Source: an uncultured Legionellales bacterium (GTDB lineage: Bacteria; Pseudomonadota; Gammaproteobacteria; Eutrophobiales; Eutrophobiaceae). Taken from it: DNA of 64,000 nucleotides. A program made the position numbers and the translations under genes. The DNA lies in the NCBI GenBank assembly GCA_913046215.1, contig CAJWRJ010000004.1:2898-66897 (forward strand), read 5' to 3'. Numbering within the stretch: position 1 is the first letter of the stretch; each line of letters opens with the position of its first letter. This document shows positions 1-64,000 of this stretch, piece after piece. Under the pieces are notes generated by a model. The model did no database searches. It saw only the letters and a list, made by a program, of their open reading frames with translations, and was not told where the DNA came from.

Positions 1-1415
1 AGTTTTACCTTATTACCAAATCTTTTCTTTATAGCCTCTTCAAGCTTTTCGTTTAATTCTGGGGTTAACAAATTCTCAGAGTCTGGAGACAACAATAATT
101 TAACTTTTTCATTATCTTGAGATTGTAAAATACAATTTCGAGCCAGTACTTCAACGAAACCAACAAGTTCCATTTCATTTATAATGTCTTCCCATGTGCT
201 ATTTGGATCATCTCCATCAGACCCTTTGGATTGATCTTGAGAATTACTCTCAACAGGTTTCTCTTTATTAATTACATCAACATTCTTAGTTGTTTGAATT
301 ATTTGTTTTTTTTTAATTTCTAAATCGTTTCCTGAGGGATTAAATGCCAACATACGTATCATAATCATTTCTAGTCCAGTCTTTGGATCTGGTGATAAAT
401 AAAAATCTTTGCGTCCCATCATTCCAATCTGATAATAAAGCTGGGCCTCTTCTTTTGTCATGGCATTTGCAAACTCTAGTAGCGTTTCGTCGGTTTTTCT
501 TATATGGCTTGAATCCTCAGGTAGAATTTGAAGTATGGCTATTTTGTGTAACGATCTTAATAATTCGGACAATAAATTATTGTAATCAGGATTTTTAGAT
601 GAAATCTTTTCTATGACATCTAACATTGCATCTGGGTTTGAATTAACTAGAGACTGTAATAATCCATTTATATCCTCATTTTCTACCATGCCCATTAACG
701 TACGGACTTGATCTTCTTTTAATGCGCCATTACCAAAAGATATTGCCTGATCCAATAAACTCAGAGCATCTCTTACACTTCCGGCTGCACATATTGAAAT
801 TAGTTCTACTGATTTTTTGTCGTATTTTATATTTTCTGCAACAAGAATTTTTTCTATCTGTTCAATAATTTGTTCAACTGTTAAATGGTTTAAATTAAAT
901 TGCAAACAACGAGATAATATTGTGATAGGGACTTTTTTATGTTCTGTAGTTGCAAGTAAAAATTTTACATGCGGAGGAGGTTCCTCAAGAGTTTTTAACA
1001 ATGCATTAAAACTATGCCCAGAAAACATGTGTATTTCGTCAATTAAATACACCTTATATCTTCCGCTTGTTGGTGCGTATTGGACATTCTCCATTAAATC
1101 TCTTGTTTCATCGACTTTTGAGCGTGAAGCTGCATCAACTTCAATTAAATCAATAAACCTTCCCTGATCAAGAGACGTGCACGCATTGCATTCACCGCAT
1201 GGTTTTGAACTCACACCCTTCTCACAATTAAGACATTTTGCAAAAATTCTGGCTAAAGTAGTTTTACCTACTCCCCTTGTGCCAGTAAATAAATAAGCGT
1301 GATGAAGACGATCTTGATCCAACGCATTAGATAGCGCTTTTAAAACATGCGATTGACCAACCATGTCATCAAAGATCTTTGGTCGCCATTTACGTGCTAA
1401 TACCTGATAACTCAT
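1..1415 (-). CDS. dnaX: DNA polymerase III subunit gamma/tau (3' end runs off the window)
   Basis: Manual translation from ATG at 1415 gives MSYQVLARKWRP, Walker A GTRGVGKTT, DAASRSKV and IDEIHM. Not in the ORF track, consistent with no stop inside the window. Confidence 0.96.
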   Translation of the reverse strand, partial: MSYQVLARKWRPKIFDDMVGQSHVLKALSNALDQDRLHHAYLFTGTRGVGKTTLARIFAKCLNCEKGVSSKPCGECNACTSLDQGRFIDLIEVDAASRSKVDETRDLMENVQYAPTSGRYKVYLIDEIHMFSGHSFNALLKTLEEPPPHVKFLLATTEHKKVPITILSRCLQFNLNHLTVEQIIEQIEKILVAENIKYDKKSVELISICAAGSVRDALSLLDQAISFGNGALKEDQVRTLMGMVENEDINGLLQSLVNSNPDAMLDVIEKISSKNPDYNNLLSELLRSLHKIAILQILPEDSSHIRKTDETLLEFANAMTKEEAQLYYQIGMMGRKDFYLSPDPKTGLEMIMIRMLAFNPSGNDLEIKKKQIIQTTKNVDVINKEKPVESNSQDQSKGSDGDDPNSTWEDIINEMELVGFVEVLARNCILQSQDNEKVKLLLSPDSENLLTPELNEKLEEAIKKRFGNKVK

Positions 1416-1512
1416 TATAATTTAATTTATCTTAAAAATTGTATTGTGGGTTCATCATAATACATGAGGAATTGTTCTCGGCAAATATTGCCAAAAAATC
1501 AAGTTATAAGGA

Positions 1513-1624
1513 GGTGGCCCGAACCGTTCTTACCCCGGCACACACGTCAACTGCTGCCGCTGCTCCCTCTCGGGCCTGACGGGATTCACAATATGGTGTT
1601 GCGAGGAGCCCAGCCCGAGCCACC
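1513..1624 (-). ncRNA. ffs: Signal recognition particle RNA (4.5S)
   Basis: GC-rich segment in an AT-rich spacer. The minus strand has the helix-8 motif GUCAGGCCC-GAGA-GGGAGCAGC, the termini GGUGGCUCGG and UUCGGGCCACC pair, and it lies upstream of dnaX. Confidence 0.93.
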
Positions 1625-1676
1625 ATTTAATTCGATAATTTACTTATACAATACTTAAACTTCTATTTCCTTGAAT

Positions 1677-1713
1677 AAAAAAACCCGAAAGAAAATTAGC
1701 TTCCGGGTTTTTT
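1677..1713 (-). terminator. Intrinsic terminator downstream of aceA
   Basis: Minus-strand stem CCCGGAAG/CUUUCGGG (one G-U pair) followed by a U7 tract, about 20 nt after the aceA stop. Confidence 0.8.
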
Positions 1714-1734
1714 GGAAAAAAATGATAAAAGAGC

Positions 1735-3030
1735 TTATTTTGATGCTGTATCGTCAAACTGCTCTTCTTCTGTCGAACCAGTTAATGCTGTAACTGAAGA
1801 CTTTCCTCCCTGTATAACAGTTGTTACATCATCAAAATAACCGGCACCAACTTCTTGTTGATGACTAGCGAACGTATAACCACGCTCTGATGCTGCAAAT
1901 TCTGGTTCTTGTACTTTTTCAATATATGCTGTCATGCCACGACGTACATAATCATGGGTTAATTCAAACATGTTGTACCACATGTTATGAATACCGGCTA
2001 ATGTAATAAACTGGTATTTATATCCCATTGCGCCAAGCTCTTTTTGAAATTTTGCAATGTCAGAGTCACTTAGATTCTTCTTCCAATTAAATGAAGGAGA
2101 ACAATTGTATGCTAGCAACTGATCGGGATATTCTTTTTTTATCGCCTCAGCGAATTTTTTAGCTTCATCCATATCTGGTACCGCTGTTTCACACCACAAT
2201 AAATCAGCATACGGAGCATACGCCAGACCACGTGAAATAGCCTGATCTATACCTGCTTTTGTTATATAAAATCCCTCAGAACTTCTTTCTCCGGTTATAA
2301 AGTCTTTATCGTATGGATCTACGTCAGAGGTTAATAATGCAGCAGCGTTTGCATCTGTTCTGGCAAGAACAATTGTTGGAACACCCATTGTATCAGCGGC
2401 TAATCGTGCCGCAGTTAATTTTTGAACTGCCTCTTGTGACGGAACAAGTACCTTGCCGCCCATATGTCCGCATTTTTTTACTGATGCTAATTGATCTTCA
2501 AAATGTACGCCGGAAGCACCCGCCTCAATCATGTTTTTCATTAATTCAAAAGCATTTAAAACACCGCCAAAGCCAGCTTCAGCATCGGCAACAATTGGTG
2601 CAAAAAAATCAACGTTACCACTACCTCTAGAACTTTGTATTTCATCTGCACGCTTAAATGCATTATTTATCCGAGTGACCATAGTAGGTACTGAATCTAC
2701 TGCATACAATGATTGATCTGGATACATTGTCTCGGACGTATTTCCGTCTGCGGCAACTTGCCAACCAGATAAGTAAATAGCTTTTATTCCACCCTTGACT
2801 TGCTGTACTGCCTGACCGCCTGTGACAGCGCCCAAACAATTAATATAATCTTCTTCATTAACAAGTTTCCACAGTTTCTCTGCCCCACGACGTGCCAAGG
2901 TGTGCTCTATCTGAACCGAACCACGAAGTCTCACAACATCAGCAGCAGTATAATCGCGTTTTACGCCCTTCCAGCGAGGATTTTCTGACCAATCTTGCTC
3001 GAGTTTTTTGATTTCACTGTCTTTGCTCAT
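1735..3030 (-). CDS. aceA: Isocitrate lyase
   Basis: KKCGHMGGK catalytic motif, [18 protein letters not shown]. Confidence 0.98.
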
Positions 3031-3380
3031 TACAAATACTTCCTCCGTATATTAATATTCTTATTATAATCAGCTAGTTATGTTATTAATTATTATTTTT
3101 TAACCGACTCGATAATAAAAAGGCCGCATATCATGCCATTAGTTTGAATGTCTGTGAACTGTTCGTTCTAAATTTAATTGAAATATGGTGTAAAATTTTC
3201 TTAATGATCCGCCCAAATTTCCAAAAAACACATAAATTACATACAAATAAAGCCTATTAGCAATTCTTTGTATCTTTGGTAATAATTATATGTATCTTAC
3301 GGATCTTGAATACATAATTATGTAAAATTTGAAAAAATAACTCGATAACATACATATAAAGTAGATTAAAATTAAAGATA

Positions 3381-3701
3381 ATGTCAGAAAAACTTAACGA
3401 ATACAGTGACGCTGATTTAGCAATTAAAGAGGCTAAACCAAAGCTTAGACGTCCGCCACTCTACAAGGTTGTATTAATCAATGATGATTTTACACCAATG
3501 GAATTTGTTGTTCATATTTTAGAATTTTTCTTTTCGATAAAAAAAGAAGATGCTACGCGTATCATGTTAGAAGTACATACAAGTGGTAAAGGGGTTTGCG
3601 GACTATTTACACACGAAATTGCAGAAACCAAAGTTTCTCTTGTGAATGATTACTCGCGAGAAAACCAACACCCTCTTCTTTGTACCATGGAAAAAGCATA
3701 A
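3381..3701 (+). CDS. clpS: ATP-dependent Clp protease adaptor ClpS
   Basis: [17 protein letters not shown] and HPLLCTME; directly upstream of clpA. Confidence 0.97.
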
Positions 3702-3711
3702 AAATAAACAA

Positions 3712-5982
3712 ATGTTAAATAAAGAATTAGAGCAAACGCTAAATAATTTATTCACTGAAGCTAGAGAACAGCGTCATGAATTTATGACGATAGAGCACTT
3801 GCTGTTTGCATTATTAAATAATAACTCTGCTGCATCTGTTCTAAACGCATGTGGTGCTAATCTAAATAGCCTGCATGATAATTTGATCAAATTCATTCAA
3901 GACAATTCCATTATTGTTGACAATATCGATGAACGAGATACTCAGCCAACAATTGGATTTCAGAGAGTCTTACAGCGTGCTGTTTTCAATGTTCAATCAT
4001 CTGGTAAAGAAGAAGTAAGTGGAGCAAATGTTCTAGTAGCAATATTTGGTGAGCGTGATTCGCATGCGGTTTATTTCTTAAATCAACAAAATATCTCAAA
4101 ATTAGATATAACAAATTATATTTCTCATGGCATTGCTAATATAGATAGTAAAGAGAATGATATGGATATAGATTTTGATGAAACGGAGATAGAGTCTAAC
4201 CAAAATGATAAACCTGATAATTTGCTTAATAGTTTTGCTGTTAATCTCAATGAGAAAGCTATTGAAGGAAAAATAGATCCTTTAATTGGAAGGAAGGTTG
4301 AAGTTCAAAGAACAATCCAAGTTCTTTGTCGTCGAAGAAAAAATAATCCTTTATATGTTGGTGAAGCAGGAGTAGGTAAAACTGCAATTGCCGAAGGCCT
4401 AGCAAAACTAATTGTTGATGGGGAAGTGCCCGATGTTTTAATGGATAGTGTTATTTTCTCGCTTGATTTAAGTGCGCTACTCGCAGGCACAAAATACAGA
4501 GGGGATTTTGAAAAACGATTGAAAAATGTTATTGCAGAATTAAAAAAACAACCAAATCTGATTTTATTTATTGATGAGATACATACCATTATAGGAGCTG
4601 GTGCAGCATCTGGTGGTGTGATGGATGCTTCAAATATAATTAAACCTGTTCTTGCTTCTGGCGAATTAAAATGCATTGGATCGACGACATATCAGGAATA
4701 CAGAGGCATTTTCGAGAAAGATCATGCTTTAACAAGACGATTCCAAAAAATTGACGTTTCTGAACCTACAATCGATGAAACTATTAAAATTCTTGAAGGA
4801 TTAAAACAAAAATTTGAGGAACATCATAAAATAAAATATACACGCCAAGCACTAAAAACTGCCGTTGAGCTTACAGAACGTTATATAAATGACAGACAAT
4901 TGCCAGATAAAGCTATTGATGTTATCGATGAGGCAGGTGCAGCGCAAAAATTACTTCCTGAATCTAAAAGAAAAAAAACTATAGGCGTAAATGATATTGA
5001 AAATATTGTTGCAAAAATTGCACGTATACCGGCAAAAACAGTTACCAGCAGTGATAAAGATACAATTAAGAATCTTGAACGTAATTTAAAAATGGTTGTT
5101 TTTGGTCAAGATGAGGCAATCGATATGCTTAGTAATACTATAAAAATGTCTCGCTCAGGATTAGCTAGTACACAAAAACCAATTGGAAATTTTCTATTTG
5201 CTGGACCTACAGGTGTAGGAAAAACTGAGGTTACAAAACAACTTGCGATGCATTTAGGTATAGAATTGGTTCGTTTTGATATGTCTGAATATATGGAAAG
5301 ACACACAGTATCAAGATTGATTGGTGCACCACCAGGATATGTCGGGTTTGATCAAGGCGGTCTCCTTACTGATGCAATTAATAAAAAGCCACATTGTGTA
5401 TTATTACTCGATGAAATAGAGAAGGCTAATCCTGATATTTTCAATTTAATGCTTCAAATATTTGATCATGGCACACTAACTGATGCTAACGGTCGTAAAA
5501 CTGATTTTCGTAATGTGATCATAGTTATGACAACAAATGCAGGTGCTGAAAGAATTAGCAGAGCGTCGGTCGGCTTTACATCGCAAGATCATACAAGTGA
5601 CGCTGCTGAAAGCATTAAAAAGTTTTTTAATCCTGAGTTTCGTAATCGACTTGATGCAATCATTCATTTCAACCCACTTGATAAAAAAACTATTTCTAAT
5701 GTAGTTGATAAATTCATTATTGAACTTGAAGCTCAACTTGAGGACAAAAAAGTAACGATTGAAATTACAGAAAATGCTCGTGAATGGTTGGCTAACAAAG
5801 GTTATGACAGAATAATGGGTGCTAGACCGATGTCGCGTTTAATTCAAAAAAATATCAAACGTCCGCTTGCAGAGGAACTTTTATTTGGAAAACTCATGAA
5901 TGGTGGGCATGTTTTAGCATCAGTAGAAAACGATTCAATCAAAGTAGAAGTAATGGAAAAAGAACTGGAGCACTCTTCATAG
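3712..5982 (+). CDS. clpA: ATP-dependent Clp protease ATP-binding subunit ClpA
   Basis: Two AAA modules (GEAGVGKT, GPTGVGKT). The likely start is MLNKELE at 3712 rather than 3646, which would overlap clpS. Confidence 0.96.
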   Translation: MLNKELEQTLNNLFTEAREQRHEFMTIEHLLFALLNNNSAASVLNACGANLNSLHDNLIKFIQDNSIIVDNIDERDTQPTIGFQRVLQRAVFNVQSSGKEEVSGANVLVAIFGERDSHAVYFLNQQNISKLDITNYISHGIANIDSKENDMDIDFDETEIESNQNDKPDNLLNSFAVNLNEKAIEGKIDPLIGRKVEVQRTIQVLCRRRKNNPLYVGEAGVGKTAIAEGLAKLIVDGEVPDVLMDSVIFSLDLSALLAGTKYRGDFEKRLKNVIAELKKQPNLILFIDEIHTIIGAGAASGGVMDASNIIKPVLASGELKCIGSTTYQEYRGIFEKDHALTRRFQKIDVSEPTIDETIKILEGLKQKFEEHHKIKYTRQALKTAVELTERYINDRQLPDKAIDVIDEAGAAQKLLPESKRKKTIGVNDIENIVAKIARIPAKTVTSSDKDTIKNLERNLKMVVFGQDEAIDMLSNTIKMSRSGLASTQKPIGNFLFAGPTGVGKTEVTKQLAMHLGIELVRFDMSEYMERHTVSRLIGAPPGYVGFDQGGLLTDAINKKPHCVLLLDEIEKANPDIFNLMLQIFDHGTLTDANGRKTDFRNVIIVMTTNAGAERISRASVGFTSQDHTSDAAESIKKFFNPEFRNRLDAIIHFNPLDKKTISNVVDKFIIELEAQLEDKKVTIEITENAREWLANKGYDRIMGARPMSRLIQKNIKRPLAEELLFGKLMNGGHVLASVENDSIKVEVMEKELEHSS

Positions 5983-6045
5983 ATAATCAAATCCTACTAG
6001 ATAGCTACTGGGTTCCAGTATATATAATAAATTCACGAAATTATT

Positions 6046-7725
6046 ATGACCAAAAAATTAAACAAGTTTAGCTCTCGAATAACTGAACCAAAATCGCAAG
6101 GCGCTTCTCAAGCAATGCTATATGGTACGGGCATGAAAGAAGAGGATATGTCTAAAGCGCAAGTGGGTATATCGAGTATCTGGTATGAAGGAAACACTTG
6201 TAACATGCATCTTCTTGCACTAGCAGAAAAAGTTAAGGAAGGCGTTATAGATGCCGGTCTCGTTGGCATGAGATTTAATACTGTTGGTGTTAGTGATGGT
6301 ATTTCAATGGGAACAGAGGGAATGAGTTTTTCCCTTCAATCACGCGACTTAATTGCAGACTCAATTGAAACTGTAATGTCTGCTCAGTGGTATGACGCTA
6401 ACATTTCCATTCCGGGGTGTGACAAAAATATGCCGGGTTGTTTAATAGCAATGGGAAGATTAAATCGTCCATCTCTGATGATATACGGGGGAACTATAAA
6501 ACCAGGTTATTACGAGAATAATAAAATCGATATTATTTCCGCTTTTCAGAGCTACGGTGAATTTATTTCTGGAAATATAGATGATCAAAAAAGAAAGGAG
6601 ATTATAAAAAAATCTTGTCCGGGTGCTGGCGCGTGTGGTGGCATGTACACAGCAAATACTATGGCATCTGCTATCGAAGCAATGGGTATGTCGCTTCCAT
6701 ACAGCTCTTCCACTCCTGCAGTTGATGAAAAAAAATTAAACGAGTGCTTTGAAGCGGGAAAAGCTATTAAATATCTATTGAAAGAAGATATAAAACCAAG
6801 AGAAATCATGACCCGTGATGCATTTGAAAACGCTATGGTTCTAGTCACAGCGCTGGGGGGTTCAACTAATGCTGTCTTGCATTTATTAGCAATGGCACGT
6901 TCTGTTAATATTGATTTAACAATCGATGATTTTCAATCTGTCAGCAATCGTATTCCGTATCTTGCAGATTTAAAACCAAGTGGACAGTATGTTATGGAAG
7001 ATCTTCATAAAATTGGTGGTACGCCAGCTGTCATGAAGTTCTTACTCGACAATGATTTATTGTATGGAGATTGTCTTACTGTAACGGGAAAAACAATAAA
7101 AGAAAATCTTCTGGATGTGCCAAAATTAAGTAATGACCAAAAAATAATTTCGCCACTTAACAAACCCCTTAAATCAAGTGGTCATATACGAATTCTAAAA
7201 GGAAACCTTGCGCCTGGTGGTTCGGTTGCAAAAATTACTGGTAAAGAAGGCGAAACTTTTTCCGGACCAGCAAAAGTTTATGATTCTGAAGAGGCCATGT
7301 TAACTTCATTAGAAAACAAAGAAATAAAAAAAGGAGACGTTATTATAATTCGATATGAAGGGCCCAAAGGCGGTCCAGGAATGCCAGAAATGTTAACGCC
7401 AACATCCGCGATTATTGGTGCGGGTTTAGGTAATGATGTTGCTATGATAACTGATGGAAGGTTTTCTGGAGGTTCTCATGGATTCATTATTGGTCATGTA
7501 GTACCCGAAGCTCAAGAAGGAGGACCGATTGCTTTTATTAAAAACGGAGACATTGTAACAATTGATGCTAAAGAAAATAAAATTGAATTTGAATTAAATA
7601 GTGAAGAATTCAACAACAGAAAAGCAAAATGGAAAATGCCTCCATATAAAGCTAATCGAGGAACACTTTATAAATATATTAAAAATGTAAAAACCGCATC
7701 TGAAGGGTGTGTGACAGATGAATAA
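6046..7725 (+). CDS. ilvD: Dihydroxy-acid dehydratase
   Basis: [40 protein letters not shown]. Confidence 0.97.
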
Positions 7726-8328
7726 TCAAGTCATCGTTCGCTGATACCTTTTATAATACTTCATAACCTTTTTTATATAATTTTTTGTTTCTTTATACGG
7801 TGGAACTTTATTCTGGTATTTTTTAACAGCATTCTCGCCTGCATTGTATGCTGCTAATGCTAATTTTATATCATTATTAAACATGTTTAATAAGTCACTA
7901 AAATAACGTGAGCCTCCATTAATGTTTTGTTTTACATTGCGGCGATTGATTACACCATAACGTTTTCCGGTCTCAGGCATTAGTTGCATTAGACCAACTG
8001 CACCAGCAGTTGATACTGCATTTGGGTCATACCATGACTCAACAGTAATTATCGCATGTAATAATGCATGAGAAAGATTATAAGTCTTTGCCACACTCCT
8101 AATCATTGCATCGTATTTTTTTTGATGGCCTAGCCAATCAAAATTCTCTGGTTTTTTTTGTTCCACCCAACCTTTCCAAGTCCTTACTAATTTTTTATAC
8201 CCTTTATGCTCAGGTTTATCAGTAAAAATGATACGTCCATCTTTATCTATATATCGATAGACATCAGCATTTATTGAAAATATAGATAGAAATAGTGAAA
8301 AAAATAATATGGCTTTTGTATATGACAT
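7726..8328 (-). CDS. Lytic transglycosylase (SLT domain) with signal peptide and DUF4124-like N-terminus
   Basis: VES, AVGLMQLMP, LAAYNAGE and ETKNYI motifs; N-terminal YRYIDKDGRIIFTDKP. Confidence 0.9.
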   Translation of the reverse strand: MSYTKAILFFSLFLSIFSINADVYRYIDKDGRIIFTDKPEHKGYKKLVRTWKGWVEQKKPENFDWLGHQKKYDAMIRSVAKTYNLSHALLHAIITVESWYDPNAVSTAGAVGLMQLMPETGKRYGVINRRNVKQNINGGSRYFSDLLNMFNNDIKLALAAYNAGENAVKKYQNKVPPYKETKNYIKKVMKYYKRYQRTMT

Positions 8329-8340
8329 TTTATTCAGCTT

Positions 8341-8838
8341 CTAAATAAATTCTATTAAGTTGATAATTACATGAATAACTATTAATGAAAAAATTCCGGC
8401 AACAAAATCATCCAGCATTGTACCTAAACCATTTTGAATTTTTCTATCAACAAGCGATATAGGCCAAGGCTTTATAATATCGAAAGCCCTGAAAAGTACG
8501 AAACCTAACAATATCCATATCCAATCTCTAGGAACCATAACCATGGTAACTAAATAACCAACGATTTCGTCCCAAACTATCGAAGGGTGATCATGATTAT
8601 CTAAATACTTTCCAGTATAATCACAACAAAAAATACCAAAGATAAAAAAAGAGATAATAATTGCAAAATAAAGGATCAAATTATTGGAAGGCAAGAGAAT
8701 ATATATCAATACACCAACAAGTGTTCCCATGGTTCCAGGCGCCTTTGTCAAAAGACCAGTACCAAAACCCAATGCAAAAAAATGTAGAGGGTTTTTCAAA
8801 GTTTTTACAGAAACTTGTATTTTTTTATATTTACCCAT
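8341..8838 (-). CDS. pgpA: Phosphatidylglycerophosphatase A
   Basis: GFGTG-APGTMG, DHPSIVWDEIVG, FRAFDIIKPWP, MLDDFVAG. Confidence 0.95.
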   Translation of the reverse strand: MGKYKKIQVSVKTLKNPLHFFALGFGTGLLTKAPGTMGTLVGVLIYILLPSNNLILYFAIIISFFIFGIFCCDYTGKYLDNHDHPSIVWDEIVGYLVTMVMVPRDWIWILLGFVLFRAFDIIKPWPISLVDRKIQNGLGTMLDDFVAGIFSLIVIHVIINLIEFI

Positions 8839-8963
8839 AAATTGATAAAGAAATTAGACTGTTTATATAAAATATTATAATTTATTAATTTACTCATGGA
8901 TAGAATTAGGTATACGATTATAAAAATTAACTTAAAACTCATAAAAACTATAAGGAAAAATAA

Positions 8964-9788
8964 ATGAATTTCTTACGTATGCAAATCTTTTCTCTCATTG
9001 CTTTTTCAGCATTAATCACGAATAGCTATGCAATGGATAATAGTACTGAAATATTAATCAATGAAGCTATAGAAGGTGAACACAGAACAAAAGAAAATAA
9101 AGCACGAGATATCTATCGTCACCCAAAAGAAACATTGTTATTTTTTGGTATTGAATTACACATGTCAGTACTTGAAATATTGCCTGGTCGTGGTTGGTAT
9201 ACTGAGATACTTGCACCTGTACTTAAAAGTAGTGGGCAATTAACAATTGCTGGTTTTGGAGAGAATCATCCCAATGACTATCTTCGTAAATCTCATACTA
9301 AACTTATGGAGCATCTTGGTAAAAACACTGAGGTCTACAAGAAAGTGAATTTCATTATTTTTAATAATGAGAACTCATTCCTCAAAGAAATTGATTCGAA
9401 TTCACAAGATATGATCTTAACTTTTAGAAACAATCATAACTGGATAAGAAGTGGTAATACTAAAAATATCTATCAAGCATTTCATCGTGTTCTAAAAAAA
9501 GGAGGTATCCTAGGTGTGGTACAACATCGAGGAGAAAAAGATGATAACCCGGATGAAAGCGCAAAAAACGGCTATGTGTCAGAAAAGTTTATAATCAATA
9601 TAGCCGAAAAATATGGGTTTGAACTCATAGAAAAATCTGAAATTAATGCAAATAAAAAAGATACAAAAAATCATCCGAAGGGTGTCTGGACATTACCACC
9701 TACACTTCGTCTAGGTGAAACTGATAAGGATAAGTATATCGAAATCGGTGAGAGTGACCGTATGACATTGAAATTTATTAAATTATGA
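8964..9788 (+). CDS. Predicted class I SAM-dependent methyltransferase with signal peptide (COG4798-like)
   Basis: RDIYRHPKETL, VLEILPGRGWYT, TFRNNHNW, GVWTLPP, IGESDRMTLKF; hydrophobic N-terminus ending SYA. Confidence 0.8.
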   Translation: MNFLRMQIFSLIAFSALITNSYAMDNSTEILINEAIEGEHRTKENKARDIYRHPKETLLFFGIELHMSVLEILPGRGWYTEILAPVLKSSGQLTIAGFGENHPNDYLRKSHTKLMEHLGKNTEVYKKVNFIIFNNENSFLKEIDSNSQDMILTFRNNHNWIRSGNTKNIYQAFHRVLKKGGILGVVQHRGEKDDNPDESAKNGYVSEKFIINIAEKYGFELIEKSEINANKKDTKNHPKGVWTLPPTLRLGETDKDKYIEIGESDRMTLKFIKL

Positions 9789-10105
9789 TAAAAAAAATAA
9801 TCAATATCCTACTCTTGAATATATTAAGTTTTCTATATGTTAATGGATATGCAGAAATAACGATAAAGGACTGCAACAAACATAAAATTAGCGTGCTAGA
9901 GAACATAAATACTGAAACTCAAATGAATGAAAAGGAAATTTCGCTTTTGAGTAAAATTATAATGGATTCGTGTATAAATAATATTATCAACACCAATAAC
10001 AACATTATAAATATAGAAGATGATAAGGATTGGTTTACAGAAAAAATTCTATCTGGTAATAAGAGTAAGAAAGACGGAAATAAAAGATTAAAAAATCTAA
10101 AATAA
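9785..10105 (+). CDS. Hypothetical exported protein
   Basis: ATGA overlap with the upstream gene, signal-peptide-like N-terminus, two Cys, basic C-terminus. Confidence 0.6.
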   Translation: MIKKIINILLLNILSFLYVNGYAEITIKDCNKHKISVLENINTETQMNEKEISLLSKIIMDSCINNIINTNNNIINIEDDKDWFTEKILSGNKSKKDGNKRLKNLK

Positions 10106-10108
10106 ACG

Positions 10109-10417
10109 ATGCAAGAAGTATACAATCAAGTAAAGAAACAACCTGATTTTCAGAAGCTCGTGAAACTACGTAAAAAAGTTAGCTTGACGCTTACTTCGAT
10201 TGTAATTTTATCCTATTTTTCATTTATTCTGATTATTGCCTTTTACCCAGATATATTCTCTCAAAAAATATCTCCAGATAATGCAACAACACTTGGAATT
10301 TTTGTAGGTTTACTTATAATTTTATTGAGTATTTTTCTAACTGGTATATATATTTATATAGCTAATAAAAAATTCGATGTTATAAATAATAAAATTATAA
10401 AAAAATTAGAACAATAA
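10109..10417 (+). CDS. yjcH: DUF485 (YjcH-like) membrane protein
   Basis: Two TM segments, [10 protein letters not shown] motif, directly upstream of actP. Confidence 0.85.
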
Positions 10418-10430
10418 CCTTAGTTTTAAA

Positions 10431-12080
10431 ATGTACACGCGATTTTTCTTAATTCTTTCTCTTTTTACTACATTTAGTATTTATGCTGGTAATAACCAGC
10501 ATGCAAACACAAACAATATAAATATCACTGCCGTGATTATGTTTCTTATTTTTATATCAATAACTCTTGCTATTACTTATTGGGCAGCAAAAAAGACACG
10601 ATCTGCAAGTGATTTCTATACAGCTGGCGGAAGCATTAGTGGTTTTCAAAATGGTCTGGCAATAGCTGGTGATTATATGTCAGCAGCATCTTTCTTAGGT
10701 ATTTCAGGATTAGTTTTTGCAAGTGGGTTTGATGGATTAATTTATTCAATTGGTTTTTTAGTCGGTTGGCCTGTTATTTTATTTTTATTAGCTGAGCGAT
10801 TGAGAAATCTTGGCAAATATACATTTACAGACGCAGTATCATTTCGCTTAAAAAACTTACCAATACGTTCGTTAGCTGCTTGCGGAACACTTGCAGTTGT
10901 AATCTTGTATTTAATTGCTCAAATGGTTGGAGCTGGTAAATTAATACAAATTTTATTTGGTCTGCCATACTCTATGGCTGTCTCTATTGTCGGATTATTA
11001 ATGATTTGTTATGTCACATTCGGAGGTATGTTAGCAACCACTTGGGTTCAAACAATCAAAGCAATATTATTGTTATTTGGTGCAACTATTTTAGCTCTTG
11101 CAGTTTTAAATGAATTTGATTTTTCTTTTAATTTATTATTTAAAGAAGCAATCTCAAGTCACCATTTAGGAGAATCAATTATGTCGCCTGGTGGTTTGAT
11201 AAGTGATCCAGTGTCGGCTATATCGCTAGGGCTAGCGCTAATGTTTGGTACAGCTGGTTTACCGCACATCTTAATGCGTTTTTTTACGGTAAAAAATGCT
11301 AAGCAAGCACGAAGTTCTGTATTTTATGCAACAAGTTTTATTGGTTATTTCTATATTCTCACATTCGTCATTGGGTTTGGTGCAATTGTGCTACTTACAA
11401 ATAATAGCTCTTTTCTTGATGATGTTGGAAATATACTTGGAGGCAATAATATGGCTGCTGTCCACCTCTCAAAAGCAGTTGGAGGCGACATATTTCTTGG
11501 TTTTATTTCTGCAGTAGCATTCGCAACAATATTAGCAGTAGTATCCGGATTGACTCTAGCAGGTGCCTCTGCTATTTCACACGATCTTTATGCTAGTCTT
11601 TTTTGTAGCGGCAAGGCGCAAGAGAAAAAAGAGGTGATGGTTTCAAAAATCAGTACTGTAATACTAGGTTTAGCAGCTATTCTTTTGGGCATATTATTTG
11701 AAAAACAAAATGTCGCCTATATGGTAGGGCTCGCTTTTGCAATCGCAGCAAGTGTTAATTTTCCAATACTATTTTTTTCTATGTACTGGTCAAAGCTTAC
11801 AACAAAAGGTGCTTTTTTTGGTGGTGCGGCTGGATTAATAACTGCGATATTATGTGTTTTATTTGGGCCTATTGTTTGGGTTGATATTCTTGGGAATGCA
11901 AATGCAATTTTTCCCTACAAGTATCCAGCATTATTTTCTATGAGTATTGCATTTATCGCTATAATAATAGTTTCATATTTAGATAAAAGTGAACAAGCAA
12001 AAAAAGAAATTAAGGCTTTTGATAACCAATTTGTTCGTGCACAAACAGGAATTGGCGCCGACGGGCCAGTTGAACACTAA
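10431..12080 (+). CDS. actP: Cation/acetate symporter (SSS family)
   Basis: [33 protein letters not shown]-terminal RAQTGIG. Confidence 0.93.
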
Positions 12081-12112
12081 ATTGTAAGTATTTATTTTAA
12101 AAGGTATGGATT

Positions 12113-12868
12113 ATGAAAGAAAAAAATAATTTTGCTGAGCGTATACGCACAAATGAACTTCTGATAGGTACATTAGTTAGCTTACCGTCACCTGAAGTTT
12201 GTGAATTACTTGCTAATATCGGCTATGACTGGTTATTTATAGATGCGGAGCATGGTGCATTTAATCCACAACAAGCACAAACAATGTTACAAGCAGCCTC
12301 GCCTATACCATGTTTAATACGAGTGCCATCTGATGAGACAGTCTGGATAAAAAAAGCACTCGATATCGGAGCAGAAGGTGTAATTGTTCCTCAAGTACAT
12401 AATGAGGTGCAAGCTAAGAGAATTATTGCTGATTGTAAATATTCTCCAGTTGGCGAGAGGGGAATTGGTATTGGACGTGCACATAAATATGGGATTGAAT
12501 TTGAACGCTATCTAAAAAATGCAAACACTGAAACTGCAATTATATTACAAGCTGAAAGTAGCGAAGCAGCTAAAAATATCGAAAAGATAGTTGCAGTAGA
12601 GGGAGTTGATGCGATTTTGATAGGGCCTTATGATCTATCTGCTAGCTTAGGCAAACCTGGGGAAATAAATCATCCTGTGGTTCAATCTGCTATAGAAAGA
12701 ATTATTGATGCTTGCCAAGCAGCAACAATAAGTATGGGTATATTTGGTATTAATGCTGAAGCCGTATTACCTTATAAAGAAAAAGGATTTAATTTATTAG
12801 CGGTTGGTATTGATACGGCATTTCTAATTAGCTCTGCTAAAGATACACTCATTAAGATGAAAGACTAA
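12113..12868 (+). CDS. HpcH/HpaI family aldolase
   Basis: WLFIDAEHG, KKALDIGAEGVIVP, IGPYDLSASLG. Confidence 0.88.
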   Translation: MKEKNNFAERIRTNELLIGTLVSLPSPEVCELLANIGYDWLFIDAEHGAFNPQQAQTMLQAASPIPCLIRVPSDETVWIKKALDIGAEGVIVPQVHNEVQAKRIIADCKYSPVGERGIGIGRAHKYGIEFERYLKNANTETAIILQAESSEAAKNIEKIVAVEGVDAILIGPYDLSASLGKPGEINHPVVQSAIERIIDACQAATISMGIFGINAEAVLPYKEKGFNLLAVGIDTAFLISSAKDTLIKMKD

Positions 12869-14406
12869 TATAATTCAATATTACTAAATATCTTTTTTGA
12901 ACGTTCAATTATTTCATTTTGTATATTCTTTTCTTTGTTATCCCAATTTTTAACCTGCATGCTTAGTCTTGGATTATTTTTTAACAAGTTTTTGTTTTTG
13001 TAAACGAAATGCCAGTAAAGAGTTGTAAAAGGACATGCTTTATCTCCTATCGCACTTTTTGCATCATAGTGACAACCTTTGCAATAGTTAGACATGCGAT
13101 TTATATATGCCCCACTCGCTATGTATGGTTTAGAGCCCACGATACCACCATCAGCATATTGACTCATTCCAATAGTATTCGGTACTTCAACCCATGCAAC
13201 TGCATCAACAAACATAGACAAATACCATTCATGAATTTCAGATGGTTTTACTCCATACAATAAAGAAAAAAGTCCAGTGACCATGAGCCTTTGAATATGA
13301 TGACCATAACCATATTCAATAACTTGATTTATTGACTCACTCATGCATTGCATTTTTGTTTTACCAGTCCAATAGAAATCTGGCAATGTGCGTTTTGCCT
13401 TTAAATTATTTCTGCTCATCCAAATATCAGAATGAAGCCAGTAGAGGCCGTGAATATATTCTCTCCAACCAATAATTTGACGAATAAATCCCTCTGCAGC
13501 ATTAAGAGGAATCTTCTTTTTATGATAGGCTTGCTCGACTGCTTTTATAACTTCTTCTGGATTGAGGAGTTTAAGATTCAAAGAAGATGATATGAGTGAA
13601 TGATATAACCAAGGTTTTCCCGTCCACATAGCATCCTGGTAGTCGCCATATAAATTCAAACGATACTTGATGAAATCTTGCAAAACTTTAAGTGCTTGTT
13701 CTCTAGTAACAGCCCAATAAAATTTTGATGCATGGCCCGGTAAATTAGGTAATTTTTTCTCTATATCCGATATTACTTTTTTTGTAATTTTATCAGGCTT
13801 AAACTTAAGAGGCTCTCTTGTTAATTGGGGACCAGACTTATTGAAGGACTTTCGATTAGAAAGATCAAAATTCCACTTACCTCCAATAGGCTTACCATTA
13901 TCTTCAAGTAAAACTTTTCTGGACTTTCTTATATAACGATACCAATACTCCATTCTTGGTTGTTTATATTTTTTTATCCAATCATTAAATTCATTTTTTC
14001 TTGCTATAAAATTTATTTCTTCTAACCAATTAATTTTTTTTTCTTTTTTTTTAAAAAAATTATTTAATAATTCATAAACTCTAAAATCTCCAGGAATTAC
14101 ACATGTAAAATACTCTATGTCGTAATTGACCATAGTTTCTTCAAGAGCTGCAATAAAATCTTTCCTACCATCATTAATTTCTATATATTCTACTGTTATT
14201 TTTTTTTGTCTAAGTTCTTCGCAGAAATGGCGCATTGCAGAGAAGAAAATCGCTGTTCTTTGCATGCTAGATTGAGGTTTTAATGACTCAGACATGACTT
14301 CACCCATCCAAACTATGTCGCTTTTTGAATCAAAGTGAGACCAAATTAGACTATTATGACTAAGTTGATCTCCAAGAACGATGCAGAGACTCCTAATCTT
14401 ATTCAT
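12865..14406 (-). CDS. FeS-BCP class cryptochrome/(6-4) photolyase (PhrB/CryB-like)
   Basis: VLGDQL N-terminus, [47 protein letters not shown] and CPF; four Cys positioned for a 4Fe-4S cluster. Confidence 0.92.
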
Positions 14407-14548
14407 TAATTATCTCGCCATATTTTTTTCGACATCTTTTTGAACAATAGATTACATGGTCCCAATCTCTTTCCCATTTTTTTCTCCATAAAAAAAATTT
14501 ATTGCATACGGGACATATTTTTTTTGGAAGATTTTGTTTTTTTTGCAT
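14399..14548 (-). CDS. DUF2256 small Cys-rich protein (49 aa, not in the ORF track)
   Basis: Manual translation [49 protein letters not shown]; its 3' end overlaps the photolyase start. Confidence 0.88.
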
Positions 14549-14564
14549 TTAAATTTATATTCCT

Positions 14565-15605
14565 TTATTGGTCCTGCTTGCTAAACAAGTAATGACTAAC
14601 CCACCATTGATTGCCATTATCAAAACCGAATAATTCAGCACACGCCATAAAGAAAATACGCCATCTATTCCACCATATTCTGATATTTTGTTCTCCGTAT
14701 GTATCTTTAATTATAGGTAAGATGATTTCTTTTTTTGAATCCATATTATAAAGCCACTCATTTGAAGTTTTTTGGTAATGAGTTCCTGACCAACGCCAAT
14801 GATTATCTAGCTTAAGTTTTTCCTGAAAATAATAAGGAAGATTATCAGATGGCATTATCCCTGCTGTAAAAAAATATTGGCTCATCCAATCAGAATCATC
14901 ATCAATAATAAACTCATAGGGTGTAAGTCGATGACAAAAAATATGCTTGAAAAATTTTCCTTCTTGATTTAACCAGCTATGAATTTTTTTATACAACAAC
15001 TGATAATTTCTCATATGCTCAAACATTTCTACTGATACAATGCGATCATATTTTTTATTAGTTTCAAATTTATTCATATCGACTGTTTCGATTTCTATAT
15101 TATTCAAATTTCTTTTTTTTGCCTGCGATATAATATAGTCTCTTTGACTAGCAGAATTTGAAATTCCTAAAATTTTTGAATTAGGATAGTGGCTAGCAAT
15201 CCACAAAGTTAGAGAACCCCAACCGCAACCAAGCTCTAGAACTTCCATTCCATTCTGGAGATCTGCGTGTTGACAAGTAATTGAAAGTGCTAGACTTTCT
15301 GCTTCATCAAGATTGTTTACTTCTTCGTTCCAGTAACATGAACTATATTTTAAATTGTTCCCTAAAACTTCTTTAAAGAATGTGGTGGGTACCTCATAGT
15401 GTTGCTGGTTTGCTATCGCGGGTAAGGGAGCAATTTCTGATGACTGCATCATTTTAACAAAACTTTTTTGTATATATGCGGCCTGTTCTGGATCACTTAT
15501 ACATATTTCTTTAAGTCGCTGGTTAAGAAAAATACGTACCCCTTTTCTAACAAGATAATCGGGAAGTATTCCAAGTTCAGCAAATTTTATAGCAAGCTTT
15601 CTCAT
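14565..15605 (-). CDS. SAM-dependent methyltransferase, CMAS/Cfa-like superfamily
   Basis: ANQQHYEVP, LKYSSCYW, LELGCGWGS, SVEMFEHMRN, FFMACAELFG. Confidence 0.88.
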   Translation of the reverse strand: MRKLAIKFAELGILPDYLVRKGVRIFLNQRLKEICISDPEQAAYIQKSFVKMMQSSEIAPLPAIANQQHYEVPTTFFKEVLGNNLKYSSCYWNEEVNNLDEAESLALSITCQHADLQNGMEVLELGCGWGSLTLWIASHYPNSKILGISNSASQRDYIISQAKKRNLNNIEIETVDMNKFETNKKYDRIVSVEMFEHMRNYQLLYKKIHSWLNQEGKFFKHIFCHRLTPYEFIIDDDSDWMSQYFFTAGIMPSDNLPYYFQEKLKLDNHWRWSGTHYQKTSNEWLYNMDSKKEIILPIIKDTYGEQNIRIWWNRWRIFFMACAELFGFDNGNQWWVSHYLFSKQDQ

Positions 15606-16384
15606 AAACTAGGTTTCTTAGGAGGGAGTAATAAAAAAGCACTAGTTGTGCGCTGATATTCTTTGTAGGAATCTCCTTTTGTTCTAATGGCATTCTGCTC
15701 TGTATAAGGTATACCAGTAATTTTGACCAAGAAAATTAAAACGATGAACATTATTAACCAAGATAGCCACCACAAAGATGAGCCCATGCTTAAAAAAATA
15801 TATGACCACCAGTGAAGCCATTCAAAAAAATAATTTGGATGTCTTGAATAATACCATAAGCCAGTATTACAGACCTTAGAGCTATCATTTGATTTACGAA
15901 ATTTGGTAAGTTGTCTATCAGAAAAGTATTCTCCTGTAATTGAAATGCACCATACAATTATCGCGATATAATCTGTTATCTGTAAATTAATATTTTTATT
16001 ACTAACTACTGCTAGAATAGTTAATGCAAATAAAACTGCCCAAGTAGCCTGAAGCTGAAAAAATATAAACATAACTAATTGAGCATACTTACCACAATAT
16101 TGTTTCATATAATGATATCGCCTATCCTCATTTTCTTTTAAAACACGTTTTAATAGAAAATATGCTAGACGAAATCCCCAAAACCCAATCATGATCGCAG
16201 CAATATAGTTTCTTAAAATAAATATTTCGGTATTCATGTAAACAAAATAAATACCAATCAAAGCAGTGCAAAACGCCCAGCTGACATCAACAAACCCAGC
16301 ATTATCAGTCTTATACTGAATTGCCCATACAACAAACATAACTAATGAAGCAAAAATTAGAGAATTGGTTATTTGAATTAACAT
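15602..16384 (-). CDS. DUF1295 membrane protein (steroid 5-alpha reductase-like)
   Basis: VDVSW, EDRRY, GLWYYSRHPNYFFE, YQRTTSAF. Confidence 0.88.
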   Translation of the reverse strand: MLIQITNSLIFASLVMFVVWAIQYKTDNAGFVDVSWAFCTALIGIYFVYMNTEIFILRNYIAAIMIGFWGFRLAYFLLKRVLKENEDRRYHYMKQYCGKYAQLVMFIFFQLQATWAVLFALTILAVVSNKNINLQITDYIAIIVWCISITGEYFSDRQLTKFRKSNDSSKVCNTGLWYYSRHPNYFFEWLHWWSYIFLSMGSSLWWLSWLIMFIVLIFLVKITGIPYTEQNAIRTKGDSYKEYQRTTSAFLLLPPKKPSL

Positions 16385-16914
16385 AAATTATTACCATATT
16401 TTTTTTCTATACAATTGAGCACATATAGCATGAACGGAAAAGCAAGCGCCCATGATATTCCAATGGCTATGATACTAGATATTTCATTAATGCCATTAAT
16501 AGCGCCAATTTTTTGACCTGCAAAATAGGCCAATGGTCCGCCAATAAATGCAAAAAAAACTGCAAAAATATATTTTTGTTTCAACCAGTTCATACTATGA
16601 CGAAATGTTGTAGAAAAACTGACCCATAGTGCGACCATCCACAATGGTGATAATGGCCCAAGCTGAGCATGGGTCGGGAATTCAATGAAATTATTAAGTA
16701 GAAGCAATGAATCAACTAAGTAGCCAATCAAACCACTGAAAAAAAATATAGGTAATTCAACCCAAATAAATAATTTATTAATATACAAATGAATAGTCAC
16801 CCAAACAAAAATAAATATAGGACCTAGCCATGGATAGCCTTTTGCTGCACTAAAAACAGCAATTACCCAATTTATTTGAAAAACTAAAAAGTTAATAATG
16901 TTATTTCTATTCAT
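16378..16914 (-). CDS. DUF2878 membrane protein
   Basis: NFLVFQINW, PLWMVALW, GGPLAYFAG; typical position in this cluster. Confidence 0.82.
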   Translation of the reverse strand: MNRNNIINFLVFQINWVIAVFSAAKGYPWLGPIFIFVWVTIHLYINKLFIWVELPIFFFSGLIGYLVDSLLLLNNFIEFPTHAQLGPLSPLWMVALWVSFSTTFRHSMNWLKQKYIFAVFFAFIGGPLAYFAGQKIGAINGINEISSIIAIGISWALAFPFMLYVLNCIEKKYGNNLC

Positions 16915-16928
16915 TATTTTTTTAGGGT

Positions 16929-18134
16929 TTAATAAGTGCTAATGTTCGATTTATTCATTAATATTTGTAAATCACCTAAATAACGTTCTTGAAAACCAGC
17001 TGCACAATAAGATAAATAATATTTCCATAAACGACAAAAATTTTCATCATATCCAAGTTTTCTTATCTGAGATTCATTTTTATTGAAATTTTGTAGCCAA
17101 TATAAAAGAGTTTTAGAATAATGCGGTGCAATATCTTCAATATCATATATTGTAAAATTCGTATGTTTTTTTAGTGAATTCTTTATTGCAGCTAATGAAG
17201 GAATACAACTACCAGGAAAGATATATGTTTGTATAAAATCGGTATTTTTTAGATATTGCGGATAACGATCATCTGGCATGGTAATCGACTGCAATAACAT
17301 TTGTCCTTTAGATTTCAAAAGCTTTGAGCAAGTAGAAAAAAATGTACCCAGAAACTTATCCCCAACCGCTTCGATCATTTCAATAGAAACAATTTTATCG
17401 TAATTACCAGACAAACTACGATAATCCTTATTTAGAAGATTGATTTTTTTATTTAAGTTTAATTTAGAAAAACGTTGATTCATATATTGATACTGCTCCT
17501 CAGAAATAGTAGTCGTTGTGACTTCACAACCATAATTTTGAGCAGCATGTATTGCAAAACTTCCCCATCCACCACCAATTTCAAGAACATGATCTGTTTC
17601 ATTCAAATTAAGCTTTTTGCAAATAAGATCGAGTTTATTGATTGACGCTTCTTTTAATGATGAATTCCTTGATTCGAAAATTGCAGAGGAATATGTCATT
17701 GTGTCATCTAAGAATAGTTTGAAAAAATCATTTCCAAGGTCGTAATGTGCTTGAATATTTTTCTTACTTCCCAATTTTGAATTACTACTAAAGAAATGTA
17801 CTAGACGATTTTTTAGAATGCCAAATTTTAGAGATCCGGTTTCAAATGTATCGATTAGCTTAATGTTCTTAACAAATCCTCTAAATAATTCATATAGATC
17901 GTCACATTCCCAAAAACCTCTAATATAGGCATTGGCAATTCCATTACTACCGCTTGAGAATAACATTAAATAAAAGTCAGGATTTATAATTTTAACATTT
18001 ATAGATTTATCTCCATTACCAATTATCCAATTACCCCATAAATCAGTAAAATTTATTTTGTAATATGAAAATGGTTTAAATTTAGTTATTAATTTATTAC
18101 GTATCTTTAGATTAATTATTTTTTTTATATTCAT
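16929..18134 (-). CDS. cfa: Cyclopropane-fatty-acyl-phospholipid synthase family methyltransferase (UfaM/CfaS-like)
   Basis: NIQAHYDLGNDFF, MTYSSA, LEIGGGWG, SIEMIEAVG, YIFPG, YYLSYCAAGF. Confidence 0.88.
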   Translation of the reverse strand: MNIKKIINLKIRNKLITKFKPFSYYKINFTDLWGNWIIGNGDKSINVKIINPDFYLMLFSSGSNGIANAYIRGFWECDDLYELFRGFVKNIKLIDTFETGSLKFGILKNRLVHFFSSNSKLGSKKNIQAHYDLGNDFFKLFLDDTMTYSSAIFESRNSSLKEASINKLDLICKKLNLNETDHVLEIGGGWGSFAIHAAQNYGCEVTTTTISEEQYQYMNQRFSKLNLNKKINLLNKDYRSLSGNYDKIVSIEMIEAVGDKFLGTFFSTCSKLLKSKGQMLLQSITMPDDRYPQYLKNTDFIQTYIFPGSCIPSLAAIKNSLKKHTNFTIYDIEDIAPHYSKTLLYWLQNFNKNESQIRKLGYDENFCRLWKYYLSYCAAGFQERYLGDLQILMNKSNISTY

Positions 18135-18144
18135 ACAAAATTAA

Positions 18145-18885
18145 TTATAATTTATGTTTAGGATGGGGATGAAATGGTATGCCTTTAAACCAAAGTTTAA
18201 ATGCCTGCCAATAGATAGCAAATATTACTTTCACTGTAATGAAAGGATAACTAAACAGAACTATCATAAGACTTTTTGATGTTATATTTTCTTTGCAAAG
18301 CTTAAGTGTAGCTGTTAGTAAGTGTTTATCATTTTCGTAACTTTTCATCAAGACAGTAATTTCATCATTAGGTTTATTGAATTTCCAAATATATTCTTGC
18401 TGCATTCCCATAAAGGGAGATACATGAAACTTTTTCTCTAAATCGAATTTTAAGCTTTCACCTTTTGTATCTAGTACATAAGAGTATTGCTCGCCCCATG
18501 GCGTATTATTTATTTCAACGACTATGTAATCAATGTTTTCATAGTGTTCGTCCCAACAATAATAGAAACTAACAGGATTCATGACATAACCAAAATATCT
18601 AAGATGTGTTAACAAAGTTATTGGTCCATTAAAATCGACACCGTGCATCTTCTTAATTAGCTGTTTAATAGAGAGTGAAAGTGAATTCTTTGGATTTCCA
18701 TGATGATCTTTCCTATTAAACCAAGCTAAATTAAATCTTTTTGATGACCAGAATAAAAAATTATTGAATATACTTGGTAACTCCTCTAAATCTAAATACA
18801 TCATGAAAATATTATAGGAAAACCTATGTTCTTTTGGCTGTTTTCGATGATGACTTACTTCTCCTTTATATATTGCGCTTTGCAT
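18145..18885 (-). CDS. DUF1365 protein (UfaO-like)
   Basis: HHRKQPKEHRFSY, GYVMNPVSFYYC, EINNTPWGE, KKFHVSPF, IYWQA. Confidence 0.9.
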   Translation of the reverse strand: MQSAIYKGEVSHHRKQPKEHRFSYNIFMMYLDLEELPSIFNNFLFWSSKRFNLAWFNRKDHHGNPKNSLSLSIKQLIKKMHGVDFNGPITLLTHLRYFGYVMNPVSFYYCWDEHYENIDYIVVEINNTPWGEQYSYVLDTKGESLKFDLEKKFHVSPFMGMQQEYIWKFNKPNDEITVLMKSYENDKHLLTATLKLCKENITSKSLMIVLFSYPFITVKVIFAIYWQAFKLWFKGIPFHPHPKHKL

Positions 18886-20135
18886 TAGATTAGCCCTAAA
18901 TTATAACCTTCGCATACCCTAAGAGCACTGTTTACGCCATCCTCATGAAAGCCATAACCCCAATATGCACCACAGTAGGACAATCTATCATTTCTAATTA
19001 ACGATCTATGTTGCGCTTGATACTCAGAAATCCCAGGAAAGAATATTGGATGCTCATATTTGAATTCTTTTATGATTTTTTTTCGATTAATTTTTGAATT
19101 TAGATTTAAAGATACACAATATGTTCTATTAGAATCTATATTTTGTAATTTATTCATATAATATGTAATCATTACTTTTCTCTCATCATTTACTGGAATG
19201 CGATAATTCCAGCTAGCCCAAATTGCTTTATTGCTTGGTAAAACCGAATTATCAGTATGCAAAGTAGTTGTGTTTATCTCATATTTAAATGGGCTTAAGA
19301 TTTCTTCCTCTTTAGGATATAAATTATCAACTAATTTTAATGCCTGATTAGCGTGACACGCTAAGATTACTTCATCAAAAGTATTCATTCTATTAACATC
19401 TGTATAGACTAATACTTCATTTTTTTTACGTACAACTTTCTTTACAGATTTTTTTATAATTTCTAAATTATTCATACTTAATAACATTTTCTTGACGTAC
19501 TCCTTAGAGCCGCCTTTAACCGTTTGCCAAATTGGTCTCTCATTTACTGTAAGCATACAATGGTTATATAAAAATTCGATCACAAATAATATTGAAAAAT
19601 CCATAAATTTTTCTTTTGGACATGACCAAATTGATGAGCCCAATGGAACAAGATAGTTTTCAACAAAATCACTTTTATAATTATTAATATCAATAAATTC
19701 TTTAACTGTGATTTTATCCGAATATGAAGTATTAAGAATCATCGGCGAGAATTTATTAAATTTCAATATATCATTTAACATTAATAGAAAATTAATATTA
19801 AAAATATTTTTCTTTTGAGAAAATATTTTTGATAGTGATGACGCGTTATATTCTAATCCTGTTTTTTCATTATGCACACTAAAACTCATATCTGAATCTT
19901 CAATTTCTACATTATTTTCTAAGAATAATTTAGATAAATTGGGATAATTAATATTATTAAATACGATAAACCCAGTATCAATAGGTAACGATCTATACTT
20001 TTCCGGAACCTGAAAAGTATTTGCATGTCCACCTAAATAATCATTTTCCTCATAAAGAGTAACTGAATATTTTTTACTAAGAATGTAGGCAGCTGTGAGT
20101 CCAGAGATACCAGCCCCTATAATTGCGATTTTCAT
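18885..20135 (-). CDS. FAD-dependent oxidoreductase, amine-oxidase fold (UfaD-like)
   Basis: IIGAGISGL, GGHANT, DTGFIVFN-NYP, WASWNY, CGAYWGYGFHEDG. Confidence 0.9.
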   Translation of the reverse strand: MKIAIIGAGISGLTAAYILSKKYSVTLYEENDYLGGHANTFQVPEKYRSLPIDTGFIVFNNINYPNLSKLFLENNVEIEDSDMSFSVHNEKTGLEYNASSLSKIFSQKKNIFNINFLLMLNDILKFNKFSPMILNTSYSDKITVKEFIDINNYKSDFVENYLVPLGSSIWSCPKEKFMDFSILFVIEFLYNHCMLTVNERPIWQTVKGGSKEYVKKMLLSMNNLEIIKKSVKKVVRKKNEVLVYTDVNRMNTFDEVILACHANQALKLVDNLYPKEEEILSPFKYEINTTTLHTDNSVLPSNKAIWASWNYRIPVNDERKVMITYYMNKLQNIDSNRTYCVSLNLNSKINRKKIIKEFKYEHPIFFPGISEYQAQHRSLIRNDRLSYCGAYWGYGFHEDGVNSALRVCEGYNLGLI

Positions 20136-20203
20136 TATTCCTGCCTATTTGTAAAACTTAATAGTAGTGTTGTTGAAAAGTGACTATATTTGAAGCTGTA
20201 TAT

Positions 20204-21142
20204 TTAGATGCGCTTTTGGCTAACAATATTAGGCGGCACTTGTTCTAAATCTTTTATCAAAAAAATTAATTTCATAAACTTTAAAAAAAAATAAGTTAAG
20301 TCAATTTCCCACCAAAAAAAACCCTGTTTAGCCGAACGAGGATATCTATGATGATTGTTATGCCAGCCCTCGCCTAAGGTTAATAAGGCTAAAAAGAAAT
20401 TATTTTTACTATCATCGTTTGTTTCATATCTTTTCTTACCAAAACGATGCGCTAATGAATTAATAGTATAGGTCCCATGATAAAGCATCACTGTTGATAC
20501 AATAAATCCCCAGACAAATAGTTGTATACCAGATGTTTGAACTCCATAATGACTTAATATTGACAACTCGCCAATAACATAACAAAAAACGCCAAATGAC
20601 AAAAATGGAATCCAGTCAATATATTCTAAAATTACTAACTCGGGATAACGTAACCAATCTTTTACACGATGTTTAAGTATTTTAAAGTTTTTAGTCTTAA
20701 GGAACCAAAGCATATGACTATTAAAAAATCCAAATCTTGGAGAATGAGGATCATCAATTGTGTCTGACGTAATATGATGTTCTCTATGGTGACTTGACCA
20801 CCAAATAGGACCTCTCTGTCCAGCAGTACAACCCATTATTGCCATTAAGAACTGAATTACACGACTCGTCTTATATGACCTATGTGAAAAGTATCGATGA
20901 TAAAAAGCAGTGATAAAAAACATTCTCATGAAATAAAGAATTACTGCAAATATAAAAGCAAACCAGCTAAATCCAACCCAGAAGACCGCAAAACAACCAA
21001 AATGAAATGCTATAAAAACTGCTAAGCGGAAGCTATTAATACCGTCACCTGATGAGCTTTCGTTTGAAACATCAATGTTCAAAAGCCAATCAAGAAAAAA
21101 TCTGAAAAATTTTTTATTTTTTCTCAAAATAATAATAACCAA
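20204..21142 (-). CDS. Membrane acyl-CoA/acyl-lipid desaturase (delta-9 type); start codon uncertain
   Basis: His boxes HRYFSH, HHREHH and GEGWHNNHH. Confidence 0.9.
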   Translation of the reverse strand: MVIIILRKNKKFFRFFLDWLLNIDVSNESSSGDGINSFRLAVFIAFHFGCFAVFWVGFSWFAFIFAVILYFMRMFFITAFYHRYFSHRSYKTSRVIQFLMAIMGCTAGQRGPIWWSSHHREHHITSDTIDDPHSPRFGFFNSHMLWFLKTKNFKILKHRVKDWLRYPELVILEYIDWIPFLSFGVFCYVIGELSILSHYGVQTSGIQLFVWGFIVSTVMLYHGTYTINSLAHRFGKKRYETNDDSKNNFFLALLTLGEGWHNNHHRYPRSAKQGFFWWEIDLTYFFLKFMKLIFLIKDLEQVPPNIVSQKRI

Positions 21143-21183
21143 CTAAACGATGAATTTATTTTGCCAATGTCTACTAATTATCT

Positions 21184-21717
21184 CTAACTTGAAGAAGTTA
21201 ATAATTTTAACTTATCTATTATTTCGTTGCTATGGGTAGCTGGGTTTACTCTTCTATATATCATAACAATTTTGCCTGTCGGTGAAATAATGAAACTATG
21301 TCTCTTGGCCATTTTAAATGGACCAACCCTGACTGCAGAACCATATGATTTGGCTACTATTGCATCTTTATCGGACAATAATGGAAATGGAAGACTGTAT
21401 TTTTTGGCAAATTTTTCATGGCTTTCAATATCATCTGTACTTATTCCAACGATTTTAGTTTTTAGCTCTCTAATCTTATAAATATCATCTCTAAAAGAAC
21501 ATGCCTCGGTTGTGCAACCAGGAGTATCGTCTTTTGGATAAAAATAAAGAACTAACCATTGTCCTCTATAATCACTCAATTTATGCAAGTCACCGTTTTG
21601 GTCCATAAGCTCAAAATCTGGAGCCAGATCGTTCAGTGATAACTCTGCCCTTGGGCTAAATGAAAATAGCATAAGTATTATAAGGAGTTGTATTTTATGT
21701 GAGATTAGTGTCTTCAT
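21184..21717 (-). CDS. bcp: Peroxiredoxin, BCP/PrxQ family, with signal-like N-terminus
   Basis: LYFYPKDDTPGCTTEACSFRD. Confidence 0.9.
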   Translation of the reverse strand: MKTLISHKIQLLIILMLFSFSPRAELSLNDLAPDFELMDQNGDLHKLSDYRGQWLVLYFYPKDDTPGCTTEACSFRDDIYKIRELKTKIVGISTDDIESHEKFAKKYSLPFPLLSDKDAIVAKSYGSAVRVGPFKMAKRHSFIISPTGKIVMIYRRVNPATHSNEIIDKLKLLTSSS

Positions 21718-21904
21718 TATAGTCGATTTTGTGTATTAACATCGATCGATGTTAGATGAATATTTTAATAAATGTAAAGTAAATTATCTTATTTCCTAAT
21801 TTTGTCTAGGTTTTTACATTAATTATGAATAGAAAATTTTAATATTTGATTCAATTCATCATTACCTTCGTTAAAAGGTTATATAATAGTGGTATTTATG
21901 ATTA

Positions 21905-22546
21905 ATGAAAGGTATGAAAGTTTTGAAAAATAGTAACGTTGATAAATTTTCTGATCACAGCCTAATTCTTCGACACTACGCTAATGACTTAGATAGTCAG
22001 TTACTAAATACTGTTAATCATGTTGCTGAGCAAAGTGCTTTTCGCAATATGCAAACCCCAAGTGGTAGATTTATACGTGCTGCTATGACAAATTGTGGGA
22101 AATACGGATGGATTTCTGATAAATCAGGCTACCGGTACGATAAGACTGATCCAAAAACCAACAAATCATGGCCTGAAATGCCGGAGGTATTTAAAACATT
22201 GGCTAAAAGAGCAGCAAATGATGCTGGCTATAATAATTTTGAGTCGAATGCCTGTCTGATTAATCGCTATACCGAAAAAATAGGTATGTCGCTGCATCAA
22301 GATAAGGATGAGAATGATTTTACACACCCTATAGTCTCTGTTTCTCTTGGTGTATCGATAATTTTTTTATTTGGCGGCTTAACTCGAAAAGAAAAAGTCA
22401 TGGCAAAGGAGCTAAAACATGGCGATGTTGTTGTGTGGGGAGGGCCTGATCGTTTACGTTTTCATGGGGTTCGCCCGCTCAAGAGAGGAGTACACCCCTT
22501 AGTTGGCGCTGCCAGGATAAATTTAACTCTGAGAAGAGCTAGTTAG
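21905..22546 (+). CDS. alkB: DNA oxidative demethylase AlkB
   Basis: MTNCG-GWISD-GYRY, CLINRY, SLHQD, FHGV, RINLTLR (2OG-Fe(II) motifs). Confidence 0.92.
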   Translation: MKGMKVLKNSNVDKFSDHSLILRHYANDLDSQLLNTVNHVAEQSAFRNMQTPSGRFIRAAMTNCGKYGWISDKSGYRYDKTDPKTNKSWPEMPEVFKTLAKRAANDAGYNNFESNACLINRYTEKIGMSLHQDKDENDFTHPIVSVSLGVSIIFLFGGLTRKEKVMAKELKHGDVVVWGGPDRLRFHGVRPLKRGVHPLVGAARINLTLRRAS

Positions 22547-23102
22547 TCTCTTGCGGTACTTTTCTAATGAGTGATTTTTCGTATCCAAGTGACTCAACAA
22601 AATCAATTAACTTGCTATATTCTTCTGGACTAACTACTGGTTTTCTTGCCATCACCCAAACATAGTCACGTTTTTCACGAGCAATCACTGTTTGTGTATA
22701 TTCTTTATCAAGATATGCAATACGGTAGTCCGCCTTTATTGGCCAAATAAATTGCATGCCCCATACTGCATTTGATTTTTCGTCAACTATAAAGCCCGTT
22801 GGTGTAAGTGTTTTAAACTTTCCTTCAAAACTCCCGTCATTAAAAGTAAAAGTTGTTGCAATTGTTCCGTTATCATTTAACTCATACCTTTCAATCGCAT
22901 TAAATGCATTTCTTTCAGGAAATGAGGGTATGTGAGCTATTACATACCATGCACCCATGAATTTTTGTAAATCAACATACTTAACCAGAGGTACCGGTTC
23001 GTATTTCATAGTACTACACCCTGAAATAGTAAATAGGATTATGAAAGAGATAATTGAAAAAAAAGTACGCTTAATGCTCATAAATTTTTTATATATTCTC
23101 AA
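22539..23102 (-). CDS. blc: Lipocalin family lipoprotein
   Basis: Lipobox ISG-C, VDLQKFMGAWYVIA, QFIWPIKADY, VWVMAR. Confidence 0.85.
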   Translation of the reverse strand: MRIYKKFMSIKRTFFSIISFIILFTISGCSTMKYEPVPLVKYVDLQKFMGAWYVIAHIPSFPERNAFNAIERYELNDNGTIATTFTFNDGSFEGKFKTLTPTGFIVDEKSNAVWGMQFIWPIKADYRIAYLDKEYTQTVIAREKRDYVWVMARKPVVSPEEYSKLIDFVESLGYEKSLIRKVPQETN

Positions 23103-23109
23103 AAAAAAG

Positions 23110-23454
23110 CTAATGTCTATTGGTGCTTGCTTGTATACTGATTAAGTCATCAAAACGTTTGAGCTGGAATAAAAGTTGCTGTGTTGATGGATCATTCTCA
23201 AGTAGACATTCTTCCGCATATTCAAAAATAGCACTTTTTAATGGTAAGGGCTTAGTTTGTTCAATCGTATCCTTCATTGTTGGCAGAAATATCCATTGTA
23301 GCCATTGTTCAAATTTAAGAGTATCCATGCAAAATGGGATAGAGCTTTTTAAATCACTTGCCTTAGGCTTCAAGTCATCCCACTTACCATGTGTACGTAA
23401 ACTCGCCTCTAATTCAAGTAGGACGTCGGCAATTCTGTTGGGGATATCATGCAT
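23110..23454 (-). CDS. yqcC: YqcC (DUF446) family protein
   Basis: SSIPFCMDTLKFEQWLQWIFLP motif. Confidence 0.85.
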   Translation of the reverse strand: MHDIPNRIADVLLELEASLRTHGKWDDLKPKASDLKSSIPFCMDTLKFEQWLQWIFLPTMKDTIEQTKPLPLKSAIFEYAEECLLENDPSTQQLLFQLKRFDDLISIQASTNRH

Positions 23455-23574
23455 GGTGATGATTATACGAAGTATTTGATATTCTAGGTAGAGTTGTTTT
23501 TTTTTAATTTTGTCTCGATTTTGTCTGATTTTTGTCGTATTCGAGATATTTTGGCAACTAAGGCCATATTCGAT

Positions 23575-23612
23575 TTCACATATTCGGTGATTCTGGTTTA
23601 TACTCCGCCGCC
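23575..23612 (+). promoter_or_regulatory. Sigma70 promoter of fusA with GC-rich discriminator
   Basis: TTCACA-N18-TATACT followed by CCGCCGCC, the layout typical of stringently controlled translation genes. Confidence 0.6.
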
Positions 23613-23677
23613 TAAATGAATTCTTACTAGTAAACGTACAAATATCAATTGACTAAATTAATTATACGAGTGGAAAA

Positions 23678-25768
23678 ATGACTGACTTAACAAATTATAG
23701 AAATATAGGAATCTTTGCTCATGTTGATGCTGGAAAAACAACAACATCTGAACGCATACTAAAATTAACCGGAAAAATACATAAAACTGGTGAGGTGCAC
23801 GATGGTGAGGCAACGACTGATTTTATGGAGCAAGAGCAAGAGCGAGGAATTACAATTCAGTCAGCTGCTACTAGTTGTTTTTGGAATGATCATAGATTAA
23901 ATATTATTGATACTCCAGGACATGTTGACTTTACAATTGAGGTCTATCGTTCGTTAAAAGTTCTAGATGGTGGGGTTGGTGTTTTTTGCGGATCTGGTGG
24001 AGTTGAACCACAATCTGAGACGAATTGGCGCTATGCTAATGATTCTGGAGTTGCTCGTATTATTTTTGTTAATAAACTTGATAGAACAGGCGCTGATTTT
24101 TATCGCGTAGTTGATCAAATTGAAAATGTGCTTGGTGCAAATCCACTTGTTATGGCTCTACCCATAGGAATTGAAGATGATTTTATTGGTGCAGTTGATC
24201 TTCTCACTCGTAAAGCATGGGTATGGAAAGACCCTAACGATCCAGCAAAATATGAGATCGAAGATGCCCCAGCAGATATGTCTGAAAAAATTGAAGAATG
24301 GCGTGAAAAATTAATTGAAACTGCAGTTGAACAAGATGACGCTATTATGGAAAAATATTTAGAAGGTGAAGAGCCTACTATAGATGAGATTAAGTCATGT
24401 ATACGTAAAGGAACAATTAGTCTTACATTTTTTCCAACATACTGCGGTTCAGCATTTAAAAATAAATGCGTTCAAATGATTCTTGATGCTGTTGTAGATT
24501 ACTTACCAAATCCAACTGAGGTTAAACCTCAACCAGAAGTAGATTTGGAAGGAAATGAATCTGGAGAATTTGCAATTGTCGACCCTGATAAACCATTGCG
24601 AGCATTAGCTTTCAAAATAATGGATGACCGTTATGGCGCACTAACTTTCATTAGAATTTATTCTGGAAAAATTGAAAAAGGTATGACAGTTCTAAATACA
24701 TTTACTGGAAAAAGTGAACGAATTGGACGTATTGTTGAAATGCATGCCGATGAACGTATTGAACTTGATGTCGCACAAGCGGGAGACATTGTTGCTGCGA
24801 TTGGTCTAAAGAATGTACAAACTGGTCATACTTTGTGCGACCCTAATAAACCGGCAACTCTGGAGCCAATGGTCTTCCCAGATCCAGTTATTTCAATTGC
24901 TGTCGCGCCAATTGATAAAGGTGCCTCCGAAAAGCTAGGTATTGCGATTGGAAAAATGATTAAAGAAGATCCTTCTTTTAGGGTTGAAACCGACCAAGAT
25001 AGTGGTGAAACAATCCTAAAAGGAATGGGTGAACTACACCTTGATATTAAAGTAGATATTTTAAAAAGGACACATGGCGTAGAAGTAGAAGTTGGTAGCC
25101 CTCAAGTGGCCTATCGAGAAACTGTAACAAAACGCGTTGAAGATACCTATACTCATAAAAAGCAATCTGGTGGCTCGGGTCAATACGGTAAAATTGATTA
25201 TGTGATTGAGCCAGGTGAACCTGGTAGTGGTTTTGTTTTTGAATCAAAAGTTACAGGTGGTAATGTGCCAAAGGAATTTTGGCCAGCAGTTGAAGGTGGA
25301 TTTCAAAAAAGTATGGATAAAGGAGTCTTAGCGGGCTACCCCTGTCTTGATTTCAAAGTTACATTATTTGATGGTGCTTTTCATGCTGTCGACTCATCAG
25401 CTATTGCGTTTGAACTAGCTTCAGCAGCTGCATATCGTCAGTCTATGCCGAAAGCTGGACCACAGCTTATGGAGCCTATTATGAAAGTTGATGTTTTTAC
25501 CCCTGATGATAATGTTGGTGATGTGATCGGAGATCTAAATCGACGTCGTAGTATAATTAAATCACAAGAAGCGAATCCAACTGGCGTGCGTGTTAAAGCC
25601 GAATGTCCGCTCAGTGAAATGTTTGGATATATTGGAACACTACGAACAATGACCTCGGGTAGAGGTCAATTCTCAATGGAATTCCTAAACTATAGCCCTT
25701 GTCCTAAAAATGTTGCTGATGAAATCATCGCTGAAACGCTAGCAAGAGAAGAGGAAAAGAAAAAGTAG
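23678..25768 (+). CDS. fusA: Elongation factor G, standalone copy outside the str operon
   Basis: [34 protein letters not shown]; no rpsL/rpsG/tuf neighbours. Confidence 0.95.
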
Positions 25769-25863
25769 TTATAAATTTTAAACACGGACTAATCAAAAAA
25801 ATCCTATATTAATCAATACTTTAAAATATAGTTCTAACCTAAGATATTGATTATAATGGAAGG

Positions 25864-27696
25864 ATGAGTCTAAAAAAAAATCTTTTCATCGCTTTCATTG
25901 GCCTTGTGTTTTTTTTTCAACATTCCTTAGCTGGGGAAGATACACACACATCTGATGTAACAATAAATAGTGATACAACAGACCAGCAAACAATTGGCGA
26001 TGGTGGTAATAACGTCACCTTAATTAATGACGCTACTATTAACAATGGTGATGATAATGCCTCTGTTGAATCTTTTGGATCAAACACCAGTAATGGATTA
26101 ACTGGTGTTACTGTTATTAATAATTCAGGCGCGATAATTAAACAAGATGGAAGTTTTGATGGTACAGTCAAGGCGCAGTTCAACACTAATTTTACACTCA
26201 CTAACTCGGGAACTATTCAATCAAATGACGGACAGGCTATTGATATTAAACAAACGACAAACGCAACAATCAATAATAATTCTGGCGGCTTAATCACTGC
26301 TAAGAGAAACACAATAAGATGTACCGCATCTTGCACAAATCCAACCGTCAATAATTTTGGCTCAATAACGGGTAGACAAGAAGCAGTAATTCGTTTGGAT
26401 AAGTCGACGAATATGACGGTAAATAATAATCATGGCGCACTCATAGATGCTGAAGCATCTGCTACGCAATCTTTACATGCCATAGATATAGGTACTAATG
26501 GTACTGTAAATAATAGCGGAATAATTAGACGAACGATAAATGGAGAGCCTGGTCATCACACTAATGCGGCTGCTATTTCATATCAACAAAATAATGGTAC
26601 GTTAACATTGAAAGATGACAGTATATTAGTGGGTTTAATAAGCGTGAAAGATGGTAAAGAGGGAAATAATCTTCGAATTCAGCACGGTTATGGACGTGCT
26701 TATATGTACAAAACAGAGGGAACACTTGGATTAACTGACCTAGATGGCAATCGAATTGTTGCGGGCTCAGCAACATCAGTTGGTATGGGTGCACAAGAGA
26801 CTGTCGACGAATTACTAGGGTATCGTGCATACAATCTTCGTACATCACTAAAAAATTACACTAACGGCTCTGATTCAGATAAACCAAAAATAGAACCTTT
26901 TGCTTATACATCATTTCGAAGCAGCGGTCGTAATACTCTCGGTTATGAAAATAATGCTTATGGTACGAACTTTATTTACCCGGTAGTACCTGATAAGTTA
27001 AATTTAATCTTAGCCGTTGAACGTAATAAATTAAAACTTGATGAAAACCACGATATTACGAAAAAAAGTTTTCTTGCTGGTATTGGAACTAATGACTTTA
27101 CAAAAATCGATGAATGGAAAGTAAGTAGCTACGCTGTTGCTGGTTGGAGTTGGCATGACAGCAGCAGAGACGTGCTTACCAATATAGTAAGTACTGGTAT
27201 AGCTGATGTAAGTGCCGATTATGAAAGCGCAGAAGTAATTACTGGTGTAAATTTTACGCGTATATTAAATCAAAGAGTCAACGAATCAGTAACTAATGAA
27301 CAAGAATCTGAGCTAGGGATAACATTTAGTTTTTCTCATACCCCCAGTTACAGTGAAAGCATGTTCTTTTCATGGGAAGAACGCAATCTTGCTCAAGCAA
27401 GCATTTATTTCAATAAACAACTTACCCTAATGATAGATGATAAAATACAATTCATAACAAGCACTGAATTTGAGCATCGCTCCGTTTTTTATGGCAAAAA
27501 TCAAGATCATTCACTAAACACAGTAATCGTTGATTTTAATAGTGGTAGCTATAATGAAAATTCTTTAGGCATGAATACTAGTTTTGACTATGACTTAGGA
27601 AAATACGGAAAAATCTATATGCAGTTTAATGGGCGTTTATCTGATCAAGCTGCTATCTACCTTGGTGGAAGTGCTGGAATAAATTTTATCTTTTAA
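25864..27696 (+). CDS. Autotransporter-like surface protein
   Basis: Signal peptide, an Asn/Gly/Thr-rich region with repeated N(N)SG.I motifs, and an amphipathic C-terminal domain ending GINFIF. Confidence 0.7.
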   Translation: MSLKKNLFIAFIGLVFFFQHSLAGEDTHTSDVTINSDTTDQQTIGDGGNNVTLINDATINNGDDNASVESFGSNTSNGLTGVTVINNSGAIIKQDGSFDGTVKAQFNTNFTLTNSGTIQSNDGQAIDIKQTTNATINNNSGGLITAKRNTIRCTASCTNPTVNNFGSITGRQEAVIRLDKSTNMTVNNNHGALIDAEASATQSLHAIDIGTNGTVNNSGIIRRTINGEPGHHTNAAAISYQQNNGTLTLKDDSILVGLISVKDGKEGNNLRIQHGYGRAYMYKTEGTLGLTDLDGNRIVAGSATSVGMGAQETVDELLGYRAYNLRTSLKNYTNGSDSDKPKIEPFAYTSFRSSGRNTLGYENNAYGTNFIYPVVPDKLNLILAVERNKLKLDENHDITKKSFLAGIGTNDFTKIDEWKVSSYAVAGWSWHDSSRDVLTNIVSTGIADVSADYESAEVITGVNFTRILNQRVNESVTNEQESELGITFSFSHTPSYSESMFFSWEERNLAQASIYFNKQLTLMIDDKIQFITSTEFEHRSVFYGKNQDHSLNTVIVDFNSGSYNENSLGMNTSFDYDLGKYGKIYMQFNGRLSDQAAIYLGGSAGINFIF

Positions 27697-27715
27697 TTTC
27701 AATATTTAATAAAAT

Positions 27716-29188
27716 CTATTTTAGATAATTTTTTAATAGTAAATCTACTGTATAACGAACACCAAATCCTGTTGTATTAGTAGGAATATGACCTAAACCA
27801 CCCTTCCTATTGCTGCTAGATAAATCCATATGTATCCAAGGCACATCATTCTTAACAAAACGCTGTAAAAATCTCGACGCTAAGATATGATCAACACCGC
27901 TTTCTTGAGAACATTGTTTAATATCGGCAATATCACTTTTTATCATTTGATCAAAATCTTCATCTAACGGAAAAGGCCAAACACGTTCTCCGCTATCTTC
28001 GCCAGCTTTAATTAAGTTTGGGTGCCATTTATTTACATTAGTAAAAATACCGCTATATGATGTTCCAATTGAATACATACATGCCCCTGTTAATGTTGCA
28101 TAGTCGATTATTAACGAGGGCTTTTCTTTTGATGCCAAGACTAATGTGTCAGCCAATACCATTCTTCCTTCTGCATCAGTATGCACGACTTCAATAGTTG
28201 TCCCGTCTGATGCCGTAACTATATCATTTGGCTTATAGGCTTTTGGTCCAATATGGTTCATAGCTAAGGCCATCCAACATTCAACAGGGCGATTATAATT
28301 AAGCTTAGTAAGTGCTAATAATGTCCCTAGCGCAACAGCACTACCTTGCATATCCTCATGCATACCAAACATATAGTTAGCAGGTTTTAAATTTGTGCCC
28401 CCAGTGTCATAACAGATACCCTTACCTACTAGGAAAATCTTCTTTGTCTTTGATGCGCGTTTTGGTTTGTATCTTAATCGTACAATACCTGAATCTGCCG
28501 TAGGACTTCCCTGAGAAACAGCTAAAAATGCGCCAGCTTTCTTTTGTCTTAAAGTTGATTCACTATAGAATTCTAATTTCCATTTATTTTCCTTTGCAAT
28601 TTCTTTTATTTTTTTAAGATAGTGCGTCGGCGTCAATTTATTTGAAGGCATCATGCTTAAACTTCTAGTTAGCGCATTACCTTCTGCAATAGCAAAACTT
28701 TTTCTAAATCTGTGGTTTGCTTTAAAGCCACAAAGAATAATTTTCGACAAAGGTATTTTAGATTGTTTTTTACTTTTGAAATTAGGCATTTTTGCACATA
28801 CTGCTAAAATAGCTGAGATTATTGCTTCTATGATTCTTTCAGACTCTTTTTTACTAAAACCAGCTACGAATACTCCTATTTCTTTTGGTCTCGATTCGGA
28901 GTGCAATGAAATTAACTTTCTTGAAAGTGATAGAAGATCAAAACTTGTATTACTAGAACTAAGCATAGTAAAACTAACGTGACTTGAATGCTTATTTGGT
29001 AAATCAATAGAAACTGGAATACCACATTTTTCATCCTGCGATATTTGCTTATAACGACTAATTATTTTTTCTTTATAACTAAAATTTTTCTTAGTTTTGT
29101 TAGAAGAAACAATAATCCAATTATCAACACTGTCAATTACATCAATTGTTGGTGCTGAAGTATGCTGTTCTAATATAATTGACATCAT
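27716..29188 (-). CDS. Leucyl aminopeptidase family (M17)
   Basis: GKGICYDTGG, NLKP, DMQG, HTDAEGRMVLAD, ATLTGA. Confidence 0.9.
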   Translation of the reverse strand: MMSIILEQHTSAPTIDVIDSVDNWIIVSSNKTKKNFSYKEKIISRYKQISQDEKCGIPVSIDLPNKHSSHVSFTMLSSSNTSFDLLSLSRKLISLHSESRPKEIGVFVAGFSKKESERIIEAIISAILAVCAKMPNFKSKKQSKIPLSKIILCGFKANHRFRKSFAIAEGNALTRSLSMMPSNKLTPTHYLKKIKEIAKENKWKLEFYSESTLRQKKAGAFLAVSQGSPTADSGIVRLRYKPKRASKTKKIFLVGKGICYDTGGTNLKPANYMFGMHEDMQGSAVALGTLLALTKLNYNRPVECWMALAMNHIGPKAYKPNDIVTASDGTTIEVVHTDAEGRMVLADTLVLASKEKPSLIIDYATLTGACMYSIGTSYSGIFTNVNKWHPNLIKAGEDSGERVWPFPLDEDFDQMIKSDIADIKQCSQESGVDHILASRFLQRFVKNDVPWIHMDLSSSNRKGGLGHIPTNTTGFGVRYTVDLLLKNYLK

Positions 29189-29377
29189 TTTTTTCCTTAA
29201 TGAAATAGGGGTTTTAAAGTTGTTCTGACACTAAATATCCTAAAAAATTCAGTCTATCATATCAAACGTTACTTTAACTAAATACAAAACTAAACTAACA
29301 TCTATTAAGTAATAATAATCATATCAAGTGAACTAAAGATTTTTTTTAAAATTGTCTTAAATGAAAAAAGGTAGGTA

Positions 29378-30790
29378 ATGACTAAAGATATTCATGCAGA
29401 AGTAGTTGTTTTGGGTGCTGGCCCTGGTGGTTATACAGCCGCTTTTCGTGCATCTGACCTAGGCCTAAAAACTATTTTAATTGAGAAATACCCTTCTTTG
29501 GGCGGTGTTTGTTTAAATGCCGGCTGCATACCCTCAAAGGCATTACTCCATGTAAGTAAGGTTATAGCTGAAATTGAGGAATTAAAAGAACATAACATAG
29601 TTCTTGGAGGAACCAATCCAGATTCTAAATCTGTACGCAGTTGGGTCAACTCAATTATTACTAAACTTAGCTTTGGCTTAAAAACAATGGCAAAAAAAAG
29701 ACAAATTGAAATTATCGAGGGCTACGGGTCATTTGTATCGACGAATTTAATTGAAGTGAATAACAATGGTAAAATTTCACGAGTAACATTTGATTCAGCA
29801 ATTATTGCTACGGGTTCGCATCCCTCAAAACTGCCTAATCTACCAGATGACTCACGTATTATGAATTCAACTGATGCATTATTTTTAAAAGAAATTCCTA
29901 AAAGAATGCTGGTAATCGGAGGCGGTATTATTGGACTTGAGATGGCAACCATCTATGCCTCGCTAGGAAGTAAAATAACTATTGTTGAAATTATGGATTC
30001 ATTAATTTCTGAATGTGATAAAGATATTGTTAGGCCTTTAATTAAAAGAATTAAAAAAATTTACGAAAATATCCATCTAAAAACAAAAGTAGTTTCAGTC
30101 GAATCCAAAAATAATAAACTGGTAGTGACTTTTGAAGGAAAAAATGCTCCTGAAAAAGATCAATTTGATTCTATTCTAGTAGCTGTTGGGAGATCTCCTA
30201 ATGGTAATAAAATTAATGCAGCAAATGCGGGTATAAATGTAGACATGAATGGTTTTATAAAAGTTAATGATCAACAGCAAACTAATATTTCCAATATATA
30301 TGCTATAGGTGATGTAACTAGCCTTCCAATGCTTGCACATAAAGCCACTTATGAAGGAAAATTAGCAGCAGAAATCATTGCTGGAAGTAAAAAAAATATT
30401 AAGAGTAGAGTCATCCCATCTGTTGCATATACAGATCCTGAGATTGCTTGGGTTGGATTAACTGAAACAGAAGCTAAACTAAAAAATATTGACTACGGAA
30501 AAGGGGTTTTTCCTTGGGCAGCAAACGGACGATCACTTGCACTTGCTAGAGATGAGGGAATTACTAAGATTTTATTTGATAAACAATCAAAAAAAATTAT
30601 TGGCGCTGCAATTGTTGGTACAAATGCAGGTGATTTAATTGCTGAATGTGTACTAGCAATAGAAATGAATAGCAATGCAAAAGACATAGCTCAAACTATA
30701 CATCCACACCCCACCTTATCTGAAACCAATGCCATGGCAGCAGAAGTTTTTGAGGGCACAATAACGGATCTCTATATACCAAAACGCTGA
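29378..30790 (+). CDS. lpdA: Dihydrolipoyl dehydrogenase
   Basis: GAGPGG, GGVCLNAGCIPSK, HPHPTLSE. Confidence 0.95.
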   Translation: MTKDIHAEVVVLGAGPGGYTAAFRASDLGLKTILIEKYPSLGGVCLNAGCIPSKALLHVSKVIAEIEELKEHNIVLGGTNPDSKSVRSWVNSIITKLSFGLKTMAKKRQIEIIEGYGSFVSTNLIEVNNNGKISRVTFDSAIIATGSHPSKLPNLPDDSRIMNSTDALFLKEIPKRMLVIGGGIIGLEMATIYASLGSKITIVEIMDSLISECDKDIVRPLIKRIKKIYENIHLKTKVVSVESKNNKLVVTFEGKNAPEKDQFDSILVAVGRSPNGNKINAANAGINVDMNGFIKVNDQQQTNISNIYAIGDVTSLPMLAHKATYEGKLAAEIIAGSKKNIKSRVIPSVAYTDPEIAWVGLTETEAKLKNIDYGKGVFPWAANGRSLALARDEGITKILFDKQSKKIIGAAIVGTNAGDLIAECVLAIEMNSNAKDIAQTIHPHPTLSETNAMAAEVFEGTITDLYIPKR

Positions 30791-30913
30791 GTTTTACTGT
30801 AAAACATCTAATTTCTCAATAAAAATGGCAAAATATTGATAATTACTTTATATATGTTGATAGTTTTCAAACAAACGATAGAATAAGCGACTTTTTTTAA
30901 TGCAGACACTAAA

Positions 30914-32131
30914 ATGAATACAAAGAAAATTAGTAAAGTTGTACTGGCCTACTCAGGTGGATTGGATACCTCGGTTATTCTTGCTTGGTTAAAGGATGTC
31001 TACAATTGTGAAATTGTCACATTCACAGCTGATATCGGTCAGGGTGAAGAGGTTGAGACTGCCCGAGCTAAAGCTAAAGAAATGGGTATAAGTGAAATCT
31101 TTATTGAAGACCTCACAGAGGAATATGTAAGAGATTTTGTTTTTCCAATGTTCCGTGCGAATACTATTTATGAAGGTGAATACTTATTAGGCACATCAAT
31201 TGCAAGACCATTAATTGCAAAACGTCTAGTTGATATTGCCAAAAAAACTGATGCCGATGCAATTTCACATGGAGCAACCGGCAAAGGTAATGATCAAGTT
31301 AGATTTGAACTAGGTGCGTATGCACTAGATCCAAAAATTAGAATAATAGCTCCATGGCGTGAGTGGGATCTCAATTCCAGAGAGAAACTACTTGCTTATG
31401 CTGAAAATAAAGGGATACCAATTGAAGGAAAACAAAAAGTTGGTTCTCCGTATTCGATGGATGCAAATATGCTTCATATTTCATACGAAGGAGGTCTGCT
31501 GGAGGATCCATGGAGTGAACCAGAAGAATCAATGTGGCGTTGGACTGTTGCGCCCGAGAAAGCACCTAATTCATCGGAGTCAATCGAAATTAAATTTAAA
31601 CAAGGTGATCCAATTGAATTAAATGGTAAAGAATTGTCTCCAGCAAATTTACTCTCGAATCTAAATACTATTGCTGGTAGACATGGTATTGGGCGTAACG
31701 ATATTGTTGAAAATCGATATGTTGGTATGAAATCACGGGGTTGTTATGAAACTCCTGGGGGCACAGTACTACTTAAAGCCCATCGTGCTATGGAATCACT
31801 GACCCTTGACCGTGAAGTAACGCATCTTAAAGATGAATTAATGCCTCGTTATGCAAAACTTATTTACAATGGATATTGGTGGAGTCCCGAAAGAGAGGCG
31901 CTACAGAGTCTTATTGATTGGACACAAACAGGAGTTAATGGAGTTGTGAGATTAAAACTCTTTAAGGGCAATGTCTATGTAACTGGAAGAAAATCTGATT
32001 CAGATAGTTTGTTTGACGAAGAAATTGTAACTTTTGAAGATGATTCTGGTATGTATAACCAAAAACATGCAGATGGATTTATTAAGTTGAATGCTTTACG
32101 GCTAAAATTACAAGCCAAAAAAAATAATTAA
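30914..32131 (+). CDS. argG: Argininosuccinate synthase
   Basis: [35 protein letters not shown]. Confidence 0.98.
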
Positions 32132-32887
32132 CTATTTTTTCACTCCGAGAATTACATTTCTATTTTTAAGTTCTTGAACAATTTCCTGTCCCCCATTGAG
32201 AATGACATCAGGGTTTGGATGATTCAATTCTTGAGCTACGTTTAAAATAATATCCCTGGTAGTTTTCTTAATATTAGTTTGTAATTTTTGAAATAATCTT
32301 GCGGTAACTTTATTAAGCTCAATAAAACCAATATCAAAAAAGATATCTCGATATACAACCAGATAAGTTAGTTCATTAGGCTTTACTTTGGGGCAAAAAT
32401 CACTGCTTATTCTATGTACAGGCCAATTATAGACAAGTGCTTCTGTTAGTGGACTAACAACAGGAATACCATCAAGCAGACTTGAATCTTTATCAACATT
32501 ATCAAAACATAATTCCCTCATATCTTGAGCTAGAGAGATTTCGATCCACTCGTAGTGGGCAAGCTCTAAATAAAATTTCGGAATTTTGATTCCAATCTGT
32601 TTTTTTTCTAAAAATTTTAAAAATTCTAATGGTGCTTTAGGGAAATATGGTGTCTTTGATTTATGATTTTTTATGAAATTACGAATAATTATATTCCAAT
32701 CATCACCGCTAGTTATATCTCGAAGTACTGGAAAACTTTTCGAAATCAAATTTTCTATATTATTAAAAATAAGTTCTGAATATAAAGAGATTCTTCTAGA
32801 CTCAATACCATCGGGTAATGCTGCATTTTGAGGGTCTCTCATATGTCGTGTAAATATTTCTACTTCTTTTATAAATTTTTTTGTCAT
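32132..32887 (-). CDS. DUF2063-containing MNIO partner protein (HvfC/BufC-like)
   Basis: HMRDP, RRISLYSELIFNNI, FPV and ELAHYEWIE; directly downstream of DUF692. Confidence 0.88.
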   Translation of the reverse strand: MTKKFIKEVEIFTRHMRDPQNAALPDGIESRRISLYSELIFNNIENLISKSFPVLRDITSGDDWNIIIRNFIKNHKSKTPYFPKAPLEFLKFLEKKQIGIKIPKFYLELAHYEWIEISLAQDMRELCFDNVDKDSSLLDGIPVVSPLTEALVYNWPVHRISSDFCPKVKPNELTYLVVYRDIFFDIGFIELNKVTARLFQKLQTNIKKTTRDIILNVAQELNHPNPDVILNGGQEIVQELKNRNVILGVKK

Positions 32888-32908
32888 TTTCTTATGCGCT
32901 AATTATAG

Positions 32909-33733
32909 TTACCATCCATTCAAAATCTGCTTTGACTTAATCATCTCTACTTCCTTTAATAACTTTTCAAATTTTGGAATATTAAAGTCTCTTTCAAGTA
33001 GAGTTGGGAAAACACCGAAATACTGATATGCCTTTTCTAATAATGACCAAACTGGATCAATGACATCAGCGCCGTGCGTATCAACCAAAAGATCAATGTC
33101 TTCATTGTAATGACCAGCTATATGTGAATATGCAATTCGTTCTTTTGGAAGTGCTTTTAGAAAACTTTCTGCTTCATAATTATGATTTATGCTATTTACA
33201 TAAATATTATTAATATCAACTAAAAGCTCACAGTCTGCTTCTTCAAGAATTGATTTAATAAATTCGATTTCCTTTAACTCTTGGCCTGGAGCAGCATAAT
33301 AAGAAACATTTTCTATTGCGATACGTTTACCAATAATTTCTTGAGCTCTCTTAATTCGTGAAGAGACATATTTAACTGCTTCCTCAGTAAATGGTATTGG
33401 TAATAAATCATATAAATATCCCTCATCAGCACAATAACTTAAATGTTCGCTGTATATTTGTATATTATGAGTATCAATAAATTTTTTTATGCATTTAAGA
33501 AATTCTTCATCTAATGGCGCCATACCACCTAAATTTAGAGAAAGCCCGTGACAGACGAATGGAAATTGCTCTGTTAGTGAACGAAAAATGTAAGCATCAC
33601 GTCCTCCGACTTCGACCCAGTTTTCTGGGGCAATTTCTAAAAAGTCGATTTTGTGAGATATATTATCGAGTTGTTTTAAAAAGGATTTACGTAAACCAAG
33701 GCCTGCGCCCTGAACAGAGTATGATTTTGACAT
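32909..33733 (-). CDS. DUF692 multinuclear non-heme iron oxidative enzyme (MNIO; HvfB/BufB-like)
   Basis: GAGLGLR, EIAPENW, HGLSLNLG, SEHL, DLLP, IEN, DINNIYVN, HIAGH, DTHG, LLERD. Confidence 0.95.
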   Translation of the reverse strand: MSKSYSVQGAGLGLRKSFLKQLDNISHKIDFLEIAPENWVEVGGRDAYIFRSLTEQFPFVCHGLSLNLGGMAPLDEEFLKCIKKFIDTHNIQIYSEHLSYCADEGYLYDLLPIPFTEEAVKYVSSRIKRAQEIIGKRIAIENVSYYAAPGQELKEIEFIKSILEEADCELLVDINNIYVNSINHNYEAESFLKALPKERIAYSHIAGHYNEDIDLLVDTHGADVIDPVWSLLEKAYQYFGVFPTLLERDFNIPKFEKLLKEVEMIKSKQILNGW

Positions 33734-33742
33734 TTCATTAAT

Positions 33743-34042
33743 TTATGACTTTTTACTGCCGCACTTGCCTTCACCGCACTTGCCTTCACCGCACTTGCCT
33801 TCGTTATCCTTTTTCTCTTTCTTCTTTTCTTTGTTGGTTTTTTTACTGCCGCACTTACCTTCACCGCACTTACCTTCACCGCACTTACCTTCGTGACCAT
33901 CAGCAAGCATGTAACCGGTACCTAATCCTCTAATTTCAAAAGGATTTTCACTGGCATTTGCAATAGGGTTCAACGTTATACTAATTGTAAAACCTGCCCC
34001 AATTGCAACAACGTATGGATTAATTTTATTTTTTTTCAACAT
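33743..34042 (-). CDS. Secreted RiPP precursor with six EGKCG repeats (HvfA/oxazolin-like)
   Basis: Sec-type signal ending ANA-S, NPF and GY motifs, then (EGKCG)x3-SKK, a Lys-rich linker, (EGKCG)x3-SKKS; GGAG SD upstream. Confidence 0.92.
   Translation of the reverse strand: MLKKNKINPYVVAIGAGFTISITLNPIANASENPFEIRGLGTGYMLADGHEGKCGEGKCGEGKCGSKKTNKEKKKEKKDNEGKCGEGKCGEGKCGSKKS
33750..33894. repeat. Two ~55-bp blocks 90 bp apart, each a triple 15-bp tandem repeat
   Basis: Coding-strand units GAAGGCAAGTGCGGY (block 33750-33804) and GAAGGTAAGTGCGGY (block 33840-33894). Confidence 0.95.
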
Positions 34043-34077
34043 AATAAATCTCCAACAATTTATAAATACTATAAAAA

Positions 34078-34105
34078 TATGACATTTTACGAATTAGATT
34101 GTTCA
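34078..34105 (-). promoter_or_regulatory. Candidate ECF (sigmaE-like) promoter of the RiPP operon
   Basis: The minus strand reads TGAAC-N17-GTCATA, with the same GAAC-to-GTC spacing as GAACTT-N16-TCTGA promoters. Confidence 0.4.
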
Positions 34106-34118
34106 AATACCCTATGTT

Positions 34119-35606
34119 TTATTTCTGTCTCAAATGGGGAAACAAAATAACATCTCGTATTGAGGCTGAATCGGTTAAAAACATTACTAATCTATCGATA
34201 CCAATGCCCTCTCCAGCTGTTGGCGGCATACCATACTCAAGCGCTTTTATATAATCATCATCAAAGTGCATGGCCTCATCATCTCCTGCTTCTTTATCTT
34301 CAACCTGTTTTCTAAATCGTTCAGCTTGATCCTCTGGGTCATTTAATTCAGAAAAACCATTTGCGATTTCTCGACCAGCAATAAAAAACTCAAATCTATC
34401 AGTAACAAAAGGATCATCGTTATTCTTTCTCGCTAATGGAGAAACTTCAGTAGGAAATTGTGTTATAAAAGTTGGTGATAATAACTTCGATTCAACCGTT
34501 TTTTCAAAAATTTCTACCTGAATTTTACCTAATCCATAGCTATCCTCTATGAATACATCTAATTCTTTAGCAATACTGCGAATTTTTTCTAATGACCTTA
34601 GATCTTCATCGGATATAGTCTTATTATATTTCAAAATAGATTCAAATAATGACAATCTCTCAAATGGTTTTCCTAAATCATAAACCTGTTCTTGATAAGT
34701 AACTTCGTGAGTATTGAAAAGATTTAAAGTCAACTCACGCATCATATTTTCAGTTAAATTCATTAAATCTTCATAATCAGAATAGGCCTGATAAAATTCA
34801 AGCATTGTAAACTCTGGATTATGCCTAGGAGACAATCCTTCGTTTCTAAAACTACGGTTTATTTCAAATACTTTCTCGATTCCACCAACAACCAAACGTT
34901 TCAAATATAATTCTGGTGCGATACGAAGAAAAAGTTCCATATCTAAACTATTATGATGAGTGATAAAAGGTCTAGCAGTTGCTCCTCCTGGAATAACATG
35001 CATCATGGGTGTTTCGACTTCTATATAATTTTCACTCTTTAAATATGAGCGTATAAAATCTATGATCTTTGATCTTATTTTAAATGTATTGCGTGTTTTC
35101 TCATTCATAATCAGATCAACATAACGTTGACGATAACGAAGTTCTTGGTCTGTTAAGCCATGATATTTTTCAGGTAGCGGTCTAAGTGATTTAGTCAGCA
35201 ATTCAATAGAATTTACATGGATACTCAACTCACCTTTATTAGTCTTCATAAGAGTACCGGTAGCACCAATAATGTCACCAATATCCCATTTTTTAAATCC
35301 ATCGTTATATATTCCGTCTGGTAAATCATCGCGTCTAACATATAACTGAATTTGGCCAAACATATCTTGAATATGTGCAAAAGAAGCTTTTCCCATGATT
35401 CTTCTGCTCATCATTCTGCCAGCAATAGAAACCTTAATCGGAGTATTTTCAAGATCTTCTTTTGATTTATTCTCATATTTAGAATGTAAATCAGAAGAAA
35501 ATGAATCGCGTTTAAATTGATTTGAATATGCAACGCCAGTATTTCTTAATTCTTTTAAATCTTGGCGACGTTGTAAGATTAAATCATTTTCGTTATCTGT
35601 AGTCAT
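34119..35606 (-). CDS. lysS: Lysine--tRNA ligase (class II)
   Basis: [43 protein letters not shown]. Confidence 0.98.
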
Positions 35607-35682
35607 AATCCTATTAATTTATTAAAAATAATTTATCAAAAAAGAGATAGTAACAAAAAAGCTATATTCTATGATATGAAGA

Positions 35683-36781
35683 TTATAGTCCACTTTTTAA
35701 ACTCGCTTCGATAAATGCATCCAAATCTCCATCCAGAACAGCCTGTGTATTGCCTGTTTCTATCGATGTTCTCAAGTCTTTAATGCGCGATTGATCAAGG
35801 ACATACGATCTTATTTGACTACCCCATCCAATATCAGCCTTCGAATCTTCTAGCACTTGTTTCTCCGAATGCAATTTTTGCATTTCAAATTCATATAATT
35901 TAGCTCTCAACTGTTTCATAGCATGATCTTTATTTTTATGTTGGGAACGATCGCTTTGACATTGAGTAACAATACCACTTGGAATATGAGTTAATCTCAC
36001 TGCTGAATCTGTTTTATTAACATGTTGCCCACCAGCACCACTTGCCCTATATGTGTCTACACGTATGTCAGATGGATTTAAATCTATTTCAATACTGTCA
36101 TCAATCTCTGGTGATACAAAAACAGAAGCAAAAGAAGTATGACGACGATTACCTGAATCGAAAGGAGATTTTCTAACTAGCCGATGCACACCGGTTTCTG
36201 TACGTAACCACCCATATGCATACTCCCCTATAAATTGAATCGTTGCACTTTTTATTCCAGCGACTTCCCCTGGGGATGCTTCTAATAAGTCTACCTTTAA
36301 GTTATGTTTTTCTCCCCATCGTAAATACATACGTAATAACATTTCCGCCCAATCTTGTGCTTCAGTTCCACCAGAACCAGATTGGATATCGACGAATGCA
36401 TTATTGATATCCATCTCACCAGAAAACATACGCCTAAATTCAAGGTTACTTAATTTCTTTTCGCTATTATCAAGATCAGTAAGAACCACCTCAATAGTTT
36501 CACTATCGCCCTCTTCTTCAGCTAATTTTAATAATTCTAGTGATTCAGAAAGAGATTCTTGCAGAGAATCTATTGTTGTAACAATATTTTCGAGATAGGC
36601 ACGCTCTTTTCCTAGATTCTGAGCATATTCAGCATTGTTCCATATATCAGGCTGCTCAAGCTCTCTTAATACCTCTACTAAACGCTCAGATCTTTCATCG
36701 TATTCAAAGGTACCCCCTAAGCAGTTCTATGCGCGCCTTCATATCAGATATTTTTGTGAGAAGTGGATTTATTTCGAGCAT
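35683..36781 (-). CDS. prfB: Peptide chain release factor 2 with programmed +1 frameshift
   Basis: ATG at 36781 gives 25 codons (MLEINPLL...LRGYL), then AGGGGG-TAC-CTT-TGA. The +1 frame continues into the 35683..36489 ORF, which has the SPF and GGQ motifs. Confidence 0.96.
36703..36718 (-). promoter_or_regulatory. prfB +1 frameshift cassette
   Basis: Internal SD AGGGGG, then TAC CTT TGA A. Confidence 0.92.
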
Positions 36782-36847
36782 TTAATTCGAAGCCTTGAAA
36801 TTTTGTTAATATTTATTCTATAAGAACTAGCCATATAGTATCAAAAA

Positions 36848-38578
36848 TTAGTGTAGTTCGATATGTTCTATCAGTAATTGAATTTGATGATGACCTTGAA
36901 AATCATTTATTCCTAGTCGATATGTAGAAATAATGTTGTCTTGATTAGGCGGCCAATCCTTGTCATTTTTATTAAACGCAATAGCATCCAATGTAGTATT
37001 ATCATTAACCAACTGAAGTTTAAGCTTTAGATGATTTTTGCCAACAATATACCTATCGAGCACCTTAAATTTCCCCAAAAATAGAGGCTCCGGAAATGAT
37101 TGGCCCCAAGGTCCAGCATCGCTTATAGCTTGAACTAGTGACATTGAAAAATCACTATTTGATAACTCGCCATCAGTTAAACAAATGTCTTCCATATCCT
37201 CCGTTGATATATTTTTTTTAACCATTTGATTAAATACATTTGAGAATTCCACAAATCTAGATTTTTTAATAGTTAGGCCTGCTGCCATAGCATGACCTCC
37301 AAACGCTAGTATTAAATCAGGATGCAGTCTTGCAATTTCATCAAAAACATCTTTAATATGAAGCCCGCTAATAGATCGTGCTGAACCTTTTAAAACTTTC
37401 TCATCATCTTTTGCAAAGATAACGACAGGACGATTAAATGTATCTTTAATTTTAGAAGCTAGTATGCCTACCACACCTTGATGCCAATCACTGTTATAAA
37501 TACAAATACCATCTGGAACCTCTGCTGAGACGTTCTCAACATATTCTGATAAAATTGATAGTGCTTGCTTTTCCATGTTATTTTGAATTACACGTCTTTC
37601 TAAATTAATTTTATTTAGTCTCTCAGCAAATTTAATTGCATCTTCAACATTATCAGTAAGTAAACACTCAATGCCTAATGACATGTCAGTTAAACGTCCT
37701 GCAGCATTAAGTCTTGGTGCAACAGCATAACCAAGATCTGAGGCTGTTAAATTTTCTAACTGCCTTCCTGCTTGCCTGAGTAATGCTGTAATACCTACCT
37801 TAGATTTATTTTTTCTCATAAGTTTTAATCCATGCGCGACCATTGTTCTATTATTTTTGTCTAACGGAACAAGATCGGCAACTGTGCCCAAAGCAACCAA
37901 GTCTAAAAAATTTGCAAGATTAGGAAAAACAATATTATTTTTCTCAAACCAACCTATTTCTTTTAGTTTTGAGCGCAAGGCAAGGAGAATATAAAAAATT
38001 ACACCTACGCCCGCTAAATTTTTGCTCGGAAACTCATCATCAATAAGCTGTGGATTTATAATTACATTAGCATTTGGTAGCTCGTTGCCAGGTAAATGAT
38101 GGTCTGTTATCAATACACTGACCCCTTGATTTCTTGCATACTCAACGCCATTTACACTAGATATTCCATTATCCACCGTGATAATTAAATCTGGTTCGTA
38201 TTCCAATGCAACCTTAACAATTTCGCATGATAGGCCATAGCCATGTTCAAATCGATTAGGAACGATATATGTAATATCCTTTGCACCCATTGCTGTTAAA
38301 CCACGTATTGCAAGAGCGCAACTTGTTGCTCCATCTGTATCAAAGTCTGCTACAACTAATATTCTTTTTTTTAGTTTGAGCATTTCTTGCAACAGAGTAA
38401 CTGCGCTATTAATACTGCTAAGTTTTTCGAATGAAACTAAAGAACTAAGAGAATAATCTATATCGTCAATACATTTAACATTTCTTGAAGCATAGATACG
38501 TTTCAAAACAGGGTGAATAGAATCTGGAAGATTAGCATCGACTGATACATGTCTTTCAACAATTTTTTTATTAAACAC
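36848..38578 (-). CDS. recJ: ssDNA-specific exonuclease RecJ
   Basis: DFDTDG, TVDNG, TDHH, GTVAD, PRLNAAGR, GGHAMAAG. Confidence 0.97.
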   Translation of the reverse strand: MFNKKIVERHVSVDANLPDSIHPVLKRIYASRNVKCIDDIDYSLSSLVSFEKLSSINSAVTLLQEMLKLKKRILVVADFDTDGATSCALAIRGLTAMGAKDITYIVPNRFEHGYGLSCEIVKVALEYEPDLIITVDNGISSVNGVEYARNQGVSVLITDHHLPGNELPNANVIINPQLIDDEFPSKNLAGVGVIFYILLALRSKLKEIGWFEKNNIVFPNLANFLDLVALGTVADLVPLDKNNRTMVAHGLKLMRKNKSKVGITALLRQAGRQLENLTASDLGYAVAPRLNAAGRLTDMSLGIECLLTDNVEDAIKFAERLNKINLERRVIQNNMEKQALSILSEYVENVSAEVPDGICIYNSDWHQGVVGILASKIKDTFNRPVVIFAKDDEKVLKGSARSISGLHIKDVFDEIARLHPDLILAFGGHAMAAGLTIKKSRFVEFSNVFNQMVKKNISTEDMEDICLTDGELSNSDFSMSLVQAISDAGPWGQSFPEPLFLGKFKVLDRYIVGKNHLKLKLQLVNDNTTLDAIAFNKNDKDWPPNQDNIISTYRLGINDFQGHHQIQLLIEHIELH

Positions 38579-38589
38579 GCATAACCTCT

Positions 38590-39597
38590 TTATGAAATAA
38601 AACTTTTTTGGTCTCTCCAGAAATAATAACGACTATACTTACTGATATAAATTGAATTTATATCAGTCTCTATTATTAATTGATCAATATTTTTTCTCTC
38701 AAGGGCATCGGATAGTGGTGAAAACCAATTTATCTCATATCGAACCAGCATTTCTACCCATTCATCGAAGTTATGGTAGTTCCTAAATCTATCGAATTCA
38801 CCTATAACAAAAAGATTAGAAAAATTTGAATTTATATCTTCTATTTCGTCAAATTTTTCTGGTAATTTCTTAAAAGGTGTTGCTGATATAATAGATAATC
38901 CTTCTGATATAACTTCATCTCCATATACCGATGACCAAGTTCTATCTATTATGCTGGGTAACTTACCACAACCCCAAAACCACACGCTGTTGATCGGTAA
39001 TTTCTTTTCCTCTTCACGCTTAAAATTAATTTCTACATCATGCAAACTCATTTGAATATCGTTAATTAATTGTTCTATATTAATGTTGTTACTTTTCTTT
39101 GGCATATGAGGAAGAATATCTTGGCCGATAACTGAATCAATAGGAGTTGTGCTTAATTCCATCCCTTCATTTAATTTGATATACCACCGGAAAGGGCTTG
39201 GAACCTCTAATTGAAGATTATAGGACTCTAATAAACCATTAATTACTGCTGCGTACTCAAGTGCATCATGTTGTGTTATGTTGAATTGACTGCTATCTGA
39301 TAACTTAAGTCTATTTCCATTTGTGCTCACATGAACTGGATCAACTCGAACCCAAACTCCATCAGGATATTGATCACTATCAATCAAACGTGATATTGAA
39401 GCAATCGGCAAATCATTCAGTCCGTTTTGCTTTAAACCAAATAGATCACACAACGCGTAACTGAATGAGTTTAATTTGCGTAACTTTGTGAAACCTTTTT
39501 TTAAAAACCAATTTAAAGCTGGTGCATTAGGTAAATCATCTGGGAAGGCAATACCAGATCCAAATAAACCAGGTATAAAAATAGTCAAGCTACGCAT
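38590..39597 (-). CDS. Conserved hypothetical protein upstream of recJ (COG4255-like)
   Basis: DPVH, IQMSLH and PINSVWFWG motifs; synteny with recJ. Confidence 0.7.
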   Translation of the reverse strand: MRSLTIFIPGLFGSGIAFPDDLPNAPALNWFLKKGFTKLRKLNSFSYALCDLFGLKQNGLNDLPIASISRLIDSDQYPDGVWVRVDPVHVSTNGNRLKLSDSSQFNITQHDALEYAAVINGLLESYNLQLEVPSPFRWYIKLNEGMELSTTPIDSVIGQDILPHMPKKSNNINIEQLINDIQMSLHDVEINFKREEEKKLPINSVWFWGCGKLPSIIDRTWSSVYGDEVISEGLSIISATPFKKLPEKFDEIEDINSNFSNLFVIGEFDRFRNYHNFDEWVEMLVRYEINWFSPLSDALERKNIDQLIIETDINSIYISKYSRYYFWRDQKSFIS

Positions 39598-39677
39598 TAG
39601 CGAGCATCCTTTTAGAAAGAAACATCACAACTAATAATTTGTATTATGCGATAACTTATTGTCGCATCAATTTATTC

Positions 39678-40811
39678 TTACATATTATTTAATATAGCCG
39701 ATTTAACTTGTGTTAGTGAAGCTTCGACTTTAACAACTGGGGCTGTACTTTGATTGATGGCTATATCTGGATCCTTAAGCCCATGCCCTGTCAGTGTACA
39801 AACAATGCAACTATTACTTGGAATTTTTCCAGATTCTACATCACGTAATGCTCCAGCTAATGAGGCAGCTGAAGCGGGTTCACAAAATATGCCTTCTTTT
39901 TCGGCCAGCATTTTTTGTGTTGCTAATATTTCATTGTCACTACATCTATCGAACCATCCACCCGATTCTTTATTAACAGTCCATGCATAATCCCATGATT
40001 GGGGATAGCCAATTCGAATTGCGGTAGCAATTGTCTCTGGCTTATCAACCATATCGCCCTGAATAAAAGGTGCGGCTCCGCTTGCCTGATAACCCAGCAT
40101 CTTCGGACGTGTTTTAGCTATTTGCTCGTTTGAAAGATTACCGATTTTGCTAGTACACGCATTTGTAAACAAACTACTATCAGCACAAGCATACTCGCTA
40201 TACCCAAGCCAATGGGCGGTAATATTTCCAGCATTACCTACCGGAAGACAATGGAAATCAGGCGCTCTACCCAATTGTTCTATAATTTCAAAAGCAGCAG
40301 TTTTCTGTCCTTGTAAACGAAATGGATTAATAGAATTAACAATTGTCACTGGCGCCTCATCAGCAACCTCCTTTACAAGTCGCATTCCATCATCAAAGTT
40401 ACCCTTAACTTGAAGAATAATAGCGCCTTCTATCATTGCCTGTGCTAGTTTTCCCTGCGCAATCTTACCATCCGGAATTACAATAAATGCAGTAATGCCA
40501 GCTCGCGCTGCGTAAGCTGCTGCAGATGCTGACGTATTTCCTGTTGAGGCACAAATAATTGCCTTCGCACCGTTCTCAACTGCTTTGGTAACCGCCATAG
40601 TCATACCACGGTCTTTAAATGAACAGGTAGGATTTAATCCTTCGTACTTCACATAAATATCAACATCTTTATCAAGTAATGACGGAATATTATGTAATTT
40701 AATTAAAGGTGTATTTCCTTCTCCCAAACTAATAATTTGAGTTGATTCACTTACGGGTAGTCGATCCCGATAGTGTTCTATTAATCCAGTATAAATTTTC
40801 TTTGAACTCAT
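39678..40811 (-). CDS. thrC: Threonine synthase
   Basis: KYEGLNPTCSFKDRG, ASTGNTS, PVGNAGN, TGHGLKD. Confidence 0.95.
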   Translation of the reverse strand: MSSKKIYTGLIEHYRDRLPVSESTQIISLGEGNTPLIKLHNIPSLLDKDVDIYVKYEGLNPTCSFKDRGMTMAVTKAVENGAKAIICASTGNTSASAAAYAARAGITAFIVIPDGKIAQGKLAQAMIEGAIILQVKGNFDDGMRLVKEVADEAPVTIVNSINPFRLQGQKTAAFEIIEQLGRAPDFHCLPVGNAGNITAHWLGYSEYACADSSLFTNACTSKIGNLSNEQIAKTRPKMLGYQASGAAPFIQGDMVDKPETIATAIRIGYPQSWDYAWTVNKESGGWFDRCSDNEILATQKMLAEKEGIFCEPASAASLAGALRDVESGKIPSNSCIVCTLTGHGLKDPDIAINQSTAPVVKVEASLTQVKSAILNNM

Positions 40812-40820
40812 TTAATTATC

Positions 40821-42134
40821 CTAACCAAATGTTTCCATGCGAATTCGTATTACTTTTCCATTTATTGCATCTAATTTTTCAATTTTAGCAATAGCATTAT
40901 TCATTTCTTTTTCTTTTATACATTGTGTCAAAAAAATAACAGGGATACAGCTTTCATTTTCCATAGGTTCTTTTTGTAAAATTGCCTCTATACTAATATT
41001 TGAATCGCCAAGTATTTTTGTTACACCAGCTACAACACCCGGTTTATCTATTACGTGCATACGAAGATAAAAGGCTGTTTCAGTTTCTTCAATTGGTAAG
41101 ATATTAATATTCGATAATGCATCGGGCTGAAATGCTAGATGAGGTACCCGGTTTTCAGGATCTGTTGTTAATGCACGAACAACGTCAACAATATCTGCAA
41201 CAATGGCGGAGGCTGTTGGTTCAGAACCAGCACCAGCACCGTAATAAAGTGTTGGTCCAACAGCATCACTTTTAACCAAAACAGCATTCATTACGCCATC
41301 AACATTAGCGATTAAACGACGTTCCGGAATTAGAGTGGGATGAACACGTTGTTCAACTCCATTTTTAACTTTACGTGAAATACCAAGGTGTTTAATACGA
41401 TATCCCAATTCTTCTGCATATAGAACATCTTGCTTTTCGATTTTTGTTATACCCTCAGTATAGGTTTTGTCAAATTGTAGAGGCATTCCAAATGCAATTG
41501 AGCCAAGTATGGTTAATTTATGTGCGGCATCAATACCCTCAATATCAAAGGTTGGGTCTGCTTCAGCATAACCAAGTGACTGAGCCTCTTTAAGAACATC
41601 TTTAAAATCACGTCCTTTGTCCCGCATCTCCGTCAATATAAAATTACCAGTACCGTTAATAATCCCGGCAATCCATTCGATTTGATTTGCAGCTAAGCCC
41701 TCGCGAACAGCCTTAATAATAGGAATACCTCCAGCAACAGCTGCTTCAAATGCAACAGTCACCCCTTTTTTCTGAGCAGATGCAAAAATCTCATTGCCAT
41801 GTAAAGCAATCAACGCTTTATTTGCTGTAATAACATGTTTACCATTTTCGATCGCTTTTAAAACCAATTCTTTTGCTGGCGAATAACCGCCTATTAATTC
41901 AATAATAATTTCAACATCGGGATTATCAACAACTAAAAAAGGATCGTTTGTAATATTTGTAATCTTGTTTAAACCAACAATAGCATCTGCATCATATTCT
42001 TTTGCCGCAGCAAAAGTTATTTGAATATCACGACCTGCTCGTCTTGCGATTTCATCTGCATTACGTGCGAGCACACTGACCGTGCCACCGCCAACAGTTC
42101 CTAAACCAAGAAGCCCTATTTTAACAGGTTGCAT
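40821..42134 (-). CDS. hom: Homoserine dehydrogenase with C-terminal ACT domain
   Basis: GLGTVGGG, FEAAVAGGIP, GYAEADP. Confidence 0.96.
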   Translation of the reverse strand: MQPVKIGLLGLGTVGGGTVSVLARNADEIARRAGRDIQITFAAAKEYDADAIVGLNKITNITNDPFLVVDNPDVEIIIELIGGYSPAKELVLKAIENGKHVITANKALIALHGNEIFASAQKKGVTVAFEAAVAGGIPIIKAVREGLAANQIEWIAGIINGTGNFILTEMRDKGRDFKDVLKEAQSLGYAEADPTFDIEGIDAAHKLTILGSIAFGMPLQFDKTYTEGITKIEKQDVLYAEELGYRIKHLGISRKVKNGVEQRVHPTLIPERRLIANVDGVMNAVLVKSDAVGPTLYYGAGAGSEPTASAIVADIVDVVRALTTDPENRVPHLAFQPDALSNINILPIEETETAFYLRMHVIDKPGVVAGVTKILGDSNISIEAILQKEPMENESCIPVIFLTQCIKEKEMNNAIAKIEKLDAINGKVIRIRMETFG

Positions 42135-42158
42135 AATATAAATTCTCTTACTTAATCT

Positions 42159-43361
42159 TTAACCAGCAATATTAGCCTTTGTATTTTCTTCTTTAAGCAT
42201 CGATCGAATCGCACGTAATGCCTGACGTATACGATGTTCATTTTCAATCAAGGCGAATCGAACAAAATTATCTCCATAACTACCGAAACCAATGCCAGGA
42301 GAAACCGCTACCTTGGCTTCAATTAATACCTTTTTTGAAAATTCAAGCGAACCCATTGCCTTGTATTGCTCAGGTATAGGTGCCCATACAAACATTGTGC
42401 CCTTCGGTTTGTCTATATTCCAGCCCATAGAGTTCAATCCATCGCACAAGACATCACGTCGTCCACAGTACATATCCCGTATATCTGAAACACATTGTTG
42501 ATCATCTTCAAGCGCGGTGATTGATGCAATTTGAATGGGTGTAAATGTTCCATAATCTAAATAAGATTTAATGCGTGAAAGCGCATTAACTAATGTCGGA
42601 TTACCAACCATAAACCCAACACGCCATCCAGGCATGTTGTAACTTTTTGACATTGAGAAAAATTCAACAGCAATATCTTTTGCATCAGGTACCTGTAAAA
42701 TGGATGGTGCTTTATATCCATCAAAAACAATATCAGCATAAGCTAAATCCTGTATTACCCATATTTTGTGTTCTCTCGCGATATCAATAATTTTGCTAAA
42801 AAAATCTAAATCAACGCACTGTGTTGTAGGATTACTGGGAAAATTTATAAGCAGCATTTTCGGTTTTGGCCACGAATCACGTATTGATTTTTGAAGTTCT
42901 TCAAAAAAATCGACATCTGGTCCTATTGGTATATGTCTGACATCGGCGCCTGCGATAACAAAACCAAATGGATGAATTGGGTAGGCCGGATTTGGTACAA
43001 GTACAGCATCGCCACGATCAACGACTGCCATCGCCAAATGTGCTAACCCTTCTTTTGACCCGAGAGTTACTATTGCCTCTGATTCTGGATCTAGGTCTAC
43101 ATCATAACGTGCTTTATACCAATTACAGATGGCGCGTCGTAAACGCGGGATTCCCTTTGAAATAGAATAACCATGAGTATCGTCGCGTTGTGATGCCTCA
43201 ACCAATTTTTCAACAATATGCTTTGGCGTAGGCTGATCGGGGTTGCCCATACCAAAATCGATAATATCCTCGCCACGATGACGAGCCTCCATCTTCAACT
43301 CATTAACGATATTGAATACATATGGCGGTAGTCGGTTAATTCGTGCAAATTCTTCGTTCAA
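42159..43361 (-). CDS. alaC: Class I PLP aminotransferase, AlaC-type
   Basis: [27 protein letters not shown]; alaC-hom-thrC synteny. Confidence 0.88.
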
Positions 43362-43469
43362 TTTATGTCTCTAAAAGCCTGAAAAAAATCAGATTATACG
43401 GTATAGCGTATCAACGATACAGAGGTCTTTCAGCTACCTGATTTTTTAAGATTTCAGTATAATCATTCC

Positions 43470-44300
43470 ATGACCTATGCTGCTGCGATTCAAATGGTGT
43501 CGACTGATACCGTTAGTAAAAATCTCGAACTATCTGAAAAACTGATCGAAGAAGCTGCTATAAAAAAAGCTAAGCTGATTACTTTACCTGAAAATTTTCC
43601 ACTAATGGGAAAACGGGATGAAGATCGATTAGCGATAGCCGAATCATTAAATAATGGGCCACTTCAATTATTTCTTAGTGAGCAATCAAAAAAACATAAA
43701 ATATGGTTATTAGGTGGCACAATTCCATTAAAAAGCAACAATCCCGAAAAAGTATTTGCAACAAATTTACTTTTTAATCCTAATGGAGAATGTATTGCAC
43801 GTTACGATAAAATACATCTATTTGATGTTATCCTAGATGATAAAATTGGAGAATCTTATAGAGAATCAAAAACCTTTGAATCAGGTGATAGTATTGTAGT
43901 AGCGCAAACAGAAATCGGAAATATTGGGCTCTCAGTTTGCTACGACTTAAGGTTTCCTGAGATGTACCGCAAAATGCATAATAAAAATGTTCAAATCATT
44001 ACAGCACCATCTGCATTTACAGCAACAACTGGTAAAGCACATTGGAAGACTTTATTAAAAACTCGCGCGATTGAGAACTTGTGTTATCTTATTGCTTCTA
44101 ATCAAGGAGGAGTACATGCGAGTGGCCGTGAAACTTGGGGGCATAGTATGATTATTGATCCTTGGGGTGAGGTACTAGCTGAAGTAGAAAATGAGACTGG
44201 AATAGCAGTTGCTAAAATTGATATTGATAAATTAATTTGTCTCAGAAAAAGTTTCCCAACACTAACACATAGAAAGCTGGATTATAATATAAATGAGTAA
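43470..44300 (+). CDS. Carbon-nitrogen hydrolase (Nit1-like)
   Basis: LPE, YDKIHLFD and CYDLRFPE (Glu-Lys-Cys triad); upstream of tldD. Confidence 0.9.
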   Translation: MTYAAAIQMVSTDTVSKNLELSEKLIEEAAIKKAKLITLPENFPLMGKRDEDRLAIAESLNNGPLQLFLSEQSKKHKIWLLGGTIPLKSNNPEKVFATNLLFNPNGECIARYDKIHLFDVILDDKIGESYRESKTFESGDSIVVAQTEIGNIGLSVCYDLRFPEMYRKMHNKNVQIITAPSAFTATTGKAHWKTLLKTRAIENLCYLIASNQGGVHASGRETWGHSMIIDPWGEVLAEVENETGIAVAKIDIDKLICLRKSFPTLTHRKLDYNINE

Positions 44301-45735
44301 AGCACTAGATGTAGCTAAAAATATTTTTCTCGATAATAAAGGGCTTGGTGTTAATGATGTAGAAAACACACTAGGACGAGTAATGTCACCATCTATTGAT
44401 CAAGCGGATCTTTATTTTCAGTCAACGCATGCTGAATCTTGGGTGCTTGAGGATCAAATCGTAAGAGAAGGTTCTCATAGTATCAATCAAGGTGTTGGTA
44501 TTCGCGCAATTAGTGGAGAAAAAACTGGTTTTGCCTACTCAGATGAAATTATATTGCCTGCTTTAACGCAGGCTGCAACAGCAGCACGCTCAATTGCTAA
44601 ACAGGGAAAGAGTGGTGAACAAAAAATTTTAGCTAGCGCGAACTCGCCTGTTTTATACACTGATAAAGATCCACTCAATTCGATCCCAACAGAAAACAAG
44701 GTGGATTTTTTAAAGAAATTAGATGAAGAGGCACGAAAAAAAGACCCACGAATCAAACAAGTACTAATTGGTTTAACAGGATCTCAGTCGACTATTTTAG
44801 TTGCAAATAGTGATGGAGTGTTGTGTGGAGATATCAGACCTCTTGTCCGGTTGAATATTAACATTATTGTTGAAGAAAATGGCCGTATTGAAAAAGGTGG
44901 TTCCGGGGGAGGTGGTCGGTTTGGGTATGAGTATTTTTTAAACGAAAATATGGCAATGTCCTACATTGATGAAGCACTTGAACAGGCGCTGATCAATCTT
45001 GAAGCCGAGGCTGCGCCCGCTGGTTCGATGCCAGTGGTGTTAGGACCAGGCTGGCCGGGTATTCTTCTGCATGAGGCAATTGGACATGGTCTTGAAGGTG
45101 ATTTTAATAGAAAAGAAACTTCCGCTTTCTCAGGGCGTATTGGTGAACGAGTTGCCGCTGCCGATGTCACTGTTGTTGATGATGGAACAATTGAAAATAG
45201 ACGTGGCTCATTAAATATTGATGATGAAGGGACGCCAACATCATGTACTACACTCATTGAGCGTGGAATATTGAAAGGTTATATGCAAGATAAACACAAT
45301 GCAAAATTAATGGGTGTTCAGTCCACTGGAAATGGTCGTCGTGAATCTTATGCTCATCTACCAATGCCAAGAATGACAAATACCTATATGTTAGGTGGCG
45401 AGCGTAATCCAGAAGAGATTATTGCGTCTGTTGATAATGGACTCTACGCTGTACAATTTGGTGGTGGGCAAGTTGATATTACTAATGGGAAATTCGTTTT
45501 CAATGCCAGTCAGGCATATAAAATTAAAAATGGTAAAGTAATAACACCAGTTAAGGGTGCAACAATCATTGGCAATGGGCCTGATGTACTAACGCGAGTC
45601 TCTATGGTAGGAAATGATATGGCACTTGATTCAGGAATTGGAACATGTGGTAAAGATGGTCAATCTGTGCCGGTCGGGGTCGGGCAACCCACAATTAAAA
45701 TTGATGAAATCACGGTTGGAGGAACTTCTGTATAA
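44293..45735 (+). CDS. tldD: Metalloprotease TldD
   Basis: LHEAIGHGLEGDF, PRMTNT, CGKDGQSVPVG. Confidence 0.96.
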   Translation: MSKALDVAKNIFLDNKGLGVNDVENTLGRVMSPSIDQADLYFQSTHAESWVLEDQIVREGSHSINQGVGIRAISGEKTGFAYSDEIILPALTQAATAARSIAKQGKSGEQKILASANSPVLYTDKDPLNSIPTENKVDFLKKLDEEARKKDPRIKQVLIGLTGSQSTILVANSDGVLCGDIRPLVRLNINIIVEENGRIEKGGSGGGGRFGYEYFLNENMAMSYIDEALEQALINLEAEAAPAGSMPVVLGPGWPGILLHEAIGHGLEGDFNRKETSAFSGRIGERVAAADVTVVDDGTIENRRGSLNIDDEGTPTSCTTLIERGILKGYMQDKHNAKLMGVQSTGNGRRESYAHLPMPRMTNTYMLGGERNPEEIIASVDNGLYAVQFGGGQVDITNGKFVFNASQAYKIKNGKVITPVKGATIIGNGPDVLTRVSMVGNDMALDSGIGTCGKDGQSVPVGVGQPTIKIDEITVGGTSV

Positions 45736-45840
45736 AATGAAATGAAGTGAAGTGATGCTCAAAATATTTTTCTTGTTTTTTTTATTATCTAAATGTTAAA
45801 ACTTGAAGGTGTGTTTTGATTAAATAATAAAAATTTACAT

Positions 45841-46989
45841 TCATTCGTCTCTGAGCCAAATAAAAGCAACTACCAAAGCACCAGTACTCATCAGTGCTGA
45901 AAATAAGAATATTTGCATAGAACCAAGATTCTCCCATAGATAACCACTGACTAACGTTCCTAAAGCAAGCCCTGCACCAAAGCTAACACTGCTATATAAC
46001 GCTTGGCCTCTACCCTGATGCTCCCCTTTAAACTCACGATGAATATATTGAATGGCAACTGCATGATAAACACCAAAGGTTGCTGCATGCAAACATTGTG
46101 TACATATTAAAATAAGTAAGTTATCGACAAAATAAGCAGTAAAAAACCATCGTATTGTTCCTAGAATTAGAGTAAGGATCATTAACGAGCGTAATTGAAA
46201 ATGACTGATTGCCTTATGAATAAACATATAGACGAGAACTTCTGCAACTACAGCAATTGCCCATGCTGTGCCAATAAAACTACTCGAATAATTATGCTCC
46301 TCCAAATAAATCGAAAAAAAAGTGTAATAAGGACCATGCCCCGCTTGAACTAAAAAACAAATAACTAGTAATGAGATAATATGAGGTTTGAGTAAAACAG
46401 ATTTAAAACTGTTCTTGGCTGGTTCATGTGCCTTTGTTTTAATTTCAGGTATAGATAGACTATTTAACCAAACTAATATCATTGAAAAAATAACTATTGG
46501 TACTAAACAAATAATCGGTTTGTACTCAAACAACTTTCCTAATAAGACAACAGATATAATAAAACCAACTGAACCCCATAATCTAACTTTGGTATAACTA
46601 TCACTTCTCTCACCCAGATGTGATAGCGTAATTGCCTCAATCTGTGGCAAAGCAGCACTCCAAAAAATTGAAAATATAAAAAGGATAATAAAAAGAGACC
46701 AAAAATCCTGATACAGCAAAACAAAAACAAAAGAAACGACAGATAATAATGATGTCATTCGAATCATCTGTATCCGTTTGCCTGTATGATCCACAATCCA
46801 TCCCCAAATAAAGGATGAAAAAATTTTATTGAAAACAATTATTGCCGATAAAATTCCAATCTCCTCAGCACTCATACCTAATGATTTAAGATAAGGTGAC
46901 CAATAAGGCATAAAAGCCCCAAGGGTTAGAAAAAATAGAAAATAAAAACCGGATAGCCGCCAATAAGGCAAACTATCTTTGACTACCAT
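45841..46989 (-). CDS. MFS transporter (HcaT/LacY-like group)
   Basis: About 12 TM segments; RLWGSVGF, HGPYYTF, HAATFG. Confidence 0.85.
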   Translation of the reverse strand: MVVKDSLPYWRLSGFYFLFFLTLGAFMPYWSPYLKSLGMSAEEIGILSAIIVFNKIFSSFIWGWIVDHTGKRIQMIRMTSLLSVVSFVFVLLYQDFWSLFIILFIFSIFWSAALPQIEAITLSHLGERSDSYTKVRLWGSVGFIISVVLLGKLFEYKPIICLVPIVIFSMILVWLNSLSIPEIKTKAHEPAKNSFKSVLLKPHIISLLVICFLVQAGHGPYYTFFSIYLEEHNYSSSFIGTAWAIAVVAEVLVYMFIHKAISHFQLRSLMILTLILGTIRWFFTAYFVDNLLILICTQCLHAATFGVYHAVAIQYIHREFKGEHQGRGQALYSSVSFGAGLALGTLVSGYLWENLGSMQIFLFSALMSTGALVVAFIWLRDE

Positions 46990-46991
46990 GA

Positions 46992-48089
46992 CTATTTACT
47001 TGAAGGAATGATAGGTGTTTCTGAAGCGACATCGGCATTTTGTGCGCGGTGTCGTAGTGCATGATCCATTATCACAAGAGCAAGCATAGCCTCGGCAATT
47101 GGTGTTGCCCGAATACCAACACAAGGATCATGTCGCCCTTTAGTCTCAACTTTAGTCGCTTTACCTGATTTATCAACTGTATTACCAGGAAGACGGATAC
47201 TTGATGTAGGTTTTAGTGCGACACTTACAATAATATCTTGTCCTGAGGAAATTCCGCCTAAAACACCGCCTGAATTATTACCAATAAAACCTTTTGGTGT
47301 TATTTCATCGCGATGCTGTGTACCTTTTTGTTCAACGCAACCAAAGCCAATTCCCAGTTCAACTCCTTTAACGGCATTAATGCTCATCATGCCTTTAGCA
47401 ATATCCGCATCTAAACGATCAAAAATTGGTTCTCCCAAACCAACTGGAATGTTTTCCGCATGGATATTAATACGTGCACCAACAGATTCGCCTTCTTTTC
47501 GAAGCGCATCCATATAGTCATCAAGCTCTGAAACACGACTCGCATCCGGACAGAAGAAAACATTATTTTCTACTTCATTCCAATCCTTATGTTCAATTCT
47601 GATTGGGCCAAGCTGTGACAAATACCCCCGAATAATTATCCCGAACTTTTCCTTAAGATATTTTTTTGCAATTGCGCCAGCAGCAACGCGCATACAGGTC
47701 TCACGTGCAGAGGCGCGACCTCCTCCTCGATAATCGCGAATACCATATTTTTGTTGATAGGTATAATCAGCATGGCCTGGGCGGAACATGTCGCTAATGT
47801 TACTGTAATCTTTAGATTTTTGATCTTCATTATCAATAATTAGACCAATAGGTGTTCCTGTAGTCACACCATCCAATACACCAGATGTAATTTTTACCAT
47901 ATCGGATTCTTTGCGCTGAGTAACATGTCTTGATTTTGCAGGTTTTCGACGATCTAGATCAATTTGTATATCTGCTTCTGAAAGTGTCATTCCTGGGGGG
48001 CAGCCATCCACAATACCTAAATAACCAACTCCATGGCTTTCACCAGATGTGGTTAAAGTAAATAATTTTCCGAAAGTATTACCAGACAT
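46992..48089 (-). CDS. aroC: Chorismate synthase
   Basis: [25 protein letters not shown]. Confidence 0.98.
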
Positions 48090-48154
48090 AATGGTATATT
48101 GTATACGAAATGAAGATTTCTTACATTAACGCAGAATAAAATAAAATAACTTTT

Positions 48155-48691
48155 ATGAATATTAGCTATCTAAAAAAAACAAAAATAATTCTTTTTAGTG
48201 TTCTTTTTGGTTTTAACACATCAATACCAGCAGAGGTAACAAAGCTTAAACTAACTAATATAAATGGCTCCGAACAAATGATGAGCGAATATATCGGTCA
48301 ACAAAAATGGGTTTTAGTAAATGTCTGGAGTCCAACCTGTTCATTTTGTGTTCAGGAATTGCCCAAAATAACCATATTAAAAAAAAACAACCCTGAAATA
48401 GCTGTCATTGCTGCTACTATCGACTACCCAAGCTTCGAATATGGTCGAATTGAAATTGTCAAAAAATTTCTAGAGAAATTTCCCCAAGAATACCCGATAT
48501 TCTTAGCCGATATTGATCAGGTATCAGAATTAATAGATATGAGACTAGTGGGAATACCGCTAATTGCACTTTTCAACCCTAAAGGTGAGCCAGTAGCTCG
48601 TTGGCCTGGTGAAATTGAAGTTGACGAAATAGAAAACTTTATCGAAAATTTTGAAGAGGATAATGACCCGCTCTCATCAGGATTTAATTAA
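48155..48691 (+). CDS. TlpA-like exported thioredoxin-fold protein
   Basis: VNVWSPTCSFCVQELP (CxxC), GIP cis-Pro loop, signal-like N-terminus. Confidence 0.8.
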   Translation: MNISYLKKTKIILFSVLFGFNTSIPAEVTKLKLTNINGSEQMMSEYIGQQKWVLVNVWSPTCSFCVQELPKITILKKNNPEIAVIAATIDYPSFEYGRIEIVKKFLEKFPQEYPIFLADIDQVSELIDMRLVGIPLIALFNPKGEPVARWPGEIEVDEIENFIENFEEDNDPLSSGFN

Positions 48692-48695
48692 AATA

Positions 48696-50336
48696 TTATT
48701 TATCTATTAGTGGCTCATAGCCTGGAATATCTCGAAGATTGATCTCATCAATTTGATCTTTACTAAGATATTCATTTGCATATTTTAAGTATATTTTCTG
48801 GTTCATGAAAACATCAAATAAATCAGGATCAATATGTTTTTCTACTTTCATACGTCCTAAAATTTTAAGTGCTTGAGATAACAACATACCCTTCTTATAA
48901 GGTCTATCGCCAGCGGTTAGTGCCTCAAAAATATCAGCTATCGCGATCATTCTAGCTGGAATGGACATCTGCTCCCCATTTAATTGATTAGGATAGCCAG
49001 TGCCATCCATCTTTTCATGATGACACCCAGCAAACTCGGGGACATTTTTTAGGTGTTTAGGGTAAGGTAATGATTCGAGCATTTTAATAGTAACGGTAAC
49101 ATGATTATTAATTATTTGTCGTTCTGTATCGTTGAGTGTACCGCGTGATATTTTTAAATTCTCTACTTCTTCGCTATTCAATAATGGAATCTTATTATGA
49201 CCTGAGTCTTTATATTTTCTTTTTGAAATTTCTTGAATACGTTTTTTATCAAAATCTAAAAGTGATTCACCCCCTATATTATATTTTTCAATTTCTTTCT
49301 TTTCCTTTTCAAGTTCAACTAACACACTTTGTAAAGAAGCATCTTCTTTAAGAGCTTGATCAATATCATCGTAATTCATATCTTTTTTTAATATTAGCTT
49401 AAGTGCATCAATCACAGCATCTCTTTTTAATATTTCAAATCTTGTATGTACGAGATTAATACGGTCAAATATTGTCTCTAACTTAGTTGCTTTGTCGACA
49501 ACATATTCCGGTGTAGTTATTTTTCCACAATCATGTAGCCATGCCGCAACACTAAGTTCATACATTTCTGTGTCTGACATAAAGAAATTACCTAATGGTC
49601 CTTTATTAATTTCATTTGTTGCATTTGCTAACATTTCTGTTATCGCGGGAACACGACGGCAATGCCCTGCGGTATATGGTGATTTTTCATCAATTGCTGT
49701 TGCAATAAGTTGAATAAATGAATCAAATAATTTTCTCTGAGACTCAATTAATGTTTGATTAGTAATAGTAACAGCGGCCTGTGAAGCTAGTGACTCGATT
49801 AACTGCTGGTCTAATGCACTAAATGCTACGATTTCGTTTGTGGTCTTATCAATACTATTAATTAATTGCAAAACGCCAATAATATCATGCTCATGATTTG
49901 CCATCGGTACTGTCAAAAATGAAGTGGATCGATAGCCCATTTTTTTATCGAACGTTCTTGTGCCAGAAAAATCAAAATCAGTATTAGTGTAAGCATCCTT
50001 AATATTTATCGTCTTTTCGCTATTTACCGCATGCGCAGCAACCATTTGATTATTTTTGTTACCTTTTGCATCGAAAAGTGAAATTGATGGTAATGAGATT
50101 TCTTTGCCACTGGTACCACCTATATGAATTCCTAAAGAACGATTATGTAATATCTCAAATTCGAGACTATTTTTATTAGAAATATATAGAGTCCCGCCAT
50201 CCGAATTTGTAATATCCATCGCTTTGACTAGTATTAGTTCGAGTAAACGATTGTGGTCTTTTTCTGAAGAAAGTGCGATACCAATCTCGGTTAACTCGCT
50301 AAGCAAACTTGAAATATTATTTAAGGATTGATCCAT
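48696..50336 (-). CDS. GAF + HD-GYP phosphodiesterase
   Basis: N-terminal GAF-like region; WLHDCGK, HHEKMDGTGYP, ADIFEALTAGDRPYK. Confidence 0.9.
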   Translation of the reverse strand: MDQSLNNISSLLSELTEIGIALSSEKDHNRLLELILVKAMDITNSDGGTLYISNKNSLEFEILHNRSLGIHIGGTSGKEISLPSISLFDAKGNKNNQMVAAHAVNSEKTINIKDAYTNTDFDFSGTRTFDKKMGYRSTSFLTVPMANHEHDIIGVLQLINSIDKTTNEIVAFSALDQQLIESLASQAAVTITNQTLIESQRKLFDSFIQLIATAIDEKSPYTAGHCRRVPAITEMLANATNEINKGPLGNFFMSDTEMYELSVAAWLHDCGKITTPEYVVDKATKLETIFDRINLVHTRFEILKRDAVIDALKLILKKDMNYDDIDQALKEDASLQSVLVELEKEKKEIEKYNIGGESLLDFDKKRIQEISKRKYKDSGHNKIPLLNSEEVENLKISRGTLNDTERQIINNHVTVTIKMLESLPYPKHLKNVPEFAGCHHEKMDGTGYPNQLNGEQMSIPARMIAIADIFEALTAGDRPYKKGMLLSQALKILGRMKVEKHIDPDLFDVFMNQKIYLKYANEYLSKDQIDEINLRDIPGYEPLIDK

Positions 50337-50429
50337 ATTGAAAAATCATACACTCTAATTTGATACATATTATAAAGTGTGAAATAAAATGAATTAGATT
50401 TCTAGTTATATCTGAACTGTTTTATAAAA

Positions 50430-52328
50430 TTATTTAGACATTGCGATAATCATCGAGTTTAATTTATTAATAAAGCCAACCGGATCAGTCAATTGGCCCC
50501 CTTCACTAAGTAAAGCTTGATCAAACAATATATGCGACCAATCATTAAACAGCGCATTATCTTTCTCGCTACCAATTTTTTTTACAATTGGGTGATCAGG
50601 GTTTATCTCAAGTATCGGCTTGGAGTCAGGAACAGTCTGTCCTGATGCTTGTAATATTTGCTCAAGATGTCGCCCCATATCATTTGAGTCACTCACAAGG
50701 CAAGCAGGCGAGGTTGTTAATCGCTCTGTAATACGAACATCTTTGACTTTTTCACTCATCACGCCTTTTATTCGCTCAACTAACTCATCATTTGCTTTAC
50801 TATTTTTCTTGCGCTTATTTTTATCGTCTTCGCTTTGTATGTCGCCAAGATCAAGTTCACCTTTATTGACTGATTGGAATGCTTTTCCATCAAATTCAGT
50901 AAGATGTGAAGTTACCCATTCGTCTATTGGGTCTGACAATATCAGAACCTCGATACCCTTCTTTTTGAAAATCTCAAGATGAGGGCTACTTTTAGCCATC
51001 ATGTATGAATCAGCAATAACATAATAAATTGAATTTTGACCCTCTTGCATGCGGTCAACATAGTCTTTTAAAGAGACTTTTTGCTCCTCTGTGTCCTCAT
51101 GTGTACTCGAAAACCTAAATAAAAAAGATAAGTCTTCCTTATAATCTTGAGTATCTACGACACCTTCTTTCAGAACTTTACCAAATATCTTCCAAAATCC
51201 TTGATATTTTTCTTCATCCTTCGTCATAGTTTTTAATAGACTAATTATTTTTTTCGTACAACCTGAACGAATTGAATCAACAACTTTATTTTGTTGAAGT
51301 ATTTCTCTCGAAATATTTAGAGGTAGATCATCCGAATCAACAACGCCCTTCACAAAACGTAACCAAGAAGGCAAAAGTTGTTTTGCATCATCCATAATAA
51401 AAATGCGACGAATATAAAGTTTTACTCCGTGACGCTGCTCTCTGTCCCATAAATCAAATGGCGCCCGAGAAGGCAGATATAAAAGAGAGGTATATTCGAG
51501 CTTACCTTCAACTTTATTATGAGCATAAGCGATTGGATCCTCAAAATCATGAGCTATATGTTTATAAAACTCATTATATTCATCATCATTTATATCTTTC
51601 TTGTTACGCGTCCAGATTGCAGTTGCACTGTTTACTGTATCTTCGCCTGTAACATCTTTTTCCTCATCACTGCTCTCATCATCTTTATCCATATTAATAG
51701 GAAAAGATATATGATCGGAATATTTTGTAATAATATTCTTTAACTTAAAACTATCTAAAAATTCTTCAGCGTCATCGCGTAAATGTAGAATAACTTTTGT
51801 TCCTCGTTTTGGCTTATCGACTATTTCTATCGTATACTCACTCTCTCCTTCAGATACCCAATGAACGCCATTAGCTCTATCTTCGCCAGCTCGCCTTGTT
51901 ATAACCTCTACTTTCTTAGCAACTATAAAACATGAATAAAAGCCAACGCCAAATTGTCCAATCAGTTGTGAATCCTTAGTCTGGTCGCCTGTCAGTGAAT
52001 CAAAAAACTCTTTTGTCCCAGATTTAGCAATAGTTCCAAGATTTTCAATAACCTCCTCCCTGCTCATACCTATTCCATTATCTACAACAGTAATGGTTTT
52101 TAAATCCTTATTAAATTCTATCTTTATTTTTAGATCTGCATCTTTCTCATATAACTCATCATTCTTTAACGCCTCAAAACGTAGTTTATCTTCTGCATCA
52201 GAGGCATTTGAAATTAATTCACGTAAAAATATTTCTCTATTGCTATATAGAGAATGGATCATTAAATCTAATAATTGCTTAACTTCTGTTTGAAACCCGA
52301 GGGTTTCTTGATTTTCTTTCGCGGACAT
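50430..52328 (-). CDS. htpG: Chaperone HtpG (Hsp90)
   Basis: FLRELISNASDA, DNGIGM, IGQFGVGFYS. Confidence 0.98.
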   Translation of the reverse strand: MSAKENQETLGFQTEVKQLLDLMIHSLYSNREIFLRELISNASDAEDKLRFEALKNDELYEKDADLKIKIEFNKDLKTITVVDNGIGMSREEVIENLGTIAKSGTKEFFDSLTGDQTKDSQLIGQFGVGFYSCFIVAKKVEVITRRAGEDRANGVHWVSEGESEYTIEIVDKPKRGTKVILHLRDDAEEFLDSFKLKNIITKYSDHISFPINMDKDDESSDEEKDVTGEDTVNSATAIWTRNKKDINDDEYNEFYKHIAHDFEDPIAYAHNKVEGKLEYTSLLYLPSRAPFDLWDREQRHGVKLYIRRIFIMDDAKQLLPSWLRFVKGVVDSDDLPLNISREILQQNKVVDSIRSGCTKKIISLLKTMTKDEEKYQGFWKIFGKVLKEGVVDTQDYKEDLSFLFRFSSTHEDTEEQKVSLKDYVDRMQEGQNSIYYVIADSYMMAKSSPHLEIFKKKGIEVLILSDPIDEWVTSHLTEFDGKAFQSVNKGELDLGDIQSEDDKNKRKKNSKANDELVERIKGVMSEKVKDVRITERLTTSPACLVSDSNDMGRHLEQILQASGQTVPDSKPILEINPDHPIVKKIGSEKDNALFNDWSHILFDQALLSEGGQLTDPVGFINKLNSMIIAMSK

Positions 52329-52366
52329 ATTTTAAACCTCAAAAATTCATTATTTAGCACATATTT

Positions 52367-52395
52367 ATATTTGGACTACCTCCAGTAATTTCAAG
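52367..52395 (-). promoter_or_regulatory. Sigma32 heat-shock promoter of htpG
   Basis: CTTGAAA-N14-CCAAATAT compared with the consensus CTTGAAA-N13-17-CCCCATNT. Confidence 0.7.
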
Positions 52396-52508
52396 GCCAA
52401 AGCTATAGTCGTATTTATATACTGGAGTGAAAATACTATTCAGCATATCATTATATTCGACAAAAAAAATATCCGACAATAAAAAAATTGATAAATGGAG
52501 TATATTGA

Positions 52509-52982
52509 ATGAACTATTATAGATTGATAATCTTAATATTACTTTCATTAAACATAGGATGTAATGAAACATACATCGTTAACGATACCAATATTAAAGT
52601 TAATATTACTTCGATCGAACAACTAGCAGACAATGCCTATAATAATCAAGTCTGGGAAGATGTTATCAAGTATTATAGGAAATTAATAAAAATATCACCA
52701 CATGAACCAGAATTATTTTTTCGTGTAGGAAATGCTCACAGCCACTTAGGTGAAACTGATTCCGCTATTGTAGCTTATAAAAAAGCACTAGAAACTGACC
52801 AGTTTAATAGCAAGATTCTACATAATCTGGGAGTAGCTCAATTAAGAGAATCAACGAAAACATTTGTAAAATTAAAAGAACACACGAACTTAAATGATCC
52901 GTTGAATACCAGATCAAGGCTTGTAATCAATGCTATTGTTGAATTATTAAATAAAGAATCTATGACAAAATTTGAAAATTAG
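52509..52982 (+). CDS. TPR-repeat protein, probable lipoprotein
   Basis: Lipobox-like NIG-C; TPR patterns RVGNAH, AYKKALE and HNLGVA. Confidence 0.75.
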   Translation: MNYYRLIILILLSLNIGCNETYIVNDTNIKVNITSIEQLADNAYNNQVWEDVIKYYRKLIKISPHEPELFFRVGNAHSHLGETDSAIVAYKKALETDQFNSKILHNLGVAQLRESTKTFVKLKEHTNLNDPLNTRSRLVINAIVELLNKESMTKFEN

Positions 52983-53087
52983 AAATGACAGAATGTAAAA
53001 TATATTCTTTATTAATTGATATGTGTGTAGAATTAGACCCGATATATAAAATTATAAGAAAAAATATATAAAATATAAGGAAAAAAG

Positions 53088-53411
53088 ATGCCGTTTGTTG
53101 TAACTCAAAATTGTATTAAATGTAAATACACTGATTGTGTTGAAGTTTGTCCAGTTGATTGCTTTCATGAAGGACCAAATATGCTAGTTATTGATCCGGA
53201 TGAATGTATAGACTGTACTTTATGTGAACCAGAGTGCCCTATTGAAGCGATTATGTGTGATGAGGATGTGCCTGAAGATATGAATGAATTTATAGAATTA
53301 AATGCCGAATTATCAAAGAAGTGGCCTGTTATAAATGAAATGAAATCTCCGCCTGACGATGTAGAAGAATGGAAAGAACAAAAAGGAAAGATCAAATATT
53401 TAGAAAAATAA
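53088..53411 (+). CDS. fdxA: 7Fe ferredoxin (FdI-type)
   Basis: [17 protein letters not shown] and [12 protein letters not shown]. Confidence 0.95.
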
Positions 53412-53420
53412 TAAATTTAA

Positions 53421-53840
53421 TTATAAAATTTTCATTAAGCATTCAATATATTCGTTTTCATCGGGAGGCATTTTCTTCGATTGTGCGTCCCATAAAATCT
53501 TACCTAAGCATTCCATCATTTTATGTTCTGCGTTATGAGTTGAGCCAGACTGGGAGATTAGTTCATTAAAAATCCTAGTAATACCTGATGGTCTATTAGA
53601 GTTGATCTGTTCTTGTAAGGCAATATGCATACTCATGTGCAAAAAAGGATTACCATAATTATCATCTATGCTCGCATCCTCAATAGATTTTTTTGAATTA
53701 AGATAACTATGATATTCAGGATGCTTGAGAATAACATCTAAAATTAAAACTTCTATAGTTTCTAGTGGTTGCTTATTTTTTTGTTTCTCCCATACATTAA
53801 AAAAATAAGATCTAGATTCATTTCTATCTTTAAAAAACAT
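53421..53840 (-). CDS. DUF1841 family protein
   Basis: HPEYH, NPFLHMSMHIAL, HNAEH-MECL; adjacent to nth. Confidence 0.85.
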   Translation of the reverse strand: MFFKDRNESRSYFFNVWEKQKNKQPLETIEVLILDVILKHPEYHSYLNSKKSIEDASIDDNYGNPFLHMSMHIALQEQINSNRPSGITRIFNELISQSGSTHNAEHKMMECLGKILWDAQSKKMPPDENEYIECLMKIL

Positions 53841-53884
53841 TTCTCTTTACCAAAAAAATTTTTTTAACTATCATTAGAGGTGAA

Positions 53885-54535
53885 TTAGTTTTTTTCATTG
53901 CTTCTTTTACTACGATCGTTCCATTCGCAATCATCATAAATTATGCATATTTCGCATTTTGGGTTACGAGCGGTACATGTATATCTTCCATGAAGAATAA
54001 GCAAATGATGAGCATCCTTTTTGAACTCATCTGGCACATGTCTTAAGAGTTTATTTTCAACTTCAATCACATTACGCCCAGTTGCAATACCAGTTCTATT
54101 TGATACTCGAAAAATATGCGTGTCTACAGCAATTGTTGGCTCGCCAAATACTGTATTTAATATAACATTTGCAGTTTTTCTTCCAACTCCTGACAAATTT
54201 TCTAGTGATTCTCTGGTATTCGGTACTTTTCCATTATGTTTTTCAACAAGTGTTTTACAAGTATCTATAATATTTTTTGCTTTATTATTATATAAGCCAA
54301 TTGTTTTAATATGTTTTTTTAGATTATTAAGCCCCAAAGATATTATATCCTCAGGTGTGTTGGCTACAGCAAAGAGTCTTTTTGTTGCTTTATTCACACT
54401 TATATCGGTTGCTTGTGCTGACAATATTACTGATATTAATAATTCAAATGGAGTTTTATATATTAGCTCCGTTGTTGGCGAGGGAGTTTTTTCTTTTAAG
54501 ACATAAAAAATATGTGAACGTTTTAGTTTATTCAA
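53885..54535 (-). CDS. nth: Endonuclease III
   Basis: LSAQATD, HhH motif GVGRKTAN, VDTH, C-terminal Fe-S Cys motif. Confidence 0.96.
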   Translation of the reverse strand: MNKLKRSHIFYVLKEKTPSPTTELIYKTPFELLISVILSAQATDISVNKATKRLFAVANTPEDIISLGLNNLKKHIKTIGLYNNKAKNIIDTCKTLVEKHNGKVPNTRESLENLSGVGRKTANVILNTVFGEPTIAVDTHIFRVSNRTGIATGRNVIEVENKLLRHVPDEFKKDAHHLLILHGRYTCTARNPKCEICIIYDDCEWNDRSKRSNEKN

Positions 54536-54572
54536 GATAAACAGCCAGGTTTATTTAAATATTGCTCAAAAG

Positions 54573-55157
54573 CTAAATTATTTTATCAGTATCAATCTTT
54601 TTTAAAAGATCCTGCATGTAATCAAAACGGTGTATTGCATTATTCATTTCGAGTATTTCCTGTTTTGCAAACAAATCAAATGGAAGTAGCTCTGCTAATC
54701 TTTCGCTTACCCAATTAGCCTCATCATATCTTGTCGATGTATTAGCTATTGGTAGCTTATATCGTGTAACAATTTCTTTTAATAGATCGGAAAAATTCTG
54801 ATACGAGTCGGGTATTTGCGCTTCATCATCACTTAACCAATCTACATCTCCTATGCATAACTTGTCTTTAGCTCTTGAATAAGAATTTACTCTGAAACGT
54901 TTTTCCCCTTTAACCACAATACCTAATAAACCATCATCCATTCTATCCCAATTAATAATTTTTGCGTACGAGCCCATGAGAAAAAAATCAATCGAATTTT
55001 CACTTGACACTTCTTCTTGGAGCAAACAAATACCAAATCCTGAATCATTCTTGAGGCAGTTACTTACCATATCTAAATATCTGGGTTCAAAAATTCTCAG
55101 TTTTATTTCACCCTCAGGAAATAAAACTACATTCAATGGAAAAAGAGGAATTTTCAT
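54573..55157 (-). CDS. LON peptidase substrate-binding domain protein
   Basis: IPLFPL-VLFP and LRIFEPRYLDMV. Confidence 0.88.
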   Translation of the reverse strand: MKIPLFPLNVVLFPEGEIKLRIFEPRYLDMVSNCLKNDSGFGICLLQEEVSSENSIDFFLMGSYAKIINWDRMDDGLLGIVVKGEKRFRVNSYSRAKDKLCIGDVDWLSDDEAQIPDSYQNFSDLLKEIVTRYKLPIANTSTRYDEANWVSERLAELLPFDLFAKQEILEMNNAIHRFDYMQDLLKKIDTDKII

Positions 55158-55159
55158 GT

Positions 55160-56512
55160 TTAATTTAATCTCTCTGCTATTTTTTTATGTATGCCGCCAA
55201 AAGCACCATTACTCATTATAATAATCTGGTCATTAGTTCGAATATTACTACAAACATGTTCCGCTATCTTATCTACATCTTTAAATATTTGACAGCGATC
55301 ACCAAGTTGACTTACATGCTCTTTAATATTCCAATTTAAATCATTAGGTTGAAAAAAATACACCAAATCTGCGTCCAAAAAAGCGTCTGATAATACTTCA
55401 GAGTGAACACCCATACGCATAGTGTTAGAACGAGGTTCCATAATAGCAATGATTCGACCCTCATCTAAAGTGCTACTTAAAGCTTGTATGCTTTTTCGAA
55501 TTGCAGTTGGATGATGGGCGAAATCATCAAAAATACGAATACCATCGACTTCAAAAATACATTCGAGCCGCCTTTTAACTGATTTAAATTTCGATAGTGC
55601 TTCGCATGCACTATCAACAGAAATACCAATATTATTTGCTGCAACGATTGCTGCTAAAGCATTCATGGCGTTATGCTCGCCGATAGTCTGCCATTCTACG
55701 AAACCTGTCTCTTTTTTAGGACTTTTAACAGAAAAATTACGAAAATCTTTGCTTGCATCAAATATAGACCAATCACCGTTAGTCACTGAAAATGTCTCTA
55801 ATCGAGCCCAGCAGCCCATCGAAATAACCTCGTCTATTTCCTTGTCTTCCAGAGGGAAAACAATTGTTGCATTTTCGGGGAGCATCCTTACCAAATTGTG
55901 AAATTGGGCTCTGATAGCAGCAAGATCGTGAAAGATATCAGCATGATCGTACTCGATATTATTTATTATTAGCACATCTGGATGATAGTGAATGAATTTG
56001 GAGCGTTTGTCGAAGAACGCCGTATCATACTCATCGGCTTCAATAACGAAATACTTCGAATCGGTATAACGAGCTGATCTATCGAAATTTTCCGCAACTC
56101 CACCGATTAAAAATGATGGATTGAGCCCCGTATACTCTAAAATCCAACTTAGCATGCTTGTTGTGGTTGTCTTTCCATGAGTACCAGAAACTGCGAGAAC
56201 ATGTCTATCATGTAAAACCTGTCTGTATAGCCACTCGGGGCCTGACATATAGTGCATTTTTTGATTTAACATATATTCAATTGCTGGATTTCCTCTTGAA
56301 AGAGTATTACCTACAAGAACTATGTCAGGATTTGAGCTTAGGTGCTCTGAGTCATATCCGCTCATAACATCAATATTGAGCTTAACAAGCTCTTCACTCA
56401 TTGGAGGGTATACGTTCTGATCAGAACCTGTGACTTTATGTCCGAGTTGTTTTGCAATCTGAGCAAGCCCACCCATAAAAGTGCCACAAATACCGAGAAT
56501 ATGTATATGCAT
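55160..56512 (-). CDS. mpl: Murein peptide ligase
   Basis: HIHILGICGTFMGG, GTHGKTTT, EADEYDTAFFDK, DDFAHHPTAI. Confidence 0.97.
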   Translation of the reverse strand: MHIHILGICGTFMGGLAQIAKQLGHKVTGSDQNVYPPMSEELVKLNIDVMSGYDSEHLSSNPDIVLVGNTLSRGNPAIEYMLNQKMHYMSGPEWLYRQVLHDRHVLAVSGTHGKTTTTSMLSWILEYTGLNPSFLIGGVAENFDRSARYTDSKYFVIEADEYDTAFFDKRSKFIHYHPDVLIINNIEYDHADIFHDLAAIRAQFHNLVRMLPENATIVFPLEDKEIDEVISMGCWARLETFSVTNGDWSIFDASKDFRNFSVKSPKKETGFVEWQTIGEHNAMNALAAIVAANNIGISVDSACEALSKFKSVKRRLECIFEVDGIRIFDDFAHHPTAIRKSIQALSSTLDEGRIIAIMEPRSNTMRMGVHSEVLSDAFLDADLVYFFQPNDLNWNIKEHVSQLGDRCQIFKDVDKIAEHVCSNIRTNDQIIIMSNGAFGGIHKKIAERLN

Positions 56513-56556
56513 TAGACAAAACTCATCATTATTTAAAATATACGAATCATATTGAT

Positions 56557-57705
56557 TTATAAACGATCACGAAAAGAATTATAATCATAATTCTTCAATA
56601 ATTTAAAATTATTATTTTCAAGCAAATAAACGGAAGGTAGATTAATACCATTAAACATATTTGCTTTTACCTGCATGTAAGCACCAACATTTTCAAAGAT
56701 TATATGGCTACCTATTGAAAGAGGTTCTACAAAATAGTACTCACCAAATAAATCTCCGCTTAAGCAGCTGCAGCCAACAAGGTGATATTTATGGTTTGAC
56801 CTATCATGAGAATTCATAACTTTTGGTTGGTATTGATATTCAAAAACTTCGGGTAAGTGATTTACAGAAGTATCTAATACGGCAATATTCTCATCTTCAT
56901 ATTGAAATAGATCAATAACACTCGCAATTAGATAGCCAGCATTTCCCGTGATGGCTTTTCCTGGCTCCAAATACACATCAATCTCATAATTTTTCCGAAG
57001 CCATCTAATCGTATCTTTTAATGGTGATATATTTTGACTGCTGTTTACTAAATAGCCACCACCCAAATTTAACCACTTAAGATCAATTTTGTATTTATTT
57101 AATACTGACATTACTCGGTGAACGGTCTGTTTCATTTCATCAAAATTAATTGATTCACAATTATTATGAATATGTATTCCATCGATTATGGACCAATTAA
57201 TATTACTGGTTTCAATTTCTTTTTCAAAATTTACTAGCGGGATACCTAGCTTTGAAAATGCACGACACGGATCAAATCTTTCATCCGAAACAAAAGATAA
57301 CTGTGGGTTTATCCTAATCCCACAACTAGAAGGCGGTTCAATGATTGTTGAAAATTCCATAAACTGTCTTAAAGAATTCAATGAAACAAAGTCTGTATAT
57401 TTAAGAATTTTTGCAAATTCATCCTTATTGAAGCCAGGAGTTGTTATATGAGTTACTTGACTATAATCGAGCACCTCTTTAGCAAGCTGTAACTCGAATA
57501 ATGAGCTACATGAGAAACCATCAACATATGGTTTAATTAGCTCCAACAGCCCAATATTATTAGATGATTTAATCGAATATAAAAACAAAAAATTAATATC
57601 TTTTTTAATGTTATTTATACTATTTAGAATATTTACAATACTTTTGGCGTCATAGACATATGCGGGTGTTTTTGAAGAAAAATTATGGAAAATCGAATTT
57701 TTCAT
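56557..57705 (-). CDS. nspC: Carboxynorspermidine decarboxylase-like PLP enzyme
   Basis: TPAYVYD, RINP, DPC-SKLG, HNNCE, NLGGG, EPG, SCLSGD, FNGINLP. Confidence 0.8.
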   Translation of the reverse strand: MKNSIFHNFSSKTPAYVYDAKSIVNILNSINNIKKDINFLFLYSIKSSNNIGLLELIKPYVDGFSCSSLFELQLAKEVLDYSQVTHITTPGFNKDEFAKILKYTDFVSLNSLRQFMEFSTIIEPPSSCGIRINPQLSFVSDERFDPCRAFSKLGIPLVNFEKEIETSNINWSIIDGIHIHNNCESINFDEMKQTVHRVMSVLNKYKIDLKWLNLGGGYLVNSSQNISPLKDTIRWLRKNYEIDVYLEPGKAITGNAGYLIASVIDLFQYEDENIAVLDTSVNHLPEVFEYQYQPKVMNSHDRSNHKYHLVGCSCLSGDLFGEYYFVEPLSIGSHIIFENVGAYMQVKANMFNGINLPSVYLLENNNFKLLKNYDYNSFRDRL

Positions 57706-57750
57706 GCTATTGTTATCTCCAGCAAATAATAAGCTATTAAGAGGAATACC

Positions 57751-58119
57751 ATGAGATTTAAAATTAAATACATTTTCGCTCCTTTATTGTTTTTGTTCAG
57801 CCTTCATGTCTATGCTGAGTACAAGACCACAGATTTTACTCAAGAAGAATACCAAATGGTAATTAAGACGTCAGGAGAATACACAAACTGCCTAAATGAA
57901 ACAGCTATTTCTCAAGTTGAATCTCAAAGTGATGTCAGAATAATCGCTGACTATGCCATGAAACAATGTGCATCAATCCTCGAAATGCTATACCAAGAAC
58001 TAGTTTCTGCTAACTACGATCCTAAGGCAGTTAGAAGATTAGTCGGAAGTACTAGCAATAGGGCTTCAAATAAGTTGCTTTCTAATTTAATGCGATACAG
58101 GGCCTCGCCAAATCAGTAA
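57751..58119 (+). CDS. Hypothetical exported protein
   Basis: GAGG SD, signal peptide ending VYA, two Cys. Confidence 0.65.
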   Translation: MRFKIKYIFAPLLFLFSLHVYAEYKTTDFTQEEYQMVIKTSGEYTNCLNETAISQVESQSDVRIIADYAMKQCASILEMLYQELVSANYDPKAVRRLVGSTSNRASNKLLSNLMRYRASPNQ

Positions 58120-58158
58120 ACACTTGTTCTTCTTTAAGAACTCTCGACATCAAAAAAA

Positions 58159-58629
58159 TTATATAAGATGTAGCTCTAATTGTTTCAATGCCTGTTCATA
58201 AACTTCACGTTTAAAAAAAATGATTTCGTCAACAGGCTGCCAAAAATCTACCCACTTCCACAAATCAAATTCAGGTTCAACTGTTGTAGTTAAATCAAGA
58301 TATTTTTCATCAACAATTAATTTTAGTAAGTACCAAATTTGTTTTTGCCCCACACACAGCGGTTCACTATCTTTTCGAATATACTTCTCTGGTAAGCGAT
58401 ATCTTAACCAATCAGTAGTTGCATATATAAGCTGAACATGCTCTGGTTCAAGACCGATTTCTTCTTTAAGCTCACGGTACATAGCCACTTTTGGTGATTC
58501 ATTCTTTTTTATTCCTCCTTGAGGAAATTGCCAAGCATCCGTACCTTGACGACGTGCCCAAAAAACCTGCCTATCATCATTTGTTAGAATGATGCCCACA
58601 TTGGCACGAAAACCCTCAGAATCAATCAT
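58159..58629 (-). CDS. rppH: RNA pyrophosphohydrolase
   Basis: GFRANVGI, WQFPQGG and RELKEEIG Nudix box, GQKQIW. Confidence 0.95.
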   Translation of the reverse strand: MIDSEGFRANVGIILTNDDRQVFWARRQGTDAWQFPQGGIKKNESPKVAMYRELKEEIGLEPEHVQLIYATTDWLRYRLPEKYIRKDSEPLCVGQKQIWYLLKLIVDEKYLDLTTTVEPEFDLWKWVDFWQPVDEIIFFKREVYEQALKQLELHLI

Positions 58630-58755
58630 TATCTGTTATACCAAATTATTATTTTTGACTATAACAATGCTACAACACAAATAACTTAAATGAAATATTT
58701 ACCTTGTTAAGAATAAATTTTAGACTAACCTATTCAATTTTTTAAACTTAAGTTT

Positions 58756-59409
58756 ATGAAACTTGCAATTTTTGACATTGATAACACTTTAATCGCTGGC
58801 GATAGTGATGTTCTTTGGGGCGAATTTCTGTGTGAACGGAACTATGTCGATCCTACATCTTATAAATCTGCACATAAAAAATATTATGAGGACTATTTAA
58901 ATGGTGTCCTCGATATCACGGATTTTCTTAGGTTTCAATTAAAAGTTCTCGGTGAAAATAATATGAATCTATTAATGGAATGGAGAAAGGATTTTTTTGA
59001 AGAAAAAATAAAACCAGTGATACTAAAAAAAGCCTACTTACTAATAGATGATCATCGTAAACAAGGTCACGAATTATTAATTATAACTGCGACAAATAGT
59101 TTTATTGTTGAGCCTATTGCAACTGAATTTAGAATAGATAATTTAATAGCATGTGAACCAGAATTAAATAATCAAGAATTTACTGGTAACTTTACTGGAA
59201 TTCCTTCTTATGCTGAAGGTAAAGTTGAACGTTTCTATGCTTGGTTAAAAAATACAGGTTATCAAGTTAAAGAAAGTTGGTTCTACAGTGACTCTCATAA
59301 TGATATTCCACTTATGAAAGAAGTAAATCATCCAGTTGCGGTTGATCCAGATCAGAATTTGAAAAATGAAGCTAAAAAAATGAACTGGCCTATTATTACT
59401 CTACGTTGA
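58756..59409 (+). CDS. HAD-IB hydrolase (possible histidinol-phosphate phosphatase)
   Basis: IFDIDNTL, ITAT, FYSDSHND; divergent from rppH. Confidence 0.85.
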   Translation: MKLAIFDIDNTLIAGDSDVLWGEFLCERNYVDPTSYKSAHKKYYEDYLNGVLDITDFLRFQLKVLGENNMNLLMEWRKDFFEEKIKPVILKKAYLLIDDHRKQGHELLIITATNSFIVEPIATEFRIDNLIACEPELNNQEFTGNFTGIPSYAEGKVERFYAWLKNTGYQVKESWFYSDSHNDIPLMKEVNHPVAVDPDQNLKNEAKKMNWPIITLR

Positions 59410-59414
59410 AAACG

Positions 59415-60419
59415 TTAATCAAGAATACTTGATAATGCTGCTTTTTCTTCCTCAAGCTCTTTTCGTGTAGCATCTATTTTTGACTGACCAAACTCATCAA
59501 ATTCTAAACCCTGAACTATATGATAATCACCGTCTTTGCAAGTAACCGGAAAAGAAAACACCAATCCTTCTGGGATTCCATAACTTCCATTACTTGGAAC
59601 TGCCATACTAACCCAGTCATTATCTGGAGTGCCTAATACCCAGTCATGCATATGCTCAACAGCGCCATGTGCTGCTGATGCAGCGCTGGAAGCACCACGC
59701 GCATCAATAATTTCAGCCCCTCGTTTCGCAACTCGAGGAATATATGTATTCTTATACCAATCAATATCAATATCATCTTTAACGCGCTGTCCAGAATCTG
59801 GCATACCTGAGATTTCAATGTTAGATATATCTGGATACTGTGTTGTTGAGTGATTGCCCCATATCGTCATCTTCTTAATATCTTTGACAGGAAACTTCGT
59901 TATCGCTGCTAGTTGTGCTAGTGCACGATTATGATCAAGTCGAGTCATCGCACTAAAATTACGTGAATTTAAATCGGGGGCACTAACCATAGCTGTATAA
60001 GCATTTGTGTTAGCTGGATTTCCAACAACCAAAACTTTTACATCGCGATTAGCATTTTCATTTAAACCCTTCCCTTGTAGCTTAAAAATACCACCATTGG
60101 CCTCTAATAAATCACTGCGCTCCATACCCGGTCCTCTGGGTTTTGCTCCGACTAATAACGCATAATTAACATCATTAAAGGCAGTATTAATATCATCTGT
60201 TAAGATGAAATCTTCAACTAAAGGAAAAGCGCAATCGTCAATTTCCATAACTACACCCTCTAATGCCTTCATAGCAGGCGTTATTTCAAGTAACTGAAAA
60301 ATAACTGGCTGATCTGGTCCAAGCATTTGTCCAGATGCTATTCGAAATAATAAAGAATAACTAATTTGACCGGCAGCACCTGTGACAGCAACACGAACAG
60401 GCGTATTCATATTGAACAA
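59415..60419 (-). CDS. mdh: Malate dehydrogenase
   Basis: [30 protein letters not shown]. Confidence 0.96.
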
Positions 60420-60452
60420 TCTCCTTGATTATGGTTTTACTTTATTGATTGA

Positions 60453-61748
60453 TTAATTTCTTTTATCAATTGGAATGTAGTCCCGACTTTTCTCTCCTGT
60501 GTAGAGTTGTCTTGGGCGTCCAATCTTAAAATCTGGGTCTTCCATCATCTCCATCCATTGAGCTACCCATCCGGCAGACCTCGCTAAAGCAAACATTACT
60601 GTATACATAGACGTTGGAATCCCTAATGCTTTAAGAATAATACCTGAGTAAAAATCAACATTTGGGTATAGTTTTCTTTCCACAAAGTAATCGTCCTTTA
60701 ATGCGATCTCTTCGAGTTTCATCGCTATATCAAATAATGGCTGGTCAACTGTATCTATTTCATTCAAAAGATCATGACAAACCTGTCTAATAATGGTTGC
60801 CCGAGGATCGTAATTTTTATACACACGGTGACCAAAACCCATCAACCTAAATGGATCTGCTTTATCCTTAGCGCGCTCAATAAACTTAGGTATATTATCA
60901 GCCGTTTCAATCTCTGCTAACATTTTAAGCACAGCCTCATTTGCTCCGCCATGGGCACGACCCCAAAGTGTTACTATACCAGCTGCTATACATGCGAACG
61001 GGTTTGCTTCAGCGCTACCCGAAAGCCTTACTGTAGATGTTGACGCATTCTGTTCATGATCAGCATGTAAAATAAGCATCAAATTCAATGCTTTTACTGC
61101 AACAGGATTTGGTTCAAAATTTCGCATTGGAACAGAAAACATCATGTTCAAAAAATTTTCAACGTAACCTAAATCGTCTCGAGAATAGATGAATGGATGT
61201 CCGACAGAATGTTTGTAACAATGTGCGGCTAATATTGGCATTTTTGCAATAACACGAAGTGCTGTTAATTCACGATCTGCGGGATCATTAATATCCATTG
61301 CTTCGTGATAATATGAGGATAATGCTCCTGTCACTCCAATGAGTATTGACATAGGATGTGCATCATGAAGATAACCGGTATAGAAACGTTCTAGATGCTC
61401 ATGAACCATGTTTCGTTGATTAAGATTGTTACGAAATGTATCAAATTCAGATTTCGATGGAAGTTCACCATACAATAATAAATAGCATACTTCCAAATAA
61501 GAGCTATGTTTTGCTAATTGATCGATCGGATAGCCTCGATGTAACAGAATTCCTTTCTCCCCATCCAAATATGTAATTTTACTTCTACAGGAGGCCGTAG
61601 TCACAAAACCAGGGTCGAAGGTAAACATGCCTAATTCTTTATAAAGTATTTTAGTATCGATGACAGGTGCGCCATAAACACCCTTAATAACGGGACATTC
61701 GATTTTTTTTCCAGTTTTGTTATCGGTAATTGTGACTGTGTCAGCCAT
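60453..61748 (-). CDS. gltA: Citrate synthase
   Basis: [33 protein letters not shown]. Confidence 0.97.
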
Positions 61749-61937
61749 TCATTTCTCTCCCTAGTTTTTTTAATTTATATTTTTAAAGATGCGCAATTAT
61801 TACAAATTAGAGGCACGGGATACAGAAAAAGCATACTTTTAAAGACTATTTTCTGGTGAACAGCGCTTCAATTAAGTGCCAAAAATAAGTAAAGAAGTGA
61901 TTGAAATCAACAAACGTTGCTTAAAAATCTTTATTAT

Positions 61938-61952
61938 TGTTGCGACGCAACA
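61938..61952. promoter_or_regulatory. Palindromic PhaR-type operator
   Basis: TGTTGCG-A-CGCAACA, containing TGC-N3-GCA, between the divergent gltA and phaR. Confidence 0.65.
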
Positions 61953-62046
61953 TATTGTAAATTAAAATGATGATTGTTTCTAGTCCCTATATATCTTAAA
62001 AGTATAAGGATTAAAAAAATACTACATTTAACGTTATTCCCTCAAT

Positions 62047-62391
62047 ATGGAGAAAAAAATGTCAAGGATTATTAAAAAATACCCTAATCGTCGTCTTTAT
62101 GATACTAAATTGAGTAAGTACATTACATTAGAAAGCGTAAAAAAATTAGTAGTCGAAAATGAAAAATTTATAATTGAGGATACTAAATCAAAAAAAAACC
62201 TAACAAAAAATATTTTACTCCAAATTATTAGCGAACAAGAGGAAAATACTAAGCCGCTTTTTAGTTCGGAATTATTATTCCATTTTATTCGTTTTTATGA
62301 TGATTTATCTAAAATAGATGCTGTTGATTACTTAAAAAAAAGTTTTGACATGCTTGAGGTTAAAAAAAATATTGAAAATAAAAAAATATAA
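62047..62391 (+). CDS. phaR: PHA synthesis repressor PhaR-like regulator (short form)
   Basis: IIKKYPNRRLYDT, YITL and ILLQIISEQE DNA-binding domain. Confidence 0.85.
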   Translation: MEKKMSRIIKKYPNRRLYDTKLSKYITLESVKKLVVENEKFIIEDTKSKKNLTKNILLQIISEQEENTKPLFSSELLFHFIRFYDDLSKIDAVDYLKKSFDMLEVKKNIENKKI

Positions 62392-62422
62392 AATTAATAA
62401 AGAAAATTAAGACTAAATATTT

Positions 62423-63937
62423 TTATTGATTATTTGTTAGGTCCGTTAGCCCTTCGTCGATATTTTGTGATTCCTTCATGGCGTCATTTCTAAGAGATTC
62501 AAGACGAGCTAGATAATCAGCATCAATATCACCAGTAACATATTTACCTGTAAAACAAGATGCATCGAATTCACTAATTAGTTTATTTCCTTTTTGTGCA
62601 GAAGAAATTAGATCATCAATATCTTGATAAACTAACCAATCAGCTCCTATTGTTATGGCAACTTCCTCAATATTTCGGTCATACGCAATTAGCTCGCTCA
62701 CAGACGGCATATCTATTCCATATACATTAGGATGCCTAACAGGTGGTGCAGCTGATGCGATATAAACTCGTTTTGCTCCAGCTTCTTTTGCCATTTGAAC
62801 TATTTCTTTTGATGTAGTCCCCCTAACAATTGAATCGTCTACTAACAATACATTTTTATTTTTAAACTCAAGGTTTATCGCATTCAATTTTTGACGAACA
62901 GATTTTTTTCGCACATTTTGACCTGGCATAATGAAAGTACGTGGTATATATCTATTTTTTACAAACCCTTCTCTATATGTAATACCCATTTCATTTGCTA
63001 AGGATAATGCTGCTGTTCGACTCGAATCTGGAATTGGTATAACAACATCTATGTCATGCGTTGGATAAAGTTTTAGAATTTTTCTAGCCAATGTTTCACC
63101 CATACGAAGTCTAGCCTTATAGACCGATATACCATCTATTATTGAGTCTGGTCTGGCAAGATATACATATTCAAAAATACAAGGGCTATACTTTATGTTA
63201 TCTGCGCATTGCCTTGTGAATATTTCTCCTTCAACTGAAATAAAAACTGCTTCACCTGGTTCAATGTCACGAATAAGCTGAAAATCAAGTGCGTCTACTG
63301 CAACACTCTCAGATGCTATAATAGATTCAGTACCAATATCAGTTTTTCGTTCTCCAAAAACGATTGGTCTTATGCCATTTGGATCGCGGAACCCCAAGAT
63401 ACCAATCCCAGTTATCATTGCTACAGCAGCATACCCTCCTTTACATCTTTGATGTAAGCGGCCAACCGCATCAAAGATATCATCAGGATTAAGTTTGCTG
63501 CGATGTTTCCCAATTTTATTAAGTTCGTGAGCTAAGATATTTAAAAGCACTTCTGAATCAGAATTTGTATTTAAATGGCGCAAATCATCTCGCATCAAAT
63601 CTTCTTTCAATGGCTCAGCATTAACTAAATTACCATTATGCGCTAGTGTGATTCCGTATGGAGAATTAACATAGAAAGGTTGTGCTTCGGCGGAAGATGA
63701 GCAGCCAGCTGTTGGATACCGAACGTGACCAATTCCCATGTTACCTTTTAGATTAAGCATGTGACGAGTTTTTAAGACATCTCTTACTAATCCATTATCT
63801 TTTCTAAGGTACAAGTTAGTATTCTCACACGTCATGATTCCAGCAGCATCTTGGCCGCGATGCTGCAAAACAGTCAAGCCATCATAAATAGCCTGATTTA
63901 CTGGGCTTTTTCCAACTATACCTATTATTCCGCACAT
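62423..63937 (-). CDS. purF: Amidophosphoribosyltransferase
   Basis: MCGI N-terminal nucleophile, [17 protein letters not shown]. Confidence 0.98.
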
Positions 63938-63958
63938 ACTGTAAATATAGAAAAATTA

Positions 63959-64000
63959 TTAATCACTTTTTGATGTATTTTCATATGAATGATATTTCGA
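63959..64000 (-). CDS. 3' end of an upstream gene, possibly cvpA
   Basis: An open frame SKYHSYENTSKSD* ends just before purF; identity is inferred from the usual cvpA-purF synteny only. Confidence 0.3.
   Translation of the reverse strand, partial: SKYHSYENTSKSD

Follow-up and report, generated by a model that had tools for sequence, protein, structure and literature searches.

A DoxX-free hvfABC operon of the EGKCG-peptide class in the small genome of an uncultured marine Legionellales bacterium

Introduction

Precursor peptides of the HvfA type carry EGKCG repeats, and published counts of them lie between some 2,000 and upwards of 3,000. The A, B, C and DoxX genes of this class are described as clustering 'in various combinations'. 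The role of DoxX is given as unknown in the papers describing it; counts of DoxX-less EGKCG clusters may stand in Fig. 3f and Table S1 of PMC12452194. HvfBC, FonBC and MmrBC have been reported to modify every EGKCG Cys, yielding products that bind copper, and in vitro copper binding by EGKCG peptides is described as heterogeneous. In 2025-26 the Cys product of HvfB-type enzymes was reassigned from oxazolone/thioamide to 5-thiooxazole. Captophorins are characterized by conversion of Cys to 5-thiooxazole, with a loss of 4 Da each and an absorbance near 302-305 nm, and by Cu(I) binding.

The hvf operon of nontypeable Haemophilus influenzae (Manley et al. 2024, PMC11252979; 10.64898/2026.07.17.739211) shares with the locus described here a precursor with a Sec signal and six EGKCG Cys, which are modified in H. 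influenzae. Both loci also encode an MNIO and a DUF2063-RRE partner in the order A-B-C, and the same NCBIfam models for HvfB and HvfC are passed. However, the H. influenzae operon has four genes, hvfX-hvfA-hvfB-hvfC, whereas our genome lacks DoxX/HvfX. The Cys are grouped 3+3 here and in three AEGKCGEGKCG pairs in H. influenzae, whose peptide also has an N-terminal Cys pair, C38/C43, that is absent here. Finally, the host studied here is a free-living marine bacterium and not a pathogen.

Other relatives could be compared by their published descriptions. The mmrABC operon of Microbulbifer (PMC12538549) likewise has three genes in the order A-B-C and stems from marine Gammaproteobacteria. Its precursors have a conserved N-terminal region and a variable number of EGKCG units (5-8), and the RRE of the C protein has been modelled on the leader. 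Its product bulbicupramide is described as a short 12-residue peptide from cassettes flanked by Lys triplets, whereas for the present locus, with no protease nearby, a product of 69 residues is assumed; the 1.4 Mb genome of our host also sets it apart from the Microbulbifer host. For the captophorins fontiphorin (fonABC) and gonophorin, which come from other hosts, MNIO-PME1 converts EGKCG 5-mers to 5-thiooxazoles and turns over only substrates with two or more repeats; these clusters are frequently accompanied by DoxX and regulators (Gadgil et al. 2026, PMC13097082). The bufferins, with the precursors Buf1 (DUF2282) and Buf2 and the proteins BufB and BufC, resemble the locus in combining a Sec-exported precursor, an MNIO and a DUF2063 partner (PMC11626156, PMC12452194). 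Their thiooxazoles and periplasmic copper buffering offer a parallel by homology, but they belong to another precursor family: HvfA here is of the EGKCG type, not DUF2282, and no sigma/anti-sigma pair accompanies it. Methanobactin (MbnABC) has the MNIO fold and copper-binding Cys-derived heterocycles in common with these systems. It differs in that its leader is not a Sec signal, MbnC is not a DUF2063 protein, the heterocycles are of the oxazolone/thioamide kind and the product is a secreted chalkophore with its own transporters.

Results

Layout and family assignment of the locus

The locus was found in a window of 64,000 nt, the whole stretch of DNA that was analysed, from an uncultured Legionellales bacterium. 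Three co-oriented ORFs on the minus strand, hvfA (33743..34042), hvfB (32909..33733) and hvfC (32132..32887), lie between lysS and argG. The intergenic gaps measure 9 nt between hvfA and hvfB (33734-33742) and 21 nt between hvfB and hvfC (32888-32908), so that the ORF coordinates bear out the three co-oriented genes with gaps of 9-21 nt listed in the first-pass annotation. Both neighbours are context and stand outside the system. Upstream, lysS (34119..35606, minus strand) is separated from hvfA by a 76-nt spacer (34043..34118, minus strand). Downstream, argG (30914..32131, plus strand) is convergent and its stop codon directly abuts that of hvfC, with 0 nt between them.

The same annotation had proposed an MNIO (DUF692) RiPP operon with an EGKCG precursor and a DUF2063 partner, and had suggested HMM searches with PF05114, PF09836 and HvfA-type models. 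We ran these searches, and the Pfam and NCBIfam matches support the proposal: PF05114, PF09836 and the HvfA-type domain NF050137 were all matched. HvfB scored 339.1 bits against PF05114 (cut-off 25) and 427.1 against the curated equivalog model NF003818 (cut-off 360). It did not reach the BufB model NF050167 (270, cut-off 310) or the MbnB model TIGR04159 (46.9, cut-off 325). HvfC reached 251.8 against NF050145, for which the cut-off is 142. HvfA matched NF050137 (KCGExKCG_twice) in three stretches with 36.6 bits against a cut-off of 19.5. The H. influenzae equivalog model NF050188 was missed (26.1, cut-off 95), and HvfA is therefore a member of the family but not an orthologue-grade equivalent of the H. 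influenzae protein. Because HvfA, HvfB and HvfC all exceed curated NCBIfam cut-offs, the locus is, as judged by profile matches, an ordinary representative of the oxazolin / Buf_EGKCG / captophorin class known from the literature. By the same measure it is not unusual, and the curated NCBI models would name all three genes.

The precursor HvfA

The ORF call for hvfA gives an EGKCG-repeat precursor of 99 aa (oxazolin/captophorin type), preceded by the Shine-Dalgarno sequence GGAG 7 nt ahead of the ATG. It is the sole ORF with G-x-C-G repeats in the genome. Its translation agrees with the architecture with six EGKCG units noted earlier: a Lys-rich start is followed by a hydrophobic stretch, A28-N29-A30, SENPF...GYM, (EGKCG)x3-SKK, a Lys/Glu linker and (EGKCG)x3-SKKS. 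By inspection, residues 1-30 (33953..34042, minus strand) form a predicted Sec signal peptide with K3, K4 and K6, hydrophobic residues 10-24 and a terminal A-x-A, and cleavage is predicted after A28-N29-A30. A30 is invariant and the same signal layout recurs in 27 of 27 aligned precursors.

Directly beyond the signal lies the ENPF...GY segment (residues 32-44; 33911..33949, minus strand), which conservation and a complex model mark as the predicted docking site for HvfC. P34, F35, G43 and Y44 are invariant in the 27 aligned sequences, and the motif was found in 78 of 88 candidate precursors. The main texts of two papers on this peptide class contain no mention of 'NPF' that we could find; supplements in this literature may show an N-terminal motif.

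The six Cys of HvfA (residues 54, 59, 64, 84, 89 and 94) fall into two repeat modules. Module 1, (EGKCG)x3 with Cys54/59/64, spans 33848..33892 and module 2, (EGKCG)x3 with Cys84/89/94, spans 33758..33802, both on the minus strand. TRF reports for each a 15-nt unit present 2.9 times with 100% matches, and the repeat units of the two modules differ by one synonymous base. Between them, residues 66-80 form the Lys/Glu-rich linker SKKTNKEKKKEKKDN (33803..33847, minus strand). The two symmetric lobes that had been read into this arrangement did not hold up as a conserved feature: across the genus, the Cys modules are grouped 3+3, 5+1, 3+1+3, 3, and 4 with a frameshift. We therefore rejected symmetric lobes as a design principle and regard the 3+3 symmetry as specific to one species, since the repeat number varies within the genus.

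The maturase HvfB

HvfB (274 aa), an MNIO (DUF692) maturase of the HvfB type, is the only MNIO encoded by the genome. The nearest solved structure is PDB 3BWW (E 1.7e-73), which also serves as structural proxy in a 2026 HvfB preprint (10.64898/2026.07.17.739211); an insertion of about 13 residues before the D-T-H motif of 3BWW is missing from HvfB here. Each of the candidate metal ligands H62, H97, E141, D173, N176, H204, D218, H220 and E247 is the same residue in all 104 HvfB homologues aligned, in accordance with the earlier observation that the His/Asp/Glu motifs of the DUF692 enzyme are intact. The assignment of ligands to site 1 and site 2 is a putative one that follows MbnB. N176, D218 and H220 are part of D-x-x-N and D-T-H, two motifs aligned with 3BWW, and we map them to N175, D242 and H244 of the HvfB in the preprint. 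Ala substitutions of these three residues, assigned there to site 3, are reported to abolish activity (10.64898/2026.07.17.739211).

HvfC and predicted docking of the precursor

HvfC (251 aa) consists of a DUF2063 domain (PF09836, residues 12-93) and a C-terminal NGO1945_C domain of the RRE type (PF22106, residues 145-240), and it matches PDB 3DEE (E 1.2e-8). A complex model of HvfC with HvfA(28-66) received a score of 0.79, compared with 0.01 for the best of three controls, which may reflect likeness to known RRE-leader complexes; among solved complexes the mark used is attained by 58 of 80, among mismatched pairs by 2 of 110. Three runs had at least 46% of contacts in common, with a partner pLDDT of 46-48, so that the partner's own fold is uncertain. 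In the modelled interface, HvfA 32-41 is placed against HvfC 187-198 and 221-240, i.e. against the HvfC C-terminal domain. The model thus predicts that the invariant NPF segment docks on this domain, and the site that HvfC recognises has a concrete candidate in NPF...GY, immediately after the signal sequence.

Inherited synteny and loss of DoxX

Of 83 genomes of the bacterial order with a completeness of at least 90%, 72 encode an HvfB above the cut-off. Two genomes of the genus in which HvfB had no match were rejected as losses: in G004 the contig begins inside hvfC beside argG, and in G005 it stops inside lysS. The order recJ-prfB-lysS-hvfABC was kept in 17 of 18 family loci examined, with lysS directly upstream of hvfA. 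Judged by these comparisons, the operon is near-core in the order, vertically inherited and placed after prfB-lysS. The first-pass annotation was right about the position among housekeeping genes between lysS and argG, but this is no curiosity of one genome: since lysS directly precedes hvfA in 17 of the 18 loci, the position is inherited synteny. Among 80 named loci compared, HvfB identity did not exceed 67% and the prfB-lysS-hvfABC-argG synteny was shared by a single locus (L031, 'Proteobacteria bacterium').

No DoxX gene and no sigma/anti-sigma pair adjoins the locus, as had been noticed at first sight, and a survey for an unlinked DoxX, proposed at the same time, came out empty. PF07681 had no match anywhere in the genome analysed (G000, 98.8% complete), tblastn with four DoxX proteins from sister genera found nothing at E <= 1e-3, and DoxX was found in none of the seven genomes of the genus (1.0-1.5 Mb). 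In sister genera, doxX comes right after hvfC, and a doxX-bearing stretch of 0.76-6.2 kb separates hvfC from argG. The comparison indicates that this stretch, which holds doxX (hvfX) in the sister genera, is lost in the genus of small marine genomes. The description of the locus as a 'stripped-down' version can thus be extended from one genome to the genus. Two other genera likewise include HvfB-positive genomes that lack DoxX (G010, G017).

Selection, integrity and expression

In the least saturated pair within the genus, dN/dS was 0.10 for hvfB and 0.15 for hvfC, compared with 0.05 for argG and lysS; values ranged from 0.07 to 0.29, with dS saturated in most pairs. Both hvfB and hvfC remain under purifying selection. 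hvfA, hvfB and hvfC are all intact in G000, G001 and G006, while two MAGs of the genus carry frameshifts, in hvfB (G002) and in hvfA (G003), which may stem from faulty assembly or from genuine decay.

The 5' part of hvfA ahead of the repeats is covered, with 0-1 differences, by contigs of four marine RNA libraries from three studies; RNA-library contigs also cover hvfB in part. The runs were picked for holding this stretch, and such contigs can contain DNA. The lack of cover over the larger share of hvfC and over portions of hvfB and lysS carries no meaning. Short repeat pieces of 33-45 nt with loose ends belong to EGKCG genes of other organisms and were excluded from the count. These seawater contigs hint at expression of the precursor in situ. 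mmrABC of Microbulbifer is reported not to be expressed without added copper, and its ecological role has been questioned (PMC12538549). A scan with consensus promoters returned 16 promoter-like sites, compared with 23.2 +/- 5.5 in shuffles, and none of them in the lysS-hvfA spacer. The terminator scan called none at either end of the operon and none in this spacer. The RNA contigs stop inside the spacer at 34054, 34065 and 34072 and do not extend into lysS; as they end at different places, this is at most a faint hint of a promoter of hvfA's own. Expression of hvfABC might be constitutive, driven either by transcription running on from prfB-lysS or by a weak promoter within the spacer of 76 nt.

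The genus-wide absence of DoxX together with the frameshifted hvfB of G002 and hvfA of G003 could be taken to mean that the operon is a decaying, non-functional remnant left after DoxX and neighbouring genes were lost. This is highly improbable, given the three intact ORFs in G000, G001 and G006, the dN/dS values throughout the above range, the retention of every candidate ligand residue in HvfB and the RNA-library coverage of hvfA and hvfB. It also sits badly with the DoxX-less genomes of the two other genera that retain HvfB, and a genome of 1.4 Mb in which genes abut with 0 nt between them would be unlikely to keep 1.9 kb of dead DNA.

Copper proteins encoded in the genome

The genome encodes COX2, Sco1 and PCuAC, whereas searches for a CopA-type ATPase, an HMA domain and a multicopper oxidase found none in the genome. 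Genomes without CopA are common in the order (32 of 83). In a sample of 41 genomes, seven of seven CopA-less genera carried HvfB; in the sample of 83, HvfB was present in 31 of 32 CopA-less genomes and in 41 of 51 CopA-positive genomes, with G050 lacking both. Compensation of missing CopA by HvfB was considered and set aside as a weak trend rather than a finding, because HvfB is near-core (72/83), CopA is often missing (32/83) and the genomes are related.

Discussion

We conclude that hvfABC is very probably functional here, as an operon of the oxazolin / Buf_EGKCG / captophorin class. From the characterized relatives, we infer the chemistry, export and copper binding of the HvfA product as follows. 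HvfA would be made with a Sec signal and, still in the cytoplasm, the RRE-type domain of HvfC would grip the ENPF...GY segment and offer the EGKCG repeats to HvfB. As a non-haem iron oxidase of the multinuclear kind, HvfB would then use O2 in a four-electron oxidation that turns the six Cys into 5-thiooxazoles, with 4 Da lost per Cys and about 24 Da in total. The Sec machinery would export the peptide, signal peptidase would cleave after Ala30, and the mature product would be a Lys-rich periplasmic peptide of 69 residues that sequesters Cu(I). The expected product thus contains six 5-thiooxazoles. The loss of about 4 Da per Cys anticipated in the first-pass annotation is still valid, but the oxazolone/thioamide structure named there has been superseded by the reassignment of HvfB-type products.

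The same operon and chemistry could also serve copper supply. In copper-poor seawater the peptide would then hold Cu(I) in the periplasm, as a reserve or as a chaperone, and deliver it to Sco1/PCuAC and the aa3 cytochrome oxidase. COX2, Sco1 and PCuAC are encoded, and without a CopA-type ATPase, an HMA domain or a multicopper oxidase the classical copper-efflux logic is missing. In addition, neither a copper sensor nor a sigma/anti-sigma pair adjoins the operon, and constitutive expression would fit the position behind housekeeping genes, from which no called promoter or terminator separates the operon. On the other hand, members described so far are tied in the published accounts to copper or oxidative stress and not to acquisition, hvfABC (contig C4) does not adjoin sco1/PCuAC (contig C2), and the absence of CopA, being common in the order, says little about the genus. 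Overall, we consider a role in supply rather unlikely. It is still less probable that the thiooxazole peptide serves mainly another thiophilic metal or oxidative stress instead of copper. Papers do link hvf-type clusters to oxidative stress and leave metal specificity unsettled, and MerC fusions have been described in the related bufferins. However, all EGKCG products characterized in these reports bind copper and no feature of the locus indicates another metal.

For the RiPP field, nothing here is categorically new: the family, the enzymes, the chemistry and a three-gene marine version have already been published. What the locus adds is modest: besides the candidate recognition site NPF...GY and the hint of expression in situ, it bears on DoxX. 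A, B and C were kept under purifying selection after DoxX loss in strongly reduced genomes, and this retention is evidence, by comparison, that the core function does not require DoxX/HvfX. Starting from the functional operon, we tentatively suggest that hvfABC might be the sole recognisable copper-handling system in this genus of small marine genomes besides Sco1/PCuAC: a DoxX-free captophorin, possibly constitutive, acting as the main periplasmic Cu(I) buffer or reservoir. We put this forward as a possibility that is considerably less likely than not. If true, DoxX/HvfX would be dispensable for the core function, and in oligotrophic plankton this peptide class would be concerned with housekeeping and not with stress or virulence.

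Family assignment and layout of the operon

The window encodes three co-oriented genes on its minus strand: hvfA for the precursor (34042..33743, 99 aa), hvfB for the MNIO maturase (33733..32909, 274 aa) and hvfC for the DUF2063 partner (32887..32132, 251 aa), with gaps of 9 nt between hvfA and hvfB and 21 nt between hvfB and hvfC, as the first-pass annotation had described. HMM searches agreed with its reading of a DUF692 enzyme, a DUF2063 partner and an HvfA-type precursor: the hvfB product matched PF05114 (MbnB_TglH_ChrH, 339 bits), the hvfC product PF09836 (DUF2063) and PF22106 (NGO1945_C), and the precursor NF050137. In the NCBIfam models, which are finer-grained than Pfam for this assignment, the cut-offs were reached for the HvfA-family repeat domain NF050137 (36.6 vs 19.5), the HvfB equivalog NF003818 (427.1 vs 360) and the HvfC equivalog NF050145 (251.8 vs 142), but not for BufB NF050167 (270 vs 310), MbnB TIGR04159 (46.9 vs 325) or the H. 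influenzae HvfA equivalog NF050188 (26.1 vs 95). The nearest solved structures, 3BWW for HvfB (E 1.7e-73) and 3DEE for HvfC (E 1.2e-8), are those that the literature too uses for the EGKCG class. Nine HvfB residues (H62, H97, E141, D173, N176, H204, D218, H220 and E247) are identical in 104/104 aligned sequences, comprising the window's protein and ORFs of fetched loci, and the His/Asp/Glu motifs of the MNIO are thus intact as claimed. N176 lies in a D-x-x-N motif and D218 and H220 in D-T-H; by alignment they would correspond to N175, D242 and H244 of H. influenzae HvfB, and substitution of any of these three abolished activity (preprint 10.64898/2026.07.17.739211).

HvfA opens with Lys-rich sequence and continues as a hydrophobic stretch up to A28-N29-A30. 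There follow the segment SENPFEIRGLGTGYM, (EGKCG)x3-SKK, a Lys/Glu linker and (EGKCG)x3-SKKS, the same order of parts that had been read from the 99-aa ORF before. On the DNA level each EGKCG triple is a perfect array (15-nt x 2.9) and one synonymous base separates the two arrays; being perfect inside and one base apart, each module was homogenised or triplicated separately. In G000, the genome holding the window, hvfA is the sole EGKCG precursor and hvfB the sole MNIO that we found. The first-pass annotation had inferred two symmetric lobes for the peptide. This does not hold as a conserved design, since the grouping of Cys modules varies within the genus: 3+3 in G000, 5+1 in G001, 3+1+3 in G006, 3 in G002 and 4 with a frameshift in G003. 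Sister genera carry 4-16 KCG units; repeats may be collapsed in the assembly of a MAG, but the variation still speaks against a conserved design. Tandem pairs of hvfA-like precursor genes precede hvfB in two sister genera (G009, G011; loci L113, 5197-5403 and 5603-5950, and L115, 1627-1977 and 2122-2430), and the second copy of G011 has the non-canonical Cys motifs AGKCG, TICGG and VKCGG.

A putative recognition segment

Ahead of the repeats, [N/D/S]PF followed by 4-14 residues and G-Y occurs in 78/88 ORFs with at least two KCG units from the fetched loci, and the 10 exceptions include masked ORFs and ORFs with a shifted start. Residues A30, P34, F35, G43 and Y44 are invariant across 27 aligned precursors. 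We modelled the complex of HvfC (41-row alignment) with HvfA residues 28-66 (27-row alignment). The model scored 0.79 and the best of three controls 0.01, on a scale whose mark is reached by 58/80 solved complexes and 2/110 mismatched pairs, counts that are rough for own alignments. The runs had at least 46% of contacts in common, and partner pLDDT was at least 46. The predicted interface joins HvfA 32-41 to HvfC 187-198 and 221-240, inside the NGO1945_C domain, and this model supports binding of the HvfA 32-41 segment by the C-terminal domain of HvfC. Alternatively, the score may stem from likeness to known RRE-leader complexes. The string 'NPF' is absent from the main texts of PMC12452194 and PMC13097082.

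Inheritance, synteny and loss of doxX

G000 comprises 1.40 Mb in 52 contigs (34.9% GC, estimated 98.8% complete). Marine and seawater metagenome runs contain near-identical DNA, 13 of them with half or more of the words sampled; 11 studies are listed, some of them possibly the source of the assembly. The host genus is gammaproteobacterial with genomes of 1.0-1.5 Mb, and its order consists of a single family whose other genera have 1.7-5 Mb. HvfB scored above the cut-off in 25/41 relatives and in 72/83 genomes of the order (each at least 90% complete), which makes the operon near-core in the order.

The location among housekeeping genes, between lysS (34119-35606, minus) and the convergent argG (30914-32131, plus), was correctly recognized before; it is, however, inherited and no peculiarity of this genome. 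In 17/18 family loci lysS lies directly upstream of hvfA, usually with prfB and recJ before it (in the 18th, the contig edge falls just past hvfA), and this setting is thus old synteny. Outside the family the lysS-hvfABC arrangement was found in 1/7 loci (G038) and 1/80 loci of named genomes (L031). Upstream in the window, prfB (release factor 2; 35683-36782, minus) is divided over two frames by its classical, well-known programmed +1 frameshift: a short ORF from about 36782 ends at an in-frame TGA in CTT TGA A, preceded by AGGGGG (site ~36704-36709), and the main frame goes on at +1.

Downstream, the stop codons of argG and hvfC touch at 32129-32134, 0 nt apart and convergent; such extremely tight packing is typical of highly compact genomes, and a consensus scan called no terminator-like hairpin at this junction or after hvfC. 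argG abuts hvfC in six genus genomes (G000-G004 and G006), whereas in sister genera 0.76-6.2 kb separate the two. Encoded in that stretch are DoxX (3/3 ORFs tested matched PF07681), in many cases a membrane protein that carries a glutamate-synthase domain (PF01645), and also an Na+/H+ exchanger and a PAS-GGDEF-EAL protein. In the relative G019 doxX stands there alone, and the genus layout departs from it by this gene only. The PF01645-type protein (about 500 aa, hydrophobic and probably membrane-spanning at the N-terminus; the one tested scored 301 bits) is encoded close to hvfC in four sister genera. In L029 (6121-7620, minus) and L020 (9920-11425, plus) its gene stands between those for HvfC and DoxX, in the same orientation; the other two cases are L027 (5903-7411, minus) and L017 (3317-4828, minus). 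It gave only weak matches in G000, and its family is absent from the accessory genes that the available portions of the literature give for EGKCG clusters.

That no DoxX gene is adjacent proved true of the whole G000: neither a PF07681 search (control positive in 8/14 reference genomes) nor tblastn with four sister-genus DoxX queries found one. PF07681 matched in 0/7 genus genomes vs 28/41 relatives overall. Six of the 25 HvfB-positive relatives are without any DoxX match, four of the host genus plus G010 and G017, and the DoxX-less operon is thus not confined to the host genus. Among the 19 HvfB-positive genomes having DoxX, 12 have a DoxX gene that shares its contig with hvfB at a distance of less than 7 kb.

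Constraint, hints of expression and copper context

For G001-G003, the pair within the genus that shows the least saturation, dN/dS was 0.10 for hvfB and 0.15 for hvfC, with argG and lysS at ~0.05; the remaining pairs gave 0.07-0.29 at dS of at least 1. In G002 hvfB is split over two frames (L111, 2635-3446), and in G003 hvfA has a frameshift shortly before the EGKCG repeats (L015, 2428-2682). As these MAGs are 66% and 84% complete, respectively, the breaks could be assembly errors or real early decay.

The unique 5' part of hvfA is covered, with 0-1 differences, by contigs from four marine metatranscriptome runs of three studies: X14 (33864-34072), X15 (33865-34054), X16 (33789-33956) and X17 (33915-34065). 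Further contigs lie within hvfB (X14, 33273-33503) and across the hvfA/hvfB junction (X16, 33710-33788). These are only a hint of hvfA expression, as the runs were chosen for containing this stretch, the contigs carry neither strand nor level and they may stem from carried-over DNA. Beside hvfABC there is neither a sigma/anti-sigma pair nor a sensor or transporter, and the flanking ORFs thereby confirm the earlier statement on the sigma pair and transporter. In the 76 nt between lysS and hvfA a consensus scan called neither a promoter nor a terminator. The Shine-Dalgarno sequence is GGAG for hvfA and weak for hvfB and hvfC, a contrast that would fit a precursor made in excess of the enzyme.

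A search of G000 with TIGR01511, the model for CopA-type (P1B-type) ATPases, was negative (control positive in 14/14 reference genomes), and no HMA or multicopper oxidase domain was found in this genome, whose completeness is estimated at 98.8%; it encodes COX2, Sco1 and PCuAC. CopA was found in 0/7 genus genomes and is missing in 32/83 genomes of the order. HvfB is present in 31/32 CopA-less vs 41/51 CopA-positive order genomes, a weak trend towards HvfB where CopA is missing, in statistics that ignore kinship. The trend leaves room for a bolder reading, in which the HvfA peptide would be the principal buffer or store of periplasmic copper in this cell; we consider this conceivable but rather unlikely.

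Other features of the window

The sole Rfam match at gathering score within the window is the bacterial small SRP RNA (RF00169; 1519-1615, minus, 54.2 bits). Judging by ORF starts alone, 1735-3030 (minus) looks like isocitrate lyase, 12865-14406 (minus) like a photolyase-like gene and 14565-20135 (minus) like a gene cluster with cyclopropane-fatty-acid-synthase-like and amine-oxidase-like genes.

Relation to published EGKCG systems

The hvf operon was defined in nontypeable H. influenzae by Manley et al. 2024 (PMC11252979), who reported six 4 Da losses, copper binding and >3,000 homologues. Leprevost et al. 2025 (PMC12452194) list ~2,000 'Buf_EGKCG/oxazolin' precursors, in clusters combining RiPP, MNIO, DUF2063 and DoxX genes in varying ways. 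Gadgil et al. 2026 (PMC13097082) named the class captophorins, reassigned the modification to 5-thiooxazole and found that FonBC requires two repeats. Manley et al. 2026 (preprint 10.64898/2026.07.17.739211) confirmed the presence of six 5-thiooxazoles and of a diiron cofactor, mixed-valent and dependent on HvfC. In marine Microbulbifer a three-gene mmrABC cluster has been characterised, with a conserved N-terminal region and 5-8 EGKCG Cys in its precursor, an RRE modelled on the leader and no expression found without added copper (PMC12538549).

As family, chemistry and a three-gene cluster are already published, the locus adds a member to a known class. The first-pass annotation was right about its existence and family, and its interpretation stands with the corrections made here. 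In conclusion, the locus is an hvfABC (captophorin) operon of the ordinary kind, inherited vertically, from which doxX was lost in a genus of reduced genomes.
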